In this document: positions 1 to 46,239 of the stretch, one piece after another
Position numbering within the stretch: the first letter of the stretch is position 1
Layout: every line of letters starts with the position of its first letter
Source: a virus
Lineage: Duplodnaviria; Caudoviricetes
Reading direction: 5' to 3' (one strand)
Length of the DNA stretch: 46,239 nt
Virus record (IMG/VR): IMGVR_UViG_3300014656_000008
Location: 1 to 46,239 of that record
Position numbers and translations under genes: made by a program
The notes under the pieces: model-generated
What the model saw: the letters and a program-made list of their open reading frames with translations, nothing else
Told to the model about the DNA's origin: nothing
Databases searched by the model: none

Positions 1-123
1 ACGATAGTAGCGGCGGTGCCGGATGTGACGATCTTCGATGACAGCAACAACGCCGATGTATCTGTGAAGATCGGCACCAGCGCTACGGAGTGTCTGACGA
101 TACAGGTCCTAAACGGTGCGGCG
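1..123. repeat. Terminal direct repeat, copy 1 (identical to 46117-46239); indicates a circular assembly
   Basis: First 123 nt match the last 123 nt exactly; the reading frame runs through the junction. Confidence 0.95.
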
Positions 124-1176
124 AACAAGAGCGCGGAGAGTGTGAACATCGTCTCCTCCACCGCCGCTGCCGGTGCCAACGCGGGGCAGATCACCATCGG
201 TGTCGATGACGCCACGATTCTGACGATAGACGATGGGGGTATCAACGCGATCCTTGGGGCTACGACGCCCGCTGCGGTGGCAGCTACCACTGTGACGACC
301 AGCGGTATTGTGTCCGTAGATGCCACTACGGAGTCTACGAGCACCACCACGGGGTCGATACACACCGATGGTGGCGTAGGCATCGCCAAGGACCTGATTC
401 TGTCGGCAACGTCTACGATCTTCGTCGGCGATACTGCCAACGCCAACATGATCACCGGTTTGACGATCAACCAGGGGGCGAATGACAACCAACTGCTGGC
501 TTTGAAATCGTCGGATATTGACACGGGTCTTACGTCCACTGCGATTGTGACACAAGAGACCACCGATGTTTTTGTCATACAGAAGACGACAGCGGCAGCG
601 GGCGGTGTTCGTATGCAGGCGACGATGGAGGATACCGCAGGACAGCCAGTGGTATTGCAGTTTGTGTCTTATGGGGGAACGGCAGGTACGACAAAGACCA
701 ATGCCGGTGCCTTGGGCCTGGTCGATACTTATGTGTCTGAGCATAACGGCGCAAATGCATTGGCGGATATTACGGCAGATGGGAATATTGCCTCGTGGCG
801 ATGCCGTGTAAGCGGAGCTGATGTGGCGCGGATGGTCCTTGACGAAGATGGGGAGCTTCACCTTACCAACACGACTTTGGTTGCTTTGACGGACCGGGAG
901 CGGGACGCTCATATCGCCCGTGCATTTTCGCTGATGCGCCACAAAGCCGGAGCGCCGGGGCTGGTACGCAGCAAGTATGACGAGGAAGTGGTCTATGACG
1001 AACAGTATCTTGTAGACTCCGGGATTCTTGGCGATACTGTCGCCAATGGCGGACTGTGGAACATCGGACGCCACGTGATACATCTCAACGATGGGCTCTG
1101 GCAAGTGTACAGTAAATTCCGCGAAGCGTTCGAGCGGCTGGAACAGCAGACAGGCCTAAAACTCTTGGAGACATGA
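1..1176 (+). CDS. Putative tail fibre/spike, C-terminal part (gene starts at 45565 and wraps the junction, ~575 aa)
   Basis: In frame with ATG 45565 across the repeat; Thr/Ala/Gly-rich, beta-type sequence; helical C-terminus reminiscent of fibre chaperone ends; follows the nozzle gene. Confidence 0.65.
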   Translation, partial: TIVAAVPDVTIFDDSNNADVSVKIGTSATECLTIQVLNGAANKSAESVNIVSSTAAAGANAGQITIGVDDATILTIDDGGINAILGATTPAAVAATTVTTSGIVSVDATTESTSTTTGSIHTDGGVGIAKDLILSATSTIFVGDTANANMITGLTINQGANDNQLLALKSSDIDTGLTSTAIVTQETTDVFVIQKTTAAAGGVRMQATMEDTAGQPVVLQFVSYGGTAGTTKTNAGALGLVDTYVSEHNGANALADITADGNIASWRCRVSGADVARMVLDEDGELHLTNTTLVALTDRERDAHIARAFSLMRHKAGAPGLVRSKYDEEVVYDEQYLVDSGILGDTVANGGLWNIGRHVIHLNDGLWQVYSKFREAFERLEQQTGLKLLET

Positions 1177-1472
1177 CGATGGCCGTGATGTGTGACATCA
1201 ATTATGCAGGCATCCCAGTGACGGGTGCCAAGTTTACGGTATTGAGTGCATATGTGAAGCAGATCGCTACCCATGGGGATCAGGAGTACGCGGAGTTGCT
1301 ATCCTACCAGACGGAAGTGCAGGCTCCCGATGGAACTGTGATCCCCATCGCTGAGTGGCAAAACCGCAAGGCGCAGGCTGTGGCGTTCGACAGCGCACCG
1401 CTGGCGCAGGCGGAGGCGGATATGATCGCGGTTCTTACTGCGATGGGAGCTACGTACATCACGGCGGTATAG
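1173..1472 (+). CDS. Hypothetical protein (possibly tail-fibre associated)
   Basis: ATGA overlap with the fibre gene; 99 aa. Confidence 0.6.
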   Translation: MTMAVMCDINYAGIPVTGAKFTVLSAYVKQIATHGDQEYAELLSYQTEVQAPDGTVIPIAEWQNRKAQAVAFDSAPLAQAEADMIAVLTAMGATYITAV

Positions 1473-1482
1473 GGAGGCGCAG

Positions 1483-1704
1483 ATGGATCGGGAGGCTTTG
1501 CAGCAGAGGATAGCGGGTCTGGAGAAGGCAGCGCAGGAGCGGGTTGACGTCATGCAGAAGTCCGACGGGGCCTTGCAGGTGCTATTGAACCGGCTGGATG
1601 TGTATCGCGAGTGGCTGAAGGATATCAAGGAGAACGGACAATGTTCGGAATTGATCTCGGCATCGGAAACGTCTTCAGCGCCGTCGTCGCCGTTGGAGGC
1701 ATAG
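1483..1704 (+). CDS. Small coiled-coil protein
   Basis: GGAGG RBS; heptad-like sequence; typical position after fibre genes. Confidence 0.55.
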   Translation: MDREALQQRIAGLEKAAQERVDVMQKSDGALQVLLNRLDVYREWLKDIKENGQCSELISASETSSAPSSPLEA

Positions 1705-1916
1705 CTTTTGGCTGGTGGCGCGGCAAGCAGCTGAAGAATCTTGTTGTTCAAATCTTCGAGTTCATCATGAAGCTGCGTGAGGTGCGCAACGTGGCCAGCG
1801 ACGGGGGTGTGGACATCACGCCGAAGGAGATGGACGCACTCATCAAGGAGGCCGAGGATATTCTGAAGGCCGCAGTCCCGATGTTTACGTGGTGGGTAAA
1901 CAGGAAGAAAGCGTAG
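1641..1916 (+). CDS. Putative holin/membrane lysis protein
   Basis: AAGGAGA RBS before ATG 1641; N-terminal hydrophobic helix followed by basic residues; upstream of the endolysin. Confidence 0.5.
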   Translation: MFGIDLGIGNVFSAVVAVGGIAFGWWRGKQLKNLVVQIFEFIMKLREVRNVASDGGVDITPKEMDALIKEAEDILKAAVPMFTWWVNRKKA

Positions 1917-1919
1917 GCT

Positions 1920-2255
1920 ATGGACCACACATCGCCGGTTCCCGTCTCAGGCAAGCCGGAGATCGTGCTGCGCCTGCTGTTCGACTTCATGGTCCCCATC
2001 GTCATCGCCGTGATTGTTGGGATAAGTGCGTCGTATTTGACGACCAGGGTCCAGGTGGCAATACAACAGAGGGACATCGAGTACAACCAGCAGCGTATCG
2101 AGAATACACAGAAGAACTTTGACAAGCTGTCAACGCAGATGACGGAGTTTATGGTCGCCGCTCGCAAGGAGTGGAGGGATGCGGCCGAGGAGCGCAGCGA
2201 GATCTCCAAACAGTTCGCGGTGATCCAATACCGGCTTGACAGGCTGGAGAAGTGA
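1920..2255 (+). CDS. Membrane-anchored coiled-coil protein (lysis cassette, holin/spanin-like)
   Basis: TM segment FMVPIVIAVIVGISASYL followed by coiled coil. Confidence 0.5.
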   Translation: MDHTSPVPVSGKPEIVLRLLFDFMVPIVIAVIVGISASYLTTRVQVAIQQRDIEYNQQRIENTQKNFDKLSTQMTEFMVAARKEWRDAAEERSEISKQFAVIQYRLDRLEK

Positions 2256-2542
2256 TGTGGACCGTCGCAGCGTGCGCGTGCATCATAGCGGTGTTCTTCT
2301 TCGCCGCTGTGGGCGCGTGGTTGTTCAAGGAGTATATCGTGCGGTGCTGGAATAAGTCGGATATGCTCAGGACGCCATCCAGTGTCCCCAAGCCCATAGG
2401 GCTGGTGCTGTATGATGTCGAGAAGACCCTGAGCGAGCAGGTGGTGAGTATGGCGACGTTGTGCAAGCGTATCGAGCAGCTGGACGCCATTGTCAGGCTG
2501 AGGTTCGAGGTGGGCGAAAGCGAGGACAGACGCAGTGCCTAA
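2252..2542 (+). CDS. Membrane protein (lysis cassette)
   Basis: N-terminal TM helix; overlaps both neighbours. Confidence 0.5.
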   Translation: MMWTVAACACIIAVFFFAAVGAWLFKEYIVRCWNKSDMLRTPSSVPKPIGLVLYDVEKTLSEQVVSMATLCKRIEQLDAIVRLRFEVGESEDRRSA

Positions 2543-2930
2543 GTTCTCCGCCATCTCCAGACAGCGGTTGGAGACGTGCCACGAAGACCTGCAGCGGTTG
2601 TTCCGCGAGGTAGTGAAGTATGTGGACTGCTCAATATTGGAGGGACACCGAGGCCGGGAGCGCCAGGAGCAGATGGTTGCCGAGGGCAAGAGCAAGGTCC
2701 ACTGGCCCGGAGGCAAGCATAATACTGAGCCGTCCAACGCCGTGGACGTAGCGCCGTATCCCATAGACTGGGAGGACATCCGCAGGTGGTATTACTTCGG
2801 CGGCTACGTCCAGGCGACGGCGCAGCAGATGGGGATACCGGTGAGATGGGGTGGAGACTGGAAAGGGGATCACGACTTTTCCGCTAACAAGTTCAACGAT
2901 CTCCCGCACTGGGAGAGGATCGAGGCGTAG
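2535..2930 (+). CDS. Endolysin, M15-family L-Ala-D-Glu peptidase (T5-like)
   Basis: Motifs FSxxSxxRLxxCHxDL, EGHR, KH-x6-AVD, RWGGDW, DLPHWE. Confidence 0.9.
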   Translation: MPKFSAISRQRLETCHEDLQRLFREVVKYVDCSILEGHRGRERQEQMVAEGKSKVHWPGGKHNTEPSNAVDVAPYPIDWEDIRRWYYFGGYVQATAQQMGIPVRWGGDWKGDHDFSANKFNDLPHWERIEA

Positions 2931-2932
2931 CC

Positions 2933-5494
2933 ATGCCCAGCACAGCATCTTCAAGGACCATCGAGTTCACTACGAACCCAACGTATGGGCGCGGGTACTA
3001 TGATGAGCAGGGGCAGTTCTGGTCACAACCACAGGCGAATGTGGGGACGCCGACGCTGATTCCTGGAGTCATGGGGAATCCTACGGTATTCAGCAATGTC
3101 GCCACAAGTGCTACTCCAGGGGATCTTGGTAGGGGGACTCCGGCCGAAGTTCCTGGCGGGTTGCGGCCTCCTACGGGTCTTGTTCTTCCGCCGATAATCA
3201 GCAACGCGATCACGGCAAACCAGGGTGGCGCTGGATCGGTAGCACCTACGCCGGTGCCGCCGTCTTTCGCGGCAACCATTCCGAACTATGGCACCGTAGA
3301 TATCGCCGGGAATTTAATAGGTGCCGGCCCCGGCGCGGCGGCTGTTGGTGCGGGTCCTCCGGTGGGTGGCAACGGCACCGTTCCTCCCGTTGGGGGTAAT
3401 GGAACAGCGGTTCCTAGTGCCCCGACATATCCCGTGAACTTTGACGCCCAGGGCGAGTTCCGCCTTGATGCCAACGGGAACAAGATATACAAGCCCGGTG
3501 AGGGGTATCAATGGACAGGCTTCAGTTGGGTACCGCCGGGGGCCACGTTGTATGGGCAGGCCGGTCCCGTGCAAGCTGGGGTGACGACCCCCACGCAGTT
3601 GCCGCCGATGCCTCCCTCGGGGCAGATCGGCGGGGGCACGGTGATACCGCAGGCTAACGCTATACGGGATGCTACGGGTGCCGTGACGGGGGTAGGTCTA
3701 CCGCCATCGACGACGATACAGCCTTTCGGTGTGTCGACGGCTCCGCCACCTGCAAGGACAGAACCTCCAGTTCAAGGCCCGAAAAGCCCGTGGCTAGGGG
3801 TTCCTGGTGTTGATGATAAAGGAAATATCATTGATGAAACTGCATATACCGACTGGTACCGGCGTACCTATCCACCGGGAGGGACAGCCGGAGCCGGTGC
3901 AAGTGGAAATATATTAGAAGGGGCTGGGCCTCCTCCCGAAGGAACAACGGGAACTCCCGTTGGCGGTCGAGTTCCGATACCAGGATTTTCTGGGGGACAG
4001 GTAACAGACCAAGCATTATACAACGAATGGTATAACAGTTCGTATCTCCCTAATCAAACTGAGTTTGATAGACAGTTCAGCAATCCTATCGCCCAAAGGG
4101 TTCTCAATGGTAATAGTACGCCTGCTGATATGTCTATCATGATAAACGATCTTATGGATATTGGGGTGGATGTGCGCGACGAGTTTAGGATGTTTGAACA
4201 ACAGGGACATCCTTTTTCTCCAGAAGATCAAGCCAAATGGGTTGGTGACGCTTGGTTGTTCGAGAATATGGGAGACCCAGAACGCTATAATACAAACAAG
4301 CCAGAAACGCTTGGAACTGAAGTCTCCCCAGGTATCTTCGTGGACGAGAATGGATTTATTATAGAAGGCGGGGCGAGAAAACCAGCAGTCACGGACAATG
4401 AAACTCCAGATGATCTTGCCAGCAATCCTGCGATAGTGATAGACCTACTCGATAGAGGTGAACTCGATAAGTCCGATCCCAGAGTCGATAGCACTATTAC
4501 GAAGTTGACAAAGAGATTAGAGGTTGGCGCTGCAACGATGAGTACAGAGGAGATCAATCAGATTACGCAGGCCGTACAGGGTCTTCGTAGTTTGGGACTA
4601 TCGGATTTTTTCCAAGGGCAGTTTGCTCCGCTCTATGGTGCGGCGTCGGATCTTTTCGACACGCTGACGCAGAACTACCTGACGCAGCAGTATAACCTCC
4701 CGGGGGCACCGGAGCCGCAGTACTACGGCTCCGAGGAGGTCTATCAGGGGGGTCAGCCTGCGGCGCAGGATATGGACTGGCTGCTCAAGGATGTTCTCGC
4801 CAAGACGCAGATTCCCCAGGCGAACCTGGGGACCGTAGGCGTCGAGAGTCTGCTGCAGCCGGATCGCTATGACATCCAGAACCCGTATATGCTGCAGCTT
4901 GAGGACGAGTTTGGGCAGGCGCAGCAGGATCTGGAGTCCACGCTTGCCGCGCGGGGTATCGGCAACAGCACCATCGCCGATCAGGCGCGGGCGGATCTGC
5001 TGAAGCAGAAGGAGATCGCCAAGGCCAGCGCGGAGATGCAGTTCCTTCAGGGTATCGGCGGGGAGCGTAGAGCCGACACGAGCACCGCCGCGAGCATTCT
5101 GGATCAGCTCTATAGCCAGCAGACCACGGGGTTCTCGGCGTCATTGCAGTTGGCGGATGCCTTGCAAAGCGCCATCACCACCGGCGAGACGATGGATCTC
5201 AACAGGCGGATGGCGGAAATGCAGCGTATGGGGGCCACTGCCGAGGATCTGCAGCAGGCGTTCAACAATGCCCTGCAGTTGCTACAGGTGCAGGAGCAGA
5301 TACCGGCACAGCGGATGCAACTGACGGAGCAGCCGTTGTCTATGCTGCTGAGTGCGCTGTCGGGGACCAACGTGTCGCCGAACGTGCTGACGGGGTTGCA
5401 GACGCAGAGCCAGCCGGGGTGGAGTGAGTACGCCGGGTCTGCTCTGGGTGGGTTAGTGAGCAACATCCCCAATATGTTCAAAATTGCAATTTAA
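2933..5494 (+). CDS. Putative internal virion/DNA-ejection protein
   Basis: 853 aa; Pro/Gly-rich N-half, Gln/Ala-rich helical C-half (LAARGIGNS), Gly-rich hydrophobic end; typical of podovirus ejection proteins. Confidence 0.55.
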   Translation: MPSTASSRTIEFTTNPTYGRGYYDEQGQFWSQPQANVGTPTLIPGVMGNPTVFSNVATSATPGDLGRGTPAEVPGGLRPPTGLVLPPIISNAITANQGGAGSVAPTPVPPSFAATIPNYGTVDIAGNLIGAGPGAAAVGAGPPVGGNGTVPPVGGNGTAVPSAPTYPVNFDAQGEFRLDANGNKIYKPGEGYQWTGFSWVPPGATLYGQAGPVQAGVTTPTQLPPMPPSGQIGGGTVIPQANAIRDATGAVTGVGLPPSTTIQPFGVSTAPPPARTEPPVQGPKSPWLGVPGVDDKGNIIDETAYTDWYRRTYPPGGTAGAGASGNILEGAGPPPEGTTGTPVGGRVPIPGFSGGQVTDQALYNEWYNSSYLPNQTEFDRQFSNPIAQRVLNGNSTPADMSIMINDLMDIGVDVRDEFRMFEQQGHPFSPEDQAKWVGDAWLFENMGDPERYNTNKPETLGTEVSPGIFVDENGFIIEGGARKPAVTDNETPDDLASNPAIVIDLLDRGELDKSDPRVDSTITKLTKRLEVGAATMSTEEINQITQAVQGLRSLGLSDFFQGQFAPLYGAASDLFDTLTQNYLTQQYNLPGAPEPQYYGSEEVYQGGQPAAQDMDWLLKDVLAKTQIPQANLGTVGVESLLQPDRYDIQNPYMLQLEDEFGQAQQDLESTLAARGIGNSTIADQARADLLKQKEIAKASAEMQFLQGIGGERRADTSTAASILDQLYSQQTTGFSASLQLADALQSAITTGETMDLNRRMAEMQRMGATAEDLQQAFNNALQLLQVQEQIPAQRMQLTEQPLSMLLSALSGTNVSPNVLTGLQTQSQPGWSEYAGSALGGLVSNIPNMFKIAI

Positions 5495-5508
5495 CCGACG
5501 GTGTTATC

Positions 5509-6684
5509 ATGGGTTTCGGCAGAGGATTCTTTGCGGGGATGCAGGATATAGGCCCCAACGTGGCGAGCCTGTTCCAGCGGCGTGCCGAGGCGAAGCTGCT
5601 GGGGCAGCAGCAGCGGCAGAGGGCGGGAGAAGCGTCTGTAGCGCAACGGCTGGGGATGACGATACCTCGCCCAGTGGGGCCAGAGAGGTTATTCGAGTTG
5701 TCGCGCATCTCCCAGGACCCGAATGCTGCTCCACTGTTGGATATCATAGGGACGGCGATGCGGCAGCAGCCGGAACCGCAGATGCCGGAATACAAGGTCA
5801 TCGGTGACAGGTTGCTGGAGATGCCCACACAGCTTGGAGAAGCGCCAAAGTACGTTCCTGGCATAGGAGAGCCTGATGTTGACGCGGGGTGGACGAAAGA
5901 AGACGGCAAATGGGTTCATCCCATCACAGGCGAGTACCGATGGCCGTGGAAGCACGATTCCGACTTCGGGATGCCCACCGGGATGCCCGCGCCAAGCAGG
6001 GATAACACCGCAACAAACGATAGGGGATATCTCGTATGGGCTTTGAAGGAAAAAGACCCTCGTTCCAAGCAACTGAACGGCACGCGTGTCTATGATCAGA
6101 TGATGACAATGGACGACATCCAACTTTCTAGGGGATTGGGCGAGAACTGGTTCAACGCCAATAGGCAGTATATAGATGTCAAGCGCAACTATGAGAACAT
6201 GCTGGAGGTTCGCAATCTCAGGACAGGTCCGGGAGACTTGGCCTTGATCGTATCTCTTGCGAAGCTCTTGGACCCTGGGAGTGTGGTCAGGGAAGGAGAG
6301 TATAAAACAGCGGCTGAGGCCGCGATGGGATGGTTGAGGTCGCTTTGGCAGAAACTAGAAAAGGAAACTATAGGGTCAGCGCCATTCCTCAGCGAAGATG
6401 CACGGAAATACATCCTACAGGTTGGGCAGAAACTGCACGATGTTGCGGACAGGAGATACACGGATGAATTAGCATGGAGAAAAGAACAGGTGTCGGGTTG
6501 GGGCCTTGATCCGCAGACGATCTTTGTGGACTACCGCGAGGCTTATGAACGCAAACCTATAGGCGGTGGAGCACTACCTCCTCCAGGAACACCACTGTCC
6601 ACAGAAGTTAAGTTGATGCAAATGCACACTGTTGACAGCATTTTGGAGCGTGTTAACAAGCATATACTGGAATTGCCAGAATGA
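5509..6684 (+). CDS. Putative internal virion/ejection protein
   Basis: GFGRGFFAG start; GDLALI...KLLDPGSVVREGE motif recalled from podovirus virion proteins; synteny. Confidence 0.55.
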   Translation: MGFGRGFFAGMQDIGPNVASLFQRRAEAKLLGQQQRQRAGEASVAQRLGMTIPRPVGPERLFELSRISQDPNAAPLLDIIGTAMRQQPEPQMPEYKVIGDRLLEMPTQLGEAPKYVPGIGEPDVDAGWTKEDGKWVHPITGEYRWPWKHDSDFGMPTGMPAPSRDNTATNDRGYLVWALKEKDPRSKQLNGTRVYDQMMTMDDIQLSRGLGENWFNANRQYIDVKRNYENMLEVRNLRTGPGDLALIVSLAKLLDPGSVVREGEYKTAAEAAMGWLRSLWQKLEKETIGSAPFLSEDARKYILQVGQKLHDVADRRYTDELAWRKEQVSGWGLDPQTIFVDYREAYERKPIGGGALPPPGTPLSTEVKLMQMHTVDSILERVNKHILELPE

Positions 6685-8921
6685 ATGAGCTCATAGGTAA
6701 TATGACGCGACGCGAAGCGCTGGAGTACAAGCGTCAGTTGCTCGAGCGCAAGCGTGAACTGTTGCTCCAGCAGCAGCCGGACCAGTACGATAACAATTAC
6801 TACGGCAACGAGCCCGCCATCGGGTGGGGTTTACGGGCTTTGCAGTCCTTTGCCTTGACGCCGGAGGGCAAGAAGAAGATCTTGTCGCAGTATCTTGATG
6901 ACGGCGAGGAGATAGTGTGGCTCAAGGACATGAAGCAGCTGGGTATCCGCGACAAGCAGGGTGATTTAAGACTTACCGATCCCAGTGGTTGGGGTGACAT
7001 CATCGGCGACATCGCCGACCTCGTAGGGTATCTGCCGGAAGTAGTGTATGGTACGGCTGGAGGCCTGATGGGTGCCGGTGGTGGCAGCATAGCCATGCCC
7101 GGTGTCGGCACGGTAGCGGGTATGATCGCCGGTGCCGGTGGTGGTGCTATGCTGGGGCGGGCTACGCAGACTTCTGTCGCCGATATGTTCGGGGCGCAGG
7201 AGAAACCTCCCGGTTTCGGTGCTCTCGGTGCCGCCTTCAGTCGAGGGGCCTTGGGTGAGGCTATGGGCCAGGTGGGGGCAAGGGCTGTAGGTTTCGGTCT
7301 CCAGCAGGCGGTGAAGCCTTTTGCCAAGTGGTTCGGCAAGATGGGTGTCAGCGGCGAAAATCAGGCGATACGGCAGGCGGCGAAGGAGTTAGGTATCCCG
7401 GTGAATCTGCTGCCGGCGTCGGCGCTGACGGAATCGAACATGCTGCGGCGTGGAGAGCAGTATGTGCGCCAAGGTGTTCTTACCACCGACATTATCAAGG
7501 AGCATATCGATGAGCCTTTCAACAGGGCTTTGTTGAAGTCCTTCGGTGAGTTGCGGGAGAGCATCAGGGGATTGCCAATTCATCAGGGGGAACCGTGGCT
7601 CTATCATCCCAACTTCCCGTTGAGGGCGGGTATAGATCTGGGGGACTTTGAGGATGCCGTAGTGCGGCAGGTTGTGGACTCCCGCGAAGCTACGGGGCAT
7701 TTCATTGATGTGGCGTACAAGGAATTGACGAAGCTGGTGCCGGAGAGCACGCCGGTGGAGATGCCGAATACGGCGGCATTCCTGGGGAAATGGACCAGTG
7801 GTCTTGCGGAGTTTCCGAGTCTGCGGACGGGGCAGTTGAAGAATGTCGATGCTCTGGCTGAGGCGGTGAAGCAGGTCAAGGACCTGGGGCAGATGAAGCG
7901 CTTGAAGCAGCTCGTAGGGCAACTTGCCTATGACGAAGATACCTACGGCAAGATGGGCGACGCCTTGTATGCCAACATCATGAGTGACTTCGAGTACAAC
8001 TTCAGCGAGGCTGCTTTGCCGGGGTTGCTGGCAAAAGTCCTGCCGGAGAAGATAGCGGAGCAGCGTGGGTCTGAGGCTATCTTTCGGTGGAAGCGGTATC
8101 TGGGGTTGGCGAAGCGCAACTATGCTTTGGACAAGTCCAAGGCTGTGAGGCAGGTCTTTGGCAAGGACAAGACGCCGGATCTGGCGTTATTGGATGACAT
8201 GGCGGTGAAGGTGGCGAGGTGCAAGAGCAGGAGGGCGATACAGGCTTTCAAGCAGCGCATTCGTGCTGTCGATACGCCGGAAGGCATTCCTAGCGATCCC
8301 AAGGGAGAGTTTTTGTGGGATCAGATGAAGCAGCTGCTGTTGGATCGCATCATAGTGGAATCTTTGTCTGATCCTGCGGCTCTGATGCCCGGTGCCAATG
8401 TAGGGCAGTTGCACATGAGCGGGAGAAACTTCTACAACAGGCTCTTCGGTCCCCAGGGGTTAGGAGAGGACATCGTTGAAGAGATTTACGGCGCGGCGGC
8501 GAGTAAGAAGCTGAAGAATATCGCTACTGTCTTGTTGGATGGGACGGTAGCGCAGCGTATGTTCGCCAACTACTCCTCGTCGGGTGTGTGGTTCGAGATG
8601 CAGGAGATGCTCACCAGTGGCTTTTGGTCGAAGGCAAAAGCGATACCTGCTCGCTTCGCCATCGCCAAGAACATCGGTTTGCCGCAGGCGGAGCACAAGT
8701 CTATGCTGGGGCGCGAGTATCTGACGGAGGGCAAGGTTCCCAGCGTAGAGCACTTAGTGGAGTGGATGCGGTATAAGCTGAGTCATCCTGTAGACCTGCC
8801 GATGGTGCGCCATGTAGGTTTGTGGAGCCCAGTAAGGAAGGCGGCGCGGCAGACGGTGGCGCAGGTCATAGGACGTGAAGAGACGCCGCAGGTGGCACCT
8901 CGTGGGGTTCCGCAGTATTAG
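6681..8921 (+). CDS. Putative large DNA-ejection protein
   Basis: 746 aa with a Gly/Ala-rich membrane-like segment (GGLMGAGGG...GAGGGAMLG); last of three large genes. Confidence 0.55.
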   Translation: MNELIGNMTRREALEYKRQLLERKRELLLQQQPDQYDNNYYGNEPAIGWGLRALQSFALTPEGKKKILSQYLDDGEEIVWLKDMKQLGIRDKQGDLRLTDPSGWGDIIGDIADLVGYLPEVVYGTAGGLMGAGGGSIAMPGVGTVAGMIAGAGGGAMLGRATQTSVADMFGAQEKPPGFGALGAAFSRGALGEAMGQVGARAVGFGLQQAVKPFAKWFGKMGVSGENQAIRQAAKELGIPVNLLPASALTESNMLRRGEQYVRQGVLTTDIIKEHIDEPFNRALLKSFGELRESIRGLPIHQGEPWLYHPNFPLRAGIDLGDFEDAVVRQVVDSREATGHFIDVAYKELTKLVPESTPVEMPNTAAFLGKWTSGLAEFPSLRTGQLKNVDALAEAVKQVKDLGQMKRLKQLVGQLAYDEDTYGKMGDALYANIMSDFEYNFSEAALPGLLAKVLPEKIAEQRGSEAIFRWKRYLGLAKRNYALDKSKAVRQVFGKDKTPDLALLDDMAVKVARCKSRRAIQAFKQRIRAVDTPEGIPSDPKGEFLWDQMKQLLLDRIIVESLSDPAALMPGANVGQLHMSGRNFYNRLFGPQGLGEDIVEEIYGAAASKKLKNIATVLLDGTVAQRMFANYSSSGVWFEMQEMLTSGFWSKAKAIPARFAIAKNIGLPQAEHKSMLGREYLTEGKVPSVEHLVEWMRYKLSHPVDLPMVRHVGLWSPVRKAARQTVAQVIGREETPQVAPRGVPQY

Positions 8922-8945
8922 GGCTATATGTGTATAGAGTTCGCT

Positions 8946-8972
8946 GCAGCCGGGCAAGTGCCGGCTGTTTTT
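8946..8972 (+). terminator. Probable intrinsic terminator after the ejection genes
   Basis: CAGCCGG-gcaagtg-CCGGCTG followed by a T run. Confidence 0.6.
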
Positions 8973-8986
8973 GTGAGGGTCGAGGA

Positions 8987-9982
8987 ATGCCAGGACCGAG
9001 GCATCAGAACGACATCACGCGCATTATCGAGACGGATTATATACCCATCAGTCCCGATACATTGCAGCCCGAGACGGAGGGTGGGTTGGCACTGGAGCAG
9101 CACCAGGTGCGGATCTTGAATCATATATTTAAGCCCGTAGGTATGGGTCGTGGGCGTCCGAAGGGGTTGAGATACGACACCGTGATTTTTTCATGTCCCA
9201 AGAAGAGCGGGAAAACTGCGATACAGACCGGTGTATTATACGCCTGGGCAAGGACTTACGGTGGGGAGATATATTGTCTTGCCAATACCGAGGGGCAGGC
9301 CAAAGAGCGAGCGTATACCAGGCTGTATAACATGTTGAGGCACCTGGAGCGTACTAACCCGCTGCGGTATCATGCTGAGGTCGAGGACTGCCAGGCATTG
9401 GAGATCACGTTCAAGAATCCGTATGCCAAGGTGTATGTGATCCCGGCGATACCGGGTTCCCAGGCCGGGTCGTTCGTAAGTCTCAGTGCGTGGGATGAGT
9501 TGTGGGCATATAACAGGGAGGTTCTTAAACGGTTGTGGGCGGAGTTCAGTCCCATCCCCCAGCTTTTCGGGAGGAGTATGAGGTTTGTGACGACATATGC
9601 GGGCTATCTCGGGGAGTCGGAGCTGTTGTGGTCCATCTATGAAGCCATTGTGAAGCCTGACCCGCAGAAGGGCGACGAGCCGCAGGGCAATAAGGTCAAG
9701 GGGCTGGAGGATCTTCCCTGTTATGTAAGCGATGACGGCAGGACTTTCGTGTATTGGGATCATGTGCCTCGTATGCCGTGGCACACCCAAGAATTTCTGG
9801 AATCCCGGAAGACGGATAAGTCTATCCCGGCGCAGGAGTATTTGCGGTTATGGCAAAACCGGTGGGTTGCGGGTCAGGATGCGTTCATAGATATCGAGGC
9901 GTATGACGCCCTTGTGGTGAAGGGTAAGGCGATGGGCCTATTTAACCGCGCCACTTTCCCGGCGGATGTCCATGTAGCTTAG
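8987..9982 (+). CDS. terL: Terminase large subunit, ATPase domain only
   Basis: Q-motif-like HQVRIL, Walker A PKKSGKT, Walker B SAWDE, motif III FVTT, EYLRLWQNRW linker then stop; GAGG before ATG 8987; no nuclease domain. Confidence 0.85.
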   Translation: MPGPRHQNDITRIIETDYIPISPDTLQPETEGGLALEQHQVRILNHIFKPVGMGRGRPKGLRYDTVIFSCPKKSGKTAIQTGVLYAWARTYGGEIYCLANTEGQAKERAYTRLYNMLRHLERTNPLRYHAEVEDCQALEITFKNPYAKVYVIPAIPGSQAGSFVSLSAWDELWAYNREVLKRLWAEFSPIPQLFGRSMRFVTTYAGYLGESELLWSIYEAIVKPDPQKGDEPQGNKVKGLEDLPCYVSDDGRTFVYWDHVPRMPWHTQEFLESRKTDKSIPAQEYLRLWQNRWVAGQDAFIDIEAYDALVVKGKAMGLFNRATFPADVHVA

Positions 9983-10303
9983 TATCACCCTGGACCTGGA
10001 TATCTTGCGGCGCTTGGCTTCTTTGTCCAGGGCTGCGATGACGGACCGGGGCAGGTAGACGGGTATCATGGTTGTGCGTTCTTTCATCTGCGCCTCCGGT
10101 AGTTATGGCGCAGGAACTTGGATCTGGGAGTTTCGCAGCGGTGGACTCCCCATGCGGCTATGAGGCATAGGATCACGGGTATAAGCAGTGGCAGGTAAGT
10201 CACGAGAACCTCCATTAAGGCGTGTGAGAGGCTGCAGAAACGACGATCTCCCCAAACCCATACCGGGATACGGGTAAAGGGAGATCGTGGCGTTATAGGG
10301 CTG

Positions 10304-10510
10304 TTACCTCTTGGGTTTGCCGTTCTGATCTGCCAGGGTCCCGTATGCCGGCGAGTAGCGCCATGAGGCAAAGGGGCAGTAAAAGTGCAGCCCTTGGCGG
10401 TATCCGTCGGTGGTCAAAGGGTTGGTATAGTCAGCTCTGTAAACACCGGCCCCCGTGCGCACGTACTCGAAGCCTCGCGCATAGCCCATGTTGCCGTGGG
10501 ATTCTGTCAT
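10304..10510 (-). CDS. Hypothetical early protein
   Basis: ATGA-coupled to the upstream gene. Confidence 0.5.
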   Translation of the reverse strand: MTESHGNMGYARGFEYVRTGAGVYRADYTNPLTTDGYRQGLHFYCPFASWRYSPAYGTLADQNGKPKR

Positions 10511-10908
10511 GGTCGTGTCACTGCGCGGCTGATGGCGGCCAACGCATCATCAAGCGCCTCTCGGGTCTCTTCTTCGTCGTAGTCGCCGGCAAGCGCCTCT
10601 TGTGTAACTCGAGCTAACGCTTGCAGGGCGTGGAGCAGCTCCGGTACGGCCTCTGGGTTGACCCCGGCACAGGCGTTGACAAGGGCCGCCAGAATTGCGG
10701 TCTTTGTCTCCTCCACGGTCCGGGAGCCGGTATACATCCTGTATCCGCACCGATGGAGAACGAGGTCTCCATGCAGCCCCACGCCCAGGACCCCACCGAC
10801 AGTTTCGTCGTCGGTGGCGATCACCCAGTCTTGCCCGGGATGAGCCGCGAAGATTTCCCGGGCTTTCTGGATCGCCTCATAAGGAGACGAGTAACTAATT
10901 TTCTTCAT
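10507..10908 (-). CDS. Hypothetical phage protein
   Basis: GAGGAGG RBS; NACAG...PELL motif common in phage hypotheticals. Confidence 0.7.
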   Translation of the reverse strand: MKKISYSSPYEAIQKAREIFAAHPGQDWVIATDDETVGGVLGVGLHGDLVLHRCGYRMYTGSRTVEETKTAILAALVNACAGVNPEAVPELLHALQALARVTQEALAGDYDEEETREALDDALAAISRAVTRP

Positions 10909-10995
10909 CCCTTCCCTCCTCGTGATAGGTTAATGTGCCCGGTGTTTGGTCAGTTCCCGGCACACCGGGCTGGAAGCCGGGGGAGGGCAAGCGCC

Positions 10996-11208
10996 CTAAG
11001 CGGGTTGCCCGGACGGTTTGACTTCATAGAGGGTCCACCATCCGCCAGCTATGATATAGCCGATGTGGAGAGTTGTCCCATCTTTTGTGTCTACGTATAT
11101 CTTGCGGGCCTGTCGCCTGTCGAGGCGTTCCATAAGTTCCTTGCGGGGATGCGGCCCCAAGTCATGCAGAGTTTCCCCGTACTGGTTGATTGCCATAAAC
11201 GTTTTCAT
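10996..11208 (-). CDS. Hypothetical phage protein
   Basis: GGAGG RBS; 70 aa. Confidence 0.7.
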   Translation of the reverse strand: MKTFMAINQYGETLHDLGPHPRKELMERLDRRQARKIYVDTKDGTTLHIGYIIAGGWWTLYEVKPSGQPA

Positions 11209-11240
11209 CGGGTTGTCCTCCTGGTATCAAGTTGTTCCAA

Positions 11241-11255
11241 GCGCAAGTCTTGCGC
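11241..11255. promoter_or_regulatory. Dispersed palindrome GCGCAAG-N1-2-CTTGCGC (first of at least 11 copies)
   Basis: Copies start at 11241, 13174, 17069, 19934, 21645, 23375, 24130, 27427, 28526, 33491, 36240. Confidence 0.75.
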
Positions 11256-11284
11256 ATGGCTACGCCGCTTCTCTGCCTTTCCTT

Positions 11285-11608
11285 TTACTGTGTGGCTTTG
11301 GCGATGGCGGCGCGAGCAAGTTCCACACCGTATGTGTCCTTGGGGAAGCACATAGGATGCTTGGCTGTGTACGCCTCTGCTTTAAAATCGTGCTCGGCAA
11401 CAAGTTCCTGCAGCGCCTCAAGCAGATCAGGACTTGCCGCTATCAGGCGGGCGTTGGCAATAATTTGATCGGAGGAACGCTCAGGCCATGAAATGACGGC
11501 GATGGGCCTACCACGGCTGTCTTCGATGGACCCGCAAGGCACATCCGTGCCATCTTCCGCAGAGTATCTGATGGGCTGATGCCATGATCCCGGTGTGTGC
11601 TGGCTCAT
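11285..11608 (-). CDS. Hypothetical phage protein (HTPGxW...ANARLIAAxPDLLEAL type)
   Basis: Widespread phage motif; GGAGGAG RBS. Confidence 0.8.
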   Translation of the reverse strand: MSQHTPGSWHQPIRYSAEDGTDVPCGSIEDSRGRPIAVISWPERSSDQIIANARLIAASPDLLEALQELVAEHDFKAEAYTAKHPMCFPKDTYGVELARAAIAKATQ

Positions 11609-11967
11609 AATTCTCCTCCGATTTGCCGACGTATCTCGCTGGCGAGCCGCTCGAGCAGTGGGCCCTCCCCGCAGATATCAACCAGTCCCCCGATCAGGCG
11701 ACGGTTGGGGCTGCCATCCGCGGTCGGCCAGTAGATGAGCTCGCGCCCGCCTACATGACCGATGTAATAGGGCCGCGCCGTGCGGAAGTCGTATCCACAT
11801 TTCCCGGTCCGCAAGGCGGCGGCAATCTCCCGCCCAAGGGCGCGTAGGTCGCCCTCAATCCGGTGCCATCGGGGGACGGTCTCTGAGTAGTGACGGTCAG
11901 TATTGACCGTCCGCTGCGCCTCAGCCTCCCAGCGGCGTAGCCGCTCAACCTGACGTTTCAGTCGCAT
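11605..11967 (-). CDS. Hypothetical protein
   Basis: GGAGG RBS before ATG 11967. Confidence 0.6.
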   Translation of the reverse strand: MRLKRQVERLRRWEAEAQRTVNTDRHYSETVPRWHRIEGDLRALGREIAAALRTGKCGYDFRTARPYYIGHVGGRELIYWPTADGSPNRRLIGGLVDICGEGPLLERLASEIRRQIGGEL

Positions 11968-12149
11968 GTTTCCTCCCGCCGGCGAAAAGCATGTGGATAC
12001 CGCCGGAGGGCGATGCGGGCCTGGACTCCCGGGGCGGCGGCATTGCCCAAGCAGGCATGCCAGCATCCCATGGGGAGGATGTACTCGTTCTCGTCGGGGG
12101 ACCAATAGGCCTCCCGGTCGCACCGATCGACTAGCTTCTCATACGTCAT
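11958..12149 (-). CDS. Hypothetical protein
   Basis: GAGGAGG RBS; 63 aa. Confidence 0.55.
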   Translation of the reverse strand: MTYEKLVDRCDREAYWSPDENEYILPMGCWHACLGNAAAPGVQARIALRRYPHAFRRREETCD

Positions 12150-12152
12150 GGC

Positions 12153-12362
12153 TCAGTCCTCCTCGTATGGGACGCCCAATACATCAGCGTCCCGGGTGCA
12201 CTCCGTTATCTCCAGCCCGCGCTTGCGGGCGATGTGCAGGCAGTTCTTGCACATCTCGGGCTCGATCCTAACGACCTCACCCGTGAGATAGCAGGGGCTG
12301 CGCCGACAGAGCCACCAACCAGATCGAGGGTTTGGCAGGTGGCGTTTTCTTGAGCGGATCAT
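12153..12362 (-). CDS. Small Cys-rich hypothetical protein
   Basis: GAGGAGG RBS; CxxxxC and CxxC motifs. Confidence 0.55.
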   Translation of the reverse strand: MIRSRKRHLPNPRSGWWLCRRSPCYLTGEVVRIEPEMCKNCLHIARKRGLEITECTRDADVLGVPYEED

Positions 12363-12595
12363 GGCTGCTCCTCCTCATAGACGGATTCCAAGGGTACGAT
12401 ACCCAATTCAGCAGCTCGCCTGGTAAGACGCGAGATGTCCCGCTTGACAATGGGAATCCACTGGATGCAATATGGCCCGTGGTTAACCGGGTCATCGGGA
12501 TAGTAGGCGTACAACTCGAGGTTGTGATGCCTGGGGGTCAGGCGGACAATGCGAAAACACTTGACCCGACGGTCAGTATCAGCATGCCATGCCAT
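12359..12595 (-). CDS. Hypothetical protein
   Basis: GAGGAGG RBS directly downstream of a hammerhead. Confidence 0.6.
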   Translation of the reverse strand: MAWHADTDRRVKCFRIVRLTPRHHNLELYAYYPDDPVNHGPYCIQWIPIVKRDISRLTRRAAELGIVPLESVYEEEQP

Positions 12596-12615
12596 GGTGC
12601 TCCTCCTCTGTTATG

Positions 12616-12667
12616 GCCTCATCAGCACGGGTCCATCCCGTGAACGCCCCAGGAGGGGCGTTTCGGC
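12616..12667 (-). ncRNA. Type II hammerhead ribozyme HH-a
   Basis: Minus strand: gcc GAAA cgcccc-ucc u-ggggcg UU cacggg-augga-cccgug CUGAUGA ggc; complete core, NUH triplet GUU. Confidence 0.9.
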
Positions 12668-12671
12668 AGGG

Positions 12672-12926
12672 TCAGCGACGTCCGTCTCTCACGTCACTGA
12701 CCGACAGTGCCGAGCACGTCGGCCCGTAGGGATGATAGGAATGCCCCTGCCGATCGTGGAATATACCGTCTGCATCCGAGACGAGGAGTGTGCGATCGCT
12801 ATAGCCTCCCTGTCGCTGGCAGCCCCGGTGATCCTTATCCAGGCAGGCCTCGACCGCTGCAACTATCCTGTGGAGATGGCGGCATCCGCCCCGGACGCTG
12901 CCCCAGGTGGTATATACTGCATGCAT
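12672..12926 (-). CDS. Hypothetical protein
   Basis: GAGGAGG RBS; GSVRGGCxHxH...GYSDR motif. Confidence 0.65.
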   Translation of the reverse strand: MHAVYTTWGSVRGGCRHLHRIVAAVEACLDKDHRGCQRQGGYSDRTLLVSDADGIFHDRQGHSYHPYGPTCSALSVSDVRDGRR

Positions 12927-12952
12927 CTCGTCCTCCTCTGTTAGGATGCCTA

Positions 12953-13147
12953 CTATGCAACTTCGTGGATGTACGCAAGCGCTTTGATGATCTTCCCGAG
13001 GTCGGCAATGGCAATACGTACAGTTTCCTCGGGGTCAACATTGGGATGTTTATCTGCAACTGTCTGGAGATCATACTGCAGGTTGCGCAACTTTTTAATG
13101 TTGGCATTCAGCGCAGTTGCGCTGAGCTCGTCCATACCTGCTTTCAT
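12953..13147 (-). CDS. Small helical hypothetical protein
   Basis: GGAGG RBS. Confidence 0.55.
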   Translation of the reverse strand: MKAGMDELSATALNANIKKLRNLQYDLQTVADKHPNVDPEETVRIAIADLGKIIKALAYIHEVA

Positions 13148-13194
13148 CTCGTCCTCCTACTAAGTGGTAGTTAGCGCAAGCTCTTGCGCATGGG

Positions 13195-13449
13195 CTACAG
13201 AGCTATTGTCTCAACATAGGGTGGCAGTTCCCGGCCTGGAGCTAAGTCCGCAGCCGTCAAGTATGGCCCCGCAGAGATGGGCCACAGAAATCCACGTCCG
13301 CCACCGGCCTTGCGAGCGGCACGGTCTAGAGCCCGTTCTGCCGCTGACCTTGTAGGGAAATAGGTGCGCCCGTGTTTGGCCCGGTTGCGATACAGCCGGG
13401 TGGCTTGAGAGCTACCAGTCAGACTGATTGCCGCGCCATAGATCGCCAT
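13195..13449 (-). CDS. Hypothetical protein
   Basis: GAGGAGG RBS. Confidence 0.55.
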   Translation of the reverse strand: MAIYGAAISLTGSSQATRLYRNRAKHGRTYFPTRSAAERALDRAARKAGGGRGFLWPISAGPYLTAADLAPGRELPPYVETIAL

Positions 13450-13476
13450 CCTCTTGTCCTCCTCTTCGGGTGTGTG

Positions 13477-13683
13477 CTACCATGCGCACGGCATATACCC
13501 TGCCTCAATGGCGTCCGCTTCCCTGTTCTCGGCTACCCATGCGCTCCAGCACTCGGTGCACTGGGTGAACTTCCCCTTGCGGGCGTACCCAATGGTGTCA
13601 CCCTTGCGGATCTCATGACCACAGGTCCCCCGACTGTGAAAGCGGGCTGTGATCTCGGCATAGTCGGAATACCTTGCGCTCAT
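13477..13683 (-). CDS. Small Zn-ribbon-like protein
   Basis: ARFxSxGTCGHxIxKGD...CxxC; GAGGAG RBS before ATG 13683. Confidence 0.65.
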   Translation of the reverse strand: MSARYSDYAEITARFHSRGTCGHEIRKGDTIGYARKGKFTQCTECWSAWVAENREADAIEAGYMPCAW

Positions 13684-13694
13684 CTCGTTCTCCT

Positions 13695-13898
13695 CTAGCC
13701 GTAGATGTGAAACGTGGACCTTGGGTTGTTCACTTTCTCCGAAGCGATACCACAGAGCCACTGGTCAACGTCGGCCTGGTCTGCAGGCGAGTCTATCGCC
13801 CCCTTAAGCCACTGTAGATACTGTTTCCAACATGAGGCAAATAGGCGGTCTGTACCGTCGAAATTCGCGCGCGCGGTCTTGCGGTCTGGGATTATCAT
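13695..13898 (-). CDS. Hypothetical protein
   Basis: GAGGAGGAGG RBS directly downstream of a hammerhead. Confidence 0.6.
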   Translation of the reverse strand: MIIPDRKTARANFDGTDRLFASCWKQYLQWLKGAIDSPADQADVDQWLCGIASEKVNNPRSTFHIYG

Positions 13899-13919
13899 GG
13901 CTCCTCCTCCTCGGTTATG

Positions 13920-13971
13920 GCCTCATCAGTACCGGGCTGTCCGGCAGACGGGCCCCCAGGCCCGTTTCGGC
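13920..13971 (-). ncRNA. Type II hammerhead ribozyme HH-b
   Basis: Minus strand: gcc GAAA cgggcc-uggg-ggcccg UC ugccgg-acagc-ccggua CUGAUGA ggc; GUC triplet; stems covary with HH-a and HH-c. Confidence 0.9.
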
Positions 13972-13976
13972 ACACG

Positions 13977-14225
13977 TCAGGCGGTGAGATACGGCGTGCG
14001 GTAAAGCACCTTGACCAGATGGTTCCGGACTTCATCGCGCGTCCACGCAGGGCTAAGACGGACGCCATGCGCTAACTCCATACCTGCAGGCGCCTCCGAA
14101 GCAACATCCAGCTCACCCGGCGCATAGTATGGATAGAACGCCCCCCATTCATTCATGCTCTGCTTTCGATACCATAGATCCGCAAGTACCGCTGCGTCCG
14201 TATGCATGTTCTGTGTCGCTGTCAT
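13977..14225 (-). CDS. Hypothetical protein flanked by two hammerheads
   Basis: GAGGAGG RBS before ATG 14225. Confidence 0.65.
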   Translation of the reverse strand: MTATQNMHTDAAVLADLWYRKQSMNEWGAFYPYYAPGELDVASEAPAGMELAHGVRLSPAWTRDEVRNHLVKVLYRTPYLTA

Positions 14226-14247
14226 GGCTACTCCTCCTCTACGTTGG

Positions 14248-14299
14248 GCCTCTTCAGCGTGGGTCCATCCCACGGACGCCCCAGGAGGGGCGTTTCGGC
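14248..14299 (-). ncRNA. Type II hammerhead ribozyme HH-c
   Basis: Minus strand: gcc GAAA cgcccc-uccu-ggggcg UC cguggg-augga-cccacg CUGAAGA ggc; GUC triplet. Confidence 0.9.
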
Positions 14300-14304
14300 G
14301 CGGG

Positions 14305-14490
14305 TCAGGAGCGGGAGAGCCGACGGATGATCTCGCCCCTCTCCTCCAGATACCGACGCCGTATATCCCCATATGTCGAATCGTCGGGTGCCGTATGGTC
14401 CAGCGCCGCCGCCACGGAGAGCAGGCGATTCAGACGGCTATGTGCCTCGATCCTCAAGTCCGCCTTCCTGAGTTCTGGGATACAGTTCAT
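14305..14490 (-). CDS. First gene of the leftward early operon, hypothetical
   Basis: GGAGG RBS; downstream of the promoter at 14565-14593. Confidence 0.55.
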   Translation of the reverse strand: MNCIPELRKADLRIEAHSRLNRLLSVAAALDHTAPDDSTYGDIRRRYLEERGEIIRRLSRS

Positions 14491-14564
14491 GGCCTTTACC
14501 CTCCATCTAGTCCTGCACGGCTGCTATCGAATCCACCACCGTCGGCCTGGATGACCGACACCAC

Positions 14565-14593
14565 AATATACGGCATACCCCATAATATGTCAA
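14565..14593 (-). promoter_or_regulatory. Sigma-70-type promoter of the early operon
   Basis: TTGACA-17 bp-TATATT on the minus strand. Confidence 0.8.
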
Positions 14594-14765
14594 GCGAAAT
14601 CTGCGGCAGGAGAAGAGAAAGGTCCACTGGACCCTGTACCCCCGGCGTAACCGGCCCCCGGAAGCATGGTTTTGGGGCATATGACCCACAAAAAATGCGG
14701 GACGTGGAGCCTACAGCTCGGCGCCTTCCACCCTACGCTCCAACAGCTTGGTATCAAGCTCGGCA

Positions 14766-14793
14766 AGTTTACATATGAGATATTATCAACGGT
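14766..14793 (-). other. dif-like XerC/D recombination site
   Basis: ACCGTTGATAA-TATCTC-ATATGTAAACT; 11-6-11 layout; right arm matches TTATGTAAACT at 10 of 11 positions. Confidence 0.55.
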
Positions 14794-15172
14794 TGCCGGT
14801 TCAATATTTACAAGGGTTTACGTCGATTGACCACCAAGTGGAGGGCCCGACCCCTACAGGTTGTGGGTGCCCCGGCCCCTCAGGAGGCGCTTGCCGCCAG
14901 GCCTGCTCCCCCCCAGGGGGCCGGAAGCGTTTCCCGTTTGGGGTATGGCTATGGGTCCCGATTCCGTGCCGGTGTTCATTTCAGCCAGTTGGTATGTCTT
15001 CGAAGGGGTCTAGGGCGCGCTGGTGCTGAAATGCGTCACTGTGCGGTTGTCCCGCTTGGTGGCAGGAATGCGCCAGTTAGCTGTGGTGTCTCTGCTCTGT
15101 GTGCGGTGTTGTCGTAGCCCGATGGTGGTGTTGCGGGGGTAGTTTTAGGGGGTCCACTGGTGGGTGTGGAAT

Positions 15173-15224
15173 GTTCTGTAACGGTTCTGTAACGGTTTGA
15201 CAAAGTTCGAAGGTGCTCTATAAT
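15173..15224 (+). promoter_or_regulatory. Consensus promoter preceded by tandem 11-bp direct repeats
   Basis: GTTCTGTAACG x2 abutting TTGACA-16 bp-TATAAT. Confidence 0.75.
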
Positions 15225-15312
15225 AGGGGCAGTTATTTGAAGCTGTCCCTATTTCTTCAGCTATTTGTCCGGTAGGGAAGTCTGCCGGGCTTTCATTTTC
15301 GTGGAGGCGAAG

Positions 15313-15504
15313 ATGCGGCAATATCTCACGAAACAGGAAGTGGCGGAGCGGTACCGAAACTCCGTTCACACGATCAGCGCGTGGGTTAAGGCAGGGTACA
15401 TCCCTTACGTCCGATGCGGCAGGCTGGTTCGGTTTGATGAAAGTTCTCTGGATCTATGGGACAAGCAGCGGGTCACTGATGGGCGGAGGTGCTACAAGAT
15501 GTAG
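15313..15504 (+). CDS. Excisionase-like (MerR/HTH_17) DNA-binding protein
   Basis: YLTKQEVAERY...TISAWVKAGYIPYVRCGRLVRF pattern; GGAGG RBS. Confidence 0.85.
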   Translation: MRQYLTKQEVAERYRNSVHTISAWVKAGYIPYVRCGRLVRFDESSLDLWDKQRVTDGRRCYKM

Positions 15505-15529
15505 TGGTATGGTGTTAGGGATTGCGGGG

Positions 15530-15766
15530 TTAGTAGTTCGGGGGTATACAAGATATGGTGGTATCAGTTAGGGGGCCGGTTTTGTCGATCCACTCCAGGA
15601 TATCTTCGAGTGTTTGGGCGTAGAATGTGCATCCTGCCCAGTAGTATCGGCCTTCTTTCTGGTTTGGGATATAGGTTACTCCCCAGCCTTTATATGCGAG
15701 GGTCCACTTTTTTCTATTGGGGGTGGTCTCTTTAGCGATCGCATCGAGCTCCTTATCTGTCAGCAT
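15530..15766 (-). CDS. Hypothetical protein
   Basis: AAGGAG RBS before ATG 15766. Confidence 0.55.
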   Translation of the reverse strand: MLTDKELDAIAKETTPNRKKWTLAYKGWGVTYIPNQKEGRYYWAGCTFYAQTLEDILEWIDKTGPLTDTTISCIPPNY

Positions 15767-15853
15767 GGGTGTCTCCTTGGGCTTTGTCCGTATCTGGAGC
15801 CGTATTTGTGGAGATCGTGCGTTCTGGGGCCTGTTAGGGGCCTTGTAGGGCAT

Positions 15854-16135
15854 TCAGCGCCTCCACCAGTACGGCTCCGGGATGATGCGCCACAGTATCC
15901 AGCAGGCGGGTATCAGGGCCAGCGGCAGCCACCAGGGGGCTCCGAAGACCCACAGCAGGCCCCAGAGGGCGCCGGTCTGCGAGTAGAGCTGGAGTCTGCC
16001 CCAGGCGTGGTGTACGTCCGTCAGGGGCCAGGGGAGCTTGGACTGTGGCCGCTTGTAGCGGACGGCGTTGGTGGTGTCGGTCATCTTCTTGGCATAGACA
16101 CCCAGCAGTATCAGGAACGTCAGCAGGTAGATCAT
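15854..16135 (-). CDS. Small Trp-rich membrane protein
   Basis: AAGGAGG RBS before ATG 16135; several hydrophobic helices. Confidence 0.65.
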   Translation of the reverse strand: MIYLLTFLILLGVYAKKMTDTTNAVRYKRPQSKLPWPLTDVHHAWGRLQLYSQTGALWGLLWVFGAPWWLPLALIPACWILWRIIPEPYWWRR

Positions 16136-16871
16136 GGGACCTCCTTGAATAAGCCCGGTGCCGATCCGAGAAACGCGCCTCCGGGCCACTGCGCCACGTG
16201 GACTGCTCCGTGTGGGTGAAATCGGCCTTACAATCGTGCAGGCCCTCAACTGCCTGTTTCAGGGCCGTTATCGGCGATTCCGTCATCGGACTTCTCTGGA
16301 TCCTGCACCAAGGCGCTTCTCAATCCCTCAAGACTTGCAGTCAGTTTCGCCATCAGTGTGGCGAACTCAGCACTGGACATGGGAACTGGCATCCTGAGAA
16401 TCGCCTGCCTGCTTCCCCCTAAGAAGATCGGCAGATCGAAGTCATTGCGGTCCTGTGCAATCGTAGAGGCCATCGGCTTTTTTTCTTCCGAAAACGAGCG
16501 GGACTCAGAGGACGTAGCGCTCGCAGACCAAAGCATTCCTGGCGAGCTGCAACTCGTCAGTGAGCCCCGTGATCTACACGAGGGTCTCATGCCTTGATCC
16601 GAACCCGTTGAATCCAACAATTTCGGTCACAGCATGGGGCAAGTCAAGAACTTTCTTCGAGAGGAGATGCCGATAGGGCTATCCCGAAGAAGAAGTACCC
16701 GCCCCCGCCTCCCGGCTATCGGATTGAATTTCGGTACCAGGTGAAACTTCCTGATGGGAGGGAAGTCACCGCGCCCGAATTGGGCGTGAAGGGGATTCCA
16801 ATCACCGTGAAGGACAGTAGCTAACCCTTTTCCTTGGGGCCTGGTCCGTGCCGGGGTGATCAGGCCCCAAA

Positions 16872-17090
16872 TTAGGACACTACCCGAAGTTCGACCTTCA
16901 CGACCCGCAGACCGGCACGGTAGCACTCGGGCCAGGAGTCATGAATTACCACTTCGGCCCACCAGCGTGCACCACGGGCTGTCGGCTGGAGCCTATCCCA
17001 CAGTTTGTCGATCTTCGCATCGTAGATGGTCCACCTAACCACAGGAGGCCGCACCACAGCAGTCTCACGCGCAAGCTCTTGCGCTCTCAT
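16872..17090 (-). CDS. Hypothetical protein
   Basis: GAGGAGG RBS before ATG 17090. Confidence 0.55.
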   Translation of the reverse strand: MRAQELARETAVVRPPVVRWTIYDAKIDKLWDRLQPTARGARWWAEVVIHDSWPECYRAGLRVVKVELRVVS

Positions 17091-17161
17091 CGGGACCTCC
17101 TCGGAAACAGTGCCATCGCGGCCAGGCGCGGGGATCATCGCTCAGGGGCATCGCCGGTGTC

Positions 17162-17479
17162 CTATGGTTCGTATGGCTCATAATCACCTTCTGCGAACAT
17201 ACGTGCGTGTTCATCGGCCTCAGAGTCGGTTGTGAATCGACGTCTTCGTCCTCTCTGCGCGTTCTGCCAGAACATCATGCAGAAGTTGGCTACATCCACC
17301 ACCTCCGCTGCCGCATCTTCTTCGTTGCCCTCCCTGAGTTCTTTCGCCACCTCGTTGACTTCCTGGCGGATGCGCTTGAGAATTTCGTCCAGGGACATAT
17401 ACGACCACCATGTCTTGTTCCTGTTCATCTGGAGCACCCGCTCCATCGCATCACAGAAGGCGAAGTCAAGCAGTGCCAT
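17162..17479 (-). CDS. MazG-like/all-alpha nucleotide pyrophosphohydrolase
   Basis: QEVNEV...AEVVDVANFCMM fits the ExxE...ExxD metal-binding pattern. Confidence 0.65.
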   Translation of the reverse strand: MALLDFAFCDAMERVLQMNRNKTWWSYMSLDEILKRIRQEVNEVAKELREGNEEDAAAEVVDVANFCMMFWQNAQRGRRRRFTTDSEADEHARMFAEGDYEPYEP

Positions 17480-17660
17480 CGCCGGTGTCCTCCTTCAGGG
17501 TCTGTCTATAAGCGTCGTCGATAGCCTGACGCAGAGTTTTCCCTTGGCCGAGAATACACTCTTCGGTCAGGATTCCGTAGTTTCCGTCCCGGAAATGTGC
17601 TATACCGGTCTGTGTTGATAACCAGTTGAGTCGCTGTTTGTCTGTCAGTCTATGCGCCAT
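17466..17660 (-). CDS. Hypothetical protein (TDxxRLxWL...LRxAID type)
   Basis: Common phage motif; AAGGAGG RBS. Confidence 0.65.
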   Translation of the reverse strand: MAHRLTDKQRLNWLSTQTGIAHFRDGNYGILTEECILGQGKTLRQAIDDAYRQTLKEDTGDGTA

Positions 17661-18582
17661 CGCCGGTGTCCTCCTTCCTCGGGATATTCCGCGCCCACGG
17701 CATCCATAACAGATTGCGTGCCTTGAAGCCGAATTCATCTTCTGGTGCCACTTCTTCTTCCCACTCTGCTAGCAGCCGCACGACCTCGGCGAGGCGACGC
17801 TCCAGAGTCCGCATGTCCTGTGCTTGTGCTAGGATTAGTTCTTTGTCGGCCACAGACCCACTGCGCTCCAGGACCTCGTTGTTGTCACCCCCGCCGGTGG
17901 GTTCGCCAAGTTCGGCATACTTGTTATCGTCACTCCATGCGCCTGTGTAAGACTCCGGCAGCGGCGTCTTATACTGCGGATGAAGCTCAGGCAACGGGGC
18001 TATGTGAGCATCACCGCTATCACAGCAAGAGTCACCACCACCGCCACCCATACCACGAGCAACATCTTCGTTCCCGCACTCATCGCTCCCGTCCTTTCCG
18101 CCCCGGAGGGCCGAAATACCGTCAAGAAGATGCGCCACCGCTTTCTGCTCGGCGGATAGCCTGCGGTCGGCTTTGGCAAGAGCTTCCCTGGCCTGCGACA
18201 GTTCACTGCGCAAATCCACCACGTAGTTCTCTGGCTGGTAACTCTCACCGTCCAGAAATGCTCGCAGCCGCTCGTTGTCGGCGCGGAGGCGGGCTGCCTC
18301 CAAATACCAGTGCTTATACCGGCCCCTCAACCGGTTCGATAGTTGCTCCCGATCCGCCTCGGCTTTATCCTCCAAAACTATTTCCTCGCACCATGATGCG
18401 GGTAGTGCTTCGGCATGATCGCTCATGCCTCTGATCTGCGCCTCCGCATCACGCAGGGCGGACTGTAGTTCCCCGATGATGCGGATGGCACAGTCTCCTG
18501 CGCCCTCGCTCTGTGACGGCTCCCCTTCCACGTTGGCCATGATGTAGTTGGCCAACTTCTCGGTCTGGTCACTCGCACTCAT
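17650..18582 (-). CDS. Coiled-coil hypothetical protein, probably a mosaic fusion
   Basis: 310 aa; contains an internal copy of a gene-junction repeat at 18081-18111. Confidence 0.55.
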   Translation of the reverse strand: MSASDQTEKLANYIMANVEGEPSQSEGAGDCAIRIIGELQSALRDAEAQIRGMSDHAEALPASWCEEIVLEDKAEADREQLSNRLRGRYKHWYLEAARLRADNERLRAFLDGESYQPENYVVDLRSELSQAREALAKADRRLSAEQKAVAHLLDGISALRGGKDGSDECGNEDVARGMGGGGGDSCCDSGDAHIAPLPELHPQYKTPLPESYTGAWSDDNKYAELGEPTGGGDNNEVLERSGSVADKELILAQAQDMRTLERRLAEVVRLLAEWEEEVAPEDEFGFKARNLLWMPWARNIPRKEDTGDGA

Positions 18583-18835
18583 CGCTACCTCCCTCCTGCT
18601 CGGCGGCCATCTGCTCCAGCCGCATTACCATCCCTTTGGCCGTAGCCTCATAAGGCGGCTCTTTGAGTCTCTGTATGGCCTCCCGCAGGGCGGACTTTCG
18701 CACCCAGTCGGCAAAGCTGTAGCACGAGTCGCAAAATGGCCCTTGCCCACCATCAAGATAAAGGGAACCATCGCCCATTCCTGCTTTACCTGTCGGCTGG
18801 TCACATTCACAACATCGCTCAATGCGTTCACCCAT
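18569..18835 (-). CDS. Small Zn-finger-like protein
   Basis: CxxCDQPTG...GPFCxxC; AAGGAGG RBS. Confidence 0.6.
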   Translation of the reverse strand: MGERIERCCECDQPTGKAGMGDGSLYLDGGQGPFCDSCYSFADWVRKSALREAIQRLKEPPYEATAKGMVMRLEQMAAEQEGGSDECE

Positions 18836-19685
18836 CGCTACCCTCCTTTCCGCCCCGGAGGGCGTCATGGGCAATTTCCGCTGGAGTCACCGGAAACCCT
18901 GAAGGCAAAGTCTCAATCTGCTCCAGCGCCTCCTGCAGCCGCTCGTTCTCGGCGCGGAGGCGATCACGATCATTCAACACATTTCCGATAATACGTGCTT
19001 TCGCCGGGTTCAGGTTCAAGGGGCGCTTTCCAAGTTTCACTTCATCCCAGAACCAATCTTGTCCGTGCTTTTCTTCATCACGGTAAATGGATAGCTCCAA
19101 TTCAGCATCGACATATTTGTGATGTAACTCGGCATACTTCTTGTCTGCGGCCTCCTGAATTTCTTGTGTTCTTGCTCGTAGCCGGTCCCGTTCGGCCTCG
19201 GCCTGCTCCAGCAACTCGGCATACTCCTTCGCCTCTGCGGGGAGGTCGGCGAGGACAGTGTGGACATCTGCCAACGGTCCCAGCATATCCTCGCCGTCAT
19301 CCAGAGCCTTGACGAGGCCCCGTGTTACATCCACCAGCGCCGCGATCTGCACATGGGCCTGCTGAAGCAACCCGTGCGCCCGTATATCCTCTTCCGACCA
19401 CTCCCGACGCACCCGGGTCAGTTCCGCCTCGGCCTGCTCCTTCGCGGCCAGCAGTTCCCGTGCCACAGCGGGGAGGTCGGAGAGCGGAAGACTGGAAAGC
19501 CCATAAAGCGTGTTGTCCTCCAAGCCAATAGCATGATCACGGATCTTCTCCAGCGCCTCCACCAGCACCGCGATCTGCGCCTCGGCAGCATGCAGGCGGG
19601 ACAGGATCGCCTGATAGTCCACACAGTTCTCAATAGAATGCCCGTGGTCATCGGTGAAATGATACCGCTCCAGTAGATCACACAT
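18828..19685 (-). CDS. Coiled-coil protein with internal duplication
   Basis: Repeated segments QIAxLV...DLPA...EQAEAE; GGAGG RBS. Confidence 0.65.
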   Translation of the reverse strand: MCDLLERYHFTDDHGHSIENCVDYQAILSRLHAAEAQIAVLVEALEKIRDHAIGLEDNTLYGLSSLPLSDLPAVARELLAAKEQAEAELTRVRREWSEEDIRAHGLLQQAHVQIAALVDVTRGLVKALDDGEDMLGPLADVHTVLADLPAEAKEYAELLEQAEAERDRLRARTQEIQEAADKKYAELHHKYVDAELELSIYRDEEKHGQDWFWDEVKLGKRPLNLNPAKARIIGNVLNDRDRLRAENERLQEALEQIETLPSGFPVTPAEIAHDALRGGKEGSDG

Positions 19686-19687
19686 CG

Positions 19688-19921
19688 CTATCGCCTCCCC
19701 TCATCATCTGCCCGGCCCGGGCATGACGGACCTCCATGTGCAGGACAGGCCAAGTATGGCACATATCCTGCATACTTTCCGGGGTGGTCGTCGGTGTCCT
19801 CCGGGGTCCCGTAAGCATTTTTATCACAGAATCCCGCCGGCACACCCATACACCACATTGGAACGGAACATTTGCCGTTCCCGTTCGTCAGGTGCTTGTG
19901 TTGCTCACCACATATTGCCAT
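19688..19921 (-). CDS. Small Cys-rich protein
   Basis: GKCSVPMW...GFC...LACPAHGGP; GGAGG RBS. Confidence 0.65.
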   Translation of the reverse strand: MAICGEQHKHLTNGNGKCSVPMWCMGVPAGFCDKNAYGTPEDTDDHPGKYAGYVPYLACPAHGGPSCPGRADDEGRR

Positions 19922-19948
19922 AGCAGCCTCCCCGCGCAAGTCTTGCGC

Positions 19949-20473
19949 CTACTCCTCCGTCACCCACCGGGGCACATTCATCTCCCGCCGACGCTTCAAC
20001 GTTAACCCCATACCCTCTTTTGTTGACTCCAAACCACCAAACCTCTGCATCAACCAACCGTATCGAGCCGCCCTGGGATTGTTGGGACGCCCCATCTTTG
20101 TCCGAAGTCCACTGATCTGAACGGCAACCTTGTCCCCATCAGCACAGTCGCAGGCAGAATACTTCGTGTAAACCTGCCCATTGCGCTCTGTCTCGTAGAA
20201 GATCCGCCCCCCTTCGCAGTGTTCGCAACCCTCACCGATGGACGACGTGACCTTGCTGCCCTGCCGCAATTCCATGGATGCCTTCAAAAGCTCCGCCGCC
20301 GAAGGCATACGCTCACAACGCCGACACGCCGACGCCACCACCTGAAGCCACTCAGACCGCTTCAAGTGCTTCAGGATACGAAAATACTCCGCACCCCGGT
20401 CAGTGGTCCAGCGACTCGGCGCGAACAGATTTACCAGCCTGGTCAGCCCTTCGCTCCATTCGCTCTCGTTCAT
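19949..20473 (-). CDS. Putative helicase loader/inhibitor (SPP1 G39P-like N-terminus plus Zn-binding domain)
   Basis: Follows the initiator; N-terminal helical domain ending MPSAAEL; CxxCxGG...CxC motif. Confidence 0.6.
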   Translation of the reverse strand: MNESEWSEGLTRLVNLFAPSRWTTDRGAEYFRILKHLKRSEWLQVVASACRRCERMPSAAELLKASMELRQGSKVTSSIGEGCEHCEGGRIFYETERNGQVYTKYSACDCADGDKVAVQISGLRTKMGRPNNPRAARYGWLMQRFGGLESTKEGMGLTLKRRREMNVPRWVTEE

Positions 20474-21251
20474 CCTCTTCCCTCACTCTCGCCAGCGCGG
20501 CAGATATAGCCTCTTGCTCATCGCCTTCGTGATTTAGGCGCTTACAGAGTTCCTTGCACTTGAACTGGAAGAACCAAGCAGCACCCTTAAATTTCTGCTT
20601 CTTGATAAACTCGTCGCCCCCATCCATCTCTTGAGCCCACAGATTCACGGCCCGCAATACCAGCTCCACTCCATCCACCTTAACCCTGGTGCTTATGAAC
20701 CACCGTGCTCTACCGACAGATGTGTCAGGGTCTATCTTCTGTTGATATGCTTCAAGCACCTTGGAAACGTCCGGGTTTGGACCCTTCTTCTTCTGATCTT
20801 TAGAAGAAGAAGTACCTTTCTTAGTTTCTTGTACTTCTGATGTTGTTACTTGCTGTGTTACTTGGGTGTTAGTTACTGTGTTACTTTGGTTTCTGGTGAC
20901 CGTCCAACTGTCATAATCTACAATAGTTAATAGCTGGCCCCGGTGTGTTACTTGCTGTGTTAGTAGTGTGTTAGTTACTGTGTTAGTTTTCGTAGTAGAA
21001 TCTTGACATATAAGACGGTCCATCAAGGACCTGATCGTTTGCAAAGAGAGGCCCGTTTCGTGAGCCAATCCCCTGTAACTCGTCAGGAGTTGTCCACGCT
21101 TCAGGTGGTCGTTGTCGGACCAGTTTGCCATATACAAGATCCGTGTCCAGATGGCCCATACTGCCGGTCGGAGCCGTAGCGCAAAAGAGCCAACAAGGTC
21201 GTCCATCATCTGCCTATTGATAACCAGGTATGGAGGCCCCATAGGGCTCAT
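20400..21251 (-). CDS. Replication initiator (lambda O/DnaD-like)
   Basis: wHTH motif LKRGQLLTSYRGLAHETGLS...LTIVDYD; low-complexity linker carrying iterons. Confidence 0.8.
   Translation of the reverse strand: MSPMGPPYLVINRQMMDDLVGSFALRLRPAVWAIWTRILYMANWSDNDHLKRGQLLTSYRGLAHETGLSLQTIRSLMDRLICQDSTTKTNTVTNTLLTQQVTHRGQLLTIVDYDSWTVTRNQSNTVTNTQVTQQVTTSEVQETKKGTSSSKDQKKKGPNPDVSKVLEAYQQKIDPDTSVGRARWFISTRVKVDGVELVLRAVNLWAQEMDGGDEFIKKQKFKGAAWFFQFKCKELCKRLNHEGDEQEAISAALARVREEDERERMERRADQAGKSVRAESLDH
20844..20990. repeat. Iterons, probable replication origin inside the initiator gene
   Basis: Two blocks of four TGTTA-core repeats spaced 12/11/12 bp; AT-rich flank at 20785-20840. Confidence 0.7.
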
Positions 21252-21393
21252 CGGAGAAAAGAAAAAGCGCCAGAGAGAGTATCCGCCTGGGAAGGTAGAC
21301 CGTCAACTCTGGCGCTTCTTGAGCGCAATATGTAACCGCGTCCCAGGCAGAATACTCCTGCCCTAAGATAAGCCCACATCGCGCCCGTGTCAA
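21252..21393 (-). promoter_or_regulatory. Promoter plus attenuator-like leader of the initiator gene
   Basis: TTGACA-17-TATCTT (21393-21365); terminator arms 21263-21275 and 21307-21319 with U tract; segment 21341-21357 complementary to loop segment 21277-21292. Confidence 0.7.
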
Positions 21394-21644
21394 GGGGAAT
21401 CATCGGTGCGCTCCTGGCGCAGAAGGAGCATTATACCCAGCAGAGACTCGCGATCCAGCCATAGTTCTTGTTTGTTGCCGGCATCTATGATATTTCCCTT
21501 CGTGCGATACTGGGTGGTGACCATGAGTTTGAGGCGATCCTCCCCGCCATCGTAGAGTTGGACTATTTCCCGACTTTCTATGCCGTCGCCGCAGTCCTGC
21601 CACGGCTGGTGATATTCGGCGATGCGCTCCATCACAGCCTTCAT
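21390..21644 (-). CDS. Hypothetical protein
   Basis: ORF in the operon; palindrome immediately upstream of the start. Confidence 0.5.
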   Translation of the reverse strand: MKAVMERIAEYHQPWQDCGDGIESREIVQLYDGGEDRLKLMVTTQYRTKGNIIDAGNKQELWLDRESLLGIMLLLRQERTDDSP

Positions 21645-21660
21645 GCGCAAGTCTTGCGCC

Positions 21661-21888
21661 TCACAACTTCCTCAGTTCCCGCTGTGCGTGTCTGAGTGCT
21701 TTGCGGGCGTGGTAGGTATTGTGCTCCAGCAGCAGGCGCTCCAGCATCGCGGCGACGGCCTTTGGGCTGAGCACTTTAGGGGGATTGATTTCGTCCCATC
21801 CATAACATCGTGGCCCGGCAAGCACACTACCGCAGATACACTGATACTGCCTGCAAGAGGAACAGATTGGATCTCCGGCTGCCATCAC
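21661..21888 (-). CDS. Small Cys-rich hypothetical protein
   Basis: CxxCxxxxCxC; GGAAGAGG RBS. Confidence 0.5.
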   Translation of the reverse strand: MMAAGDPICSSCRQYQCICGSVLAGPRCYGWDEINPPKVLSPKAVAAMLERLLLEHNTYHARKALRHAQRELRKL

Positions 21889-22175
21889 GTCGCCTCTTCC
21901 ATATCTGCGAGCAGGTCCGCGTCTTCAGGAATGTGCTCGTGGTCCTCTGCCAGGTCGCCATCATTCCAAGTGTCGTCAGTCCAGTTCGAGCTCCCGTAGT
22001 GATGCGACCAGACGTAATGACACTTTGGACACATTTTGGACCGGTGGAGTTTCCCGTCATCACTCCAGACGGAGATATGATAACGGCTGCCTTTCGGTAT
22101 AATTTCGAGGCAACCCGAGCACACATGCTCTTTCCGGGCCGTGCGCACAGCCTCCGTCAGCATCTCAGGTACCAT
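21885..22175 (-). CDS. Zn-ribbon protein (ARKEHxCxxC type)
   Basis: TARKEHVCSGCxxxIPKGSRY...CxxC, a common phage family; GAGGAGG RBS. Confidence 0.75.
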   Translation of the reverse strand: MVPEMLTEAVRTARKEHVCSGCLEIIPKGSRYHISVWSDDGKLHRSKMCPKCHYVWSHHYGSSNWTDDTWNDGDLAEDHEHIPEDADLLADMEEAT

Positions 22176-22276
22176 GCGTCCTCCTCATGCGCAAGCGCAT
22201 GAGCGTCACAGCGCCATCTCCGTCTGCTCGGCATCCCCGTGCCACAGGGAGCCCAGGTCCGTGCTCCAGTAGGGGG

Positions 22277-22921
22277 TCATCGCGTCTCTGAAGCGGCAAG
22301 ATACTCGGCCAGGCACTCGGTCTGCCACTTTCTCTCGGCGACGCCAAATGCGGCGGCCCATGCGGCGGCGTCGGCGGTCCATGCGACGGCTCGTGCGGCG
22401 GCCCATGCGGCGGCCCGTGCGGCGGCCCATGCGGCGGCCCGTGCGGCGGCCCGTGCGGCGGCCCGTGCGGCGTCAAATGCGGCGGCCAATTCCCCATCAG
22501 TTGCCTCTCCGTTTGCATATCGTCGCGCTACCGCAATGCAATCCCGTGGCCGCTTGTCGTCAGGGTGTTGCTTCTCGAACAGATGCAGCACGTGTTCTGC
22601 GCAGTCGCAGGCAAAAAGGCGCGCAGTCCGCTCGTTCCACGCTTCGATCCGCTTGATGAGACGGGCTTGGCGGACCACGATCTTGTCGGGGTGGTCTATG
22701 TAGTCTCCCTTTGCTTCGGCAATCCATATGGCTGGACCGAGCCAATTCACCAGATGCTCACGCTTACACAGATGGTAGCCATTCTTGCACGGCACCAGAT
22801 CCCCAATAATGGGCGGCATCCACTTGCCGGGGCGCTTGCCCTGCGGAAGATGCCAGGTCCCTTTGCCACCGTTGTGGGCTGAACTGTTTTCATTTAGCAC
22901 CTTGTACAGCACATTGCTCAT
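22277..22921 (-). CDS. Phage hypothetical protein with Imm5-like domain and Ala-rich AAAR/AAAW repeats
   Basis: CxNGYHLC, RLFACDCAEHVL...DKRPRxxIxxARxYA; 12-bp tandem repeats at about 22350-22490. Confidence 0.7.
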   Translation of the reverse strand: MSNVLYKVLNENSSAHNGGKGTWHLPQGKRPGKWMPPIIGDLVPCKNGYHLCKREHLVNWLGPAIWIAEAKGDYIDHPDKIVVRQARLIKRIEAWNERTARLFACDCAEHVLHLFEKQHPDDKRPRDCIAVARRYANGEATDGELAAAFDAARAAARAAARAAAWAAARAAAWAAARAVAWTADAAAWAAAFGVAERKWQTECLAEYLAASETR

Positions 22922-22970
22922 GACTATTCCTCCAGAAAGAGACTCCCTAGGTCCGTGCTCCAGTAGGGCA

Positions 22971-23279
22971 TTATCTCCTACTCCCCCTGTGATAGTTCCC
23001 ATGGCATCGCCTGCACATTAGCGTCACGTCCTTGTGGATGTCCTCGTGGAACAAAGTCAGATAGTGCCGGTGATGAGGACATAGCTTCTCCTTGCGGTCA
23101 CAGAGCACGCAGGACCCGTAGAGGGCAATGGTTACTTTCGTAAGTCTCTTGAAGTGCTCTGTCTTCTCGTACTTCGCCCGATCCTTGGCGTCCGGCCACC
23201 GCTTGGAACCCTTGCGGCCCAGAGACAGGAGGCGCAGGACAAGAGCAGCGTCCAGCCTCTGACTGAAAGGATCTGTCAT
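22971..23279 (-). CDS. HNH endonuclease
   Basis: CxxC...HHRHY...D...CxxCH. Confidence 0.75.
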   Translation of the reverse strand: MTDPFSQRLDAALVLRLLSLGRKGSKRWPDAKDRAKYEKTEHFKRLTKVTIALYGSCVLCDRKEKLCPHHRHYLTLFHEDIHKDVTLMCRRCHGNYHRGSRR

Positions 23280-24115
23280 GCGTAGGCCCTCAGCTTGCAC
23301 TCCAGCTTCTCCTTGCCGTGGTTAGCGATCTGCCGGACTCTCTCCCTGCTGATGCTATCCTCTTCCCCGAGCTCGCGCAAGCTCTTGCGCGGACCATCGA
23401 ATCCGAATATCCCCTTCACATACCGTGCCTCGCGCTCCGGCAGAGACTCTACCACGTCGCTGATGCGCTCACACAGGTCCTGCTCTGCTACGTCATCATC
23501 GGGCATAACGGCGTCTGGATCGAAGATGGTTTCATCCCATCGGATATCGTGATGTCCTCCGGGACTGGTTCTGCTGTGCTTAGGGTGATCAAGGCTCAGG
23601 TAGGATCTAAAGGCGCAGCACGCCCGAACCACTCGGGCCATAGGGATACCGGCAAGCTTTGATACTTCTACGAGCGAAGGTTCCGTCTCGTGTTCGGCAA
23701 AGTACTGGTTGCGGGTTTTGTAGATCTTGCCCATATCGTTCCTGACATTGGCGGGAACCTTGACGTTGTAATTGGTACCTATCGCGGTCTCTATGGACTG
23801 CCGTATCCAGTAGACGGCATAGCTGATGAACCTGATGCCTCTGTCCGGGTTGTAGCGTTTCACGGCTTCTACAAGCCCCACGTTGCCGTAGCCGATGCGA
23901 TCCTCCAAGGGCAGTCCGCATCGACGGTGGTAGGAGTGCGCCACCTGAACTACGAAGCGCAGATGGTGGGTGATGAACTTTTGCTCTCCCGGTGTCAGCT
24001 CGCGCTTGTGCCCCTTGGGGCGGTTGGCGAGCAGGGCTTTCTGCTGCTCGTCCGTCAGGTGCTCGTAGCCGCCTAGATCGGCGTAGTAGTCTTCAAGACT
24101 GCGGGGAAGTTGCAT
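23276..24115 (-). CDS. RNA polymerase sigma factor, RpoD/RpoS-like
   Basis: Region 2 HLRFVVQVA...GNVGLVEAVKRYNPDRGIRFISYAVYWIRQSI; region 4 SLRELG...ISRERVRQI. Confidence 0.92.
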   Translation of the reverse strand: MQLPRSLEDYYADLGGYEHLTDEQQKALLANRPKGHKRELTPGEQKFITHHLRFVVQVAHSYHRRCGLPLEDRIGYGNVGLVEAVKRYNPDRGIRFISYAVYWIRQSIETAIGTNYNVKVPANVRNDMGKIYKTRNQYFAEHETEPSLVEVSKLAGIPMARVVRACCAFRSYLSLDHPKHSRTSPGGHHDIRWDETIFDPDAVMPDDDVAEQDLCERISDVVESLPEREARYVKGIFGFDGPRKSLRELGEEDSISRERVRQIANHGKEKLECKLRAYA

Positions 24116-24444
24116 CACGTCCTCCTCATGCGCAAGCGCTTGCGCGTCAGCCTTATGTGGTGGTCTTCGGCGCCGAACCGTGCTTCCCACGCATCCAGCG
24201 CCATCTTCTCGATGCCCTCGTTGCCCTGGTGGTGCTCCCGGCACAGCGGAAAAGTCTCGGTGTCATCGGCGCGTTTCCCGAATGCCCGGTCGCGGCGCTT
24301 GTGGTGGACCTCCACTGGGCGCTTGCCGCAGACGGAGCACGGGAGACCTGCAACACGGGCGCGGTACTCCGGGTCAACCTTGCGCTTGCGGATGCGCGTC
24401 TTCGCCAGAGGTTTCAGGGTGCTCTCCAGCCTCGCCCGTTGCAC
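24115..24444 (-). CDS. DUF968/Ref-like His-Cys nuclease
   Basis: VAGLPCSVCG...EVHH...PLCREHH; start uncertain. Confidence 0.7.
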   Translation of the reverse strand: MQRARLESTLKPLAKTRIRKRKVDPEYRARVAGLPCSVCGKRPVEVHHKRRDRAFGKRADDTETFPLCREHHQGNEGIEKMALDAWEARFGAEDHHIRLTRKRLRMRRT

Positions 24445-24629
24445 TCCGCGCAGATCGTAGTTACCATCTTTCCGTACAAAGGTGGTCCACCGAGAAACCC
24501 CTGGCGTTCTCTCCTGCGCTCAACATTGTGTGGTTTCGGTTGCTTGTACGGCAGTTCCCACTCCCAGGAAACTGCCTGCTCATAACCTTTGCCGCTACAT
24601 CCTGAACATAACGATGGGGATGCCATCTT

Positions 24630-25151
24630 TTATCGTCCTCTCTCCGTTGTGGGATGCGCGTCGGGCTCAGAGGTCGCAAACTCCCGCCTTTCAGCGGTAA
24701 AGCCACAGTCCGGGCACGTGAGCAACTTCGGCGGATCGGGCTCCATAGATTGCGGCGTCCCCGTGTAGGCACCGCTCTTGCGCCGCTCCTCAACATCGTG
24801 GTATCCCAGGCTCTCGGCATCGGCCAGCACCTCCTCGACATTCTCCTCTGTTGCCACGGGGGCCAGCAGTTGCAGATTGCTCTTTGGCAGGTCCTTCAGC
24901 CGCTGGGGGTCCACGCCCAACTCCAGCACAAAACGTCTGGCGACCTGCATACACGCCTGCCGCCACCGCGACTTCAAGCCGAGCCCCCCGGATGGTATCG
25001 GTGCCGCGCAGTATGCTGCGAAGCTGTCGAAGTCGTGCTTGTCCCACCAGCCCTGGTTCTCGATGGCCAGCAGCGTCAGCCCCAGGTCGATGTAGTGCTC
25101 CTGCAGCGCATGGAGGTGCCCGAGAGCGGCTGCATGGGCGTCCAGCGCCAT
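24630..25151 (-). CDS. Hypothetical protein with C-terminal CPDCG Zn ribbon (start uncertain)
   Basis: LGxxLxxI...W...FDSFAAYC pattern seen in phage DNA-binding proteins. Confidence 0.55.
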   Translation of the reverse strand: MALDAHAAALGHLHALQEHYIDLGLTLLAIENQGWWDKHDFDSFAAYCAAPIPSGGLGLKSRWRQACMQVARRFVLELGVDPQRLKDLPKSNLQLLAPVATEENVEEVLADAESLGYHDVEERRKSGAYTGTPQSMEPDPPKLLTCPDCGFTAERREFATSEPDAHPTTERGR

Positions 25152-25183
25152 CTGGAGGTCCGTATCCGGGATAGGGCCGGTCT

Positions 25184-25423
25184 CTACTTCAGCAGAGATA
25201 GGATCTCCGGCAACGTGGGCATCGCCCTGAGCAAGCCCCATATGGCCTTCACGTGCTTGCAGTTCTCCTTCGTCCTGATGTCCGCGCATGAACACTCTCC
25301 TTCGTCGGGATAGACTTCGTAGGTCACAGCCTCCGGGGATGTGACAAGCCACGGGCCGTCCCCAGTAGGTGGCTGGAAGGTGTAGCCGTTGGGCTCGATC
25401 TTAGGGCGTTTTGGCTTGGACAT
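25184..25423 (-). CDS. SWIM zinc-finger protein
   Basis: YEV...CSCxD...CKH. Confidence 0.8.
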   Translation of the reverse strand: MSKPKRPKIEPNGYTFQPPTGDGPWLVTSPEAVTYEVYPDEGECSCADIRTKENCKHVKAIWGLLRAMPTLPEILSLLK

Positions 25424-26063
25424 CGGCGATTTCCTTCAGCTTAATCCACAGGTCCGTCACCTCGTCCTGGGCGATACCCAGACCTTGACGCTTGAGCTGG
25501 ATGAACAGCGTAGCCGCTATGGAGCACACCTGGTCCCCGCCGAAGACGATCTCGCCCCGACTGACAGGTAACATTTCGATATACCGCAGCATCAGGGCTG
25601 CCGACTCCAGGCACTTTGTCAGTATGGCCGCGTTAGAGGCCAATACGGGGCGGTAACTGGTTGTTATGGGTTCTGGGTCGGCTGGAGGGGGATCGTCGCT
25701 TGTGGGGCCTGTAGGTGGCGTCTGCGGCGATTCTGGGGCGTTCTCCGCGTCTTGCGTGGAGTACGTCTTGGCCCGCTGGTCCGTCGCCGTCCACCCCTTC
25801 TTGCCGTCCTGCAATTCCGTCTTGCAGATGCTCCACGTGGAGGTCGGTTTGGCACCGACGCGCTCCAGGAAGTCCTTGCAGTAGGGCGTGGCGAACCACA
25901 CGTAGTCCTCCTCGGGGCCGTTGCCTGCCTTGTGCTTGATATCGTAGAGGTAGGACGTGCCGTACTGCTCGTGGGTGAACTCCCTGGGCCCCGATATCAG
26001 GCGTATCGTCTCGGGAACATTGGTCCTGAACGTCCACTTGGGCTTGCGGTCTCTCTCAGCCAT
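25401..26063 (-). CDS. Hypothetical protein, possibly OB-fold ssDNA-binding
   Basis: AAGGAGG RBS; beta-rich N-domain, Pro-rich linker, helical C-domain. Confidence 0.5.
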   Translation of the reverse strand: MAERDRKPKWTFRTNVPETIRLISGPREFTHEQYGTSYLYDIKHKAGNGPEEDYVWFATPYCKDFLERVGAKPTSTWSICKTELQDGKKGWTATDQRAKTYSTQDAENAPESPQTPPTGPTSDDPPPADPEPITTSYRPVLASNAAILTKCLESAALMLRYIEMLPVSRGEIVFGGDQVCSIAATLFIQLKRQGLGIAQDEVTDLWIKLKEIADVQAKTP

Positions 26064-26083
26064 CGGTCTCCTCCTTGGCGTCC

Positions 26084-26311
26084 TTAGCGTCCTGAAGGTT
26101 GGGCATCGTCCGTCTCCTCTGATGGGTTGGGGAGGCCCGAACCGCTGACCAAGCGGCAAACCGCGTGAGGAGAATCACGCCGGGCCTCCCGGATCTTGTT
26201 CAAGCACTCTTTCCCCAACCACGCTTCGGCAGAGGCCTGGTAGTGCCACGGCTGGCGGGTCTGGAACTCGCCAGCGGGATCGCTATGTGCCCATTCGGGA
26301 CGGTAGGACAT
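26084..26311 (-). CDS. Hypothetical protein
   Basis: AAGGAG RBS before ATG 26311. Confidence 0.45.
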   Translation of the reverse strand: MSYRPEWAHSDPAGEFQTRQPWHYQASAEAWLGKECLNKIREARRDSPHAVCRLVSGSGLPNPSEETDDAQPSGR

Positions 26312-26348
26312 CGTGGTCTCCTTAGTGCAGAGGATGCTGGCCGTGGGT

Positions 26349-26660
26349 TCAGGTTTCGATCCTAACCGCAACCGCCTCGTCGGGATATGGGGGCTCTGTG
26401 GATAAGCGCATCGCCCAGTATCCGGGCCCGGGGCTGCGCCAGCAGTGGACTCGCGAGATACCAAGTTGCTGCAAGTGCTCCGAGAGGTATGAGGTGCTCA
26501 CGGTCGGCATCCCGCACCAGGTGGGCCCATCGCACATGCTAGCTCCGGCTTTTCGGAGGGCCTCCTGGACCGGTTGGGTCATCCTGTACGAGCCCATATT
26601 CCACTCATGTCCATGGCGTTGGGCCTCCTTGACCGCCTCGGCTATTGTCTGTGTGGTCAT
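26349..26660 (-). CDS. Hypothetical protein
   Basis: GGAGGAG RBS before ATG 26660. Confidence 0.6.
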   Translation of the reverse strand: MTTQTIAEAVKEAQRHGHEWNMGSYRMTQPVQEALRKAGASMCDGPTWCGMPTVSTSYLSEHLQQLGISRVHCWRSPGPGYWAMRLSTEPPYPDEAVAVRIET

Positions 26661-26697
26661 GATTCTCCTCCTGCAGCCGCTGGTCCGCGCCCCTGCT

Positions 26698-26792
26698 GTG
26701 CCCTCCGCTCGGCATACGCCAGCCAGCTCTACATCCCGAGGGCCTGTAGCACACCTCCATCGCGGAACCCCCACCAGCACTTCCAGCGGCTA
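26698..26792. repeat. 95-bp perfect direct repeat, copy 1
   Basis: Identical to 27119-27213. Confidence 0.95.
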
Positions 26793-27113
26793 CGAGACAA
26801 GCCGTGCTGTGGCTTAGTAGCCTGGCCGTCCCCCCACAGCCTCAGCTTTCGGGTCGTCTGGTTCCCCACCCGTTGGGTCTTCAGGGAAGCGGCAGGCCAA
26901 TATCCAAGCCCAGTGCTGTCCCATCTTCTTCCGACCGAGTTTCGCGTGAGCGGTGTCGCCGCCAGGCTCGTTGTGCCAGACTTGCGTCCGGTTTCGCTTT
27001 ACGCGTGCTCGCTCACGTTTCCCCGGTCGTCGGGCCGAGTGCTTTCTGTTACTCGGTTTACCCAAGTGTGGTCTGCCTCCTTGAACCCTACTCAACAGAG
27101 TCGGCTTGTCTCG
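26793..27113 (-). ncRNA. Candidate ~320-nt multi-stem structured RNA (domain A)
   Basis: 12-bp closing stem CGAGACAAGCCG/CGGCTTGTCTCG; nested stems cgaccggg/ctcggtcg, gtgagcg/cgctcac, ccggac-GCAA-gtctgg, ccgagt/actcgg, gctgtgg/ccacagc. Confidence 0.65.
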
Positions 27114-27118
27114 GTTCA

Positions 27119-27213
27119 GTGCCCTCCGCTCGGCATACGCCAGCCAGCTCTACATCCCGAGGGCCTGTAGCACACCTCCATCGCGGAACCCCCACCAGCA
27201 CTTCCAGCGGCTA
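27119..27213. repeat. 95-bp perfect direct repeat, copy 2
   Basis: Identical to 26698-26792. Confidence 0.95.
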
Positions 27214-27216
27214 TGT

Positions 27217-27416
27217 TTGGGCGATACGGCTTGACTTGGGGTTTCTTCGCGGTGTCCGTGTTCACCGATCAACCGGCGTTCTCACGCACGTCCCGCCCAC
27301 GCGGATAAATGATCGTCACCATCGGGCCTGCTTGCCACATTCTTTCCCACGTAGCCCTGCAGTTGGCTAAGGTACCCCGGATGGCAACTCCGTTCACGCC
27401 AAGCCCCATCGCCCAA
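27217..27416 (-). ncRNA. Candidate ~200-nt structured RNA (domain B)
   Basis: Closing stem 27217-27233/27400-27416 (15 of 17 pairs); inner gcgt-GAGA-acgc, tagcc/ggcta, ttgcca/tggcaa, cggtg/caccg. Confidence 0.55.
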
Positions 27417-27529
27417 TGTCAAAGAACGCAAGTCTTGCGGGGTGCGGCAGGCGTTTTGACCCAGGAAACGGGGGCTGTGATGCGCGCACAACCCTCTTTT
27501 GTGGTCGGATGCTCTGCCGCACCCCTTGT

Positions 27530-27814
27530 CTACCGGCTGTGAATCCGAAGGTGATACCACAACCGCTTCGCCGTCCGCTCATCGGGGTGCTCCTGTATCA
27601 CCTCAAACAGGTTCCCCAACACCGCCTTAGCGCCACCCTCAGACAGGTTCTCTACTAGCGTCTTGTAGATGTTGGCGGCGAAGTCGTGCTCCACCCAACG
27701 GCGGTGCCTCCAACCGTCGGCGGCTCTGGCGTTGTCCACGCCACACGTGCAGCGGAAGGACTCGAAACCGCAGTCCAGGCAGGTGCCCGTGTCAGTTGAT
27801 ATGGCCGAGTTCAT
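27530..27814 (-). CDS. Small Cys-containing hypothetical protein
   Basis: CxxC...CxC; in the operon. Confidence 0.5.
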   Translation of the reverse strand: MNSAISTDTGTCLDCGFESFRCTCGVDNARAADGWRHRRWVEHDFAANIYKTLVENLSEGGAKAVLGNLFEVIQEHPDERTAKRLWYHLRIHSR

Positions 27815-28031
27815 CCTTGATGATCTCCACGAGACAGGTAGGACAGATGGGTGCGTCGAAGCACGATATCATCAGGTTATACTGATAGATATCAGTCTCG
27901 CAGTTGGTCTTGAGCAGGCGATAAATCAGGTAGGGATCGCTCTTCGTGGTGCTGGATTGTAGCCGTATCTTCGGGTTGCCTACCGGCACGTTCACCTTGC
28001 AGCAGCGGTCACAGCGCGCTATGAAGCCCAT
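27792..28031 (-). CDS. Small Zn-finger-like protein
   Basis: CDRC...ICPTC; GAGGAG RBS. Confidence 0.6.
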   Translation of the reverse strand: MGFIARCDRCCKVNVPVGNPKIRLQSSTTKSDPYLIYRLLKTNCETDIYQYNLMISCFDAPICPTCLVEIIKDELGHIN

Positions 28032-28053
28032 CTCTCTCCTCTCTTCGGATTGT

Positions 28054-28212
28054 GGGTGCCGCCGAGATCCCGCGAGCGCTCTGCCCTTCGGATACTCCCC
28101 CGTTCGTCCGGCATCGCAACCCGCTCCGGTTCCCCAACCGTAGCGGGACTACGCGATCTGCCGGGTCTGACCTGTCCGAAGTGCATCATTCGGCAGTCCC
28201 CCAGCGGCACCC
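28054..28212 (-). ncRNA. Candidate ~160-nt structured RNA directly after the HTH gene
   Basis: 13-bp closing stem gggtgccgctggg/ctcggcggcaccc enclosing two hairpins; G-U pairs favour the minus strand. Confidence 0.6.
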
Positions 28213-28424
28213 TATTTCTCTTCGTCCTCAAAGTCGCCCATACCGTGGACTTGGCCGGGCGTGAATCCCAAGATGTCGGCCCACCGCTCCAGCGTCCTGG
28301 TATGCACCGACTCCTGCTTCTCCATCTGGTGGACGGCGCTGGTGGTACACTTGAGCTTCTTCGCCATCTGTGCGACGGTGAGTCCCTTTAGGGTTCGCGC
28401 TGCCCTCAATTTGCGTCCGATCAT
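28212..28424 (-). CDS. XRE/Cro-family HTH regulator
   Basis: IGRKLRAARTLKGLTVAQMAKKL...AVHQME. Confidence 0.9.
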   Translation of the reverse strand: MIGRKLRAARTLKGLTVAQMAKKLKCTTSAVHQMEKQESVHTRTLERWADILGFTPGQVHGMGDFEDEEK

Positions 28425-28446
28425 TGCTGTGTCTCCTTTCGAGGGT

Positions 28447-28578
28447 AATTTAAGCCTTAGTCTTTGCTATGTCAAGACAAATCTTTGCTATCGGGAGAAA
28501 AAAGTAGGGTGCCAACATCCCCCATGCGCAAGTCTTGCGTATTTGCCCCTTGACAAATCAGGCACCTGCGGTTAAATT
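28447..28578. promoter_or_regulatory. Divergent sigma-70 promoters with candidate operators
   Basis: Leftward TTGACA-17-TAAATT (28475-28447); rightward TTGACA-17-TAAATT (28550-28578); TCTTTGCTAT direct repeats at 28461 and 28482; palindrome at 28526. Confidence 0.8.
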
Positions 28579-28694
28579 ACCGGCGAGAGAGAATCAGGGC
28601 AGACATCGCATATTGGCCTCATACGCCTCTTGGGTCGCAGGACCATCCTCTGGTTCTCTCTCAACTCAAGGGGCGTTTTCTATTGGGTGATCCG

Positions 28695-29234
28695 ATGCGC
28701 AGGAGACGACTATCCAAGAAGGCATTGCAGAGAAAGACAAGAAGAGAAAGACGGATAGCGGAGAACTACCAAGAGCCGGAACTTGCTAGGGAGATGAAGA
28801 ACTACGAAAAGGCTCTCCTATTTCATGCAAAACGAGGGGACGCAAAGGCCATAGAGAGGCTTGCTAAAGCGCCGTTCTTCATTAAGCTTATATCTGTTGA
28901 TTCGTTGATGAAGGATAAGGTAACTTCTAGGCGCAAAAATCCTATTGTATCTGAAGGTGGATATACGTATGAGACCTACGAGGAATATATTAACTCAAGT
29001 GAATGGAGGGCAAAAAAAGCTGTTGTTATAGCTACAGTAGGCGGACTCTGCCAGGTATGTAACGCTGCTCCAAAGGGTAAGCTGTTTCTTGAGGCACATC
29101 ATAGAACATACGCCAGAATAGGGCGCGAAAAGGAGTATGATTTGACAGTTTTATGCACTAAATGTCACAAGGCATTCCACAGAAGAGGACATCTTGTATA
29201 CGTGAAGGAAGACAGTGAATTGGCAACACCGTAG
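28695..29234 (+). CDS. HNH endonuclease (AT-rich, own promoter and leader)
   Basis: YEEYINSSEW...CQVC...LEAHHRTY...DLTVLCTKCH. Confidence 0.85.
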   Translation: MRRRRLSKKALQRKTRRERRIAENYQEPELAREMKNYEKALLFHAKRGDAKAIERLAKAPFFIKLISVDSLMKDKVTSRRKNPIVSEGGYTYETYEEYINSSEWRAKKAVVIATVGGLCQVCNAAPKGKLFLEAHHRTYARIGREKEYDLTVLCTKCHKAFHRRGHLVYVKEDSELATP

Positions 29235-29250
29235 ACCACGGCCTAGAGTC

Positions 29251-30030
29251 TCAGGGGGTGCTTCTCGATGGGTCTGCCCACGGCAAGGCTAGCCTTCCAA
29301 GAACGGGAGGAGTGCCGACGTGCCCCGCAAAACGGTCGGTGTCGCACCACACTTCGAAGCCCTTCCTCCAAGCGCGGTAACAGTAATAGAGGTCTTCAGT
29401 ACCCGTCTTGGGCATCACAAAATAGGGCTTGCCCAACAAATGCTCCTCGTGGAACGACGCCTTGTCATCGAGATCGACATACCGTGGCATATCGGGATCG
29501 GGAATCCCCTTCTCGGTGAAGACTCTCCTCTTGATAAGCATGCAGTGTGTCCCGATGCCTTCTACCTGTATCATCCCCTGATCCATCTCGGCATCGCGCA
29601 GGTTTCTGAGATTGTCCTGGTTCCAGCCGTGGAATTCATCCTTCCACACCTTGACGCAGATTTCCCACGGCTCCTCGGGAGACCCCGTAGGAAAGCGCCC
29701 TACATACGGCAGGCCGATGATGTCCTTGTCCCATACCAGCATCCGCTCCAGGAAGTCCTGGGGGCATACCGCGTCGTCGTCCAGCATCAGCAGATGGCTG
29801 TAGCTGCCCGCCAGAAAGTGCTCCACGAACTCGGTGCGCACGAACTGAATGAACAGCCGCTTGCCGGGGATGATGTCATACGGGATCTTCCGTGCGTCCC
29901 ACCTCCTGAACAGGTTGGTGTGGTTCCACCGTACCTTATCATTCACTACCGCCGTATAATTCGGCATCCCTACGAGGATTTTGAGGGTAGCTTCTTGGCG
30001 ATCTTCGCTTCCGTTCCCCACGTTCTGCAC
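29251..30030 (-). CDS. Glycosyltransferase, GT-A fold (GT2-like)
   Basis: ILVGMP start, HLLMLDDD motif, GTHCMLIKRRVF, EDLYYC...GFEVWCD...GH; start uncertain. Confidence 0.85.
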   Translation of the reverse strand: MQNVGNGSEDRQEATLKILVGMPNYTAVVNDKVRWNHTNLFRRWDARKIPYDIIPGKRLFIQFVRTEFVEHFLAGSYSHLLMLDDDAVCPQDFLERMLVWDKDIIGLPYVGRFPTGSPEEPWEICVKVWKDEFHGWNQDNLRNLRDAEMDQGMIQVEGIGTHCMLIKRRVFTEKGIPDPDMPRYVDLDDKASFHEEHLLGKPYFVMPKTGTEDLYYCYRAWRKGFEVWCDTDRFAGHVGTPPVLGRLALPWADPSRSTP

Positions 30031-30503
30031 GGGAATACCACCTTTCCCATAGGATAGTTTCTGCCTACCTTCTCGGGATGCCTCTTGATCCGGTCCTTGT
30101 AACTGCCCCCACGGATGGGACTGCGCTTCCTTCGCCCTTCCGGCATGGGTTCGGGAAACTTCTTGCCCCAGTACTGCTTTCTGTACTCACTCGGGGAGAT
30201 GCCGTGCCACGCCTTGAACATCTTGTGCAGATGCCCCTTACCGTCCCACAGGCCGATGCGCCAGGCGATCTGATTCATCGTAAGCCTATGATCCCGCAAG
30301 AGTTGACGCGCTGCTTCCATACGCTTCTTCGTTACCAGAGTACACCACGATTGGCCGATGTGGATGTGGCAAGTGTACTCTATTGCGCTCTTGGGCCACC
30401 CCTCTGCGGAAGTGAGCTCTCCCGGTTTCAAATTCCGTCGGTAGTTGGCATTGATAAACGCCAATATTCGCCGCGCCCGCTCCATTTGGTCTATTTTTGC
30501 CAT
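29970..30503 (-). CDS. AraC-family HTH protein (DNA-binding domain only)
   Basis: ILAFINANY...RMEAARQLL...IAWRIG...FKAWHGISPSEYR. Confidence 0.85.
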   Translation of the reverse strand: MAKIDQMERARRILAFINANYRRNLKPGELTSAEGWPKSAIEYTCHIHIGQSWCTLVTKKRMEAARQLLRDHRLTMNQIAWRIGLWDGKGHLHKMFKAWHGISPSEYRKQYWGKKFPEPMPEGRRKRSPIRGGSYKDRIKRHPEKVGRNYPMGKVVFPCRTWGTEAKIAKKLPSKSS

Positions 30504-30510
30504 CGCGGGA

Positions 30511-30576
30511 AATATAGATATGAATATGCACTATGTCAACGATTCTCTTGACATCTGCGGGCGCTGGTTCTATATT
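30511..30576. promoter_or_regulatory. Back-to-back sigma-70 promoters (araC-like gene leftward, groES operon rightward)
   Basis: TTGACA-17-TATATT on both strands; the -35 boxes are 8 bp apart. Confidence 0.8.
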
Positions 30577-30615
30577 TCCCATTGAGGTCTACAAACCCTA
30601 AACTTGGAGGTCGCT

Positions 30616-30954
30616 ATGCCGAAAGTAAAGGGAACACCGCTGGGAAGCCATCTGCTCGTACTGCCGGATGTTGAGGAGGAAGGTATCATTATCAAGCCCA
30701 GCACCGCCATCAAGGACCGCCCCCAGCTCGGGACGGTACTCGCCGCAGGTCCCGGCAAGGTCCAAATGATGATGGTCAACGGCGAACCCAGGGAGGTCCA
30801 CCTTCCTATGGGGACAAAGATCGGCGACCGCATTCTCTTCGGGCGCTATACGGGTATCGAGATGAAGCTGTCGGGGCAGGATGTCATCGTGATGAGTGAC
30901 GAAGACGTGATCATGGTCGTGGACGCCGACGCGGAGGCGGAGCTGTTCGAGTGA
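30616..30954 (+). CDS. groES: Co-chaperonin GroES
   Basis: PLGSHLLV...GIII...GTVLAAGPG...KIGDRILFGRYTGIE...MSDEDVI. Confidence 0.9.
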   Translation: MPKVKGTPLGSHLLVLPDVEEEGIIIKPSTAIKDRPQLGTVLAAGPGKVQMMMVNGEPREVHLPMGTKIGDRILFGRYTGIEMKLSGQDVIVMSDEDVIMVVDADAEAELFE

Positions 30955-31346
30955 ACATCCACACCGTCACAGTCACCAAAACCTCTCAGGTGAGGCAAGG
31001 CGATGTCTACCGCATCTCGGGCACCAGCAACGGACTACCGCTACCCCCACAACTGTTTCGAGTCGAAACGCCGATCCTACGCTCCTGTACGGTGGGGAGA
31101 CCATACGTCCGTGGGGCCTTCGCCTATAATCTCGGTGTCGGACGCTTCTGTTCCCGCAATGCTGTGCTATGGCTCGACAGCGTGGGCGTCTACGATACCG
31201 GCTACGGCACGGATCTAAGCTGGTGGTATGCGATGATAGGCCAGCAGGACCACGACCGACACCTGGAAAGGGTCGTGGATGACCCCAAGGGGCAGTTCTA
31301 CCAACTGCTGCGGAACCTGAACTACCAGGAGATCCTGACGGCATGA
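30951..31346 (+). CDS. Hypothetical protein
   Basis: GTGA overlap with groES. Confidence 0.55.
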   Translation: MNIHTVTVTKTSQVRQGDVYRISGTSNGLPLPPQLFRVETPILRSCTVGRPYVRGAFAYNLGVGRFCSRNAVLWLDSVGVYDTGYGTDLSWWYAMIGQQDHDRHLERVVDDPKGQFYQLLRNLNYQEILTA

Positions 31347-31504
31347 TCAATTGGAAATGGGATAAAATTAAAAGAACGCGCCCGATGGATAAAGATAATC
31401 GTCCTGTTTACGAACGTTTCGGGATGACGAAAGAGAAATTTCTTGCTCTCAACGAGTGGATGTTGAGTCTTCCAAAAAGGCGACGAATGGAAAGACCCCA
31501 ATGA
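31343..31504 (+). CDS. Small basic hypothetical protein (53 aa, not in the ORF track)
   Basis: MINWKWDKIKRTRPMDK...MERPQ; ATGA overlaps on both sides. Confidence 0.5.
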   Translation: MINWKWDKIKRTRPMDKDNRPVYERFGMTKEKFLALNEWMLSLPKRRRMERPQ

Positions 31505-32076
31505 ACCTGCTCCCTGAAAAGCCCCTGCTGTGGATCGGCTGGGACCTGGGAATACGCCGCGATACCACGGGCCTCATAGCCGTCTACCGGGAGCCGAAGT
31601 TCAACTGCTATTGCTACTGGGGCCACGTATGCCTTCGGCCCCCGGTAAGGGTCCGCGATGCCACGAATATCATCCGCCACTGGCTCCGGACGGAGCGCGT
31701 AGGCGGAGTTTTTTTTGACCGCTGGCAGTTGATGGGCGAGGCGCAGAGACTTGCAGAGGAAGGCTATGGCGATATGCTGATCGAGGTGGATCAGTCCACG
31801 CAGTCCTCGGCGTTCAGCAACAACCTGAAGGCTATGCTGGATGAAGGGGAAATCATCCCCTATGAGAACGAAGAGGTGCGCAACCACCTGAAATGGACGA
31901 ACATCATGGTGGGAGAAAGAGGCTGGCGCATCGTCAAGCAACGGCAGTCCCGGCACATCGACCTTACCGTGGCACTGGCTATGGCGCTGTGGGGAGCTGT
32001 TCAGGATACGTCGCATCTGACGCATACGGCATACCGGGAGCGCACCCACGTCCGCAGTATCGTGCAGGTAGCGTGA
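31501..32076 (+). CDS. terL: Terminase large subunit, RNase H-like nuclease domain only
   Basis: WIGWDLGIRRDTTG, VFFDRWQ and HIDLTVALAMA motifs; ATG 31501 is coupled to the upstream stop. Confidence 0.85.
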   Translation: MNLLPEKPLLWIGWDLGIRRDTTGLIAVYREPKFNCYCYWGHVCLRPPVRVRDATNIIRHWLRTERVGGVFFDRWQLMGEAQRLAEEGYGDMLIEVDQSTQSSAFSNNLKAMLDEGEIIPYENEEVRNHLKWTNIMVGERGWRIVKQRQSRHIDLTVALAMALWGAVQDTSHLTHTAYRERTHVRSIVQVA

Positions 32077-32867
32077 TGGCAGATTCCAAGCACCGGATAA
32101 CGCGCCGCGCCGGGGGGCTGATAGAAGTCATCTATGACATCCAGGCGGAAGACAAGCTTGGTTTCGCCATCCAATTCTCACGCACTGTGCTGGGTGTCGC
32201 CTTCACCGAAACCGCCAAAGCCAACATCCCCGCGCATTCCTATTGCTGCGTGGTTGGGGAGCAGTGCCGCTATCCGAGATCCAGAGAGGTGCCGCAGAAG
32301 CCACCCGAGAGGATCTATATGGTGCTGGACGAAGCGGACTGCGGCAGGCTCTACGACCTGCTGGTAACGCTGATAACGCTCAAGGACCAGTATCTCGCCG
32401 AGCGCTGCTGGGTGCCGATGAAGCCGGAGTCTGTATCCGAAGTCGTTGCCAGGCAGGAGGGGTTCAGCCGCTACAACAAGGACCGGGTGCCCCAGGAATG
32501 TAGGAAGCTATGGCCGTCGTTCGTGGATCTGGATACCGTAGCCGTGGTAGACAAGATAGACCTCCCCGCTCCAGAGGCTATGCACAGCGATCTGGAGGTG
32601 CTGCTGGACACCTACGCCAAAAACCCGAATACAGGGCAGCCGCTTCTTGACGGCGAGGCAAGGCCTATCCCCAGGCTGCTGATAATCGAGGAGGGCAATA
32701 ACGAGCGCGCGCAGCGTGCCATCCAGCGTGGGGCGTCGGAGACCTATGCGGCGTCGGCGCTGTGGCTTGCGCTGATGGGTCTGGAGAAGACAAGACCTAG
32801 GACGTTCCGCCAGCAGTTGCAGCAGGATGACTTTGTGCCACAGGGCAGTAAATACACGGGGTACTGA
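32076..32867 (+). CDS. Hypothetical protein, possibly a degenerate terminase-nuclease paralogue
   Basis: VLGVAF...CCVVGE...IYMVLDE...AASALWLAL follows the motif order of the RNase H-like fold, without the catalytic Asp residues. Confidence 0.45.
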   Translation: MADSKHRITRRAGGLIEVIYDIQAEDKLGFAIQFSRTVLGVAFTETAKANIPAHSYCCVVGEQCRYPRSREVPQKPPERIYMVLDEADCGRLYDLLVTLITLKDQYLAERCWVPMKPESVSEVVARQEGFSRYNKDRVPQECRKLWPSFVDLDTVAVVDKIDLPAPEAMHSDLEVLLDTYAKNPNTGQPLLDGEARPIPRLLIIEEGNNERAQRAIQRGASETYAASALWLALMGLEKTRPRTFRQQLQQDDFVPQGSKYTGY

Positions 32868-33178
32868 TGACCCTCGTTGATCTCTGCGATGCTCTGGACT
32901 GGAGCAAGCACCGGAAGCTGCACGGCGAACACGCCGAAAAGGGCAAGGAGAAGCTGGGCGAGGACTACGACGCCTTCGAGGACACCGGGAACTTCCGGTG
33001 CTGGCTTCTGCAGCAGGCCTTACGTGGTGTTGTTGACTGTGGGGCAAATGACCCGGACCCGGAGCGGGATGCCGCCCGCTTGATACTGGGTCATAACATT
33101 TGGCAGCAGGTTGTCAACATACTGGAAAAACAAGGACTTATCAAGATTGAAACCGCAGTTGGAAAACTGAAGAAATAA
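32867..33178 (+). CDS. Hypothetical protein
   Basis: TGATG coupling; 103 aa. Confidence 0.6.
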   Translation: MTLVDLCDALDWSKHRKLHGEHAEKGKEKLGEDYDAFEDTGNFRCWLLQQALRGVVDCGANDPDPERDAARLILGHNIWQQVVNILEKQGLIKIETAVGKLKK

Positions 33179-33185
33179 CCTATCC

Positions 33186-33215
33186 TTGACAACAACTGCT
33201 TGTATAGTCTATATT
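33186..33215 (+). promoter_or_regulatory. Promoter upstream of the portal operon
   Basis: TTGACA-18-TATATT. Confidence 0.6.
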
Positions 33216-33218
33216 TGA

Positions 33219-33374
33219 ATGGATTTGAGACAATACCGGCACAAGCAGTGTCTCACTCGGGATGAGGCGGCGAAACTGTGGCGCTATCATGATCACGTGC
33301 GCCAGCAGATGACGCGGCAGTTGATAGTGATAGAAGCGATACTCAAGAAACCCAGCAACGACAACGGCCAGTGA
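33219..33374 (+). CDS. Small, possibly leaderless ORF (51 aa, not in the ORF track)
   Basis: MDLRQYRHKQCLTRDEAAKLW...; ATG lies just after the -10 box. Confidence 0.4.
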   Translation: MDLRQYRHKQCLTRDEAAKLWRYHDHVRQQMTRQLIVIEAILKKPSNDNGQ

Positions 33375-33419
33375 CGTAGAGGCCACACCTACCTTCGGGC
33401 TGGTGCGAGGCGCGTAATG

Positions 33420-33454
33420 GCCCTCATGGGGATAGTTCCCCGTGGGGGCTTTTT
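33420..33454 (+). terminator. Terminator-like hairpin immediately before the portal start codon
   Basis: 13-bp stem gccctcatgggga/tccccgtgggggc plus TTTTT; ATG 2 nt later. Confidence 0.6.
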
Positions 33455-33456
33455 GC

Positions 33457-35886
33457 ATGGCTCAGGCACCTCCGATAGCACCTGAAGAAACGCAAGACTT
33501 GCGCGAGCCTGCGGACAACGAACCCATAGCGCCGCAGTTCGCGGACCCCGAAGCTCTGGAGTTCGACGCCGACGAGCGCGAAGACATAGCGGATATGGTG
33601 CTCCGCGAGTACCGCGATGGCGTCAACGCCCGCAAGACGTGGAACGAGAACCACCTGGTCTACGACCAGATGAAGCGGGGGCAGGTGGACAAGTTCAACC
33701 CCCGGCCCGGTCCTTGGCCCAATAGCGCCCATCTCCACGTCCAGGCACCGTTCTGGCTCGTGGACAGCATCAACGTCAGGTTGGTCAACGGTATCTGGAA
33801 CCAGAATCCGCTGGTCGTCTGCGAGTGGGAAGACCCCGGCGACCAGCCGGTATCCGAAAGAGCGGCACATCGCGTGGAATGGCACCTCCAGCCTAAGCGC
33901 ATGTCCGCTCGTTCTATTTGGGAGCGCATTTCCGACATCCGCTGTATCCACGGTACCGGCAACGGCTACGTGACGTATGCCAAGAGCAAGTACCGCGTTC
34001 CTATCCTCGTTCCCCCCGAAGACCAGACCCCCGTCCTGCAGTTCAACCCCGACGGCACGCCGCAGATAGACGATCTCACCGGCGAGCCTGTCATGATGCC
34101 GCCGGAGTTCGAGCGCATCATAGAGGAGCGGACGCGCTACGACGGGCCTACGATATATCCGCTGGAGTGGGATGACGTAGTTACTGTTTCCGGGTGTATG
34201 AACCTGCAGCCCAACGACGAGCACAACCCCGGGGGTGCGCACCACGTTATCATCCGCGCCGAAGAGTATCTGAACTTTATGCTCAAGAAAGAGCGGCGCG
34301 GCACCTATACGCACATGCTGGACGACGACCACGACGATGTGGAATGGTGGAGATCCCACTATCCGTCGCAGGACGGCTTCGAAGCCGACCCCGAGAACCG
34401 GGAACGTCAAAGGCAGCAGGAGGACTCTGAAGGCATAAACCGCACCCAGGAGATTACCAAGAAGGATGCGCTGTTCGACCCGCGCTATGAAGTGCTGGTG
34501 CGCTTCGGTCCCTATGCGCTGAAGAACGATGACGGGGAAACTGCAGACGAGGAGTGCGTGTTCTTCGTCTGCCGTAGCCCGCGATTGTTCCTCGGCGGCT
34601 TCAGGCTGTCGGACATCGTGTGGACGGGGAAGCGTCCCATAATAGAGCTCCACTACAAGAAGGTGTCGAACCGCTACTACTCTATGGGTGTGATGGAGAT
34701 CGTCAGAAGCCTGTCGGAAGAACTGGATACCATCCATAACATGCGCATCGACGTGGGGTGGGCGACGAACCTGCCGTGGTACTTCTACAAAGAGGCCAGT
34801 ATGTTCAACCCGGCAGAGCATACGCTGCGCCCGATGAAGGGCATTCCCATTGACGACCCCGCTTCCGTCCGGTTCCCGCAGATGCAGAATGTCACCACCT
34901 TCTACCACCAGGAGGAGACGCTGCTGCTGTCTTTGATAGAGAGGGTGATGGGTGTCACCGACTTGTTCCTGGGTGTGTCCCCGACGACGGGGGCTGCGGC
35001 ACGGCACGCCACAGGCTACGTGGGGGCGCAGCAGGAAGGTATGGCGCGGATGTCGGAAGTGCTGGAGTCCGACGCGCAGGCGTTTGCGTTTCTCTGCAGT
35101 CTGGTCTACGACCTGGATATCCAGTACGGCCCCGAGGAGAGGGCTTTTCGTCTCGCCGGCACTTCGGAGACTATCGCCTATGACAAGATGACACGAGACG
35201 ATCTGTGGTTCCAGGGGACGTACGACTTCCGCATTGGCGGCTCCCACGGTGCTTACAGCCAGCACTTGCAGCAGCAGCGGGCGCAGGCCGTTCTTGCCGC
35301 CGCAGCGCAGTCGCCGCTGACGAACCAGAGTTTGGCGAGACGTTGGGAAGTGGAGGCGCAGTACTACCGTGCCGTAGGTCTCAGGACTCATGAGATAGAA
35401 GCCATCATAGGTCCCAAGAACGCCGTACAGCAGTCCGATCCTATGGATCAGGACCGCGAGAACAACATGATGGCGGAGTTCGCCTACGGCTACGGGACGC
35501 CGGCACCGATACATCCCAACGACAATGACCTGGAGCACGTGCGCAAGACCTACGCTTTCTTGGCGTCGGATGCTTTCAACAACATCGGGCGTCCCAACGA
35601 GCCTGCGTTTATGCAGCACGCGATGATGCACCAGCAGCAGCAGCAGATGAAGCAAGCGCAGCAGGCCCAGATGGCGGCAGCCTCACAGGCCGGTCAACCA
35701 CGACCACAGGGCGGACCTCAGGGAGCGATGCCGTCCAACCGGGCTGCTGCGCAAATAGAGAACGTCCCCAGCAACATGGGGGCGACGATGAGCGATATCT
35801 ACGCGGGGCAGACAGGGCAGATTGGCGGTGCCGGTAACGGCCAGGGCGGGCCTCCGCAGTTGCCGTCCTTTCTGAGAGGTGGTTGA
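33457..35886 (+). CDS. Portal protein (podovirus type, Gln-rich C-terminal extension)
   Basis: ~810 aa; PWPNSA, YSMGV..., IERVMGVTD, DNDLEH and poly-Q tail; position between packaging and scaffold genes. Confidence 0.85.
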   Translation: MAQAPPIAPEETQDLREPADNEPIAPQFADPEALEFDADEREDIADMVLREYRDGVNARKTWNENHLVYDQMKRGQVDKFNPRPGPWPNSAHLHVQAPFWLVDSINVRLVNGIWNQNPLVVCEWEDPGDQPVSERAAHRVEWHLQPKRMSARSIWERISDIRCIHGTGNGYVTYAKSKYRVPILVPPEDQTPVLQFNPDGTPQIDDLTGEPVMMPPEFERIIEERTRYDGPTIYPLEWDDVVTVSGCMNLQPNDEHNPGGAHHVIIRAEEYLNFMLKKERRGTYTHMLDDDHDDVEWWRSHYPSQDGFEADPENRERQRQQEDSEGINRTQEITKKDALFDPRYEVLVRFGPYALKNDDGETADEECVFFVCRSPRLFLGGFRLSDIVWTGKRPIIELHYKKVSNRYYSMGVMEIVRSLSEELDTIHNMRIDVGWATNLPWYFYKEASMFNPAEHTLRPMKGIPIDDPASVRFPQMQNVTTFYHQEETLLLSLIERVMGVTDLFLGVSPTTGAAARHATGYVGAQQEGMARMSEVLESDAQAFAFLCSLVYDLDIQYGPEERAFRLAGTSETIAYDKMTRDDLWFQGTYDFRIGGSHGAYSQHLQQQRAQAVLAAAAQSPLTNQSLARRWEVEAQYYRAVGLRTHEIEAIIGPKNAVQQSDPMDQDRENNMMAEFAYGYGTPAPIHPNDNDLEHVRKTYAFLASDAFNNIGRPNEPAFMQHAMMHQQQQQMKQAQQAQMAAASQAGQPRPQGGPQGAMPSNRAAAQIENVPSNMGATMSDIYAGQTGQIGGAGNGQGGPPQLPSFLRGG

Positions 35887-36149
35887 TGCCTACGACGATA
35901 GCGGACAGAGAGCTTTCTGCGATACGGTCGCTGGTGACGAGCAACGGGTGGCTGCTGCAGGGCCACAAGCTTACGGGGTTGCAGACTAAGGCCCTTGCGT
36001 CGCTACTGGTGACGATGGACAACGGCAGTGAGGACCGGCAGACGTGGATCGCCTTCGGTGTCCACAAGGGCATCACGGCTGTCCTCCGCGAACTGGAGAA
36101 GATGAAAGAACATGCCCTTCGTAAACCCGAGTCCGCAGAACAAGGATAG
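35886..36149 (+). CDS. Hypothetical protein (typical post-portal small gene)
   Basis: LVTSNGW...KGI pattern; coupled to the portal stop. Confidence 0.6.
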   Translation: MPTTIADRELSAIRSLVTSNGWLLQGHKLTGLQTKALASLLVTMDNGSEDRQTWIAFGVHKGITAVLRELEKMKEHALRKPESAEQG

Positions 36150-36318
36150 CATCGCCCGCAACCTGATAGGCAAGGGTACGTATCTGATAGCCCACCTTCC
36201 GGGCAACGGCAGTTCTATGGTGATCCACCGGGGGTTGTCGCGCAAGCACTTGCGCTTTCTCGCGGAGTGGTGCGAGGCGGAGATGAAGAAGAGGGGGGAG
36301 TTCGGCGATGCCGGTTAA
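36112..36318 (+). CDS. Hypothetical protein
   Basis: 68-aa ORF in the operon. Confidence 0.45.
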   Translation: MPFVNPSPQNKDSIARNLIGKGTYLIAHLPGNGSSMVIHRGLSRKHLRFLAEWCEAEMKKRGEFGDAG

Positions 36319-36475
36319 ACTGGAACGCGAGCTTAAAGCCCGCGCCGGGAAGATGAAGCGAGCGGGTAAGCGCGTTGACGAAGACGCCTATGTGTACGGC
36401 ACCCTTCGCAAGACGGGATGGAAGCCGGAGCGGGAGAAGAACAGCCACCCCCGCAAGAGTAGACGCGGGAGGTAA
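36308..36475 (+). CDS. Small very basic protein (55 aa, not in the ORF track)
   Basis: MPVKLERELKARAGK...AYVYGTLRKTGWKP...RRGR; GGGGAG RBS. Confidence 0.65.
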   Translation: MPVKLERELKARAGKMKRAGKRVDEDAYVYGTLRKTGWKPEREKNSHPRKSRRGR

Positions 36476-36498
36476 CTCACAATGAAGGAGGTGTAGAG

Positions 36499-36615
36499 AT
36501 GCCAAAGGGATCGGCGAAGTGCCCGGGGAGTCCCGGCAAGCCCAACAAGGGCGGCAGCGGTACTCCGAAGAAGTCCGGTGGCAAGGGCGGCAAGCCCTCA
36601 AGACAGAAGTACTAA
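36499..36615 (+). CDS. 38-aa Lys/Gly/Pro-rich peptide (not in the ORF track)
   Basis: AAGGAGGT RBS; MPKGSAKCPGSPGKPNKGGSGTPKKSGGKGGKPSRQKY. Confidence 0.6.
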   Translation: MPKGSAKCPGSPGKPNKGGSGTPKKSGGKGGKPSRQKY

Positions 36616-36629
36616 CAACGGAGTTGTAG

Positions 36630-37625
36630 ATGCCAGAAGAGACTGCGGGCGGTAAAGATAGGGCAGAGCAGACTGTCCAGGCACCGACGCCGGGTGCCGC
36701 AACCAAAACCACCGGTTCTCCTCAGTCAGACCCGTCCGCTGGCGCGGCAGTCCAGCCGGTAGGAGACGGTGAGCGTGAGAAGTGGATACCACGTGAACGC
36801 TTCGATGAGGTGAACACCAAAGCGCAGCAGGCCGAAGCGAGGCTATCGCAGCAGCAAACACAGATTGTGCAGATGGGGCAGGCGATCCAGAACTTGAGTT
36901 CGAGGTTGAATCGTCCCGAGCCCCAACCTTCAGGGCCGACGGAAGATCCTCTCGAAGCCCTGAGACCCGCCTATGGTTCCGAAGAAGAAGGGGGAACGAA
37001 GGTATTCGAGACGGTAACGAAGACAGCGCGTATCATCGCCGAGCAGCAGGATAAGGCTCTCGAAGCGAGGCTGGAGCAGAGGCTGGAGCAGATCATCAAC
37101 CAGCGTGTCGGCGGGGTCACGGCGACACTCACCGTCAACAACGACATCGTGCAGATGCAGCAGAAAGGACTCCTCAGTCAGCAGGAAGCTAATACGCTCG
37201 CATCTCGTGTGGCGGCAACGGTGCAGGAGAATCCCGATTGGCAGCCGCATCAGCAGTTGCTGCTGTCGGATTACTACCGCCGTATGCAACTCGCCGGTGA
37301 GATCAAAGGAACCCAGCCGATGGTACAGCCCAAGGGGACGAAACCTCCGATGATGGCTGCCGGTGGCGGCGGTGGCAACAGGTCTATGCCTTCCCAGCAG
37401 GCGGATTCCAAGGCGGCGATGATGGAGGAAGTGCGGCAGATCAAGCGGATGTTCCGCAACACCTTCGGTGCTATGTCTGACGAGGATGTGGCGAAGTACT
37501 ACATCCCGCCTACCGATGGTGTGGGTGTTGCCACCACAAAGGATGGGGCATTCCAGCTTCCTGCGGATGTGGCGGGCAACGTAGGTGACGCCAAGATCGT
37601 CTACCAGCATACGAGAGAGAGGTGA
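36630..37625 (+). CDS. Capsid scaffolding protein
   Basis: Disordered N-terminus, IPRERFDEVN motif, coiled coils; upstream of the capsid genes. Confidence 0.75.
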   Translation: MPEETAGGKDRAEQTVQAPTPGAATKTTGSPQSDPSAGAAVQPVGDGEREKWIPRERFDEVNTKAQQAEARLSQQQTQIVQMGQAIQNLSSRLNRPEPQPSGPTEDPLEALRPAYGSEEEGGTKVFETVTKTARIIAEQQDKALEARLEQRLEQIINQRVGGVTATLTVNNDIVQMQQKGLLSQQEANTLASRVAATVQENPDWQPHQQLLLSDYYRRMQLAGEIKGTQPMVQPKGTKPPMMAAGGGGGNRSMPSQQADSKAAMMEEVRQIKRMFRNTFGAMSDEDVAKYYIPPTDGVGVATTKDGAFQLPADVAGNVGDAKIVYQHTRER

Positions 37626-37633
37626 GATCCGAT

Positions 37634-38491
37634 ATGGCAGAGCCAGGAAAGCGTGGGCCGGGACGCCCCCGCAAAGACGAAGCCGTCAGCGAAACCGCGC
37701 AGGAAGCGCGGGATGTCGCCGACGCCAAGGCGGATCTCGCCGAGACTTTCGTGCCGGAGATGTCGCTGCTGGATAAGGCGGCGGAATTCGTTTACCGGAA
37801 GTCGCCGGATCGGCAGACGTGTCCGCTGTGCGCGGGCAGATACGGTGTTGGGGAAGAGACGCTGGCGTTGATGACGCACCTGAAGCAGACGGAGAAACAC
37901 CGGGATGCGATGTTCGCGTGGTTCTTGCAGCCCGAACTCGGTCCTAATGCGTGGGCTATCATCAGCAAGCAGAAGTCTCAGGACGAGGCCTACGACCCCG
38001 AGGACCCGGAGCTCGAAATCATCGAAGACAACCTGAATCCCAACTTTCTTTCCATCCCGCACAGCACCAAGAAGAAGCTGGATCTCGGTGCCCGTGTGGG
38101 GCGGTGGATAGCGCCCGGCAACGTGCGCAAGCGGATGTCACAGGGCTATGTTTTCGAGGCTAGGCCGGAGAACGAGTCTTTGGACTGGCAGCACGATCAT
38201 ACGGGGACGCAGATGCGGGCCAACGAACTGGTCTATATGACGGTTCCGCGCAAGCTCCACGAGAAGCGAAAGCGGCTGAAGGAACAGCGCAACCAGGACA
38301 TCTATGACCGCCTGCCGGCGTCCATCGAGCAGAAGAGCCAGAAGCTCACGGACGTGGGGCAGGAGACGTATGACGCCTATGCACGTATGGGTGTGCCGCA
38401 CGAGGCGGCGATGAAGCTGGCAAACCGGGCGGAAAAGGAGGGGCACGTGATTCGGCCCCGTTCCGAGAACGCCGTAATTCATCAGCGGTAG
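37634..38491 (+). CDS. Head-module protein with an N-terminal AT-hook-like motif
   Basis: KRGPGRPRK; CPLC...H...H possible Zn finger; RWI...GY...LVYM segment. Confidence 0.6.
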   Translation: MAEPGKRGPGRPRKDEAVSETAQEARDVADAKADLAETFVPEMSLLDKAAEFVYRKSPDRQTCPLCAGRYGVGEETLALMTHLKQTEKHRDAMFAWFLQPELGPNAWAIISKQKSQDEAYDPEDPELEIIEDNLNPNFLSIPHSTKKKLDLGARVGRWIAPGNVRKRMSQGYVFEARPENESLDWQHDHTGTQMRANELVYMTVPRKLHEKRKRLKEQRNQDIYDRLPASIEQKSQKLTDVGQETYDAYARMGVPHEAAMKLANRAEKEGHVIRPRSENAVIHQR

Positions 38492-38504
38492 GAGGTGACA
38501 TCAA

Positions 38505-39005
38505 GTGGCAAACATCGACAACCCTCATGGGTTCAATCCGTGTGCTCCCATTCTGGGTGCTTCGAAGAAAGAAGTGGCAGCGGCAAATTCCACCGCCATC
38601 TTCATCGGGGACCTGGTGAGCATGGTAAACACGGGCACAGTCAAATCGACAGCGGCGGGTGATGCCGTCATCGTTGGCGCGACGGAGGACTACCTTGCGA
38701 CTTTGACAGCCGGCGAGGTCGTGGTGTACGGTGCGCCGGATCAGGACTTCATCGGACAGGATGATGCTTCCGGCACTCCGGATCAGTCGGATATCGGCAA
38801 CAACTGCGATATGGTAGCGGGGACAGGGAGTGCGGTGACGCTCATCTCCGCACACGAAATCGGGCACTCCACGCTCACCACAGGTTCTGCGAATCTGCAT
38901 CTGTGCGAGATCATGGAAGGCCCGGATCTGGAGATCGGCGACTGGGGGGAATGGCGTGTGCGGATCATGGAGCATCTGATGAGGACCGGCAAAGCCGGTG
39001 TCTAA
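38505..39005 (+). CDS. Capsid decoration/cementing protein
   Basis: MANIDNPHGFNP...IFIGDLV; directly upstream of the major capsid gene. Confidence 0.65.
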   Translation: MANIDNPHGFNPCAPILGASKKEVAAANSTAIFIGDLVSMVNTGTVKSTAAGDAVIVGATEDYLATLTAGEVVVYGAPDQDFIGQDDASGTPDQSDIGNNCDMVAGTGSAVTLISAHEIGHSTLTTGSANLHLCEIMEGPDLEIGDWGEWRVRIMEHLMRTGKAGV

Positions 39006-39081
39006 CTGAGCCCATCCGGGTTGGTTGGGACATTCCATAGCCCCGACCTCCCGGTTCAAGGCCATCAGGAGGTGACAACGA

Positions 39082-39993
39082 ATGGCAACAGTGGCACGAA
39101 CCAGCGCGTTCCCGAATAGTACGCTGACGCGGGGAATCCACACGATCATCGGATTCAACTTCACGTCTCGGGAGCCGGTGTGCGAAAAGTTGGCAAACGT
39201 ACGCGACTCTACGGCGGTTCGGGAGCAGGAGTTGACGATGGGCGGTGCCGGTCTCTTCTGGGAGAAGGACGAAGGGACCGAGATCGACTATACGTCATTC
39301 AATGAGGGGTTTCTGAAGAACTACACCTACGTCGAGTATGCCCGAGGTTTCCGCATCACCCGACGTATGTACATCAACGACCTGTATCAGACGATGGAGC
39401 AGCATCCTGCGGAACTCGGAAGGATGGCAATGGCGACACGCGAGACCGTGGCAGCGGGGCCTTTCAACAACGGCTTCGCCACCGAGACCACGGCAGACGG
39501 GCAAACTGTCTTCGCCATCACGCACGTCCGCGAGGACGGTGTTGTCTACCGCAACGAGTTCGCCAGCGGTTCCGAAGCCGATCTTTCCAGGACTTCCCTG
39601 GAAGCGGGGCTGATCGACTTCCGCGACTTCCGCTCCGGCGGTAGTCTGCGGTTGCAGCTCGAGCCCAAGACGCTTCTCACCGCTGACAACAGTATCTTCG
39701 AGGGGTGGCGCATTCTGGAGTCCACCCACGAACCGGAGACGGATGTCAATGCCATCAACCCTGTGTCGCAGATGGGGCTGGCGCACCAGACGTGGAGCTA
39801 TCTCACCGATAGCGATGCGTGGTTCCTGCTTGCGGCAAAGGGAACACACAGCTACAACATCTTCGACAGGGAGAACTTCTGGAGCGATCACATCATCGAC
39901 TTCGACACGATGGATGTGAAGTACTCGGGGCTTATGGCCTTCAGTGTGGGGGTCACTGACCCGAGGGGCGTGTTCGGAAGTCCGGGTATCTAG
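39082..39993 (+). CDS. Major capsid protein (HK97 fold, Mu gpT-like)
   Basis: KDEG..I, YARGFRITR, DGQTVF..H, YLTDSDAWFL, DPRGVFGS; AGGAGGT RBS. Confidence 0.85.
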   Translation: MATVARTSAFPNSTLTRGIHTIIGFNFTSREPVCEKLANVRDSTAVREQELTMGGAGLFWEKDEGTEIDYTSFNEGFLKNYTYVEYARGFRITRRMYINDLYQTMEQHPAELGRMAMATRETVAAGPFNNGFATETTADGQTVFAITHVREDGVVYRNEFASGSEADLSRTSLEAGLIDFRDFRSGGSLRLQLEPKTLLTADNSIFEGWRILESTHEPETDVNAINPVSQMGLAHQTWSYLTDSDAWFLLAAKGTHSYNIFDRENFWSDHIIDFDTMDVKYSGLMAFSVGVTDPRGVFGSPGI

Positions 39994-40093
39994 TACACAG
40001 TGTAAATCCCGACGTGGGGAGATACCACGTAGCGGCAAGGGAGGGGGGAGTAGGCATCCCGCCCAAACCCCCATCACTTTCAAAGAGGATGAC

Positions 40094-41098
40094 ATGGCGA
40101 ATCTCGCAACAGTAAACGGTCGCTGGGTGAATCTCGAAAAGCCCGGCGGCGCGGTTTTCTTCGTTGGTGGGGGCACCGTAGCCTATCTGGGTAGGGGCGC
40201 TTCCGACAGCAACAAGGGCACCACACCGCAGGAGCCGTTCGCTACCATTGACGGCACTGCCGGTGCTCACGCGTCGTGTGTGGCGGATCGCGGGGATACC
40301 ATCGTGATGCTCCCCGGCACCGTCACCATCACCGCCGCCATCGCGTTGGATTTGGCGGATGTGACACTCACGGGTTATACGGTCACGGGGCCGAACATAC
40401 GCAACCCGTCGGTTGTCACGTGCGCCACGGACTCCGTGTCTATGATCGAGGTAGACGCCGCGAACGTGAACGTCGAGAACCTGACGATTACCAATACGGC
40501 GACCACGGCTGACGTGTTCCTGATCGACGTGGGTGACACCACGGCATCTCCGGGGGCGATCCTGCGCAATCTGTATGTGGACTGCGAAGGTGGTGCGAAT
40601 ACCGTCAATGCCATCCGCATTGGTGACGGGACGGTGGTATCCGACTATTGCACCATTGAGGGTTGTACGATCTACGATCTGGACGATATCGGTATCACCG
40701 TTGCCGATGCTTCGGAAGGATGCATAATCCGCAACTGCCGCATCTTTGATAGGGCGTCTGCGAATGTGGCTTTGACAGGTATAACCATCAAGGCTGACAA
40801 CACGATGGTAGACAACTGTGTTGTCAAGATCGACGGTACCTGTATCGAAGTGGAAGCGGGAGCGACGGATACGCAGATCACCAATACGCACCTCTATTCG
40901 TTCGCCGCTGCAGGTCACTGCCTCCATATCACAGCCACCGGGTCGGTGTGCGCTAGCAACATCTTCTGCACGGCGGAACTGGCGGAATATGCCGTGGACT
41001 TCCAGACGGCGGTGACGGGGCTTTCCGGTATCATTGGTTATACTTCCGCACCTGCTGACGGGTCGATCTCCGAACTGATCAACCCGAACATCGCGTAA
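40094..41098 (+). CDS. Pectin-lyase-like parallel beta-helix virion protein 1
   Basis: SDSNKGTTPQEPFATI...GDTIVMLPG; repeated IEGCTI/IRNCRI/VDNCVV strands. Confidence 0.75.
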   Translation: MANLATVNGRWVNLEKPGGAVFFVGGGTVAYLGRGASDSNKGTTPQEPFATIDGTAGAHASCVADRGDTIVMLPGTVTITAAIALDLADVTLTGYTVTGPNIRNPSVVTCATDSVSMIEVDAANVNVENLTITNTATTADVFLIDVGDTTASPGAILRNLYVDCEGGANTVNAIRIGDGTVVSDYCTIEGCTIYDLDDIGITVADASEGCIIRNCRIFDRASANVALTGITIKADNTMVDNCVVKIDGTCIEVEAGATDTQITNTHLYSFAAAGHCLHITATGSVCASNIFCTAELAEYAVDFQTAVTGLSGIIGYTSAPADGSISELINPNIA

Positions 41099-41193
41099 GA
41101 AAGTAGCAGCTACGCCCGGGGCACCCATAAGACCCCGGCTCCGTGGCGGGTTAGTAGCTTCGGCCAAAGCCCACTTTCACAAGGAGAAGGACA

Positions 41194-42252
41194 ATGGCAC
41201 GACGCAAGAACGTCTCCTACTTCCTGAACCTGCAGGGGGGGTTCAGTGGAGTCAATAACCCCGGTGGTGCCGTCTACTGGGTCGGCGCTTCCGGCTATGC
41301 CGCATACGACGGTTCCAGCCCCTCCGATGCCAACGACGGGCTGTCGCCGCAGGAACCCTTCGCTACAATCCAGGCGGCGCTCAACGCTTGCACCTCGGGG
41401 CGTGGGGACATCGTGATGGTGCTGCCAGGCACCTACACGGTGACGGCGGCGATCACGATGAGCAAGGATGATGTGACGCTGGCGTCTGCGTTGCCGGTAG
41501 GACGGCGGGAGCGAAGCCAAGTCATCATCGCCAATTCCACCGATGTCAACACGCTTATTATCACCGGCAACGATTGCAAGGTGATAGGTATCGGTTTCGA
41601 TGATGACGTGGCGACGGCGACAGCGGCGACGGCGGCGGTTTGCATTGGCAACATCGCCTCGTCTGCGGTCACGGTGTCCAACACCATCATCAGGAACTGC
41701 TACATCGACATGTTGGGATCGGACGCGGACCGTGACGGCATCTGCGTGGGTCTGACGGCTGACGCGTCCGACGGTGGGCCGCACACGCTGATCGAGGGCT
41801 GTACCATTCTCGATCCCGACAACTGCGGCGTCATCATCAACGTCGGATCGCCATACACGGTGGTCCGCGACTGCCACATCTATGATCTCGTCAACCTGTG
41901 TCTGTATGGCGTCGAGGTGCTGGCGGTTTCCTGTACCGTTGAGCACTGCGATATCCTGGTGTCGGCAACAACTGGACCTGGGGCGTGCATCCACAATGGC
42001 GTGGCGGCTGCAAGGCTTCTCGCCGTCAACAACACGCTCCACGCCTGGGGTGCGGACACTACGGCGATTCTGGTTATCAACACTGCCACGCAGCGCACGG
42101 CAAACAACTGGATCACGGCAACAGCGACGAAGAACTCCGTGGATTATCTCACGGCCTGCACCTCGCCGTCGGCGGACGTCAACTGGTATGCGTTCTACGC
42201 CGCAGATCCAGCAGGGACGGATGCTACGGAGGTCAGCGTCGCTGGCGCTTAA
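41194..42252 (+). CDS. Pectin-lyase-like parallel beta-helix virion protein 2 (paralogue)
   Basis: SDANDGLSPQEPFATIQAA...GDIVMVLPGTY; beta-helix repeats. Confidence 0.75.
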   Translation: MARRKNVSYFLNLQGGFSGVNNPGGAVYWVGASGYAAYDGSSPSDANDGLSPQEPFATIQAALNACTSGRGDIVMVLPGTYTVTAAITMSKDDVTLASALPVGRRERSQVIIANSTDVNTLIITGNDCKVIGIGFDDDVATATAATAAVCIGNIASSAVTVSNTIIRNCYIDMLGSDADRDGICVGLTADASDGGPHTLIEGCTILDPDNCGVIINVGSPYTVVRDCHIYDLVNLCLYGVEVLAVSCTVEHCDILVSATTGPGACIHNGVAAARLLAVNNTLHAWGADTTAILVINTATQRTANNWITATATKNSVDYLTACTSPSADVNWYAFYAADPAGTDATEVSVAGA

Positions 42253-42264
42253 CGGAGGGAAAAC

Positions 42265-42495
42265 ATGCTGTCACGACGAGCGGCAGAATACGTACTCCAC
42301 CAGCATCTCTCTTCGGGGACGCCGCTGGAGGATGTTGTCGCCAAGTGGACACGCACCTATCCCGACGATCCTGTCATTGTTGTGGAGGCGGAGGCTTATA
42401 TCAAAGAGTACCTCCGTCTCTACAACGATGGTGTCGGCGCCTTTGCTGCGAGTCAGCAGGTGTTTGACAACCGTGGTCGTAAAGAGGGCTATTAA
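42265..42495 (+). CDS. Hypothetical protein
   Basis: GGAGG RBS. Confidence 0.55.
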   Translation: MLSRRAAEYVLHQHLSSGTPLEDVVAKWTRTYPDDPVIVVEAEAYIKEYLRLYNDGVGAFAASQQVFDNRGRKEGY

Positions 42496-42517
42496 GAAGG
42501 CCAAGAAAGGATAGACT

Positions 42518-42967
42518 ATGCCTACTCCCGATCCTGATGTGGAGAATGTGCCCGTAGGCAATGTGGGTTCGGCGACACTCCACTGCAACTGGACATCTGC
42601 GGAGAACGACGATCTCACAGACTTCGTATTCCTGGACACCGAGGATGCGAAGTACTACGACAACCCGCGCTACGCCATCAAGACGCTGGACTGGACGTGT
42701 TCCTCGTCGGTGCAGGTGGTGGTGGAATTCGAGTCCCTGGGGAGCCGTCGGGTGATTCACGCCATCCCTGAGGAAGCCACCAGCGGTAGTGTGGACTTCT
42801 CTGACGAACCCAGCGGGTGCATCTCCGATCCGTTCAGGGAGGTGCCCAGCAACGTTGTTGTCACTACCACTGGGGCGTTGCCCGGAGATCGGCTGTTCCT
42901 GCGCACCACCTACAAGATCAAGGGCAAAGTCCCCGCAATGGGGGTGCTCACTCGCGGCACAGGCTGA
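42518..42967 (+). CDS. Hypothetical virion protein
   Basis: Acidic, beta-rich; in the structural operon. Confidence 0.55.
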   Translation: MPTPDPDVENVPVGNVGSATLHCNWTSAENDDLTDFVFLDTEDAKYYDNPRYAIKTLDWTCSSSVQVVVEFESLGSRRVIHAIPEEATSGSVDFSDEPSGCISDPFREVPSNVVVTTTGALPGDRLFLRTTYKIKGKVPAMGVLTRGTG

Positions 42968-42979
42968 TAGGAGGGACAG

Positions 42980-43999
42980 ATGAGTAAGACCCTTCTACAG
43001 ACTGTGAACGCAGGCCTCCTAGCCATAGGTGAGCCCGAGATTGCGGCGTTCGACACTGCCCGCGATGATATCGTGCAGGAGATGCTGATCCAGGAGGCCA
43101 ACAACGCCGTACGCGAAGTCTTGTCGCTGGGGCACTTCCGCTGGGGTCTGCATCGTTCTACGTTTCTGACGGTGGATGACATCACCGAGGAATATGTCGC
43201 TGTCACCAATGGTAGCGCCACTGTCACGTCAGTAGACGAAGACGGCGCTGACGCCACCAACTTCGGCGATGTCACCACGGATATGTTCATCCGCGTGGGT
43301 GTGGACCTGGAGTCCTACAAGATCACCGACGTAGATGTCGTCAGCACCCCCAACACGCTGACGATAGAACAGGCCTACCGGGGCACCACCGACACTGATA
43401 CCACCTACGTCATCTTCCAGGACACCTACGACATCACCACGTCGAATGTAGATGAGATCAAGCTGCTACAGTACGGGCAGGGGCGTGTCTACATTCAGGC
43501 GGGTCTCGGTGACACCATCATCGAGCAGGTGAAGTTGGAGACCATCTATCGCGAAGCCGGGGGGGACATACACCGTGACACGTCCGGGAAGCCTGCGTTG
43601 TTTGCGGTGATTTCCAACGACGCCGACGAATACCCGCGCATTGTGCTGTGGCCGTATCCCAAAGACGTGTACTTGATGGAGTTCTGGTATCTTCTGAACT
43701 TCGACGAGAATGAGACGGCGGCGACGGCGATGTTCGGTGCCGACGCTCCGCTGGTCGCCTACGACGCCGTAGAGTACCGCGTCTGCCGCCGGGCATGCCA
43801 GCACGATCAGGACTGGACGGGTTTCGAGGCGTGGGACCGGCAGCACAAGCAGGCGTTGTCGCAGATCGTAGCTCGTGAAAACCGGGGGCGCATTGACAAC
43901 CAGATGTCTGTGGAAACCTTTCGCCGGGAGTCGTGGCGCGGTATCCGTGGGCAGTCCGCTATAGCATACGACACACAGTCTGCGGTGAGGCACTGGTAA
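42980..43999 (+). CDS. Head-tail adaptor (T7 gp11/P22 gp4-like) with inserted beta domain
   Basis: LLQTVNAGLLAIGEP...VREVL...W start; insert VAVTNGSATVT...; LWPYP. Confidence 0.7.
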   Translation: MSKTLLQTVNAGLLAIGEPEIAAFDTARDDIVQEMLIQEANNAVREVLSLGHFRWGLHRSTFLTVDDITEEYVAVTNGSATVTSVDEDGADATNFGDVTTDMFIRVGVDLESYKITDVDVVSTPNTLTIEQAYRGTTDTDTTYVIFQDTYDITTSNVDEIKLLQYGQGRVYIQAGLGDTIIEQVKLETIYREAGGDIHRDTSGKPALFAVISNDADEYPRIVLWPYPKDVYLMEFWYLLNFDENETAATAMFGADAPLVAYDAVEYRVCRRACQHDQDWTGFEAWDRQHKQALSQIVARENRGRIDNQMSVETFRRESWRGIRGQSAIAYDTQSAVRHW

Positions 44000-45555
44000 T
44001 GGCACGCGGTAAGGGTTGGCACGAAGAGCCGCACTATGCGGAGGGCGAGGGCATCTGCCGCATCAGACCGCGCAATGATCCCGAGTTCCCCAACGGTGCG
44101 TGGTGGGATCTCTACAACTGCGTCTACGACAAGGAATCCGACAACCCGGAGTGTCTTAGGGGCGGCACGCGCATAGGGTCTACGGACATGGGGGGCACGG
44201 TGTCTGGGCTTTTCGACTTCGACAACGGATCGAAAGCCATAGCCACCTGCACGGATGGCAAGATATACGAATACACGGCGTCGGACTGGACCGCCGACGC
44301 TACGGGAGCGCGGGGGTCTGGCAATGACACCGCCGCCACAACGCGGTGGTCGGGGTGCATGTATTACGGTGCAACATCGGTAAAGAACCTGCTGATACTG
44401 TGTGATGGCATTGACGCCCCGGCCAAGTGGGAAGCCACAGGGCACACCACCAATCTTGGTGGCGGGGCACCAGCGACGGGAAACTTCCCCGCTCCGTGGC
44501 AGGGGAGATTGTGGATGGCAACGGGGACCACGCTATACTGCAGCGATACCAACGACGCAGAGGATTTCACCGGCGGGGAAAACATTGCCATCTACCGGGG
44601 TTACGACGGCAATATCACGGGGTTGAAGCCGTTCTCGCAGAATCTTTTTATCTTCAAGAGGTCCAGCATCTACCGCATAGGACCCACGGAGACCTTCAAC
44701 CAGAGTACGGTGAAGAACGTCTCCACGACATTAGGGTGTGTGAACCACAATACCCTTCAGGAAGCGCAGAACGGCAACTATCTGGTGTTCATGAGTGAGC
44801 GTGGTCCTGCGGCGCTGATGCCGTCCAACAACTATGCGGGGTTCAGGGTGGAGCAGATCGGGCAGTGGGTCAAGCCGATCACGAAGTATGCCAACAAGGA
44901 CGCCGGCAATGTAGCCTGGGGCTTGTGGAACGGCGATAGGCAGGAGTACTATCTGCACTACGCCGTAGGTTCTGCGACCTCTGCGGATCAGGGTGTCATC
45001 GCCAACTTTGCCAGGAACAGGAAGCCGCCGAGGTGGACGCGTTTCAACATCCTGAACTTCAGCGCGGGTATGATGTTCAACGAAGGCAACACGGATTACC
45101 TGCAGTGGATCGGTGATGACAACGGCAGGGTCTACCAGATGCACGTGCAGAGCGAAATCACCGTAGACAATACGCCGATATTGGGGCGGATGGCGAGCAA
45201 GTACTACGTCAACGGTGCGCCGAACCACATGAAAAACTACGGGTGGGCGTTCGTGGACGGTGCTGCCGATGGTGCTTATTCCGTGAGTGTCTACTTGCAG
45301 ATGTTGCGGACGGGAATGCAGAGTGCGCCCCCGAACACCGAGGAGGAGGCTTTCAGCACGGCGGACTCCACCTGGGGTGTCGGCAAGTGGGGAGAAGCCC
45401 TGTGGGGAGGCTCCGGCACCGTAGGGCGCAGGATACGCCCCTCCAAGGTTGCACGTGCAACGGGTATGGGTATCATCACAGAGAGCACGCGGTGGTATCT
45501 GATCAATGGCAACATCATAGCCTCAGACATCAGGGGTACGAACATCGCAGCATAA
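43999..45555 (+). CDS. Tail nozzle/packaged-DNA stabilisation protein (P22 gp10/T7 gp12-like)
   Basis: Beta-propeller-like repeats (WQGRLW, ITGLKPF...LFIFK, GCV); WGxGxWG near the C-terminus. Confidence 0.75.
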   Translation: MARGKGWHEEPHYAEGEGICRIRPRNDPEFPNGAWWDLYNCVYDKESDNPECLRGGTRIGSTDMGGTVSGLFDFDNGSKAIATCTDGKIYEYTASDWTADATGARGSGNDTAATTRWSGCMYYGATSVKNLLILCDGIDAPAKWEATGHTTNLGGGAPATGNFPAPWQGRLWMATGTTLYCSDTNDAEDFTGGENIAIYRGYDGNITGLKPFSQNLFIFKRSSIYRIGPTETFNQSTVKNVSTTLGCVNHNTLQEAQNGNYLVFMSERGPAALMPSNNYAGFRVEQIGQWVKPITKYANKDAGNVAWGLWNGDRQEYYLHYAVGSATSADQGVIANFARNRKPPRWTRFNILNFSAGMMFNEGNTDYLQWIGDDNGRVYQMHVQSEITVDNTPILGRMASKYYVNGAPNHMKNYGWAFVDGAADGAYSVSVYLQMLRTGMQSAPPNTEEEAFSTADSTWGVGKWGEALWGGSGTVGRRIRPSKVARATGMGIITESTRWYLINGNIIASDIRGTNIAA

Positions 45556-45564
45556 AGGTGACAC

Positions 45565-46239
45565 ATGGCGACACTGAGAGCGAGCCTGGCGAGTCACGCT
45601 GCGAAGGACGGCAGCGGCGATAAGATCTACGGCAGCGAAGTTGACGAGAACCCTTACGTTATTGCTGATATTTTGGATGGCACCACCAGCACCCCGTTGG
45701 GGCAGGCCGGGGATATCACTGTCGCCAACGGCTACGGGTTGGTGGTGGGTCATACCGCGCAGGTCGCCGCAGGCGGCACGACGTTCGAGATGCAGGTGTT
45801 AGGCACTGCCGCCGCCGACAGCGGCTTAGGTGTTGTGGGCTTCAGCGCCACGGCAGCGACGGCACCTATCATCTCCTTCGGGAGGTCCAAGGCCGCTGCC
45901 ATCGGCACCTATACCATCGTCGCCGACAACGACATCCTGGGGACTATCAACTGGGCCGCCGCTGACGGGGTGGACCTAGCTACGATAGTGGCGAGTCTTT
46001 CCGTCGAAGTCGATGACGCCACCCCTGCTGCTGATACCGTGGGCGCGGCTATGGTCATCAAGACCTCCGCCGCCGAAGGTACTATCACCGAAAGGTTGCG
46101 TATTGCCGGTGATGGGACGATAGTAGCGGCGGTGCCGGATGTGACGATCTTCGATGACAGCAACAACGCCGATGTATCTGTGAAGATCGGCACCAGCGCT
46201 ACGGAGTGTCTGACGATACAGGTCCTAAACGGTGCGGCG
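45565..46239 (+). CDS. Putative tail fibre/spike, N-terminal part (continues at 1-1176)
   Basis: AAGGTG RBS; frame stays open to the window end and continues into 16-1176 through the terminal repeat. Confidence 0.65.
   Translation, partial: MATLRASLASHAAKDGSGDKIYGSEVDENPYVIADILDGTTSTPLGQAGDITVANGYGLVVGHTAQVAAGGTTFEMQVLGTAAADSGLGVVGFSATAATAPIISFGRSKAAAIGTYTIVADNDILGTINWAAADGVDLATIVASLSVEVDDATPAADTVGAAMVIKTSAAEGTITERLRIAGDGTIVAAVPDVTIFDDSNNADVSVKIGTSATECLTIQVLNGAA
46117..46239. repeat. Terminal direct repeat, copy 2
   Basis: Identical to 1-123. Confidence 0.95.

Follow-up and report, generated by a model that had tools for sequence, protein, structure and literature searches.

What occupies some 800 nt of a phage early region in which no convincing gene can be read, and why does the same 95-nt sequence stand there twice? 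We addressed these questions in a window of 46,239 nt, the whole stretch of DNA analysed, which is a whole tailed-phage genome in one contig with 123-nt terminal repeats and annotated capsid, portal, terminase, endolysin, sigma-factor and replication genes. A search for close relatives found none: capsid relatives reach 65% identity at best and carry PF10124, called gpT-like by one source. The region of interest was present in 6 of the 13 runs listed, all six being groundwater metagenomes by record and belonging to five studies, with three of the six flagged as possible sources of the assembly; no RNA run was listed as containing it.

The large terminase of this phage is split, with an ATPase gene (8987–9982, plus strand) and a nuclease gene (31501–32076, plus strand) ~21 kb apart and the whole early region between them, and relatives keep the split with 1–3 kb of variable genes between the two parts. 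The genome also holds a sigma-70 factor gene (23276–24115, minus strand; ~36% alike to its nearest relatives), GroES (30604–30954, plus strand), an AraC-type regulator (29970–30503, minus strand) and a gene with an Imm5-like domain that contains tandem 12-nt repeats (22300–22470). A second gene-poor stretch (14600–15200) is flanked by divergent promoters (14593 leftward, 15197 rightward).

Stem-closed domains and their predicted folding

The locus lies in the leftward early region between two small genes and, read on the minus strand, runs C, palindrome, B, R1, A, D (27525–26673, ~850 bases), where the letters denote domains each closed by its own stem and R1 and R2 are the two repeat copies, R2 lying within D:

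28447..28475, minus strand: sigma-70-like promoter reading leftward, 10/12 consensus, the likely source of a transcript that would cross the array
27530..27814, minus strand: 94-aa gene, function not assigned, with its stop codon 5 nt ahead of domain C
27439..27525, minus strand: domain C, 87 nt, perfect 12-bp closing stem (p=1.00) and inner 8-bp hairpin
27427..27439, no strand assigned: palindrome copy, also terminator-like (5-bp stem, T-rich tail)
27217..27416, minus strand: domain B, 200 nt, closing stem of 10+8 bp around one mismatch
27119..27213, minus strand: upstream repeat copy R1, identical to the first 95 nt of domain D but lacking the 3' strand that closes D
26793..27113, minus strand: domain A, 321 nt, perfect 12-bp closing stem 27113–27102/26804–26793
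26698..26792, minus strand: downstream repeat copy R2, the 5' part of domain D
26673..26793, minus strand: domain D, 121 nt, R2 plus 25 unique nt, an irregular rod
26349..26660, minus strand: 103-aa gene, function not assigned, with a strong ribosome-binding site directly after domain D

An initial annotation, made from the letters, had seen no convincing gene across ~800 nt here, and both a codon model of the phage and the missing ribosome-binding sites bear this out: all nine ORFs across the region scored negative and all nine lacked such a site, the codon test being a soft one in that 3 of 12 likely neighbouring genes also fell at or below zero. On these codon scores we rejected a protein-coding reading, though a gene caller had predicted a 188-aa plus-strand ORF. 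A TTGACA at 27422–27417 was likewise rejected as a promoter for B, there being no -10 box.

The same annotation had described a cassette of two closed domains, and while A and B are real, C and D had been overlooked. Domain A, with its perfect 12-bp closing stem and nested helices, was recovered as described, its predicted fold being a four-way junction whose nested helices stand at p 0.9–1.0, whereas the 17-bp closing stem given for B, real in itself, computes as 10+8 pairs around one mismatch. The closing stem of D comprises 11 bp (26793–26783/26683–26673, p=1.00) and ends at the ribosome-binding site of the 103-aa gene. Between the two tetraloops proposed, GCAA was recovered (helix p=0.96), while no GGAA-capped helix of at least three pairs occurs among the predicted helices. 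The word CAAGCCG/CGGCTTG, said to lie in both closing stems, lies on the 5' strand of the stem in A and on the 3' strand in B, with an imperfect partner. Apart from a helix word AAGCC/GGCUU (three occurrences vs one expected), no shared sequence was detectable among A, B, C and the repeat.

Folding scores against shuffled sequence gave z = -5.2 for A, -3.8 for B, -5.4 for C with its flanks, -1.65 for D, +1.4 for the repeat and -1.3 for the whole 791 nt; once closing stems were removed, A fell to -2.5, B to -0.3 and the C interior to -0.6. Stem-closed control windows elsewhere (n=80) offer a fairer comparison, and as 3 of them beat A and 11 reach B, the folding signal of B is weakened. Only 1 of 300 dinucleotide shuffles, and none of 102 other genome tiles, gave four adjacent domains with closing stems of at least 10 pairs, under thresholds set after the region had been seen. 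In a coarse folding scan of the genome, tiles 18401–18600 and 37601–37800 stood at z -5.7 and -5.1.

The palindrome between C and B is likely a DNA-level, protein-binding site and not part of the RNA. It belongs to a set of 11 copies of CGCAAG-N1/2-CTTGCG spread through coding and non-coding DNA, mostly 2–4 kb apart in the early region (11242, 13175, 17070, 19935, 21646, 23376, 24131, 27427, 28527, 33491 and 36241), and a search of 88 other loci, of which 80 belong to related phages, found none. A hairpin at 27418–27460 carrying GCGCAAG, earlier counted as part of the cassette, does not hold: the leading G is missing, the sequence is one of the 11 genome copies, and 27450–27439 belongs to the stem of domain C instead. 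A related phage (L119, 3200–8400) is dense in inverted repeats and short palindromes.

The reading that we prefer, tentatively and at a rough probability of 0.45, is that of a four-domain RNA array whose domains would be released by nucleases as stable small RNAs acting as decoys or scaffolds, with the 95-nt repeat as the footprint of domain A's insertion. Bacterial RNA decay combines cuts in linkers with trimming up to stems, the basis of the proposed release. An early polycistronic transcript would cross the whole array leftward, C, B, A and D would fold side by side, each closed by a stem of 11–18 bp, and host nucleases would cut the short linkers and trim up to those stems, leaving RNAs of ~87, 200, 321 and 121 nt that may serve as protein-binding decoys or scaffolds, by analogy with the role supposed for GOLLD and ROOL (PMC12286853). 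In favour of this reading, A is well folded and the module borders coincide with the stems; against it, B and C without their closing stems do no better than shuffles, D reaches only z -1.65, and stems of 11–12 bp are short for double-strand-specific RNases. No processing enzyme or binding partner for the array RNAs was identified.

The 95-nt repeat: insertion footprint or processing element

The direct repeat itself was confirmed at 100% identity: its two copies (26698–26792 and 27119–27213) lie 421 nt apart and form the longest internal exact repeat of the genome. The earlier observation that each copy starts within 0–3 nt of a closing stem also stands, with 0 nt after A's stem and 3 nt after B's; domain A begins 5 nt past R1 and ends 0 nt before R2. 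Because D's closing 3' strand occurs once, R1 is a truncated D and R2 lies within a whole D, such that the repeat would be the 5' four-fifths of D and is not clearly a free-standing module.

We consider the repeat likely to be the footprint of domain A inserted as a cassette ahead of D, the cassette comprising A plus the linker 27118–27114. The simplest history would lead from B-D to B-R1-A-D, with A having brought a copy of D's 5' part along or having recombined through one, and this history may be compatible with a function for R1. Repeat-flanked accessory cassettes of tailed phages are termed 'morons', and one was found in a comparison set of 26 loci collected through the stand-alone terminase nuclease gene, where sister-lineage phages carry a one-gene cassette between perfect 33-nt repeats at a spacing of 527 nt (loci L096, L097 and L099), for example:

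L099, 2801–3360: 33-nt-repeat cassette, just upstream of the terminase nuclease gene

The same site is empty, with one copy left, in two loci (L098 and L100), and these filled and empty sites provide a direct precedent in the lineage for an insertion footprint. The lineage cassettes and the array are alike in that an exact direct repeat brackets 0.3–0.5 kb between genes; they differ in that the repeat here is three times longer, the cargo is non-coding and the empty site was not seen, as no relative searched holds the locus and no deletion joint was listed in four runs. At 95 nt and 100% identity, far above the 33-nt precedent, the repeat itself could be under selection.

Shorter repeats occur too, in that the early region contains five pairs of exact 20–24-nt repeats, 181–1941 nt apart, three of the five overlying ribosome-binding sites and one being shared by two hammerhead ribozymes. 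Such pairs are possible module borders. Three of the following four lie over ribosome-binding sites:

17475/17656: exact 20–22-nt repeat pair
18092/18844: exact 20–22-nt repeat pair
22177/24118: exact 20–22-nt repeat pair
22255/22949: exact 20–22-nt repeat pair

The initial annotation had instead proposed the repeat as a stand-alone processing element. In its fullest form, taken as a self-cleaving ribozyme whose class is undescribed, or else as a nuclease site, with the cut near its own 5' end, the repeat would trim the 3' end of the preceding domain, much as phage tRNAs are trimmed by theta ribozymes, and set free a 421-nt unit of repeat plus A, which a host ligase could circularise. We regard this as unlikely, though it deserves to be kept in play. 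The position of the copies, 0–3 nt after a closing stem, resembles that of theta ribozymes, which lie within 5 nt of a tRNA end (PMC10879173), and the phage does use self-cleaving RNAs, carrying three intact type II hammerheads (E 1e-6 to 6e-8, cores read):

14300–14242, minus strand: type II hammerhead
13972–13915, minus strand: type II hammerhead, the only one of the three to pass the Rfam gathering score
12668–12611, minus strand: type II hammerhead

Each of the three sits between a stop codon and a ribosome-binding site, as R2 likewise precedes one, and two of them share 24 identical bases; a hammerhead search of 21 related records gave no match, with controls equally silent. The enrichment of ribozymes near other ribozymes and Mu-like phage genes (PMC10085705) can be set beside the PF10124 of the capsid relatives. 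These hammerheads keep a new-ribozyme reading alive at a low probability, but they lie 12–14 kb from the array, behind another promoter.

The fold of the repeat counts against this reading. The pairings drawn for it, a CCGCT/AGCGG outer stem and a CTACA/TGTAG hairpin with a loop-to-tail pseudoknot, exist but are thermodynamically disfavoured, the pseudoknot-compatible fold having -7.7 kcal/mol alone and -23.2 kcal/mol when completed vs -33.8 kcal/mol for the best nested fold, a deficit of ~10 kcal/mol before any pseudoknot bonus is counted. In R2, moreover, the 11-bp stem of D occupies the 5' strand of this fold at p=1.00. In favour of the ribozyme, a twister-like topology (outer stem, inner hairpin, loop-to-tail pairing) occurred in only 1 of 1000 shuffles of the repeat, with a descriptor that was fitted to the repeat and that, one pair looser, matches ~60 places in the genome.

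Comparison with the known self-cleaving families gave partial likenesses. Twister type P1 (RF03160) shares with the repeat an outer stem, an inner hairpin loop pairing with the 3' tail and a UA step 5' of the stem, and stems P2/P4 with T1 (L4–L1) can be drawn in the repeat, although 47 of 300 shuffles also meet this loose form and the fold is energetically disfavoured. T2 of twister forms from a conserved GC after P2 (PMC5408937); the repeat lacks P1, lacks that GC and hence T2, and has a different L4 (PMC5408937 and PMC6154101). A descriptor for T2 with the conserved L1/L4 bases had 0 matches, as had RF03160 at E<=10, and no other Rfam ribozyme reached that value in the repeat. Theta (minimal HDV-like) ribozymes resemble it in placement, no more than 5 nt from the 3' end of an RNA closed by a stem (PMC10879173), whereas the repeat is longer, has no tRNA and, by strict criteria, no nested double pseudoknot; the strict HDV-like/theta descriptor, built on the consensus of a nested double pseudoknot with a catalytic C in J4/2 and G1 at the cut, had 0 matches in the repeat, and a loose one had 8 and 2 matches, with 62 of 200 shuffles also matching loosely. 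The hammerhead core CUGAnGA was absent from both repeat copies in tests that recover the three true hammerheads. Clustered hammerheads flanking phage operon genes are known (PMC3088659), and the phage has such an arrangement at 12611–14300; the array, too, is a repeat-bounded module in the leftward early operon, but with a 95-nt repeat that lacks the hammerhead core and with an RNA domain, not a gene, as cargo.

An analogy to retrozymes, also drawn at first, fails. LTR retrozymes likewise have a non-coding middle between identical direct repeats (here with a 421-nt unit; PMC7761336), but the repeat carries no hammerhead, the differing flanks show no 4-bp target duplication, and the present case is a prokaryotic virus with no reverse transcriptase: PF00078 had 0 matches in the phage genome with controls positive, a host enzyme still being possible. 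RtcB had no match in the phage genome either, which also counts against the ribozyme reading. Taken together, the placing of R2 as the 5' part of a 121-nt closed domain, the disfavoured pseudoknot, the absent cores of known ribozymes and the repeats of the lineage cassettes demote the stand-alone element from leading reading. A bolder version, in which the repeat would be a new ribozyme class that frees stem-closed RNAs, yields a 421-nt circle and also acts as a recombination anchor swapping domains between phages, seems to us slightly less likely again.

Alternative readings of the locus

Instead of separate domains, the region might form one continuous large RNA, in which R1 and R2 swap strands and a long rod, built together with D's tail, carries A at its tip, the duplication then being a structural device. 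An unrestricted fold of 27535–26640 does pair the R1 5' strand with the tail (p=0.88) and R1 with R2 over several helices (p 0.63–0.88). This fold disappears, however, once pair span is limited to 350 nt, and such exchange is expected of any self-complementary sequence when duplicated; the whole 791-nt region has only z -1.3 and no promoter or terminator brackets it, leaving the continuous RNA improbable in our view.

A more local reading would have D act in cis on the 103-aa gene, as a leader that governs its translation or stability, and would make C the structure at the 3' end of the upstream mRNA, with only A and B as independent RNAs or remnants. The stem of D, ending at the ribosome-binding site, and the start of C 5 nt past a stop codon with a terminator-like hairpin following are consistent with it, but the predicted fold of D leaves the ribosome-binding site unpaired, no riboswitch family matches, the terminator-like hairpin is the genome-wide palindrome, and terminator-like sites are not commoner than in shuffles (3 vs 2.4). 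We would give it poor odds.

Chance has also to be weighed, namely a neutral or DNA-level duplication in intergenic DNA with stems that are partly fortuitous. Perfect stems of at least 11 bp enclosing 60–600 nt arise ~4 times per shuffled genome, z<-3 is reached by 5% of 440 tiles, and the interiors of B and C are unremarkable. Set against this are the rarity of the four-domain tiling, the many nested helices of A at p>=0.9, and the persistence of the sequences: A was found in all four runs examined, with no joint skipping it among the joints listed, and the core of B (27331–27396) recurs in pieces, at ~80% likeness, within low-depth contigs from two other runs (X4 and X5). Those contigs run on into unrelated flanks; record 19 of X5 has 7 differing letters and 6 gaps relative to the B core, and the changes listed, at 27358–27368 and 27378, fall, as judged by eye, chiefly in the loops of a putative UAGC/GCUA hairpin and of a small one next to it, which we treat as a lead and not as covariation, five of the seven substitutions not being shown. 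A 41-nt match to the B-repeat junction (27189–27229) in one X4 contig may be chance and was left unused. On balance, a neutral origin has a slim chance.

That the duplication is an assembly artefact is scarcely credible: although no examined contig spans both copies and the contigs alone would be compatible with a separate repeat-plus-A DNA circle, contigs from other runs speak against it, three of the four repeat junctions being bridged with at least 31 letters on each side in three runs not flagged as source (X4 record 10, X5 record 16, X6 record 22), the fourth being seen in X1, X5 and X6 as a graph overlap of 30 nt, and the repeat forming in X1 a separate 95-nt piece at depth 33 vs 20–21 for A and both flanks, where depth is not copy number.

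Known RNA families and the proposed array

Returning to the four-domain array, we compared it with known RNA families and with related phages. In a search with Rfam 15 covariance models, which the initial annotation had suggested, no family matched, the array giving only unrelated weak matches at E 3–10, and its judgement that the locus is not GOLLD, RNase P, tmRNA or a group I intron was upheld by the models. GOLLD (RF02032, with a conserved 3' domain), which is often found near tRNAs, had no match, and no tRNA lies nearby or elsewhere in the genome (0 tRNA genes by ARAGORN); RNase P RNA (RF00010, marked by its P4 pseudoknot) had none either, with controls above cut-off in 8 of 14, nor had group I introns (RF00028, marked by a P3-P7 core), and tmRNA or tRNA was found in the array by neither ARAGORN nor Rfam. 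ROOL (RF03087) gave 0 matches to the array in a search where control genomes gave none either. Likenesses of motifs seen by eye to RNase P, group I/II introns, SRP RNA, glmS and tmRNA were dropped after the model searches, and a c-di-GMP-I-like match in A (E 5.6, 11 bits vs a cut-off of 59) was set aside as a shared loop motif or chance.

Homologues were sought equally widely. Exact-pattern scans of viral contigs returned 0, 1, 0, 3 and 4 matches, all 8 judged chance by reading and blastn, a metagenome scan returned only the phage's own contig and GTDB genome scans nothing; as these scans demand exact matches, their blanks do not show absence. By blastn against phages and plasmids only short matches appeared (E>=0.9), and blastn with nhmmer over 88 and 26 loci gave no homologue of the array, as was also the case when records of related phages (27 and 22, most of them fragments) were searched in full by blastn. 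When the repeat was run as a covariance model over the genome, 99 loci and 30 records, only its two known copies came up. These searches gave neither a homologue nor an empty site. None of the papers listed in literature searches, PMC6765202 and PMC10690425 among those consulted, gives an account of a phage RNA flanked by such repeats, a prior listing in the IMG/VR RNA alignments of PMC10690425 being possible.

These results support a structured, non-coding and so far undescribed minus-strand region in a phage that uses self-cleaving RNAs, and our overall verdict is a credible undescribed phage RNA array, whose processing and function are those proposed above. Like GOLLD and ROOL, it would be a multi-branched non-coding phage RNA of several hundred bases whose function is not known (PMC12286853), but those are each one conserved fold, whereas here four domains are closed separately and an exact repeat lies inside the array, with no tRNA and no model match. 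The finding rests on one genome, which is its weakness. Large phage RNAs without known function are few and have yielded surprising structures (PMC12286853). If true, this locus would add to them an undescribed large phage RNA of separately closed domains, in an array that can apparently take up a complete RNA domain in cassette form, as phages gain accessory genes, and the 95–121-nt candidate would offer a cheap test for a new ribozyme class, with the phage's own three hammerheads as positive controls.
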